A DNA stretch of 32,000 nt, from contig NC_020304.1 in NCBI RefSeq assembly GCF_000341395.1, forward strand, positions 1,170,001-1,202,000, in the 5' to 3' direction. The notes below the pieces were generated by a model. The model had not been told where the DNA came from, did not search any database, and saw nothing but the letters and a program-made list of their open reading frames with translations. A program made the position numbers and the translations under genes. The stretch comes from Desulfocapsa sulfexigens DSM 10523 (GTDB lineage Bacteria > Desulfobacterota > Desulfobulbia > Desulfobulbales > Desulfocapsaceae). This document shows, piece after piece, positions 1 to 32,000 of this stretch (position 1 is the first letter of the stretch; each line of letters opens with the position of its first letter).

Positions 1-70
1 CTTACCGGATATCCCTCTCTTTAAGCCAAAAAAAGAAACACTCATTCTGCCTTTATCAACTGAGCTTGCG

Positions 71-1057
71 TTGATTGTTGAGATCACCTTTCTTGGTGTT
101 GCTGTCCTCCTCTTTCTCATGGGAAAATCATCTCCCTGGAAAGACCTTATTGACAATATCTCTATAAACTTCCTGGCTATTATTGTGGAAGCATTTCCTT
201 TTATGCTCATCGGTTCCCTTGCAGGGGGGATTATAGAAATGTTTGTATCGGTGACCTGGATAGAAAAGGTTTTCCGGCAGCGAAAAACAAGAGCCGTTTT
301 CCTGGCAGGTGGTTTGGGGCTATTTTTCCCAGTCTGTGAATGTGCCATTGTACCCGTTGTGAGAAGACTGCTTGGAAAAGGGATTCCTTTTGGAGCCGCT
401 ATTACCTTCCTGTTGGCAGGGCCTATCGTCAATGTCATTGTGGCTGCTTCCACTGCCATTGCATACAAGTATGATTGGCGCTTTGTTGTTGTCCGTCTGG
501 CAAGCGGCTACATTATCGCCGTCATTGTCGGCTTGCTGCTCGGTCTATTGTATAACCGGAAAAATGGACTGATTCCTGCCTGGGGGAAAACAGTTCCCTG
601 TGCCTGTGGTCATAATCATAATGATAAGGCTTTGCCCCTTTTACTTCGATTCCGCCATGCCATAGTACATGCCAGCGATGATTTTTTTGATGTGGGACGG
701 TACCTTGTCATTGGTGCATTTATTGCTGCTTTGATGCGCAGCACCGTTTCCATGGGAGCTTTTGCCGACCTGATGGCCTCACCGTGGCTGGCCATTATAT
801 TAATGATGGTAATGGCTGTTATCCTGAATCTCTGCAGTGAGGCAGATGCTTTTATCGCTGCCAGTTTCCGGGATCTTTTACCCGGCAGTGCTCAGATGGC
901 CTTTATGGTCATGGGGCCGATGCTCGATATTAAATTAATTTTGATGTACTTCAGTGTCTTTCGCAATCGAGTCATTTTGTCACTGATTCTTGTTGTTACG
1001 ACAACGGTATTGCTAGCCATGCTCGCCCTGGAGTACCTTCATATCGGTCTATCATAG
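71..1057 (+). CDS. Polytopic membrane permease, COG0701/PF03773-like (putative metal permease, partner of the downstream TIGR03943-type protein)
   Basis: The 328-aa ORF has many hydrophobic helices. It carries Cys/His motifs FPVCECAIVP, PCACGHNHND and NLCSEADAF, as I remember for this permease family. The gap to the next ORF is 10 nt. The frame is open back to base 2, so the true start (TTG 71, ATG 119 or outside the window) is uncertain. Confidence 0.75.
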   Translation: MIVEITFLGVAVLLFLMGKSSPWKDLIDNISINFLAIIVEAFPFMLIGSLAGGIIEMFVSVTWIEKVFRQRKTRAVFLAGGLGLFFPVCECAIVPVVRRLLGKGIPFGAAITFLLAGPIVNVIVAASTAIAYKYDWRFVVVRLASGYIIAVIVGLLLGLLYNRKNGLIPAWGKTVPCACGHNHNDKALPLLLRFRHAIVHASDDFFDVGRYLVIGAFIAALMRSTVSMGAFADLMASPWLAIILMMVMAVILNLCSEADAFIAASFRDLLPGSAQMAFMVMGPMLDIKLILMYFSVFRNRVILSLILVVTTTVLLAMLALEYLHIGLS

Positions 1058-1067
1058 GAGAAATATT

Positions 1068-1787
1068 ATGCCGATATTGCTCTATAGCAAACTCTGTCTT
1101 CTTGGAATCTGGGCCCTTTTTTTCTGCTGGCTTGTGACTCTGGGTCAGAAAAATCTTGCCATGCTTCTTCATCCAAGCCTCTGGTGGCTTGTGGCTAGTG
1201 GTACCGTTATTCTGATTCTTTTTTTATTGGTGACCATGAAAAGGCAAATTGCAGAAAGCCGACAAGGTTCACTTGCCATACAGTGGCCCTCCCTCCTTAT
1301 TCTGCTTCTTCCATTGTTATATTTCACTCAAGTTCAGTCTGCACGCTTCAATAGCAGCACGTTTACGTCAAGAATCCTGCAGACGGAAGATGGATTTTTT
1401 CAGGGAAGTTTTGATGAGCAAGTGGCTGCTGAAATAAGAGCGTATGAGAAGGCAAACAAGGAGGTAGGACTGACTGAACTCCTTATGCATGCAGAGAAGT
1501 ATACAGGGAAGGAAGTGGAAGTGGTTTGTCAGACCTTTGTTGATGGACGTTTACCTGATAATCTGGTGATGTGTTATCGGTACCTGATGACCTGCTGTGC
1601 AGCTGATGCCAGGCCGATCTTTATCTTCATTGATCCTCCTGAGGGAACAAATGTTGAAAATGATAAATGGGTTAAAGTTAAAGGCACAGTGACGACAGTA
1701 ACCGGAACCCCTGGGATGGAAGTACCCGCCGTTATACCTGACTCTATACTCTATGTAAAAGAACCGAAATACCCTTATGTCTTTTGA
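1068..1787 (+). CDS. TIGR03943/DUF1980-family membrane protein (second subunit of the two-component permease)
   Basis: ATG at 1068 is preceded by AGGAG (1056-1060). The N-terminus has hydrophobic helices. The C-terminal soluble domain carries the motif CYRYLMTCCAADARPIF. Pairing with a COG0701 permease is the architecture recalled for this family. Confidence 0.7.
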   Translation: MPILLYSKLCLLGIWALFFCWLVTLGQKNLAMLLHPSLWWLVASGTVILILFLLVTMKRQIAESRQGSLAIQWPSLLILLLPLLYFTQVQSARFNSSTFTSRILQTEDGFFQGSFDEQVAAEIRAYEKANKEVGLTELLMHAEKYTGKEVEVVCQTFVDGRLPDNLVMCYRYLMTCCAADARPIFIFIDPPEGTNVENDKWVKVKGTVTTVTGTPGMEVPAVIPDSILYVKEPKYPYVF

Positions 1788-1944
1788 TGACTTCAGTCAC
1801 GCCCATATGGAAAGAAACCTTTTCTGATTTAATCCTAGCGCCTAATGTATCTCAATTGCAGCTCGTTTTTACCTCTACAACCGTAAGCTAATTATTGCAA
1901 CGGTACGCAGCTAATAATAATTTTGCATAATGAGAGAAAATAAG

Positions 1945-1977
1945 TTGACCACTCCCTCTCGTGCAACTATGTTGCAC
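1945..1977 (+). promoter_or_regulatory. Candidate sigma70 promoter (TTGACC-17 nt-TATGTT) overlapped by inverted repeat GTGCAAC-TAT-GTTGCAC; possible Zur operator for znuABC-zur
   Basis: TTGACC lies at 1945-1950 and TATGTT at 1968-1973, with a 17-nt spacer. A perfect 7-3-7 inverted repeat at 1961-1977 covers the -10 element. It lies about 40 nt upstream of the znuA RBS/GTG, and a Fur-family regulator is encoded at the end of the same gene string. Confidence 0.45.
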
Positions 1978-2058
1978 ACAAATTTGTTTGTATTTGACTA
2001 TTAAAATGGAGGGTAATGTGAATTTTTTTTTACATCTTTAATCTTTGGTTATTTTAGC

Positions 2059-2913
2059 TTGTTTTTGTCAATTCAAGCCGTATTTGCTGCCAATAAACCT
2101 ACAGTTTTCGTCAGCATACTTCCTCAGAAATTCTTTGTGCAACAAATTAGCACGGATTATGTCGATGTTCAGGTTATGGTACAGCCGGGAGCCAGCCCCG
2201 CTACCTACGAGCCAAAATCATCCCAGATGAAGCAATTAGCGTCAGCCAGTGCCTACTTTGCCATTGGTGTTCAGTTCGAATATACCTGGCTTGAAAAAAT
2301 AGCCGAAGTCAATCCGGAGATGAAAATTGTTCACACCGACAAAGGGATCCATAAATTGACTATGGCCAAACATCACCACGATGAGGTGCATCACGGAGAA
2401 AAGCATGGTCACCACGACGATCATGGTGGGCTCGACCCGCACATCTGGCTTTCCCCCTCGCTTGTGAAAAAACAAGCGGCCATAATAACCGATGCTCTTT
2501 CAAAAATCCTTCCAGAAAAAGCTTCGCTCTTTCACAAAAACCTTGAGGTTTTTGTCAGGCAGATCGACGAACTCGATGATGATCTGCGTAGCACCTTTAA
2601 AACGAAGAAAGGCATGCAGTTTATGGTTTTCCATCCTTCATGGGGCTACTTTGCCAACGATTACGGTCTGAAACAAGTTGCAATTGAAACAGAAGGTAAG
2701 GATCCCAAACCTGCCCAGCTCCGTAAACTGATTGAATTCGCCAGAGAACATGATATCCACGTTGTTTTCGTTCAACCACAATTCTCCACGAAAAGCGCCA
2801 CAGTGGTGGCAAAGGAAATCAAGGGAGAAGTTATCCCCATTAACCCGCTGGCTGAGGATTGGTCAACCAATATGCGGGTTGTTGCCGACAAATTCAAGAG
2901 TGTCCTACAATAA
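2059..2913 (+). CDS. znuA: Zinc ABC transporter periplasmic substrate-binding protein ZnuA (as sequenced, lacks start and signal peptide because of a frameshift in a T9 run; see finding)
   Basis: The protein has the His-rich loop KHHHDEVHHGEKHGHHDDHGG followed by LDPHIWLSP, typical of cluster A-I ZnuA-type binding proteins. The ORF as called starts at TTG 2059, in the middle of a signal-peptide-like segment. GGAGGG plus GTG at 2018 sits in another frame just upstream. Confidence 0.85.
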   Translation: MFLSIQAVFAANKPTVFVSILPQKFFVQQISTDYVDVQVMVQPGASPATYEPKSSQMKQLASASAYFAIGVQFEYTWLEKIAEVNPEMKIVHTDKGIHKLTMAKHHHDEVHHGEKHGHHDDHGGLDPHIWLSPSLVKKQAAIITDALSKILPEKASLFHKNLEVFVRQIDELDDDLRSTFKTKKGMQFMVFHPSWGYFANDYGLKQVAIETEGKDPKPAQLRKLIEFAREHDIHVVFVQPQFSTKSATVVAKEIKGEVIPINPLAEDWSTNMRVVADKFKSVLQ

Positions 2914-2924
2914 TATCCAACCCC

Positions 2925-3704
2925 ATGACTACTCCCATCATTAAAATATCTGATATGTGCTATTCCTATGGCGGGCAGGATATTTTGCATGATATCAATC
3001 TCAGCCTGAATGAAGGAGATTTCGTTGCCATTATTGGCCCGAACGGCGGGGGAAAGACAACCCTGTTGAAATTGATCCTCGGAATACTGACACCAACCAG
3101 GGGCACGATTAGTATTAAAAACCAGGAGCCACGCTCCCACATAGCCTCTATCGGTTATGTGCCGCAACATGTGAACCATAACCTGAATTTTCCGGCAACG
3201 GCTCTGGATGTTGTTTTGATGGGAATGCATGAACCTGCTCGGAGATTTCAACGTGGTAATTCAAAACAAAAGCGCAAGGAAGCCCTGACAGTTATGGATA
3301 AACTCGGGATAGAGAATTGCGCTGGTCATAAAATCGCAGCTCTTTCCGGAGGGCAGAGACAGAGAGTCCTGATTGCCCGGGCGTTGATCTCACACCCTCA
3401 ATTGCTTGTACTGGATGAAGCCACAGCATCCATTGACACCAAGGGACAGAGTGACTTTTACAACCTTCTTAAGGAACTGAATAAGGAGTTAACCATCCTT
3501 ATGGTCAGTCATGATCTCATGATTGTTGCATCATACGCAAAATCATTTGCCTGTTTGAATCGCACCTTGCATTACCATCAATCATTTAATTCTCCCGGTG
3601 ATGTATTCAATGCCTTTCATTCCTGTTCGGTTGAGGAGATGTGTCCGGTCAGCGTCGTTGTACGGACTAACGAATTTAAGAGCCGACATGGGGAAAATAC
3701 ATGA
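2925..3704 (+). CDS. znuC: Zinc ABC transporter ATP-binding protein ZnuC
   Basis: Walker A GPNGGGKTT, signature LSGGQRQR and Walker B LLVLDEA are present. I chose ATG 2925 (MTTPIIKISD...) rather than the track start at 2859, which overlaps the znuA 3' end. The stop overlaps the znuB start (ATGA). Confidence 0.9.
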   Translation: MTTPIIKISDMCYSYGGQDILHDINLSLNEGDFVAIIGPNGGGKTTLLKLILGILTPTRGTISIKNQEPRSHIASIGYVPQHVNHNLNFPATALDVVLMGMHEPARRFQRGNSKQKRKEALTVMDKLGIENCAGHKIAALSGGQRQRVLIARALISHPQLLVLDEATASIDTKGQSDFYNLLKELNKELTILMVSHDLMIVASYAKSFACLNRTLHYHQSFNSPGDVFNAFHSCSVEEMCPVSVVVRTNEFKSRHGENT

Positions 3705-4546
3705 TAGATGCCTTCCAATTTGAATTTATGCGTAACGCACTGTTGGCTGGCCTTTTGGCCAGCGTTACCTGTGGGATTATCGGGACGCTGATTGTGGTAA
3801 ACAGGCTGGTGTTTTTATCAGGCGGCGTTGCCCATAGCGCCTATGGTGGTATCGGTCTGGCATTTTATTTTGGCTGGCCTTATATGATAGGAGCAACTTC
3901 TTTTGCCTTTGTTTCGGCAATGATAATGGCTGCAGTTACCCTTAAATCAAAACAGCGAGCTGATACCATAATAGGGGTGATGTGGGCTGTGGGAATGGCA
4001 ATCGGTATTTTATTGATTGATATGACCCCCGGCTACAATGTTGATCTGATGAGTTACCTGTTCGGAAGCATCCTGAGTGTCCCTCAAAGTGATCTTATTG
4101 CAATGGCAAGTCTTACAGCCGTGATTCTGGCTCTTGTCTGCTACTATTACAAAGACTTGCTTGTCATGTCATATGACGAAGAATTTGCCCGGGTACGTGG
4201 AATACCTGTCAGGGCTCTCTACTTTATGCTTATTGGAACAGTTGCCGTGACAGTGGTAATTGTGGTTCAGGTTGTCGGGCTTGTGCTTGTTATTGCTCTT
4301 TTGACAATTTCTCCCTATATTGCAGAAAAATATACGAGATCACTGCTGCAGATGATGATCGTTTCAAGTGTACTGGGGATGGTATTTATCTGCTCTGGTC
4401 TTTGGGCTTCCTATGTTTACGATCTAACTTCAGGGGCAGCTATCATTCTTGTCGCAGGGATTGGATTCTTCCTGTCGCTCCTGTTTGACAGAATCGTCTT
4501 GATGCAACGAAGAAAAATCTGGCTGAAAGCCCACGGATCCCGCTGA
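3701..4546 (+). CDS. znuB: Zinc ABC transporter permease ZnuB
   Basis: The 281-aa protein is very hydrophobic and resembles the ABC-3 family. It is translationally coupled to znuC through the ATGA overlap at 3701-3704. Confidence 0.88.
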   Translation: MIDAFQFEFMRNALLAGLLASVTCGIIGTLIVVNRLVFLSGGVAHSAYGGIGLAFYFGWPYMIGATSFAFVSAMIMAAVTLKSKQRADTIIGVMWAVGMAIGILLIDMTPGYNVDLMSYLFGSILSVPQSDLIAMASLTAVILALVCYYYKDLLVMSYDEEFARVRGIPVRALYFMLIGTVAVTVVIVVQVVGLVLVIALLTISPYIAEKYTRSLLQMMIVSSVLGMVFICSGLWASYVYDLTSGAAIILVAGIGFFLSLLFDRIVLMQRRKIWLKAHGSR

Positions 4547-4565
4547 AATTAAATGGAAACGATAC

Positions 4566-5000
4566 ATGTGTGAACAATGTGACTATGGGAACTTGCTGGA
4601 GTCTGCAGGGCTTGAAGCAACTGCAAACCGCCTGCTCATCATGGAGGTGATCGGGAGCAATAATTATCCGCTTACCGCCATGGAAGTTCTCAGCACCGTT
4701 GAACGAACCCGAGCAATCAACCGGGTGACCGTATACAGAATACTCGATCTCCTTGTTGAAAGGCATCTCCTTGAACGAATAAGTGCTGGTGGAAGAGCTA
4801 CTTATTTTGGCATAGCACCCAATGCGAATCACCCACAACATCCACATTTTTACTGCACAAACTGCGGCCTGATAAATTGTCTCAGCCCCGAAAGTTTGAC
4901 AGTACACTCCGAAAATTTCCAAAAGACCTTTCCCGGCAATATCAAGCGTATTGAAATACGGGTTGAAGGTATCTGTAACACCTGTTTGAAACAAAAATAA
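4566..5000 (+). CDS. zur: Fur-family transcriptional regulator, probably Zur
   Basis: The 144-aa protein has a winged-helix region (RVTVYRILDLLVERHLLERI), HPHFYCTNCG and a C-terminal CNTC (two CxxC motifs). It is the last gene of the znu string. An extra CEQC sits at the extreme N-terminus. Confidence 0.8.
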   Translation: MCEQCDYGNLLESAGLEATANRLLIMEVIGSNNYPLTAMEVLSTVERTRAINRVTVYRILDLLVERHLLERISAGGRATYFGIAPNANHPQHPHFYCTNCGLINCLSPESLTVHSENFQKTFPGNIKRIEIRVEGICNTCLKQK

Positions 5001-5016
5001 ACCTGATTATCACCAA

Positions 5017-5050
5017 TCCTCAGCCTACCCGTCTGAGGAGGAGTTTTTTC
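5017..5050 (+). terminator. Rho-independent terminator after zur
   Basis: Stem TCCTCAG (5017-5023) pairs with CTGAGGA (5033-5039) around a 9-nt loop. The stem is followed by GGAG and then TTTTTT (5044-5049). Confidence 0.7.
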
Positions 5051-5212
5051 GTGTTGATTATATGGGCATCTGCGGCCTGGACGGCCGCAGCAGAGCCCCC
5101 AGGGATGGGTTTATGGCGTCCCATACAATCGACACGGAACAACTCCGGGTTGCAAAGCTGAGTTTCGATGGTAATCAGGAAAATAAATCTATTTTAAAGA
5201 AGGCAGATTTTT

Positions 5213-5273
5213 CTTTTAGATCATCACCAGCAGTAATCGATGCCGTAAACCGGCCCATCGAAGCAGGGCCAAG
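5213..5273. repeat. Copy A of a 61-nt dispersed intergenic repeat (second copy at 16174-16234)
   Basis: An ungapped by-eye alignment to 16174-16234 gives 50/61 identical bases. Exact runs include CCGTAAACCGGC (12 nt), ATCATCACC and GGGCCAAG. The copy lies between convergent genes. Confidence 0.7.
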
Positions 5274-5340
5274 AAGGTGAGTCACAAAACAAATACTCTT
5301 TTAATAAGTGAAAAATAGCAAAAGGGGCTGTGGTCCTGAT

Positions 5341-8310
5341 TTAAAAGCACCAGACAATCCCACCAGACAACATCTGAGTAGTGGTTCCATCTGCAAAGGA
5401 GGATTCATAGTTCAGAAACAGAGTCAGACTCTTGTTATAGTCTGCTGACATCCCCAAGCTTACCAGCATGGCGTTATCGACGGGATCGGCACCTGTCACC
5501 CTAAAATTATTTACCTGATAATCAACGAAATTTGCATTCAACTCCATTGCATCATTTTTGAACCAGTGCACAAGGTCTAAGCCTGCAGTCGGATGAAAAT
5601 GCCAACCAGCACCACCATCGAAGAGACCTGAGAGACGCAAACCGAGTAGTCCTGAAAGGGTATCGGTAACTTTGCTCTGTATGTGAAATCCAAAATCATC
5701 GACACCTTGCTCCGTGAATCCATCCTGGTCAAGATACAGATAGTTAATTGAGGCGGTGGGGACGAGAAGTAGATTGCCAAAAGAGTAATTATACGTGCCG
5801 GAGAGTGTTGCATCCACCACATTTGAATCGAAATCGCCCACTGCCCTGCTGCTAAAGACAGGAGTATCAATAAAACGGGCAACACTGTTATCAAGATTGG
5901 TATAGCCTAAACCACCATCAAGAGAGAAGTCCTCAAATCGAGCACTGCTGTAAAGTTTGATGTGTTTGCCGGTTATCGAGCCACTCTCTTTCAGTTTATC
6001 CCAGGAAAGGTCACTGCTGCTGTAACCTAGCATCAATCCTGCCCGTACCATGGCGCCAAAAGTACGGTCCATGCCGAAGACAGTTCCTCCGGTATCAACT
6101 GTATATCCCGAGATCCAATTCTCTTCATCCTGGTCAAGCCGGCTACCGATAGCTCTTCCCCAGACACTCCACAGTTGTTTTTGGTCATCATCAACAGTGA
6201 CCGGAGTCCAATAGAACTCCTGTTGTCTTAAGGTCGCCATCCGATTAAAGGTTCCAGCGATGGAAAGCCCCGAGGGGGCAAAGGAAGTATATATCTCTGG
6301 ATTCAGACCGTTCAGGGTGGCACTGAGTTTGGCAGGGTCCATTGCAAAATCCATTGCCAGGAGCAGGTCTGTCATGCTCCCTTGGGCCGACGGCAGGATC
6401 TGATCGAGAGCCGAACCAACTGCCGCCTGATTAGGGCTGGCACCAAAGCTTGAATAGGGGGTGCGATCAACAACAAGGCTCAGAGAGCCACCTGTATAAA
6501 CCGGTTCAAGTGCAATGGTATATGATGTGAAATTAGAGCTGATTGAAGAGAACCTCCCATGGATTCCATCATCTGCGGCAAGGATATTCCATCGAGTTCC
6601 GTCAGGATAGAGGGCTCGCTCCAAAGAGGCGGTGATTTTCCCATGATCAATGGATACAGCTCCCCCCACCTTGAGCAGGTCGCTCCTTTCATTTGCCGCC
6701 AGTTCCACGTTAAAGATACTGCCCGGCATAAAGTCGACTGAGCCATTCACGGTTAAGGTACCGATGGAATTTCCAGGTGACACAATACCATAGGCTTTGA
6801 CGTCGCTGAAAATATTACCATTACCACCCAGCAAACCGTTTTTACCCACTATCAGGAGTGAGGTAAACAGACTGCCATTAACAGAGAGACTGCCGCGGTG
6901 GATAGTGGCTGTACCTCCAGAGAGATCCCAGGTACCGACAAGCGTGCTGTTACCGCCAAAGATCTCCAGGTTTTCGAAATTAAGATAGCGACTGCCGTCC
7001 ACCGTCCCCACGTTGTCGAAGGCAAGGGTATCCGTGCCAGCACCGCCGTCGGCCGTCCCGGTCAGGGTGCCACCATCAGCCAGAAAAAAAGTATCATCAC
7101 CTGCCTCCATCTCAACCGAGCCATTGAGGGTTCCGGCCAGGTTGATAGTGTCATTATAGTTACCGAGTGCGACAACACCTGTGGTAATCGATCCGCTATT
7201 AAGAGTGACCGTAATCGGCCCCCCAGCTGCAAGAATGGCATCATCGGAGGGAGATCCGGATAAGTTTCTGACCATTCCGTCAACGGTTATGGTAATAGCT
7301 TGCCCATACCCTGAGTAGGAATAGATGCCAGCGCCATCTCCCTGTACCAGGCTCGAAGATCCTACGGTTATGGTGGTAGGACCGCCGAGATTAATGGCAT
7401 ATATCCCGGCACCGCCAATACCGGTAACCGTTCCACTGGTGGTCACCGTCAAACTGTCGCCGGTAATATTAATGGCAGCTAGACCGTCATATCCACCTGT
7501 AACATTCGCCGCTGATATACTAAGATCGGTACCATAATTGATGGCATAAATTCCCATAATGCCACCCATAACCGTGCCACTCGTGGAAATCGAAAGGGCA
7601 CCACTTCCAGAGTTATCGGCATAGACACCGGCCACGCCACCGTACACATTCTTTGCTGATATGTTCAGGTCAGTACCTGCGTTATTCGCCTTTATTCCAT
7701 AAAGGGCAGCTCCTTCAACAGTACCACTCGATGTGATTGACAACGATCCACTACCGGTGTTAAGCGCTACGATGCCATGAAGACCACCCGTCACATCGGC
7801 CGTTGATATGTCCACGTCACTTCCACTATTGAATGCTACGATGCCATGAGTACCACCTGTCACATCGGCCGTTGATATGTTCAAGTCACTTCCGTAATTG
7901 CGTGCGAATATGCCATGAACACCACCTGTCACCGTGCCATTAATTGTGATCGACAGCACTTCACTGCTACTGTTATTTGCTAAAATACCGCTATAACTTC
8001 CAGTGATGGTCGACAAATTGGTGTCGGTAATGGTGAGACCGCCTACAGCCCTAAAATCTAAGGCATCGCCTCCATTTGTACTGGTGTCAATACCGAAACC
8101 AGCTGCCGTAGTCACCGTAAGGGGAGAAGCAATATCAATGGTCTGTTCCGTATCCATTGTTGAATTTGCAGGATCTGAGCAGAGGTACGTGCCAGCGGCC
8201 CCTGTACAGGTACCGGCAAAAGCACGATGGTAATAACCGGATAACATGCTGACCATGAGAGTGCTCGCTCTCAAGAGAGGAACAATGGCTTTTCGACAAG
8301 TAGGAATCAT
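5341..8310 (-). CDS. Autotransporter outer-membrane protein (repetitive beta-helix passenger plus C-terminal beta-barrel)
   Basis: The passenger is Gly/Thr/Ser/Asn-rich with 23-25-aa repeats (GGxHGIxAxNxGSDLxISxxxVT). The C-terminal roughly 280 aa has alternating beta-strand character and ends ...GGIVWCF (aromatic terminal residue). I chose the start at ATG 8310 (MIPTCRKAIVPLL..., signal-like), which removes the overlap with the upstream gene. Confidence 0.85.
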   Translation of the reverse strand: MIPTCRKAIVPLLRASTLMVSMLSGYYHRAFAGTCTGAAGTYLCSDPANSTMDTEQTIDIASPLTVTTAAGFGIDTSTNGGDALDFRAVGGLTITDTNLSTITGSYSGILANNSSSEVLSITINGTVTGGVHGIFARNYGSDLNISTADVTGGTHGIVAFNSGSDVDISTADVTGGLHGIVALNTGSGSLSITSSGTVEGAALYGIKANNAGTDLNISAKNVYGGVAGVYADNSGSGALSISTSGTVMGGIMGIYAINYGTDLSISAANVTGGYDGLAAINITGDSLTVTTSGTVTGIGGAGIYAINLGGPTTITVGSSSLVQGDGAGIYSYSGYGQAITITVDGMVRNLSGSPSDDAILAAGGPITVTLNSGSITTGVVALGNYNDTINLAGTLNGSVEMEAGDDTFFLADGGTLTGTADGGAGTDTLAFDNVGTVDGSRYLNFENLEIFGGNSTLVGTWDLSGGTATIHRGSLSVNGSLFTSLLIVGKNGLLGGNGNIFSDVKAYGIVSPGNSIGTLTVNGSVDFMPGSIFNVELAANERSDLLKVGGAVSIDHGKITASLERALYPDGTRWNILAADDGIHGRFSSISSNFTSYTIALEPVYTGGSLSLVVDRTPYSSFGASPNQAAVGSALDQILPSAQGSMTDLLLAMDFAMDPAKLSATLNGLNPEIYTSFAPSGLSIAGTFNRMATLRQQEFYWTPVTVDDDQKQLWSVWGRAIGSRLDQDEENWISGYTVDTGGTVFGMDRTFGAMVRAGLMLGYSSSDLSWDKLKESGSITGKHIKLYSSARFEDFSLDGGLGYTNLDNSVARFIDTPVFSSRAVGDFDSNVVDATLSGTYNYSFGNLLLVPTASINYLYLDQDGFTEQGVDDFGFHIQSKVTDTLSGLLGLRLSGLFDGGAGWHFHPTAGLDLVHWFKNDAMELNANFVDYQVNNFRVTGADPVDNAMLVSLGMSADYNKSLTLFLNYESSFADGTTTQMLSGGIVWCF
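7783..7920. repeat. Two near-identical 69-bp tandem units inside the autotransporter passenger region
   Basis: Units starting near 7783 and near 7852 share ACCACC(C/T)GTCACATCGGCCGTTGATATGT(C/T)CA(C/A)GTCACTTCC... Together they encode consecutive GG(T/L)HGIVA(F/L)N.GS...ISTADVT repeats. Confidence 0.8.
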
Positions 8311-8338
8311 GGTATTTTTTCTGTCGTTTAAGGGGATG

Positions 8339-9484
8339 TCATGTATAGGTGGAAGATGGGATGGATGGCTCATAGGTGACCAGTCCTGCCGCATCAGATG
8401 AATTTGGGCTGACAGTCATAGGGCAGCGGAAGCCGGGAATAACAGCAACATCGAACAATTCGGCCACTGCCCCGTCGATACGAAGCCAGTCGATGCAACA
8501 GCGCTTATCCAGATCGATGACCTGGATACCGCACCACGGTTCAGAGTCGGCATCTTTCAACTTTTGATCAAGTGCTAATCCTTCAAAGCGTTTGTAGCGG
8601 GGCTTTGACAAACCCACAAAGGCAAGGTTGCCATGGAATGCCAGGCCACGAAGAAATCCGGGACAGAAGACCCGTGGCTCAAAGCGTCCCTTTTCTTCCT
8701 GTCCATCCTTCGGGAGAGTCACAACGCCCAATTCGCCGGTTCCAGCGTTAAGGATCCATAGTTCTCCCTTATACATTCTGGGTGAATGCGGCATGGACAA
8801 CCCGTCACAGACAATCCGGCTGGTCTGTACATCAATCACGATCCCCCCACCGTCACGCCGGTCTCGCCAGCCGTCGATAGTATCCGAGCGGCTGACTGCG
8901 GTCACATAGGCCGGTTGGCCGTCATCATCCATGGCTAACCCATTGAGATGGCAACGATCTTCACTTACAATGGCTGAGATAAATGGTGGTTTCCAAAGTA
9001 CCTCGAAGCTGTGTTGGGGCGATACCGTGGCCAGGCAGTTGAAGCGGGTGTTGACGAAGATAATCTGCCCGTTACGATCGACGCCAATATCGTGGGCATC
9101 AAGCTCGCCCGTTATATGGATTGTTCGCGGCATAAAACAGGCATCGAAGGTCTCGTTAACCCGTTCATGCAATTGCAGAACGTTTGCCAGTTCGATAATC
9201 TGAAAACCTGCTGAGAGTACGATTCTCCCATGATTGTTGTGGGCGAGACCCATGGGTTTGATCATGGCGCTTTGATGGAGATGGACACCTCCATTGGGTA
9301 AAACACCCAGCATATAAAGCAGATTGGACTGATAGGAAGTGAAGGCGATGGAGAGGTTCAACCTCTGCAGACGGACAGCCAGTCCCCCTGAGAGGGAGTA
9401 GTCGACGGGGAGTTCTCCTTCCACTGATTTGGCGAGTTCGGCCTGCTGCATAGCAGAAACCTTTTCCTTTTCCAAAAACCCCAT
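8339..9484 (-). CDS. TIGR03032/DUF4915-like conserved protein of unknown function
   Basis: The 381-aa soluble protein carries motifs DRCHLNGLA, DGWRDRRDGGG, GLSMPHSPR and GELWILNAGTGEL, which I recall as characteristic of this uncharacterised family. This is from memory and was not searched. The gene ends 28 nt upstream of the autotransporter start. Confidence 0.6.
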   Translation of the reverse strand: MGFLEKEKVSAMQQAELAKSVEGELPVDYSLSGGLAVRLQRLNLSIAFTSYQSNLLYMLGVLPNGGVHLHQSAMIKPMGLAHNNHGRIVLSAGFQIIELANVLQLHERVNETFDACFMPRTIHITGELDAHDIGVDRNGQIIFVNTRFNCLATVSPQHSFEVLWKPPFISAIVSEDRCHLNGLAMDDDGQPAYVTAVSRSDTIDGWRDRRDGGGIVIDVQTSRIVCDGLSMPHSPRMYKGELWILNAGTGELGVVTLPKDGQEEKGRFEPRVFCPGFLRGLAFHGNLAFVGLSKPRYKRFEGLALDQKLKDADSEPWCGIQVIDLDKRCCIDWLRIDGAVAELFDVAVIPGFRCPMTVSPNSSDAAGLVTYEPSIPSSTYT

Positions 9485-9663
9485 AACTTTTCCGACCTGA
9501 GTTGCCTTGCCAGAATGTCAGTACAAATAAAGAAGAACACTAAAACTCTGTACGATGGCACATTATTATCTTGAGATATAAAACAGACACTACTTTCTTA
9601 TAGATTAATCTTAATAAACTGAAGTTTAGGGTTTCACATAATAAACCATCATCCTGATGGAGG

Positions 9664-10095
9664 CTAATGATTTTCCGTTAAATTGTTCTCTGACATAAAA
9701 CCATAAAGGTTTTTCATCTCATCTTCATCACTTGGCGGTGGATTTGCATCAACTAATGGCCGGAATATTCGGCACTTCGGGTTCCACCATGTCCTAATTC
9801 GAACATTACCTAAAATCATTTGCAGCCCCAGACGCATACGGCCTGCGGTGACCTGACTTGCTTTTCTCCAGAGAGTCAGCTCCATTAAGTTCTGGACCTG
9901 CTCACCACAATAGTTTACCGACAACTTCAGGAGAGTGGCCCTGAACAATTCTACCATGGCTTCAAGCCATGATTTTATGGCGGTATCATAAAAAGAATCG
10001 TAGTTGTTCAGGAACCACCAACCTCCATACGATCGGACTGTCTCACATATAAGTAACTTCCAACCACGAGGTAAGAGCCTCACGGTGAATTTCAC
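9664..10095 (-). CDS. Hypothetical protein, Trp/Arg-rich orphan
   Basis: This is the only long ORF in the interval on either strand. It has a GTG start with no clear Shine-Dalgarno sequence. I recognise no family. Confidence 0.4.
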   Translation of the reverse strand: MKFTVRLLPRGWKLLICETVRSYGGWWFLNNYDSFYDTAIKSWLEAMVELFRATLLKLSVNYCGEQVQNLMELTLWRKASQVTAGRMRLGLQMILGNVRIRTWWNPKCRIFRPLVDANPPPSDEDEMKNLYGFMSENNLTENH

Positions 10096-10136
10096 TATTC
10101 ACGAAAAGGCCTCGGGCCGGTGACCAAAAAACTTTC

Positions 10137-10466
10137 TCAACAGCCGCAAGATCCACCACGGCTCAGTTTCTTTTCGGAAGTTACAGAAAAACCACCGCTG
10201 CCACTCCCACCACCGCAGCCGCAACTGGAAGCATTAATGAAATCGACTTTAATGGCGCCGGTGGTATCAAATACTGCATCGGCAACCAAAAAGGTGACCC
10301 CGTCTTCCTCAAACACCTTGTCTGAATCTTTTTTGTCATCCAGTCCAAGACCCAGGCTTGTTCCGGAACAACTGCTCTGCATAATCACCCGGACGGCTGA
10401 GTTGATGTCGTTTTGTTCCAAATATTCCTTGAGGTTTTTAATTGCTGATTCTGTCACTTGAAGCAT
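10137..10466 (-). CDS. HesB/IscA-like Fe-S cluster carrier-type protein with Gly/Ser-rich C-terminal extension
   Basis: I chose the start at ATG 10466 (MLQVTESAIKNLKEYL...), preceded by GGAGA. The protein has the IscA-like core ...RVIMQSSCSGTSLGLGLD...FLVAD... and a C-terminus SSCGCGGGSGSGGF...SCGC. Confidence 0.7.
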   Translation of the reverse strand: MLQVTESAIKNLKEYLEQNDINSAVRVIMQSSCSGTSLGLGLDDKKDSDKVFEEDGVTFLVADAVFDTTGAIKVDFINASSCGCGGGSGSGGFSVTSEKKLSRGGSCGC

Positions 10467-10520
10467 GATATTCTCCTTTTTTTCGTTGTAATGGACTGTT
10501 TTGCCCACTAATTTTATTTT

Positions 10521-10548
10521 TGAGAAAATTCATCGATGAATTTTCTCA
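10521..10548. repeat. Perfect 28-bp palindrome TGAGAAAATTCATCGATGAATTTTCTCA between mvhD and the hesB-like gene
   Basis: I checked the self-complementarity base by base. The palindrome lies 41 nt downstream of the mvhD stop and 55 nt upstream of the hesB-like start. Confidence 0.9.
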
Positions 10549-10588
10549 TTGTAAATTTTAGTCAACCTTCACTATTCAACAGTGCTGT

Positions 10589-11197
10589 TCATGGAAGCGA
10601 TGCTCCTATCAACTCAGTCAAGACCTTGTCGCACTTCTCATGAACCAATCCGGCAATGGTTGGGCGCGAGAAATCCCCTTTTTTTATCATCTCTTTGGAT
10701 GCCTTAATCAGGTTCATTCTGAGCTTGCGATCTTTGGCCGTGGTCGCTGCCAAGGCCAGTTTTTTACGCAATACTGTTGGATCGATGCCTTCGCTTGTTC
10801 CCAGCGGCCCCAAACTTGCAACATGTTCTGTGAACTGAGTAATGATTTTAACAAAATTCGAACCTTCTGCGGCCGAGGCCCATTCAATGAGGAATCGCTG
10901 GCTGTTAACTCCCAGCCTGGCCAGGGTTTCATGAACCAGGGCGGCGGTGACCAAGGCATGATAATTACCGTCCTGATAATGGCACTCACCGGGATGACAG
11001 CCACCGACAAAGATGGCGTCGGCACCCTGAGCCAGCCCTTCCAGGGGAAAGGAGGGATCAAGTCTGCCGGAGCACATCATTCGAATGACCCGGAGATTTG
11101 GAGGGTACTGGTAACGGCCGACTCCCGCCGAATCAGCGGCAGTATAACAGCACCAGTTGCAGAGGAATCCTAGAATTTTTGGTTGGTAATTTGACAT
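10589..11197 (-). CDS. mvhD: MvhD-like protein (methyl-viologen-reducing hydrogenase delta subunit domain) with C-terminal extension
   Basis: The sequence KILGFLCNWCCYTAADSAG...IRMMCSGRLD...DAIFVGGCHPGECHY is the typical MvhD/FlpD Cys pattern. I chose ATG 11197 with GGAG 7 nt upstream. The gene lies downstream of hdrA. Confidence 0.85.
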   Translation of the reverse strand: MSNYQPKILGFLCNWCCYTAADSAGVGRYQYPPNLRVIRMMCSGRLDPSFPLEGLAQGADAIFVGGCHPGECHYQDGNYHALVTAALVHETLARLGVNSQRFLIEWASAAEGSNFVKIITQFTEHVASLGPLGTSEGIDPTVLRKKLALAATTAKDRKLRMNLIKASKEMIKKGDFSRPTIAGLVHEKCDKVLTELIGASLP

Positions 11198-11372
11198 TGT
11201 GTGCTCCAATACGAAATACTTTTCAATCCGAAAAGTCGTCGATGATGTTTATGAACAATTGAGACTGGATTGGGTATCAAACCCACAATGCATACCTTTA
11301 CAGGCGGAAGCATCACGGTTTAAAGCCAGTGCCGCTCACCAGTAAGGATTTCCAGTCTTTCGTGCGCATCCC

Positions 11373-14300
11373 CTAAACGCTCTTGCCAAAGGCACTGACC
11401 TGGGCCATGATGCCATCAAAAGTAAAGCGTCCCATATCGATAGCCATGGTCGGACAGCGGGCGGCGCACACTCCGCAGCCCTTACAGGAAGCGGTTAAAG
11501 TCTGGGCCTTGCGGGGCTTAACCTCCTTGTTAATAGTAATGGCCTTATAGGGGCAAAAAGTCTCACAGGCCCCGCAGCCGATACACAAATAAGGATCGAC
11601 ATGGGAGACGATGGGCTCAGGAGAGATCGATCCATTGGCCAGGGGGTGGCAGGCCCGACCGGCCGCTGCCTGGGCCTGGGCAATGGTCTCATCCATCGAT
11701 TTAGGGGCATGGGCCAGACCGCAGACAAAGATCCCGTCCACCGCCATATCAACCGGCCGCAGCTTGACGTGAGCCTCCAAATAAAATTTGTCGGCGGTAA
11801 CCGGAACTTTGAGCATCCTTGACAAGATCGACGGATCTTCAGGCACAATGCCCACTGACAGCACCAGCAGATCGGTATCCAGTTCCACTTCTTCGCCCAG
11901 TAGCGGATCGTAGCCAACTACCTTCAACGGGCTTGATTTACTTCGGCCTGGAGTGACTTTTGGTGGATTATCAGGAGAATAACGGATAAAGATCACACCC
12001 AGTTCACGGGCCCGACGGTAATCATCCTCCATGAATCCGTAGGCCCGCATATCGCGGTAAAAAACAAAGATAGTGAGATCGGGGTTTATGGTCTTGAGAC
12101 GGATAGCGTTCTTCAAGGCCTGGCCGCAACAGACCCGGCTGCAGTATGCCAGATCAGCGCCCCGTGAGCCCACACATTGGATCATCACCACCTGCTTCGT
12201 CTTTGCTGAAAGCGGACGACCGGAAGCCAACCGCTGCTCCAGCTCCAGCTGGGTCAATACCCGCTCGGACTGGCCATAAAGATATTGCTCGGGTTTATAG
12301 GGCTTGCCGCCTGTGGCGATCACCATAATCCCGTGGTTAACCACCTCACTGCCAGCCTTCCTGGTAATGGTGGTGGTGAAATTGCCCACATAACCGGAGA
12401 CACTGGCCACCGTTGCTCCGGAATAAACGTGAATTCGGGAATGGGTTTTCACCTTGTGAACCAGATCCGCAATGGTCTTACGCGGATCGCCACCAAAACG
12501 GTCGGCGCTGAGTAACAGAGTCGCCCCTCCCAGGGTGTCCTCCTGTTCAACCAAAGTCGTAAGAAATCCCTGCTCAGCAATGGTCAACGCTGCAGTCATC
12601 CCCGCCAATCCACCACCAATGACAAGGGCTGATGGGGTAACCGGCAACCGTTGTTCCGGAAGGGCAGTGAGGTGGGCAGCCTTGGCCACAGCCATGCGCA
12701 CCAGATCTTTGGCCTTAGCGGTGGCCGCTTCGGGCTCGTGCATATGGACCCAGGAACATTGATCACGGATATTAGCCATCTCGAACAAGGCACGGTTCAG
12801 GCCTGCATCCCGCAAAGTAGTCTGAAAAAGAGGTTCATGGGTACGCGGGGTGCAGGCAGAAACGACGATACGGTTGAGTCGGTGTTCACGGATGATGTTG
12901 ACAAGATGCTGCTGGGTGTCCTGAGAACAAGAGTAGAGATTGTCGGTAGAATAAACCACGCCGGGCAGATCCCGGGCATAATCGCGAACTGCCCGAACAT
13001 CGACGACTCCTGCGATATTGATACCACAATGGCAGACAAAGACGCCGATACGGGGCTCCTCCCTGGAGATATCACGCTCCTCCGGGAACACGGCTTTGGT
13101 TATCTCCATGCCACGCGCTGTGACTAACTGGCCTGAACAAAGGGCGGCGGCCCCACCAGCCTGGGTAACTGAATCAGGGATATCTTTTGGCCCCTGAAAG
13201 GCACCGATCACATAGACACCGGGCCGGCTTGTGGCAAGGGGAGTGTAGTTGTTGGTCTGGGCAAAGAGGTAACTGTTCAGATCGATGCCGGCGGCCTGGC
13301 CAAGCTGCTCTGCATCGTCCGGCGACTCCAACCCCTGGGTGAGGACAACCATGTCGAACTTTTCGTAATGATGTTTGCCGTCCTCCGTGGCCCAGGTGAG
13401 CAACAGTCTACCGTCAAAGACATCCTCCACTTGCGGTGGCCGGGCGTATATCACCCTGAAGTTGTTTTCGAGAGTGGCCCGCTCTCTTGCTGCATCAAAG
13501 CCTTTGCCGTGGGTGCGGATATCCATGTAAAAAAGAGTGATTTCAGCGCTGGGATCATGCTCGCGGGCAAGGGTTGCCTGCTTGATGGCGTACATACAGC
13601 AGACCGAGGAGCAATAGTTATTACCGCAGTTCTGATCGCGGGAACCGATACACTGGATAAAGGCGATCTTTTTGGGGTGTTTTTTGTCAGAGGGACGGAG
13701 AATCGCACCACCGGTGGGCCCGGATGCACACATCAGCCGTTCGTGCTCAAAGGCACTGAGCACATCCGCGAACTTGCCCCAGCCATAGCGGCCAAGAACC
13801 TCTTTGCTGGTCCGGCCAAATCCTGGTGCCAGGATGACGGAACCAATAGCGAGATCTAAAATCTCTTCCTTCTGGTCAAAACGGATTGCCTTGGCCTGGC
13901 AGGCAACGGCACAGAGGCCGCAGGTCTGGTAATTGAGCATGAAACAGGCTTTCGCATCAATATAATAGCTTGTAGGCACGGCCTGGGCATAATCGATATG
14001 AGCGGCGTTCGAGATCCCGAGGTTCTCGTTATAATCATCGTCAATCTGCTTGAGGCAGTAGAGAGTACACTGGCCACAACCGGTGCATATCTCTTCGTCG
14101 ATATACCGAGGCTCTTTTCTGATCCTGGCGGTAAAATTACCGGGAACGCCGTCGAGTGAGATCAATTCCGACTTGGTCAGGATCTCGATATTGGGATCGC
14201 GACCCGCCTCTACCAGCTTTGGGGCGAGAATGCAGAGCGAGCAGTCGTTGGTGGGAAAGGTCTTGTCTAATCGGGCCATAACCCCGCCGATGGCACCGGA

Positions 14301-14435
14301 TTTTTCAACCAGATAGACTTTGAGACCAAGTTCGGTGAGATCGAGTGCGGCCTGAACACCAGCCACCCCGCCACCCACCACGAGAACCGCCCCGACTGTT
14401 TTCAAAGCGGAAGGAGTGGGAATAGAAGCGCGCAT
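11373..14435 (-). CDS. hdrA: HdrA-like FAD/Fe-S oxidoreductase (heterodisulfide reductase subunit A family), tandem double module
   Basis: There are two dinucleotide-binding motifs (VVGGGVAGVQAAL near the N-terminus and VIGGGLAGMTAAL mid-protein). There are two HdrA-type CS(S/R)VCC motifs and several CxxCxxCxxxCP ferredoxin motifs, including two at the C-terminus. A strong RBS AAAGGAGGAGCT precedes ATG 14435. Confidence 0.88.
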   Translation of the reverse strand: MRASIPTPSALKTVGAVLVVGGGVAGVQAALDLTELGLKVYLVEKSGAIGGVMARLDKTFPTNDCSLCILAPKLVEAGRDPNIEILTKSELISLDGVPGNFTARIRKEPRYIDEEICTGCGQCTLYCLKQIDDDYNENLGISNAAHIDYAQAVPTSYYIDAKACFMLNYQTCGLCAVACQAKAIRFDQKEEILDLAIGSVILAPGFGRTSKEVLGRYGWGKFADVLSAFEHERLMCASGPTGGAILRPSDKKHPKKIAFIQCIGSRDQNCGNNYCSSVCCMYAIKQATLAREHDPSAEITLFYMDIRTHGKGFDAARERATLENNFRVIYARPPQVEDVFDGRLLLTWATEDGKHHYEKFDMVVLTQGLESPDDAEQLGQAAGIDLNSYLFAQTNNYTPLATSRPGVYVIGAFQGPKDIPDSVTQAGGAAALCSGQLVTARGMEITKAVFPEERDISREEPRIGVFVCHCGINIAGVVDVRAVRDYARDLPGVVYSTDNLYSCSQDTQQHLVNIIREHRLNRIVVSACTPRTHEPLFQTTLRDAGLNRALFEMANIRDQCSWVHMHEPEAATAKAKDLVRMAVAKAAHLTALPEQRLPVTPSALVIGGGLAGMTAALTIAEQGFLTTLVEQEDTLGGATLLLSADRFGGDPRKTIADLVHKVKTHSRIHVYSGATVASVSGYVGNFTTTITRKAGSEVVNHGIMVIATGGKPYKPEQYLYGQSERVLTQLELEQRLASGRPLSAKTKQVVMIQCVGSRGADLAYCSRVCCGQALKNAIRLKTINPDLTIFVFYRDMRAYGFMEDDYRRARELGVIFIRYSPDNPPKVTPGRSKSSPLKVVGYDPLLGEEVELDTDLLVLSVGIVPEDPSILSRMLKVPVTADKFYLEAHVKLRPVDMAVDGIFVCGLAHAPKSMDETIAQAQAAAGRACHPLANGSISPEPIVSHVDPYLCIGCGACETFCPYKAITINKEVKPRKAQTLTASCKGCGVCAARCPTMAIDMGRFTFDGIMAQVSAFGKSV

Positions 14436-14974
14436 AGCTCCTCCTTTACTGTACGTTATACCGGAAAATTAATTCCAGATCTGCTGCGACTCTCTGCAAT
14501 CAGCCGCGAACAACGTCAGTAAACAAGGAAGGAACTACCTGGTTAAAGCCTGAGACCGTTCATGGGGGACAGAAGAGTCGCAATATCGTCCATCCCAAAC
14601 TGGGACGGCCGGCTTGTGCCGAAGTATTGCTCAGATATGGGGCAATCTGTGTTTCAAAATGACTCTCCGTGAAGATAGGTAAAAATGTTGTAACACCCTG
14701 CGTGTAGTGCAAGACTTTAATATACTAGATTTTTTCTATGTAATCGATTTCTTTAAATGTGGCAACCCGAAAAAGCACCCGAAGAATTCGCTTCCGGTCA
14801 AGAAAATATCCAAGGGGACATCATATAAATACTAGTAAAAAACTTTCCGGGAGAAGCGGCTCACTCAATTTACGACCAAGCATATCTCTCATCTATTCAG
14901 GAAACTTTATAAAGTGTTATCATAGCTTTTCAGCATAACTCTCTTCATTCAACCTGTAATTTTCACACGACTCC

Positions 14975-15000
14975 GAAAAATCACCTGGTTGGGTGATTTG
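14975..15000 (-). terminator. Rho-independent terminator for the 15022-15960 gene
   Basis: On the minus strand: AAATCACC - CAACCA - GGTGATTT followed by TT (8-bp stem, U-run of 5). It starts 22 nt after the stop codon. Confidence 0.7.
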
Positions 15001-15021
15001 CTGACCAGCCACAACCAACTG

Positions 15022-15960
15022 CTAATAAAAGAGGCTCGGATTCATAGCAGCAGAGAAAAAGAAACGGGCCGGCCTGATTGTTTGTGCTGCGTCAAAGAGA
15101 TACGCGTTTCCTTTAGCATCCAGCATTGGAATGTGCAGGTTTTTTGTTGCCATCAATCGTTCAGGGACAAAATACATATCGTGCATCACTTTATTCTGCA
15201 GGAAATGTCGTACTTGCTCAGCATCTATTCCAAGGCGTCCCTGAATTGTCTGAAATCCATCAAGTACCTTGTCATACTGCAGGCTAAGTATTCCATGACT
15301 TAAATTGCCATAAGGTGCCTGCTGAAGGTCTTTATAACCATACCTCCCTGGATAAGAGCTCTCCTTAATCTTCTCTATTTGTTTAGATGCATTCCCAGTC
15401 CAGAGAATCGTATTGAGGCCAAACTGTTCTTTTTTGTTCTGTATAGCCAGTAAAACAGCACCAGTTCGAAATTTATCCCCTCCTTGGAATCCCAGTGCAT
15501 CATTTTCAGTGATAATATGAAATGTATCAATCTGCGCTGCTATGGTACCCGTCGGCTGAGAGGTAGAAATTTGATCAACATAATAGTTGTAGGCATAGGC
15601 CAGACTGTATTTCTTGCCGGTTTGATTGCCGACTGAAGTAACAAAACGATTTTCCCACTTCTGCTCTTCCCCCCAGGCCAAAAGCCCCCCAAGACTGACC
15701 ACAGCCTCCGAACCAGATTGAGATGGCCCCAAAGATGTAAAATTATAATACCAGCGGGCATGCAGATTCAGTTGCCCTCTATCACGTATTACGTAGCCCC
15801 CTAGAGTTAATCCCAGCCGGTTTATAGCTGAACCAAAGCTGAAAGTAACCCCGATCTTACCGCCGCAATTTGAGTTTTGACCTGACTGCCCGTAAACAGG
15901 ACCACTACTAATAAGTATGCCTGCAATCCCAATTACGAATAGTCTAAACAGTCTTTGCAT
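15022..15960 (-). CDS. Secreted beta-rich hypothetical protein (signal peptide)
   Basis: I chose the start at ATG 15960 (MQRLFRLFVIGIAGILISSGPVYGQSG, signal-peptide-like). The protein is Gly/Tyr/Asn/Thr-rich and ends in ...NPSLFY. I cannot place it confidently in a family; it has a vague resemblance to polymorphic-toxin-type secreted domains, which I cannot verify. Confidence 0.6.
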   Translation of the reverse strand: MQRLFRLFVIGIAGILISSGPVYGQSGQNSNCGGKIGVTFSFGSAINRLGLTLGGYVIRDRGQLNLHARWYYNFTSLGPSQSGSEAVVSLGGLLAWGEEQKWENRFVTSVGNQTGKKYSLAYAYNYYVDQISTSQPTGTIAAQIDTFHIITENDALGFQGGDKFRTGAVLLAIQNKKEQFGLNTILWTGNASKQIEKIKESSYPGRYGYKDLQQAPYGNLSHGILSLQYDKVLDGFQTIQGRLGIDAEQVRHFLQNKVMHDMYFVPERLMATKNLHIPMLDAKGNAYLFDAAQTIRPARFFFSAAMNPSLFY

Positions 15961-16173
15961 AAAGTGATATGAATTTGCTTCTCGGTGAGAGAATAAGAAT
16001 TCGCTTTCCATTAGGAAAGTACTAAGGGGAAAAACAAGCCTTCAGTCACTCAGATTTCCACCCAAACCATAAAAAGCACCCTATTATATTCCCCTTATAC
16101 CTGCTACATCAAATAATCATTACAGAGGTTCATCCAATATTCCATTATCTTATTGTATTTCCACAGAGGTGTC

Positions 16174-16234
16174 CTTTTAAATCATCACCGGCATCAATCG
16201 GTACCGTAAACCGGCTCATCGTTACCGGGCCAAG
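16174..16234. repeat. Copy B of the 61-nt dispersed intergenic repeat
   Basis: 50/61 bases are identical to 5213-5273 in the same orientation. The copy lies in the divergent intergenic region about 190 nt upstream of trkA. Confidence 0.7.
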
Positions 16235-16423
16235 CCGTGCTGTAGCGAGAAAGAACTGCCGGCTGCCACTTTACACAAGACAGTGAGAACTTGAAGCCCT
16301 CTACCAACATTTAAATCAGTATCATCTCCCCTATTTTTTTCTCTTATGATATTGTTTTCCCAGCTGGAATAAGATAAACAGAGCGAATACTCCTCATGTT
16401 GTTAGACAAAAAGAGAATGTAGA

Positions 16424-17761
16424 ATGAATATCTTACTTTATGGTGCAACAGAGCTTGGCTATATGCTGGCGAAGCGACTCTATCTGGAGCATAGTGTTAC
16501 TCTCATTGACGACCTGAAAAGGATGCCGGACAAATTTAATAATCTGGATCTCAGTTTCGTCGGTGGGAGTGGTGCTGATATTGATGCCCTGGAACAGGCC
16601 GATGTGAAGAAATGTGAACTGTTCATTGCCTGTTCCGGTCTTGATGAAGCCAATATTGTTGCCTGCTGGACAGTAAAAAAAATCGTGGATATTGAGACAA
16701 TTTGTTTTATTCGTACCATGGAACTCTACAGGAATCTTGCTTCCCCAAAACAGGATCGTTATCTGACCAGATACGATATTAATACCATCATCTGGCCGGA
16801 ACAATTACTTACCCAAGATATTTTTCGTATCATTTCTGTCCCCGAAGCCATTGATGTGGAATATTTTGCAGAAGGCCGGGCAAAGCTTTTTGAATACCGC
16901 ATCAAGGAAGATTCCGTCCTGTGCGACCACCGTGTCATGGATTGTTCTTTTCCTCCAGATGTACTTATTGTCGGCATCACACGTGAAAACCAGCTTTTTA
17001 TCCCAAATGGTTCTACTATCATCCTGGAGGATGATAAAATTATTTTCATGGGTACAAATTCTGCCCTCGATAGTCTGGCGGCAACAATATTTCAATCAAC
17101 TGAAGTCACGAAGACTGCTGTCCTCATAGGTGGAGGCAGTGTTGGTTTCATGTTGGCCCAGAAACTGGAACAGACTGGAATCCGAGTGAAAATCATTGAA
17201 CATGATCAGGCGCGATGTGAATTTCTGGCAGACAACTTGAAAAAAAGTCTCATACTCCATGGAGATGGGACAGACTTGGAACTACTAGAAGGGGAAAGCG
17301 TAGATAATGCTGACGTTGTTGTCTGTATCACCAATAATGATGAAAAAAACCTTCTCTGCTCACTTCTTGTCAAACAGCTTGCCCCCACCCGACGAATTAT
17401 CACCAGGGTTAAGGATGCTAGAACCGGTCAACTCTTTGAGAAGGTAGGCATTGATGTTACTGTATCTCCGCGGGACTCGGCACTCAAAGAACTTCTCAAT
17501 CGTGTGCAAGCAAGAAACGTAGACATCCTGGCGCTGGTAGAAGGAGGACAGGGGGAAGTATTGCGTCTGACTTTGCCTGAAAATTTCCCCGAAACAAAAG
17601 TTATTGATCTCAAATTTGAGGTCCAGGCAATTATAGGGATTGTCAAGCGGGGGCGGAGTCTTCTCATTCCCACTGGTAACACCGTTTTACAAGCCGGAGA
17701 TCAAATAAAGGTCTTCACCATGGCAGACGATGCCGAAATCGTAAAAATGCTCTTTTCCTGA
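16424..17761 (+). CDS. trkA: Trk potassium uptake system NAD-binding component TrkA (two RCK modules)
   Basis: The 445-aa protein has two TrkA-N/RCK_N plus RCK_C units. The second Rossmann motif is canonical (LIGGGSVGFMLAQKL). The first is degenerate (LLYGATELGYMLAKRL). The stop overlaps the trkH start (TGATG). Confidence 0.88.
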   Translation: MNILLYGATELGYMLAKRLYLEHSVTLIDDLKRMPDKFNNLDLSFVGGSGADIDALEQADVKKCELFIACSGLDEANIVACWTVKKIVDIETICFIRTMELYRNLASPKQDRYLTRYDINTIIWPEQLLTQDIFRIISVPEAIDVEYFAEGRAKLFEYRIKEDSVLCDHRVMDCSFPPDVLIVGITRENQLFIPNGSTIILEDDKIIFMGTNSALDSLAATIFQSTEVTKTAVLIGGGSVGFMLAQKLEQTGIRVKIIEHDQARCEFLADNLKKSLILHGDGTDLELLEGESVDNADVVVCITNNDEKNLLCSLLVKQLAPTRRIITRVKDARTGQLFEKVGIDVTVSPRDSALKELLNRVQARNVDILALVEGGQGEVLRLTLPENFPETKVIDLKFEVQAIIGIVKRGRSLLIPTGNTVLQAGDQIKVFTMADDAEIVKMLFS

Positions 17762-19218
17762 TGAAACTCAGTAATGTCCTTAATGCTCTTGGAATCATCC
17801 TTGTTGCCTTTGGTACAATCCTGCTGACTCCGATTGTGGTTGCTCTCGTTGAGCATGAATATAGCTCTGTTCTTCCTTTCATAACCGCAGCATCAACATC
17901 CATTGGGCTTGGCCTGCTATTCCAGAAATATGGTGGTTTCTCGAGAAATTTTGACGATCTTAAACGCAATGAAGGGCTGCTCATTGTCTCCCTTGCCTGG
18001 ATTGTTACAGCGGCTATGGGGGCGATCCCCTATCTTTTCTATGGCCTTTCTCCACTGGACGCCTATTTTGAGTCTGTATCCGGTATTACCACAACGGGTG
18101 CGACTATTCTCACTGATTTTTCCCTCTACCCCAAGGATTTCTTTTTCTGGCGTAGCCTCAGCCAATGGCTTGGTGGTATGGGGATTATCGTTTTATTTGT
18201 CGCTATCCTTCCACAATTTGCAGTGGCCGGCAGGCAAATATTTTTTGCAGAAGCACCAGGCCCCACTGAAGAAAAAGTGACCCCAAGAATTACCCATACG
18301 GCAAAGGCTCTCTGGCTGGTGTATCTCTTGTTGACTCTGTTGGAGATATTTTGTCTTGCTGCTGCCGGTATGCCTCTCTTTGATGCCACCTGCAATGCAC
18401 TTTCAACAATGGCAGCCGGGGGCTTTTCTCCCAACCCTTTGTCAATTATGGGCTATGAGAGCTCAACCGTTACCTGGATTATTACTTGTTTTATGTTTTT
18501 GGCAGGAAGTAACTTTGCTCTCCAGTACCGTTTTCTCATACAGGGAAAACCATTGCCCCTATTGAAAAATGAAGAGTTTCATTTCTACACTTCTATTGTA
18601 CTCTTTGTCTCGGTATGTCTCTGTATTGCGCTTCTTCTGGATGGCACAGCCACATTCCTTGATGCTGTCCGTGACAGTCTTTTTCAGATAGTATCTATTA
18701 TCACCACAGCCGGATTTTCATCAGCGGACTTTGCTCTTTGGAGTGTTACTGCTCAGACCATTCTTTTTACTGTGATGTTGGTGGGGGGCTGTGCCGGGTC
18801 AGCAGGAGGTGGAATAAAGGTTATCCGTGTGCTGTTTGGTCTGAAATATCTCAAACGTGAAATTACCCAGATTATCCATCCAAAAGCAGTTCTTCCTATT
18901 AAAATCGATCACAAGTCAGTAGCAGAAGATATTCAACGTCAGATTTTAGGGTTTCTTCTCTTTTATCTCGTACTGATGACCTTCTCTGCCCTTTTAGTGA
19001 CGATTATTGAAGGGGATGCTGCAGTTGGGATTGTAGGTACTGCCGCCACCATCGGCAATATCGGTCCAGGCTATGGGGAAATTGGTCCCATGGGAAGTTT
19101 TGGGGGGCTATCAATACTGACCAAAATTATCTTCATTCTCAACATGATCGTTGGTCGCCTGGAACTAATCCCCTTTTTAGCCATGCTGCATCCTGATTTT
19201 TGGAACTTTAGAAGGTGA
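17761..19218 (+). CDS. trkH: Trk potassium uptake membrane protein TrkH
   Basis: The 485-aa polytopic protein has repeated selectivity-filter-like GxTTTGA/ GGFS motifs (SGITTTGAT, MAAGGFS, ITTAGFS). It is translationally coupled to trkA. Confidence 0.88.
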   Translation: MKLSNVLNALGIILVAFGTILLTPIVVALVEHEYSSVLPFITAASTSIGLGLLFQKYGGFSRNFDDLKRNEGLLIVSLAWIVTAAMGAIPYLFYGLSPLDAYFESVSGITTTGATILTDFSLYPKDFFFWRSLSQWLGGMGIIVLFVAILPQFAVAGRQIFFAEAPGPTEEKVTPRITHTAKALWLVYLLLTLLEIFCLAAAGMPLFDATCNALSTMAAGGFSPNPLSIMGYESSTVTWIITCFMFLAGSNFALQYRFLIQGKPLPLLKNEEFHFYTSIVLFVSVCLCIALLLDGTATFLDAVRDSLFQIVSIITTAGFSSADFALWSVTAQTILFTVMLVGGCAGSAGGGIKVIRVLFGLKYLKREITQIIHPKAVLPIKIDHKSVAEDIQRQILGFLLFYLVLMTFSALLVTIIEGDAAVGIVGTAATIGNIGPGYGEIGPMGSFGGLSILTKIIFILNMIVGRLELIPFLAMLHPDFWNFRR

Positions 19219-19436
19219 AGGGTGATGAAAATTTGCAAAAGAAACAACCTTCTTCCTTAAAAAAAACGCCTTTGCGAAGGAAGAGCCATAGGCTGACGGC
19301 TGTTGCTTTACACACGGCAGAGAGGAACTAACGGTTATACAAAAAAAATCTTGCGCAGTACAGGTATACACGATGATACTGACGGCGGGCCTGGGGCTAC
19401 AAAAAGACCATCGACTACCCCAAGGTTGAGGCGAGG

Positions 19437-19685
19437 CTATTTCCGACCTTGAAGGTTCTTGGGATATCCTTTGGCAAACCTGATACAAGGATCCATTTTT
19501 TCTGCGATTATTATCTGATCAAAGGCATGGTGGAATGCCAGCCGGAACCAGCGAAACTTATTTTGCACCAATGTTGACTCCTCGCATCCGACACGGATGT
19601 AACCAGTGGTGCCAATACTGCAAGCCTGGGCCAGGACAATCATTTCCGGGTGGAACTCAGCCTTGGAAATGTTTTCTCCAGGCAA
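19437..19685 (-). CDS. Questionable small ORF (82 aa) or gene remnant
   Basis: This is the only plausible ORF in the 630-bp gap between trkH and the aldo/keto reductase. It has a TTG start (or an internal ATG), no convincing RBS and no family I recognise. Confidence 0.2.
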   Translation of the reverse strand: MPGENISKAEFHPEMIVLAQACSIGTTGYIRVGCEESTLVQNKFRWFRLAFHHAFDQIIIAEKMDPCIRFAKGYPKNLQGRK

Positions 19686-19852
19686 CTCTTTTTAGTGGGC
19701 TAGCTGGAGTGGCTTTCAAGATGAACAAGCAAGTGATCGCTCAACAACTATGACATTTCTAGTAAAAATACTCAGCAAAGCATAACATAGTAGGAATATA
19801 AACAACTTGATGCGGATCTTTAAAACCTTTGCAGTCACTTGTAGGAGAGACA

Positions 19853-20695
19853 ATGAAAACCACTAATTTCAATACATTGAAGGGAAACGTTTCTGTTGTC
19901 GGTATGGGTGGGGAAGGGATTCTCAGAACCTATGGTAAAGATAATGAGGCGCAGGCCGTTATAAAGGAGGCTTTGGCCCAGGGGATTACCTATTTCGATT
20001 CGGCCAAAGCGTACTCTGATAGTGAACGGTATTATGGAAAAATATGGGGCAAGAACCCAGACCTGCGCCAGAACGTTTTCCAAACCAGCAAATCAGCCGC
20101 GCGGGACAAAAAAGGAGCCCTCGTTGATTTGCAAAACAGTTTCCAACGCCTTCAAACCAGTTATCTTGATCTCTGGCAGATTCATGATATCCGCACAGAT
20201 GATGATTTCCGTGCTATTGCCCGACCCGGCGGAGCCTTAGAAGCCTTTGTCGAAGCCAGAGAGCAAGGTTTGGTAAAAGCCATCGGAGTCACCGGACACC
20301 ATGACCCTTATATCCTCACTCGTGCCCTTAAAGAATGGCCTGTGGATGCGGTACTTATGCCCGTAAATCCGGTGGAAGGCAATATGGAAGGCTTTCTCAC
20401 CGATACCCTACCCGCAGCCCAGCAAAAATCCGTTGCCATTATCGGAATGAAGGTGCTTGGAGCCTCCCATTATATCCTACCCAAATTCGATATATCTCCA
20501 GAATTATTGATCCGCTACGCCCTTTCTTTTGATATTACTTTGCCCATCATTGGCTGTTCCACTCCAGCCGAGGTCCGCACCTTAGCCTCAGTAGGGACAA
20601 ATCTTAAACCCCTGTCAGATGGTGAAAAAAAGAATATTGAAGCAATTTTCAAACCCTATGCCCATCGCCTCGCCTTCTATCGCGGCGTGCGTTAG
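19853..20695 (+). CDS. Aldo/keto reductase family oxidoreductase
   Basis: ATG 19853 is preceded by AGGAG (19843-19847). AKR catalytic-tetrad context is present (FDSAKAY, TSK, LWQIHD). Confidence 0.8.
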   Translation: MKTTNFNTLKGNVSVVGMGGEGILRTYGKDNEAQAVIKEALAQGITYFDSAKAYSDSERYYGKIWGKNPDLRQNVFQTSKSAARDKKGALVDLQNSFQRLQTSYLDLWQIHDIRTDDDFRAIARPGGALEAFVEAREQGLVKAIGVTGHHDPYILTRALKEWPVDAVLMPVNPVEGNMEGFLTDTLPAAQQKSVAIIGMKVLGASHYILPKFDISPELLIRYALSFDITLPIIGCSTPAEVRTLASVGTNLKPLSDGEKKNIEAIFKPYAHRLAFYRGVR

Positions 20696-20791
20696 GGATA
20701 GGGTAACGCAAGAAAGGGGGCACCCATGAAAAAGCCTTCGTCAAGAGTATAGAGAACCCTATTCAAGTAAAATGTTTTCTTCATTGCAAGG

Positions 20792-21155
20792 TTAAAACCA
20801 CGACACACCCTCGGCCATCTTGAATTCGCCATAACCACTTCCGGAGGCAAGGACATCTGAACCCGCCTTGTATTTATCCTCGATATATTGGGGGACAATG
20901 ACCCCGTTTGATAAAAAGAAGTAGCCCGAATCCCGCCACAGCCCCCCAGGGGGGGTATGATTTTTTTCATGAGTCGTCTTTCTCCAATGTAATGGATGGG
21001 CGATGTCTCCGGTTGGAGTACCAACCGAAATAGCGAACAAGCTGGAAACTCTTTTCGGGGATGTGCTGGGCGAGAGTCGTTATGCCCTTCTCGTCTCCCC
21101 TTCCTTTACCAACAGTTTGAGGAGACTGGCTCTGAACAATTCTGCCAGCGCCCAC
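20792..21155 (-). pseudogene. Decayed 3' remnant of an IS91/Y2-type (HUH) transposase gene
   Basis: The minus-strand fragment reads ...LAQHIPEKSFQLVRYFGWYSNRRHR (21009-21065), matching the C-terminal H-I-P-x-K-x-F-x-x-V-R-Y-Y-G-x-Y-S-N motif as I recall it for these transposases. The rest is split over at least two frames with stops. No catalytic N-terminal part is present. Confidence 0.5.
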
Positions 21156-21228
21156 CTGAAGACAAAAATCGAGAAAAATAATATATTTGGTAATTGAGAT
21201 GGGATGGATCTGCTTTCACTACTTTACC

Positions 21229-23694
21229 TCAAGACAGCCCGCCTCTTACCTGCTGATATACTGTTTCCGTCAATGAGTCATAGGTATGGCCCTCGGGAAA
21301 AACGGGCTGCTGAAACCTCACCGACACCTGACGCAGAGGTCTGGGAAAAAGAGTCCCCACGGGTAGAGCCTGATAAGCACCATTTATGGTAACAGGAACA
21401 ACCGGGACATTCAGCTCCATACTGAGAATGGCGAATAGTTTCTTGAAATCTCCAAGGGTACCATCCATACTTCGCGTTCCCTCAGGGAATATCATAATGT
21501 TTTTCCCTTTTTTCAACACCTCGGCCAGCTTCTGAATGGACTCTTTGAGGCCTGAGTTCAGATCCACGACGATAACATTATTTCTGTCTGCCAGAAAACG
21601 TATTAGCGGATTGTTAACATGTTTTCGTTTGGCATAAAAATAGGTGTTTTTGAAAAAATTCTGCTTGAGCAGAGACGCCACAAACAGGCCATCATAAAAA
21701 CTCTGATGGTTCGGGGCTATAATGCATGGTGTATCGGGGATGTTCTCCTGGCCCTCCCCCTTAAACCTGAAGTAACCCTTAAAAAAGAGTTTGCTGCAAG
21801 TCCTGAATACATTGGCGGTAATCCATGTCCTGGGAAGTGTCAGGTCAACTTTTTCTTTCAGAATATCTTTCCAGTTTACCAGCTCAACGCTTATTTTTTC
21901 CTTCTTCTCCTGAATAAATTCACTGAGACGACGAACTGTCTGGTGTGCCATCAGTTTTTCTTCGCTGAGTTCCACCCCGAAGGTGGATTTCAGGAAGGCA
22001 AGAAGACTCACCTGATCGAGAGAGTCCATGGCGATATCAATCTCCAGATGGTCATCGGGAAAAATTTCCCTTTTACTCTGTTCCTCGATAAAACCTTTGA
22101 TAATAAGATACTCTTCAAAGTCAGGCTGCCTGGCATCGCTTTTCCGTGCTGCCCTCTTTCCTACCAGATCAGGTAACTGAAAACGGCGCAGCTTGGAAAG
22201 TCGTGTCTTGGGCAATTCTTCGTCTATCAAGGTGAATTTCAGGATGCGTTTTGAAGGAGAAACCGTCTTATTGTAGGCATCAATAATCTTCCAACGAAAG
22301 AAATCATCAAGCTCCGTGATCTCACGCGCCCTGACTTTCTGAAAATCCGGCTGAATAACTGCCTGCAGGATATCATCCTTCACAAAGACCCCGACTTCAT
22401 TGATGCAGTCTGTTAAGCTCTCCAGTTTCTGTTCAACCAGAACCGGATTGATATTCTTGCCACTGGCCAATACAATAATTTCTTTTCTGCGGCCGGTTAT
22501 AAAAAGCCGCCCCTTCTCATCAAGATGACCAAGATCCCCGGTGTAGAGCCATCCATCCTTTAAAACCTCGGCGGTTTCCTCTGGACGATTCAGATACCCC
22601 TGCATAATATTTTTTCCCGATGCGACAATCTCCCCATCCCGTATCTCAATACTGGTGCAGGACATAGCGGTACCGGCAGAACCGATGGTGACCTGACCAG
22701 GACGGGTAAAGCTAATCATCGGTGCAGCCTCAGTCATTCCAAATCCTTCAAGGATTTCAAAGCCCAGAGTCATAAAATTACTACCGACATCAGGATCGAG
22801 GGCAGCTCCACCGCAAACAAGATACTTAAGTTTTCCACCAAATTTTTGATGTACGGCCTTAAAAATCATACGGGAAAAGCCCTGAGAACCTGCTTTTTCG
22901 GCGATGAAAAAGAGCAGGCGGGCAATTTTCTTCTGATTAATCTTGTCCATAACGCCTTTACAGATCGTCTTATACAGCCGGGGCACTCCAATAATAATTG
23001 TAACCTGATTATTCTGGAGAGTACTGATAATATCCTGCGGCTGGAGGGACGGAGACATGGCGATGGTCGCACCAACTGACAAAGGAGCAACCATGGAACC
23101 AAGCAGAGGGAAGATATGATGCAGGGGAAGCAGAAGCATAACCCGTTCATCGATGGAATATATGGGTACCCCGATGGAAACGGCTTCCACATTCGCCATC
23201 ACATTCTCATAAGAAAGCATTACACCTTTGGGATCGCCGGTGGTTCCGGAAGTGTAGATTATCAGCGCTGTGTCATTCAGCGATTTTTTGGCAAAATCGA
23301 TTCCTTCTACGACTTCTTCAGAAGTATTACCAGCTGTCCCCACATCTTCATAAACAAGGAGAAGTGGAGTATGGTCAATGGACTCAATAACACTGCGAAA
23401 GAGTTTCTCCCGCTCACGGGAACAAAAAACAACGTCCGGTAAACAATCGTTTACGATGTAGATTACTTCCTCAACGGTTGACAGATAATCAACCGGAATA
23501 ACAGTACAGTTATTTTTCCACGAACCAAGAAAACTGTAAATCCACTCCGGCCTGTTTTCCGAGAAAATCAGAACCCGTTCGGCGGTATCTGGAAACAGCT
23601 TTGCAAAATAGACTGCCTCTCGAAGAAGATCCGCATAACGTATTTTCTGATCCTTCCACTTGAGTGCCGTCTTGTTGTAATTCTTCAAAAACAT
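21229..23694 (-). CDS. Tri-domain fusion: acyl-AMP/CoA ligase - carrier (ACP-like) domain - 1-acyl-sn-glycerol-3-phosphate acyltransferase (PlsC family)
   Basis: The AMP-binding motif YTSGTTGDPKGV and the later YTGDLG are present. The phosphopantetheine-site-like segment is IAMDSLDQVSLLAFL. The acyltransferase has HX4D as NHQSFYDG and block III FPEGTRS. All lie in one 821-aa ORF. Confidence 0.85.
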   Translation of the reverse strand: MFLKNYNKTALKWKDQKIRYADLLREAVYFAKLFPDTAERVLIFSENRPEWIYSFLGSWKNNCTVIPVDYLSTVEEVIYIVNDCLPDVVFCSREREKLFRSVIESIDHTPLLLVYEDVGTAGNTSEEVVEGIDFAKKSLNDTALIIYTSGTTGDPKGVMLSYENVMANVEAVSIGVPIYSIDERVMLLLPLHHIFPLLGSMVAPLSVGATIAMSPSLQPQDIISTLQNNQVTIIIGVPRLYKTICKGVMDKINQKKIARLLFFIAEKAGSQGFSRMIFKAVHQKFGGKLKYLVCGGAALDPDVGSNFMTLGFEILEGFGMTEAAPMISFTRPGQVTIGSAGTAMSCTSIEIRDGEIVASGKNIMQGYLNRPEETAEVLKDGWLYTGDLGHLDEKGRLFITGRRKEIIVLASGKNINPVLVEQKLESLTDCINEVGVFVKDDILQAVIQPDFQKVRAREITELDDFFRWKIIDAYNKTVSPSKRILKFTLIDEELPKTRLSKLRRFQLPDLVGKRAARKSDARQPDFEEYLIIKGFIEEQSKREIFPDDHLEIDIAMDSLDQVSLLAFLKSTFGVELSEEKLMAHQTVRRLSEFIQEKKEKISVELVNWKDILKEKVDLTLPRTWITANVFRTCSKLFFKGYFRFKGEGQENIPDTPCIIAPNHQSFYDGLFVASLLKQNFFKNTYFYAKRKHVNNPLIRFLADRNNVIVVDLNSGLKESIQKLAEVLKKGKNIMIFPEGTRSMDGTLGDFKKLFAILSMELNVPVVPVTINGAYQALPVGTLFPRPLRQVSVRFQQPVFPEGHTYDSLTETVYQQVRGGLS

Positions 23695-23970
23695 GGCTTT
23701 CCACTATCAATGGGCCGTATTGGCAATTGCTTGTTGCTCAGTATCAGGATTTGATACTGACTTCAAATTCACTTCCCGCTATCTACACCAATTAAGACAA
23801 ATTACCAATAACTGTCCCGTTTTTTACCTGAAAATGCTCTTTGGATACGACGTTGTTGTATATCCCTCTTGCTGATATTTGAACTTCACAGTATCCTGTA
23901 TCGTACCATCAGACAAACTCAGGGGCTGATTCACGACTCCCTACAACCAGGAATTCTCAGGAGAACAGGA

Positions 23971-24219
23971 ATGAAAAAAATTATAGTCCTTCTTATTGCA
24001 GCGGCTGCCGGATATGGTCTGCTTGGCTATCACTTTATTCTTTTGGACAGCAGTGTGAAAATTCTCAAGAAAAACAAGGTTCAATATGTGAATACCTTCG
24101 TCGATGCACGAGGGAGCAAAAAACTGGAACTTGCCTTACAGCCGGATCTGATCGCTGCAGGTATCAAAGATCTGTTTGGTCAAATTGAGGGATCTGTCAA
24201 GGAAGCCACCGATCACTAA
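23971..24219 (+). CDS. Small membrane-anchored hypothetical protein (82 aa)
   Basis: ATG 23971 is preceded by AGGAG (23959-23963). The N-terminal helix is MKKIIVLLIAAAAGYGLLGYHFILL. Confidence 0.55.
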   Translation: MKKIIVLLIAAAAGYGLLGYHFILLDSSVKILKKNKVQYVNTFVDARGSKKLELALQPDLIAAGIKDLFGQIEGSVKEATDH

Positions 24220-24293
24220 ATCAAAGGATTTCTTCGTGTGTGGCCTGGTTCTATTGAATACAATCAGCAGGTGTTCAGAGTGAAGGGTATTCT

Positions 24294-24866
24294 TTAGTAT
24301 TCAGCAAGCACCCCGAAGTGATGCGTGAAGCCCGTCACCTCCCGCACCTCCGAAAACCCTGCTTCCTGCAACACTGCCATAACATCTTCCACAAATACAC
24401 GATGCTCCAGTGGAGGCCCTTGTTCACAGGCCTCCACCTTCTTTTCCCAATCAACTATCAGCAGTCGTCCGCCGGGCAGTAGAACTCTTCGTATTTCACG
24501 CAACAAGGGTACTGGATTGCCAAGTTCATGAAAGACCGTAATAGACCAAATGCCATCGACGCTTGCATCGGCAAAGGGAAGAACATCACGCGTCATGAGT
24601 TGTGGCAGAATATGGTCTTTTTCTCTACCCCTTGCCATCTCCTCCACCATCAGCGGCTCAATATCCAGGGCGTGAATAACCGCATCGGGTACCATTAAGG
24701 CAACTTCACGGCTGATATAGCCAGTGCCGGCACCGATATCAAGATACACCCGCCTTTTCTCCATTTCCAACAGCGTTCCTATTCTCTGCGGGGGAATCCA
24801 TTGTAACCGAACCGGGTTGTTCAGTTTCTTTCTCTTGGCCGGATTAAATTTTTTTTCTTCAGACAT
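24294..24866 (-). CDS. Class I SAM-dependent methyltransferase
   Basis: Motif I is YLDIGAGTGYIS. An acidic residue follows beta-2 (ALDIE). The overall length and pattern resemble Methyltransf_11-type enzymes. Confidence 0.8.
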   Translation of the reverse strand: MSEEKKFNPAKRKKLNNPVRLQWIPPQRIGTLLEMEKRRVYLDIGAGTGYISREVALMVPDAVIHALDIEPLMVEEMARGREKDHILPQLMTRDVLPFADASVDGIWSITVFHELGNPVPLLREIRRVLLPGGRLLIVDWEKKVEACEQGPPLEHRVFVEDVMAVLQEAGFSEVREVTGFTHHFGVLAEY

Positions 24867-24955
24867 TCTCTGTTCCCGTCGGAAATGTTATTCTGCTTTT
24901 TTCAATTCTCTGTTCGTAAAAACACCTGTCCCGATTTGCTTACCGTTCACCAGTG

Positions 24956-25219
24956 CTAGAACAATTTACGAATACGCTCATAACCTGACTTCAATTCATC
25001 GGCCACAAGGCTCAGGGCAGCACCGGCATTTTCAGCAGTTTTACCAGCTTCATCTACAACTGGTTTGCATTGCTCCAGAAAAGCTTTCCATTTTTTATCA
25101 AGCTTCTCTAATTCCTGTACAGCTTCTGCCTTACCAAGATGAGCCTCCAGTCGAATCTCATCACGCAGCTCTTCAATTGAAGCCTTTATCGCATCAAGTT
25201 TACTTGTTTCATCTGTCAT
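24956..25219 (-). CDS. Small charged coiled-coil hypothetical protein (87 aa)
   Basis: ATG 25219 has GAGGA 7 nt upstream. The protein is helical and heptad-like, rich in E/K/A. Confidence 0.6.
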   Translation of the reverse strand: MTDETSKLDAIKASIEELRDEIRLEAHLGKAEAVQELEKLDKKWKAFLEQCKPVVDEAGKTAENAGAALSLVADELKSGYERIRKLF

Positions 25220-25323
25220 GTTTTTTCCTCAGGGATAAGTAACGTTCCATTCTTTTTTCATATCAACAACTGTCCAGTCATTGCGCTACTTGATTTTATC
25301 AACACAAGGACTCAACACTGATT

Positions 25324-26475
25324 TCACTGTTTACCATTGCTGACGATGATCTTGGACTTCACAGCACGTATCTGCGGAATGAGAATCGACCTGAAAGCAT
25401 CATAAGCCGCCTCAATGGGAATGGCGCAATCATTGCCTTTGGGGTCCCTGAACACCCCACTGTTCAGGCCACTGACATTTCCATATCTGTCCAACAACGG
25501 CCACCCCTTATCCTCTTGTTGTATCCGAATATCACTGCATAGCATTTTTTGCTTCTCAAGTGAGGCTGCGTTGTCAACCACTCTCCCCTCCTGCACCAAA
25601 ACACCGCTCTCTGCCCTGTATCCTGCAATAAAAGCCCTGTCACCTGCTCGCAAGGGAATAGTACGGGGACGAAGAGGCGTGTACTTTAGTTTTGCTGTAT
25701 TCACCTGAAGCAGTAACAGATTATGAGCAGTAGAGCTGTAAGTTATTTTTTTGAGCTTCAACCGTTTCCCCTCTGAGGAGAGGATTTTTATATCCGATAA
25801 ATTTTCAAGAGACGGCCCACTGGTTTTCTTTAACAAATCACCCAACTCCTGGCTTCTGGTGATACTGGTAAAAAGTTCCTTCTTTTTTTCTTCGGAGAGA
25901 CGTTGAAATGTTTCTTTTTCATAGCCAGGCAGCAGAAGATTCATTTTTTGCCGAATAGTCCGCAATCTTTGCTGCTCAAGAACAACAATCTGATCCAGCA
26001 GTTTTTTTTCATATCTGGCCTTCTCCAGTTTTTCTTTGCTGGGCCCCGCTACATCCCCTGCTGTCAGAATATGTCCTTTATAATCAATAAAAAATCCTGT
26101 CGCCTGGCCAAGGGGAGAATCGATATACACAAGCGATCGCAAGACACGTCTGGACATCTTCTCGGTGGCCGTCGGAACCCTGTCAGGTTTGCGGTCTATC
26201 TTTTTTCGGGTGGATTCGAAAACAATTGGAGAGATCTCCAGACCTGTTTGCAGGACGACTTCCTCTGGCGCTGATTGCTCATCGGCTATAGGTGTATCCA
26301 AGGATACACTTTCAATATTCGGCAAAGGATCAACTGCAGCAGACATCTCATCTCTCATGGGGACAAGATAAGCCAATAACGCTGTGGCCAAAATCAAAAT
26401 AAGCAGAATCAGTAAGAAAGGCCTGTAAGTAAATGATTTCAAACTATACAACTTCCCGGTAACATTCTTTATCAT
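25324..26475 (-). CDS. Membrane-anchored trypsin-fold (S1/HtrA-like) pseudoprotease with coiled-coil insertion
   Basis: The N-terminal basic tail is followed by a TM helix (PFLLILLILILATALLAYLV). The fold landmarks are GQATGFFIDYKGHILTAGDVAG, AHNLLLLQVN, PLRAGDRAFIAGY and EDKGWPLLDRYGNVSGLNSG. D141, N252 and K323 sit where the catalytic His, Asp and Ser are expected. Confidence 0.65.
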   Translation of the reverse strand: MIKNVTGKLYSLKSFTYRPFLLILLILILATALLAYLVPMRDEMSAAVDPLPNIESVSLDTPIADEQSAPEEVVLQTGLEISPIVFESTRKKIDRKPDRVPTATEKMSRRVLRSLVYIDSPLGQATGFFIDYKGHILTAGDVAGPSKEKLEKARYEKKLLDQIVVLEQQRLRTIRQKMNLLLPGYEKETFQRLSEEKKKELFTSITRSQELGDLLKKTSGPSLENLSDIKILSSEGKRLKLKKITYSSTAHNLLLLQVNTAKLKYTPLRPRTIPLRAGDRAFIAGYRAESGVLVQEGRVVDNAASLEKQKMLCSDIRIQQEDKGWPLLDRYGNVSGLNSGVFRDPKGNDCAIPIEAAYDAFRSILIPQIRAVKSKIIVSNGKQ

Positions 26476-26484
26476 TCTCTATTA

Positions 26485-27933
26485 TTATTTTGCATCATCC
26501 AGCCACTCTTCTATCAGCCTGGGCTTAAAAACACAGCTTCCAGGTGCCCGCCAGGTACACTGGCCATTCATTTCAATTCCATGCCTGATAACTGAAACAG
26601 GGCGATCCGAGGAGACAACCACCACAATCACCCCATCGTGCTCTTTGGAAAAACGAAGGGCTGAATTATAGCGCGCTCCTCTGGCCAGATCTTCACCATA
26701 AATGCTTCGGCCATCGAGGAGGCAGGAAAATCCGCGGAGACAGGATTCAGCATCAATATGGAGTGCTCCATCCACGGCAGAAAGAGAAGCCGCGAGAGAA
26801 AGGAGCCTTTCTTCTGAAAGGTCAAGAGGCTGCTCAAACTTCTGACCGGGAATATCAAGAGGAGAACTTTCCAGATCTATTACCAGAGTGCAGCCATGGG
26901 AGGATTTTTCAGCATTGTGGACCAGGGCACTGATAATATGGAAAAGCTTATACACAGAGTCACTGCTTAATGACTCTGCCTCTAGGAGGCTTTCTTCAAC
27001 TTCAACCAACTTAGCCATATTGGTGGTGGAATGAAACTTTCCATCGAAAAAGCTGCAGACGGTTTCTTCTCCCGTTTTAATAAAGCCATAGCTTTCATTA
27101 AACTCAACCAGAATAGAAAACTCAAGATCCTCGTCGGATGCAATACCAACGATAGAGACCCCATCGGAAACGAGCCTGTTACCAGACCCTTTAACACTCT
27201 GCAGTAATTTTCGAACATGCTTGCAATTATCCAGTTGCGGCCGCTCACCCTCATTAAAACGAGCAAGAAAAGAAAGCTGCCCCATCAGCCTCGGCTCCAC
27301 AAAAAGCAGACTCCCATCCGGCAAAGCCCCTTCTTCCAGAGTCTTTGAGATACCCAGGATAGCCTTCAAAACCGGGTAAATACGGATTTTGGAATCGATA
27401 CCGAGACGAAAGTTACATTCATCAATAATACAATCCCGAACGGCATGAGTCGCGTACTCCTTGAGAAAACTCCCCGAGATCCCGGAATATAACTCCTGCT
27501 CATTGGCAATGTCATGGGAAAAACGGAGTACAGCATACTCCAGCCAACGTTCCGTTGGTCCAATGGAGCAAATATCAGGATGGTGTTCTGTAAACCACAT
27601 CTGATAAAAGACAGAACCCGATCGACCGCCATAGCTGACAAGACCATCAAGCCCTAAGTTTTTTTCTGGAAGGATATGACCATATCTTGCTTTATCATTT
27701 TCGAGATTAATGTCGACACACCACTTCCCATCCGGGGAAAAAATCATCCTCAATGCCGGATCATAGCCTTTCAGCAGACTCTGAGGATCACAGATATACA
27801 GTTTTGACTGGGGAGTAAGGCAGTATATCACCGCCACCCGACTCGGCCCCGAGAATTCAGACAGACCTTCCTGGAGACCATGCAGTATATCACTTGTACA
27901 ACGATGAACAAAATGATCGACTCGACTGGTCAT
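26485..27933 (-). CDS. DisA_N/DAC (diadenylate cyclase)-fold protein with large N-terminal domain of unknown function and non-canonical active-site motif
   Basis: The C-terminal roughly 140 aa aligns by eye to DAC domains: HGCTLVIDL, VDGALHID (DGA at 26764-26772), and GARYNSALRF (RYN at 26665-26673) in place of G(T/A)RHR(A/S)A, then VIVVVVSSDRPVSVI. There is no TM helix and no Walker motifs. Confidence 0.6.
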   Translation of the reverse strand: MTSRVDHFVHRCTSDILHGLQEGLSEFSGPSRVAVIYCLTPQSKLYICDPQSLLKGYDPALRMIFSPDGKWCVDINLENDKARYGHILPEKNLGLDGLVSYGGRSGSVFYQMWFTEHHPDICSIGPTERWLEYAVLRFSHDIANEQELYSGISGSFLKEYATHAVRDCIIDECNFRLGIDSKIRIYPVLKAILGISKTLEEGALPDGSLLFVEPRLMGQLSFLARFNEGERPQLDNCKHVRKLLQSVKGSGNRLVSDGVSIVGIASDEDLEFSILVEFNESYGFIKTGEETVCSFFDGKFHSTTNMAKLVEVEESLLEAESLSSDSVYKLFHIISALVHNAEKSSHGCTLVIDLESSPLDIPGQKFEQPLDLSEERLLSLAASLSAVDGALHIDAESCLRGFSCLLDGRSIYGEDLARGARYNSALRFSKEHDGVIVVVVSSDRPVSVIRHGIEMNGQCTWRAPGSCVFKPRLIEEWLDDAK

Positions 27934-27948
27934 TTTGTATTTTTATCC

Positions 27949-28785
27949 TTACTCAACCAGATGGGCCCATTCTTTGGTACCAAACCAGTAATGATGACGC
28001 TCTTCCAACCAGCCCTCGTGACTGACGATGGTAATCCAGTTATTAAAAAAGCTGATGGTATCAAAATCACCTTTTCGCACAGCAAAACCAATAGGCTCTC
28101 TGGTAAAATTCGACTCAAGTGGCAGGAACATGGTTTCAGGGTATTTAATAGCCTCATAGGCTGGTCGGGGAGCTGACCCCACAACTGCATGAACATTGCC
28201 GTTACGAAGCTCCTGATAGGCCTGGGCCTCATCATCAAAGAGGCGTAATTTGGCATTCGGGATGTATTTCTTTACTGCTGTAACCGCTGTGGTCCCCAGT
28301 TTACAGGCAATCTCCACATCCGCATTGTTAAAATCCTCAAGACTTGCAAACCCTGCCGCCTTTTCTTTATGGGCAACAATGGCCATGCCGGAGTAATCAT
28401 AGGGAATTGTAAAATTGACCTTGAGTGCACGTTTTGTCTGTATGCCCATGCCACCGATAACCACGTCAAATTTTCCGGTGAGCAATGCCGGGATAATTCC
28501 AGCCCACTTGGTTGGAACAAACTCCACTTTCACTCCCATATCGGAGGCCAATCTTCTGGCAACATCAATTTCAAATCCTACCAACTCCCCCGATTTATCT
28601 TTCATGGCCCAGGGCAGAAAGGTATCCATCCCTACTCGCAGAACTCCGCGCCGCATGACCTGGTCAATTGTTGATTCGGCTATCAGCTGATTCTGCATTT
28701 TCCCGGCCATGACAGGGATTGCTGTCATAATCAGTGCTGTAATAAGGCAAATAGTTACAAGAACTTTTCCGTTGAATGTCTTCAT
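27949..28785 (-). CDS. Amino-acid ABC transporter periplasmic substrate-binding protein (family 3)
   Basis: The signal peptide is MKTFNGKVLVTICLITALIMTAIPVMAG. The SBP_bac_3-type pattern includes LRVGMD..PWA...GELVGFEIDVA...W..IIPAL..GKFDVVIGGM. An AGGAGG RBS is present. Confidence 0.85.
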   Translation of the reverse strand: MKTFNGKVLVTICLITALIMTAIPVMAGKMQNQLIAESTIDQVMRRGVLRVGMDTFLPWAMKDKSGELVGFEIDVARRLASDMGVKVEFVPTKWAGIIPALLTGKFDVVIGGMGIQTKRALKVNFTIPYDYSGMAIVAHKEKAAGFASLEDFNNADVEIACKLGTTAVTAVKKYIPNAKLRLFDDEAQAYQELRNGNVHAVVGSAPRPAYEAIKYPETMFLPLESNFTREPIGFAVRKGDFDTISFFNNWITIVSHEGWLEERHHYWFGTKEWAHLVE

Positions 28786-28853
28786 TGTTCCTCCTGAGTG
28801 AGTTTCTGAAAAAATAAGGGTGTCAGATATAAGAACATCTTATTGCATAGTAA

Positions 28854-29693
28854 TCAAAAAGACAAATCAGACCTGTAGGGTGATGACATCTGTTTTTCCA
28901 GGTAGGACACAAGGATTGACAGGGACACGGTGATAACAAGATACATCAGAGCCACAGTAAACCAGAGTTCAAAGGTGAGAAAGGTCTCTGAAATCAAGGC
29001 CTGTACCTCCATGGTAAGATCATAGACAGCAATAGTGCTTACCAGTGCCGAATCCTTAATCAAAGATATGGCCTGGCTGGCCAGTGGCGGCAATACTCGA
29101 CGCACAGCCTGAGGAAAAACGATAAATCGATAAGCATGATTATAACTGAGTCCCAGGCTGTGCGAAGCCTCCCACTGCCCCTTTTCCACAGACATAATTC
29201 CGGAACGAAGGATCTCAGAGGCATAGGCACCCTCAAAAAGGCTGAGTGCCAGCACTGCAGCCCAAAAGCGATCGAGGCCAAGAATTGGCCCCATAACAAA
29301 ATAAATGAAAAAGAGCTGAATAAGAAGAGGCGTATTTCGACTGATTTCAAGGTAAAATCGTGCAACAACTTTTCCCGGAACCGAGTTTGAAAGGCGGAGC
29401 AATGCTGTGATCAGGCCGACTACAAATGCCAACCCTAGACTGATTGCAGATATCTTAACAGTCACCCCAAGTCCGTACAGGAGTGGACCCGCCATAAAAC
29501 CAGAATCATCCCAGACATAAAGATATCGTGGTATCTGATACCATTGCCACTGATAGCCCATATCCTCAACTGAACGTGCGAAAAAGTAGCATACCAGAAC
29601 AAGAAGGAGCAAAAACTGTCCGATATCAAACAGAGGAGACCTGGTGAAAGACCTCCAGGTTTTCCTTTTCTTTTCAGTAACTAAGGAATGCAT
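28854..29693 (-). CDS. Amino-acid ABC transporter permease (His/Glu/Gln/Arg/opine family)
   Basis: The polytopic protein has the EAA-like loop EASHSLGLSYNHAYRFIVFPQAVRRVLPPLASQAISLIKDSALVS. I chose ATG 29693; the track start at TTG 29696 is one codon upstream. Confidence 0.85.
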   Translation of the reverse strand: MHSLVTEKKRKTWRSFTRSPLFDIGQFLLLLVLVCYFFARSVEDMGYQWQWYQIPRYLYVWDDSGFMAGPLLYGLGVTVKISAISLGLAFVVGLITALLRLSNSVPGKVVARFYLEISRNTPLLIQLFFIYFVMGPILGLDRFWAAVLALSLFEGAYASEILRSGIMSVEKGQWEASHSLGLSYNHAYRFIVFPQAVRRVLPPLASQAISLIKDSALVSTIAVYDLTMEVQALISETFLTFELWFTVALMYLVITVSLSILVSYLEKQMSSPYRSDLSF

Positions 29694-29815
29694 CAAGGTT
29701 GTATTGGTAAAAGATTTAATTACAAAGCAGATAGCTCGAAGTATACTAGTGTTTTACAAAAAAACACCTTTATTATGCGGAACACCCATAAGCTTATTTT
29801 TAAAAGTGATCACAA

Positions 29816-30610
29816 GTGATTATCGACTTTCATACCCATGCCTTCCCTGATAACGTCGCGGCAAAAGCCATTCCTGTTCTTGAAAAGGAAGGAAACATCA
29901 AGGCCCACACTGCTGGAACCACCCAATCTCTTCTAAGTTCCATGGATCTGGCTGGTATTGATCGCAGTCTTATCTGCTCCATTGCGACCCGCCCTGAACA
30001 GTTTAAGCCCATTCTCAACTGGTCACGTGAGGTCAAGAACGCACGTCTTATTCCCCTGCCCTCCATTCATCCAGATGATCCACACTGCCTAGAACATGTT
30101 TATACCGTAAAACAGGAAGGCTTTATCGGAATAAAGATGCATCCCTTTTATCAGGACTATTTTTTAAATGAGAAAAAACTGGATCCCCTCTACGAAGCCT
30201 TAAGTAACACAGGCCTGCTCCTTGTTGTTCACTGTGGGTACGACATCGCCTTTCCCCGTATCCGCCGTGTAGACCCCGCAGCAATAGAAAAGCTTCAGCA
30301 GCGTTTTCCGCACTTGCGTCTTATAACTACTCACTTTGGAGGATGGGATATCTGGGATGAAGTTGAGGATATCCTTATTGGTAAAAATATTTATATGGAA
30401 ATCTCCTTTGCCCTCCACTATCTTAAGAAGGAACAAGTAATTCGAATGCTGAACAACCACCCTCAGGAATATCTGCTTTTTGGCAGCGACTCGCCGTGGA
30501 TTGATCAGACAGAATCTATTCACCACTTAAAAGCATTGGCACTGAATGACAAACTACTCACCGGGATTCTCGGTGGGAATGCACTGAGACTTATACAGGA
30601 AGCCGTATGA
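29816..30610 (+). CDS. Metal-dependent amidohydrolase-fold (TIM-barrel, Amidohydro_2-like) protein
   Basis: The N-terminus MIIDFHTHAFPD carries the HxH metal motif. Later motifs are GIKMHP, VVHCG and FGSDSPW. The start is GTG. Confidence 0.75.
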   Translation: MIIDFHTHAFPDNVAAKAIPVLEKEGNIKAHTAGTTQSLLSSMDLAGIDRSLICSIATRPEQFKPILNWSREVKNARLIPLPSIHPDDPHCLEHVYTVKQEGFIGIKMHPFYQDYFLNEKKLDPLYEALSNTGLLLVVHCGYDIAFPRIRRVDPAAIEKLQQRFPHLRLITTHFGGWDIWDEVEDILIGKNIYMEISFALHYLKKEQVIRMLNNHPQEYLLFGSDSPWIDQTESIHHLKALALNDKLLTGILGGNALRLIQEAV

Positions 30611-30981
30611 CAGACATCCCCCATATATCGAAAAGAGACTGTGATTGCTGCGGAAAACCTCTTCCGGACGGTGAATTATTTTATCACTGCCGCACGGAAC
30701 TTATTGCTGCCAAGGATGAGACCATCCCCGAACTGAAACACCCGGACAAACTTATTGCCATGGCCCTCTCTGAGATAGCCGGAAAGGACGAGAATGAGCT
30801 TCTAGATGATATCTACCAGGAGATTATCCTCCAACTCTGTCCAAACTGTCGTCTAATACTGTTGAAACATATCCACAGTATGTTGAATAAAGGCTGTAAA
30901 AATTGTCCCAAATGCGGGCCACAGCCGGTAAGGAAAAAAGGGAAACTGCTAAAATTTCCTTCCAGTGATAACGTGAAATAG
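30607..30981 (+). CDS. Zinc-ribbon hypothetical protein (three CxxC pairs plus an additional nearby Cys)
   Basis: The Cys motifs are CDCCGKPL...YHC, CPNC and CKNCPKCG. The ATGA overlap with the amidohydrolase stop indicates translational coupling. Confidence 0.6.
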   Translation: MTDIPHISKRDCDCCGKPLPDGELFYHCRTELIAAKDETIPELKHPDKLIAMALSEIAGKDENELLDDIYQEIILQLCPNCRLILLKHIHSMLNKGCKNCPKCGPQPVRKKGKLLKFPSSDNVK

Positions 30982-31029
30982 GTGGCTCAAACACACCTTG
31001 TTGTCTTTACTGGACCCCTGCCCCTCTGA

Positions 31030-31389
31030 CTACAACACCTGTTGCAGAAATTCATCAGCCAGCATTGACAGGGCAAGGGCATCCATAACTTCCACCCGTG
31101 AATCCACCATAACTCCGTTTGCAATCAAAACCGTGCGCGGATAGCCATGACCGCCAAAGGCATCGGTGAGTGATTGGTGTTCATCTGAGATAAAAATCAG
31201 CTTTTCAGTCTGCACACAGCACTGATAGACTGGAATTCCAGCTGTTTCCATTTTCTGTGCAAACCCTGGAAAATGAGGTTGCTGGCGTACCATGCAATCC
31301 GGACACCAGGCCGCTATCACGTTGAGTACAAAGGTTTCCTTCTGATTCATTTGCTCCTGCACTTCGGCAGGACTGAGTTCTCGTATCAT
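31030..31389 (-). CDS. Thioredoxin-fold protein (WCPDC active site)
   Basis: The 119-aa protein has VLNVIAAWCPDC in a thioredoxin-like context and a cis-Pro-like GYPRTVL. Confidence 0.7.
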   Translation of the reverse strand: MIRELSPAEVQEQMNQKETFVLNVIAAWCPDCMVRQQPHFPGFAQKMETAGIPVYQCCVQTEKLIFISDEHQSLTDAFGGHGYPRTVLIANGVMVDSRVEVMDALALSMLADEFLQQVL

Positions 31390-31395
31390 AATTAT

Positions 31396-32000
31396 TTATT
31401 TCCTCCGTATCTCCCAGCAATGATGAATTCTACTGTTTCTGGCAAAATCAAGGGGAATGGAGTCCCTGCTGATATTACGGATTGCGTAATACTTGTCAAT
31501 GGATTCATCCATCTGAAAGCGTCTGAAATTGGTTGAAAAAATGAGCACCCCACCCTCTGCCAGACGGGCAACGGATTTTTCAATCAGGAGGCGGTGATCG
31601 CGTTGCACATCAAAGACCCGGCTTTCTTTTTTGGTATTGGAGAAGGTGGGAGGATCAACAAAGATCAGATCGTACTCCTTTCTATCCTCCGCCAACCATT
31701 TAAGGCAATCGGCCTGTATCGTTTCATGAGCCAAGCCGCCAAAACCATTCAGAGCAAGATTCATCCGAGCCCAGTTAAGATAGGTTGGTGAAAGATCCAC
31801 GGTGGTTGTGGATTCCGCTCCACCTACAGCTGCGTGAACGGTAGCCGTTCCCGTGTAGGCAAAAAGATTGAGGAAACGTTTCCCCTTAGCTTCCCTCGCA
31901 ATTTTCATACGAATATTGCGATGATCAAGAAATATTCCGGTATCCAGATAATCGGTGAAATTCACCAGTAGAAAGCAGTCCCCTTCCCGGACGGTGTACA
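31396..32000 (-). CDS. 23S rRNA methyltransferase RlmL/RlmK-type, C-terminal SAM-dependent domain (partial; continues past window end)
   Basis: The sequence is ...DTGIFLDHR..., FLNLFAYTGTATVHAAVGGA, DLSPTYLNWARMNLALNG and IFVDPPTFSN. The frame stays open to base 32000. Confidence 0.7.
   Translation of the reverse strand, partial: YTVREGDCFLLVNFTDYLDTGIFLDHRNIRMKIAREAKGKRFLNLFAYTGTATVHAAVGGAESTTTVDLSPTYLNWARMNLALNGFGGLAHETIQADCLKWLAEDRKEYDLIFVDPPTFSNTKKESRVFDVQRDHRLLIEKSVARLAEGGVLIFSTNFRRFQMDESIDKYYAIRNISRDSIPLDFARNSRIHHCWEIRRK

Follow-up and report, generated by a model that had tools for sequence, protein, structure and literature searches.

Among the described diadenylate cyclases (DACs), the housekeeping enzyme CdaA/DacA (4RV7, 6HVL, 6HUW, 6GYW) is anchored to the membrane by N-terminal transmembrane helices, and DisA, the DNA integrity scanning protein (3C1Y), carries its DAC domain at the N-terminus, from which a linker leads to a DNA-binding HhH domain. 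When RHR was changed to AAA in MtDacA, BtCdaS and MbCdaM, the enzymes were inactive, and the MtDacA mutant no longer bound ATP. For DacM, the single mutants D112A, G113A and R143A, the last of which concerns the first Arg of the RHR motif, lose activity. A minimal active DAC is PanS of the Panoptoo/PanDA defence systems. Its partner is an S2TM-beta effector, and it constitutively makes cUA or c-di-AMP as decoy signal. The conserved catalytic residues of PanS are DGF and GGR (10.64898/2026.08.10.743927), and since PanS is active with only D-G-x and G-x-R, the full RHR motif is dispensable. DS-2C/CdaG (DACNG-DACNH-DAC; NF053872, DS2_3_antiphage) shares its operon with genes for a CD-NTase and for an effector of the Cap15 type. 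One DS-2C protein of F. okinawensis and two of Hymenobacter reportedly carried out robust nucleotide-signal synthesis in vitro, and LC-MS confirmed c-di-AMP as product for the Hymenobacter DS-2C, but not for that of F. okinawensis (preprint 10.64898/2026.08.10.743927).

A three-domain protein with a C-terminal DAC domain

The window, which is the whole stretch of 32,000 nucleotides of Desulfocapsa sulfexigens DSM 10523 analysed here, contains a complete gene for a protein with three Pfam domains:

26485..27933, minus strand: complete gene of the DACND-DACNH-DAC protein, 482 aa (open reading frame list, ATG start, three Pfam domains)
27397..27912, minus strand: DACND domain, putative sensor module, residues 8-179 (PF21749, E 3.4e-79)
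27058..27378, minus strand: DACNH domain, residues 186-292 (PF21750, E 1.4e-28)
26578..26922, minus strand: DAC (DisA_N) domain, predicted to be catalytic, residues 338-452 (PF02457, E 4.3e-13)

The domains follow each other in the order DACND, DACNH, DAC, and their Pfam scores (264.8, 99.3 and 49.3 bits, respectively) are all above the cut-offs; for DAC (PF02457), the gathering cut-off is 27 bits. The same architecture was found in all of the best 120 among 1677 homologues (120/120, precomputed domains). It is frequent in Desulfobacterota and is said to be one among the DAC families listed by Galperin in 2023. Thus, the family is large and already catalogued, and the window protein adds one member to it.

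The earlier note had described the roughly 330 N-terminal residues as featureless, and this description is superseded by the two curated Pfam families DACND and DACNH. The idea that this part works as a sensor is plausible, since Pfam labels both of them "probable sensor domain", and we infer a regulatory role for DACND and DACNH. The AlphaFold2 model of the N-terminal part reached a pLDDT of 89.4. When it was compared with the PDB by Foldseek, no fold match was better than E 0.047, and the likeness to longin/TRAPP, LOV/PAS and IclR-type folds was weak and non-significant (best E 0.047). According to a remark in the literature, DACNH would be a degenerate form of the DAC domain. This was not reproduced here: hhalign of DACNH against DAC gave a probability of 0.3%, and there was no DAC among the top 50 Foldseek matches of the N-terminal model.

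The DAC fold of the C-terminal domain, which had been proposed from its landmarks, is real, and Pfam, profile-profile alignment and Foldseek all agree on it. When a diverse family profile was aligned by hhalign with five canonical DAC sequences from the PDB, a probability of 95.7% (E 9.4e-9, 120 columns) was obtained. A shallow family profile gave 19.8% with the same motif correspondences. In hmmsearch, the profile of 83 sequences aligned over the whole DAC domain of CdaS (2fb5), SaDacA (6gyw) and BsCdaA (6huw). The AlphaFold2 model of the window protein is of moderate confidence (pLDDT 75), and its top 50 Foldseek matches in the PDB were all DAC structures (top matches DacM, CdaA, CdaM, CdaS and DisA; best E 2.9e-5; target-normalised TM of about 0.6). 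This agreement of alignments and fold matches is well beyond chance. In sequence, this domain has diverged strongly from CdaA and DisA. Neither the whole protein nor the DAC domain alone retrieved anything relevant from the PDB sequences by phmmer. The shallow family profile retrieved nothing relevant either, and the diverse profile was needed.

With CdaA/DacA, the window protein has in common the DAC fold, the order of the motifs, the DGA, the G-x-R and an acidic SEE/SxD segment, and the domain identity is about 20% (hhalign). However, its N-terminus is covered by DACND and DACNH and is presumably without transmembrane helices, RYN and a Leu stand where CdaA/DacA carries RHR and a stacking Tyr, and the CdaA model TIGR00159 gave no match to it. 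The DAC domain of DisA contains a DGA as well, but the window protein has its DAC domain at the C-terminus and lacks an HhH domain, and the DisA model PRK13482 did not match. These results place the protein outside both CdaA and DisA. PanS is a single domain of about 150 aa, in contrast to the three domains present here. The best NCBIfam match of the window protein and of all 83 representatives was DS2_3, ahead of the CdaA, DisA and CdaS models. However, this model matched the window protein with 63.2 bits (cut-off 630) over profile positions 231-487 of 576 and, thus, not over its full length. DACNH and DAC are common to both proteins, and the active DS-2C relatives match the window protein in this part only. 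The N-terminus of DS-2C/CdaG is DACNG, whereas the window protein has DACND and no DACNG match in Pfam. In addition, DS-2C/CdaG carries a C-terminal helical extension of about 90 residues, which the window protein does not have, and the window gene is without CBASS, Cap15 or mobile-element context.

Active-site motifs and their conservation

Four landmarks of the active site can be located in the C-terminal domain:

26878..26898, minus strand: HGCTLVI, residues 346-352, counterpart of the CdaA/DisA strand GALI(S/V)V (alignments; G347 invariant)
26764..26772, minus strand: DGA motif, D388-G389-A390, aligned to D171-G172-A173 of CdaA
26665..26682, minus strand: R418-G-A-R421-Y422-N423, the clade form of L-G-T-R-H-R (codons, motif counts)
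26605..26613, minus strand: S441-S442-D443, opposite S-E-E of the VSEETG segment of CdaA (alignments; S441 and D443 invariant)

It can be seen that the landmarks have the order claimed in the earlier note, that the DGA is kept and that RYN occupies the position of RHR. Three independent alignments agree on this assignment; they place HGCTLVI on (I/H)GALI(S/V)V, VDGAL on HDGAV, GARYNSA on GTRHRAA and VVSSDRPVS on VSEETGGIS. In CdaA, a Glu of the SEE segment acts as metal ligand. R421-Y422-N423 is encoded by cgc-tat-aat at 26673-26665. The first Arg is thus retained as R421, which is conserved, while His is replaced by Y422 and the second Arg by N423; a clade-specific Arg, R418, is located three residues upstream of R421. 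RHR is absent from the expected site, where the window protein reads GARYNSA and CdaA/DisA read GTRHRAA. Nor does a canonical RHR occur at any other place, as a scan of the full sequence of 482 aa showed. At the stacking-Tyr position of CdaA, the alignment shows Leu in the DACND-DACNH-DAC family, and DisA likewise lacks a Tyr there.

The homologues show that the RYN-type motif is kept across the whole DACNH-linked clade. GAR[YF]NSA is present in 116 of the 120 closest homologues. Among the 113 readable representatives of 50% clusters, 70 carry RYN, 34 RFN and 6 RHN (R-[Y/F/H]-N in 110/113). When homologues of a DS-2C-like protein (DACNG-DACNH-DAC) were collected without using the motif for selection, G[AS]R[YF]NSA was found in 119/120. 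DS-2C/CdaG and the window family have a common signature, which comprises R-G-[AS]-R-[YF]-N-S-A, D-G-[AS] and S-E/x-D-G. An Arg at position -3 was observed in 339 of 349 clade sequences, whereas seven canonical DACs carry L, T, S or Y there. The DGA is present in 112 of the 115 readable representatives and the acidic D at the SxD position (D443) in all of them (115/115).

In a set of 83 diverse full-length representatives (24-51% identity to the query), all of which contain the DACNH domain (83/83), no more than ten columns are invariant, seven in the DAC domain (G347, G389, A390, G419, R421, S441, D443) and three in DACNH (E200, E201, K242); K238 is near-invariant, and conservation reaches 90% or more at D388 and N423. 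Invariant active-site columns at 24-51% identity suggest that selection maintains a functional active site. The RGARYNSA and SSD of the window protein fit the signature R-G-x-R-[Y/F]-N-S-A plus an invariant SxD, which was derived in the present analysis and is an unpublished criterion. Judged by these motif counts, R-G-x-R-[Y/F/H]-N-S-A is the normal form of RHR in the DACNH-carrying DAC branch and no mark of decay.

Probable catalytic activity and reaction product

The earlier note had assumed that a full RHR is needed for catalysis. In the studies considered here, support for this premise comes from the triple RHR-to-AAA mutants, and the single-residue tests cover the first Arg only (DacM R143A, GGR of PanS). 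The triple mutants also remove this first Arg, which is kept here as R421. Asp, Gly and the first Arg, the importance of which was demonstrated one by one in canonical DACs, are near-invariant to invariant in the clade. One relative with the altered motif can be connected to the activity data. The Flagellimonas okinawensis protein P0354 scores 739.9 bits with NCBIfam DS2_3_antiphage (cut-off 630), sits in a CD-NTase-Cap15-DS-2C operon (L093) and carries RGSRYNSA; it is presumably the F. okinawensis DS-2C of the preprint, with which it was matched by species and family, not by accession. As the reportedly active DS-2C share the RHR deviation, the full RHR is no strict requirement of the superfamily. 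For the same reason, the suggestion of the earlier note that RYN may mark an inactive pseudo-cyclase is not supported: RYN is the conserved signature of a clade that includes DS-2C with reported c-di-AMP synthesis in vitro. A clade-wide RYN together with reportedly active DS-2C relatives makes an ordinary working enzyme probable rather than a dead one.

We consider it probable, at roughly two chances in three (about 0.65), that the window protein, a member of the DACND-DACNH-DAC family, works as an active diadenylate cyclase under the control of its sensor part, an activity and a product that we infer. Two C-terminal DAC domains would pair head-to-head, each with one ATP, and D388-G389 of the DGA together with D443 would bring the divalent metal and the 3'-OH into place. 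The phosphates would be held by G419-x-R421 and probably also by the clade-specific R418, which may compensate for the altered RHR. The expected product would be 3'3'-c-di-AMP, and the DACND+DACNH module would gate the cyclase activity upon a signal. Some loss or change of function may result from the replaced His and second Arg.

It is conceivable, but rather unlikely, that the enzyme is active but uses ADP or other NTPs, or makes a mixed dinucleotide such as 3'3'-cUA in place of c-di-AMP, brought about by R-G-x-R-Y-N or by the lid. The PanS DAC makes 3'3'-cUA through remodelling of its lid loop, but there it is this loop, rather than the RHR-equivalent residues, that sets the base choice. 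The Leu at the stacking-Tyr position of CdaA would fit an altered product, but DisA also lacks the Tyr at this position. The strong divergence of the DAC domain from CdaA/DisA, with no phmmer match in the PDB, points in the same direction; however, the nearest assayed R-[Y/F]-N relatives make c-di-AMP. We regard with similar doubt a more far-reaching proposal, by which the phosphate site of the DACNH-linked DACs was rewired by moving an Arg from +2 to -3 (R-G-x-R-Y-N vs G-T-R-H-R) and the housekeeping DACND branch, with its structurally unprecedented sensor module (invariant EE...K..RK), differs in substrate or product or receives an uncommon regulatory signal. If this proposal were true, the DACND protein would be the main cyclic-dinucleotide synthase of sulfate-reducing Desulfobacterota.

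We judge it improbable that the protein is an inactive pseudo-cyclase, the DAC domain of which serves as an ATP/c-di-AMP binding or protein-interaction module. That RHR has lost its His and its second Arg here speaks for this explanation, and so do the dead MtDacA, BtCdaS and MbCdaM mutants with the lost ATP binding of MtDacA-AAA, but these mutants lack a first Arg that is invariant in the window family. Moreover, Asp, Gly, Gly-x-Arg and SxD are near-invariant to invariant down to 24% identity, cyclase activity is reported for proteins that carry this motif, and the near-invariant Asn and the upstream Arg suggest a re-specified rather than a decayed site. A missing RHR, which tempts to the call of a dead DAC, does not mean that the enzyme is dead, and R-G-x-R-[Y/F/H]-N appears to be the working signature of the large DACNH-linked branch.

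Genomic context and distribution

The cyclase gene is flanked by two co-oriented genes:

25324..26475, minus strand: membrane-anchored Trypsin_2 peptidase, downstream, 9 bp gap (Pfam)
27949..28785, minus strand: SBP_bac_3 solute-binding protein of an ABC transporter, upstream, 15 bp gap (Pfam)

The Trypsin_2 peptidase gene is probably co-transcribed with the DAC gene. Among 80 species, only 3, all of them Desulfocapsa MAGs, have a Trypsin_2 gene adjacent to the DAC gene, and synteny with SBP_bac_3 was likewise limited to 3/80 species. A conserved operon partnership with the Trypsin_2 peptidase or with the ABC transporter was rejected, since synteny is limited to three Desulfocapsa MAGs among the 80 species. 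An Rfam scan of the window gave no family and, thus, no c-di-AMP riboswitch, and the promoter/terminator scan yielded nothing relevant to the gene above background. When the DACNH-DAC part was compared by tblastn with plasmids and phage genomes, no match was obtained.

It is most improbable that the protein is an anti-phage defence component acting like the DS-2C of CBASS-type DS-2 systems: DS2_3_antiphage is its best NCBIfam match and DACNG-bearing relatives are located in defence islands and prophages, but the match amounts to 63 bits against a cut-off of 630 in the DACNH-DAC part only, PADLOC gave no match, neither a CD-NTase nor a Cap15 gene lies in the vicinity, the surrounding genes are non-defence, housekeeping genes that vary between species, and more than 200 Desulfobacterota species carry the family, which is consistent with vertical inheritance.

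Matches of the gene were obtained in 206 GTDB species, which correspond to named Desulfobacterota lineages; complete genomes with the gene include Desulfonema magnum NZ_CP061800.1 and CP070697.1. The DACND-DACNH-DAC family is thus widespread in Desulfobacterota, and most likely its members act in the cytoplasm as stand-alone signalling enzymes. The family opens no new kind of system. However, since it is widespread and its N-terminal model is confident without a solved structural relative, it is a reasonable entry point to c-di-AMP signalling in sulfate-reducing Desulfobacterota. The signature should be useful for annotation and for motif-based genome screens for c-di-AMP synthases; the homologues are publicly annotated as "DisA nucleotide-binding domain protein".

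Fold and motif assignment of the cyclase domain

The open reading frame on the minus strand (26485-27933) encodes a 482-aa protein with an ATG start, and the ORF listing confirmed the coordinates given in the earlier note. Its cgc-tat-aat codons (26673-26665) specify R421-Y422-N423 inside GARYNSA. In Pfam searches, three domains were assigned:

Residues 8-179: DACND (E 3.4e-79)
Residues 186-292: DACNH (E 1.4e-28)
Residues 338-452: DAC/DisA_N (E 4.3e-13; 49.3 bits vs a cut-off of 27)

Single-sequence searches of PDB sequences yielded nothing relevant for the protein or its DAC domain, and a shallow family profile matched PDB entries and canonical DACs only weakly. A deeper profile built from 83 diverse full-length relatives aligned over the whole DAC domain of CdaS (2FB5), SaDacA (6GYW) and BsCdaA (6HUW). 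When it was compared by hhalign with five canonical DACs, the sequences of which were checked against PDB entries, we obtained a probability of 95.7% (E 9.4e-9, 120 columns). For the AlphaFold2 model (pLDDT 75), the top 50 Foldseek matches were DAC structures only. These data confirm a DAC-fold C-terminal domain that has kept DGA. All alignments agreed on the following correspondences:

HGCTLVI (window protein): GALI(S/V)V (canonical DAC)
VDGAL (window protein): HDGAV (canonical DAC)
GARYNSA (window protein): GTRHRAA (canonical DAC)
VVSSDRPVS (window protein): VSEETGGIS (canonical DAC)

Thus, RYN does sit at the RHR position. An RHR elsewhere in the protein had been named beforehand as one refuting finding, and none was detected when the whole 482-aa sequence was inspected.

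Conservation of RYN and probable catalytic competence

The DACND-DACNH-DAC architecture was present in all 120 closest homologues (54-83% identity), 90 of which carried GARYNSA and 26 GARFNSA. An exhaustive HMMER search provided a more diverse set (150 representatives of 50%-identity clusters). Here, DGA was found in 112 of 115 readable representatives, and the RHR position was readable in 113. It read RYN in 70, RFN in 34 and RHN in 6 cases, so that R-[Y/F/H]-N is conserved in 110 of the 113 and the question whether the variant is conserved in a clade can be answered positively.

In an alignment of the 83 full-length representatives (24-51% identity to the query), ten columns were invariant (E200, E201, K242, G347, G389, A390, G419, R421, S441, D443), and D388, R418 and N423 were each conserved in at least 90%. 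Seven of the ten are located in the DAC domain, at or adjoining catalytic motifs, which is the opposite of the pattern expected from a decaying pseudo-enzyme. Of 349 clade sequences, 339 have an arginine three positions ahead of the conserved one (R-G-x-R-[YF]-N; here 26665-26682, minus strand), whereas seven canonical DACs carry L, T, S or Y. This residue may be a relocated second arginine, a correlated change that might compensate for the lost one. A modest new point, as read from these alignments, is that the R-G-x-R-[Y/F/H]-N signature runs through the whole clade together with a correlated upstream arginine.

When viral contigs were scanned with the clade motif, we found three DACNH-containing proteins. 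The one on contig L004 (573 aa, DACNG-DACNH-DAC) gave a full-length DS2_3 match of 578 bits. A protein search seeded with it, in which the motif played no part in selection, listed 120 matches; all were DACNG-DACNH-DAC proteins and 119 carried G[AS]R[YF]NSA. One of the 120, P0354 (L093, 5001-6773), annotated as diadenylate cyclase [Flagellimonas okinawensis], scored 739.9 bits (NCBIfam equivalog cut-off 630) and is encoded in a CD-NTase-Cap15-DS-2C operon within a defence island. It reads RGSRYNSA and has DGG where others read DGA. Since this DGG is joined by DGS in 16 of the 120 listed DS-2C homologues, the alanine of DGA is also dispensable in this branch. For DS-2C of F. okinawensis, Hymenobacter elongatus and H. 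wooponensis, robust nucleotide second-messenger synthesis was reported, and LC-MS confirmed c-di-AMP as product of the Hymenobacter enzymes (Ragucci, Haley, & Kranzusch, bioRxiv 10.64898/2026.08.10.743927). The preprint text names no accession, and we infer that P0354 is the tested F. okinawensis construct. The same preprint lists DGF and GGR as conserved catalytic residues of PanS, an active minimal DAC. The DAC domains of DS-2C and of DACND proteins are, however, only distantly related.

In the studies consulted, the premise that the full RHR is required rests on triple RHR-to-AAA substitutions in MtDacA, MbCdaM and BtCdaS. Single-residue data concern the first arginine (DacM R143A), the counterpart of which, R421, is kept. 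Because DS-2C with the same motif is reportedly active and the RHR tests in these studies involve triple mutants or this first arginine, R-[Y/F]-N is compatible with catalysis.

Taken together, we assign a probability of about 0.65 to the window protein being an active diadenylate cyclase with RYN as clade-typical RHR, in which the DACND/DACNH sensor module would control head-to-head pairing of the DAC domains. An altered product, or an altered substrate as had also been suggested, appears unlikely. The earlier proposal of an inactive, nucleotide-binding pseudo-cyclase is slightly less probable still: the invariant catalytic columns and the shared motif of reportedly active DS-2C argue against it and leave it without basis. 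A defence role is very improbable, since NCBIfam gave only a sub-threshold partial match to DS2_3_antiphage (63 vs 630 bits, DACNH-DAC part covered), PADLOC found no match, and there were no defence, mobile-element or effector genes among the window neighbours of the DAC gene. Since this architecture has been catalogued before and homologues already carry annotations such as diadenylate cyclase or DisA-domain protein, the protein adds a member to a known family.

The probable N-terminal sensor module

The N-terminal region of some 330 residues, in which no features had been recognized before, consists of two curated Pfam families, DACND and DACNH, which two 2026 preprints credit to Galperin's 2023 diadenylate cyclase classification. 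Both are labeled 'probable sensor domain', which is consistent with the sensor function suggested before. When residues 1-316 (26986-27933) were modeled on their own with AlphaFold2, the structure was confident (pLDDT 89.4, pTM 0.88), but its best match among PDB structures had an E-value of 0.047. Weak resemblances involved longin/TRAPP, LOV/PAS and IclR-type alpha/beta folds. A second modest new point is that the sensor module has no solved structural relative, as judged from the model. DACNH has been described as distantly DAC-like, but we did not reproduce this (hhalign probability 0.3%, no DAC in the top 50 fold matches).

In a stretch of DACNH (residues 199-242; 27208-27339, minus strand), E200, E201 and K242 were invariant among the 83 representatives (down to 24% identity); K238 and G207, as well as G263 further on in DACNH, were near-invariant. 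This pattern suggests that E200-E201 and the K238..R-K242 segment form a conserved binding site, or a ligand or interaction site. A K..RK-like segment is also visible by eye in DS-2C sequences.

Distribution and genomic neighborhood

A genome scan gave 206 species-level matches, and the 80 retained were nearly all from named Desulfobacterota lineages (Desulfocapsa, Desulfobacterales, Desulfosarcina, Desulfonema, Desulfobulbus, Desulfoprunum, Desulforhopalus, Desulfacinum). Closest among the matches listed was 'uncultured Desulfocapsa sp.' (82-84% identity), which makes a Desulfocapsa-like origin of the window probable. In the window, the DAC gene is closely packed between two same-strand genes:

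Upstream, co-oriented: SBP_bac_3 solute-binding protein gene, stop 15 bp ahead of the DAC ATG
Downstream, co-oriented: Trypsin_2 peptidase gene with an N-terminal hydrophobic segment, start 9 bp past the DAC stop

Among the 80 species, this order recurred in only 3, each represented by a Desulfocapsa MAG. Elsewhere, the neighbors vary by species: dnaG-rpoD (two genomes), an MscS-type channel (one), a Na/Ca exchanger (one) or TRAP/ABC transporters (others). Overall, this looks like a housekeeping signaling gene that stands alone and is inherited vertically. In two other species (L009/L010, 6655-8961; L002, 7541-8512), the DACND-family gene adjoins either the MscS-type mechanosensitive channel, in convergent orientation, or the Na/Ca exchanger. 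These adjacencies weakly hint at a connection with ion homeostasis or osmotic balance, but the pattern is not general.

On IMG/VR contig L006 (4888-6696), we observed a 602-aa DACNG-DACNH-DAC protein (DS2_3 297 bits, GARFNSA). Judged by eye, the neighboring ORFs resemble portal, prohead-protease and major-capsid genes, so a phage may carry this DS-2C-like gene within its morphogenesis module. Viral contig L005 (5194-7791) encodes an 865-aa protein in which DACNH is combined with a DAC-like segment below the Pfam DAC threshold (SIDGAI, SRGARYNSA, ISEDG); its C-terminal part is a TPR region.

Three further features were noted in the window:

16424-19218, plus strand: TrkA (two TrkA_N plus TrkA_C/RCK_C) and TrkH potassium-uptake pair, with the DAC gene about 7 kb away
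21229-23694, minus strand: 821-aa fusion protein that joins an AMP-binding, a PP-binding (carrier) and an acyltransferase domain
5341-8394 and 11373-14435, both minus strand: two ORFs of about 1020 aa

In Firmicutes, proteins with RCK_C are classic receptors for c-di-AMP. The fusion protein resembles Aas-type acyl-ACP synthetase/lysophospholipid acyltransferase, and the two long ORFs lie in a stretch of higher GC content (0.51-0.56 vs about 0.45 elsewhere).
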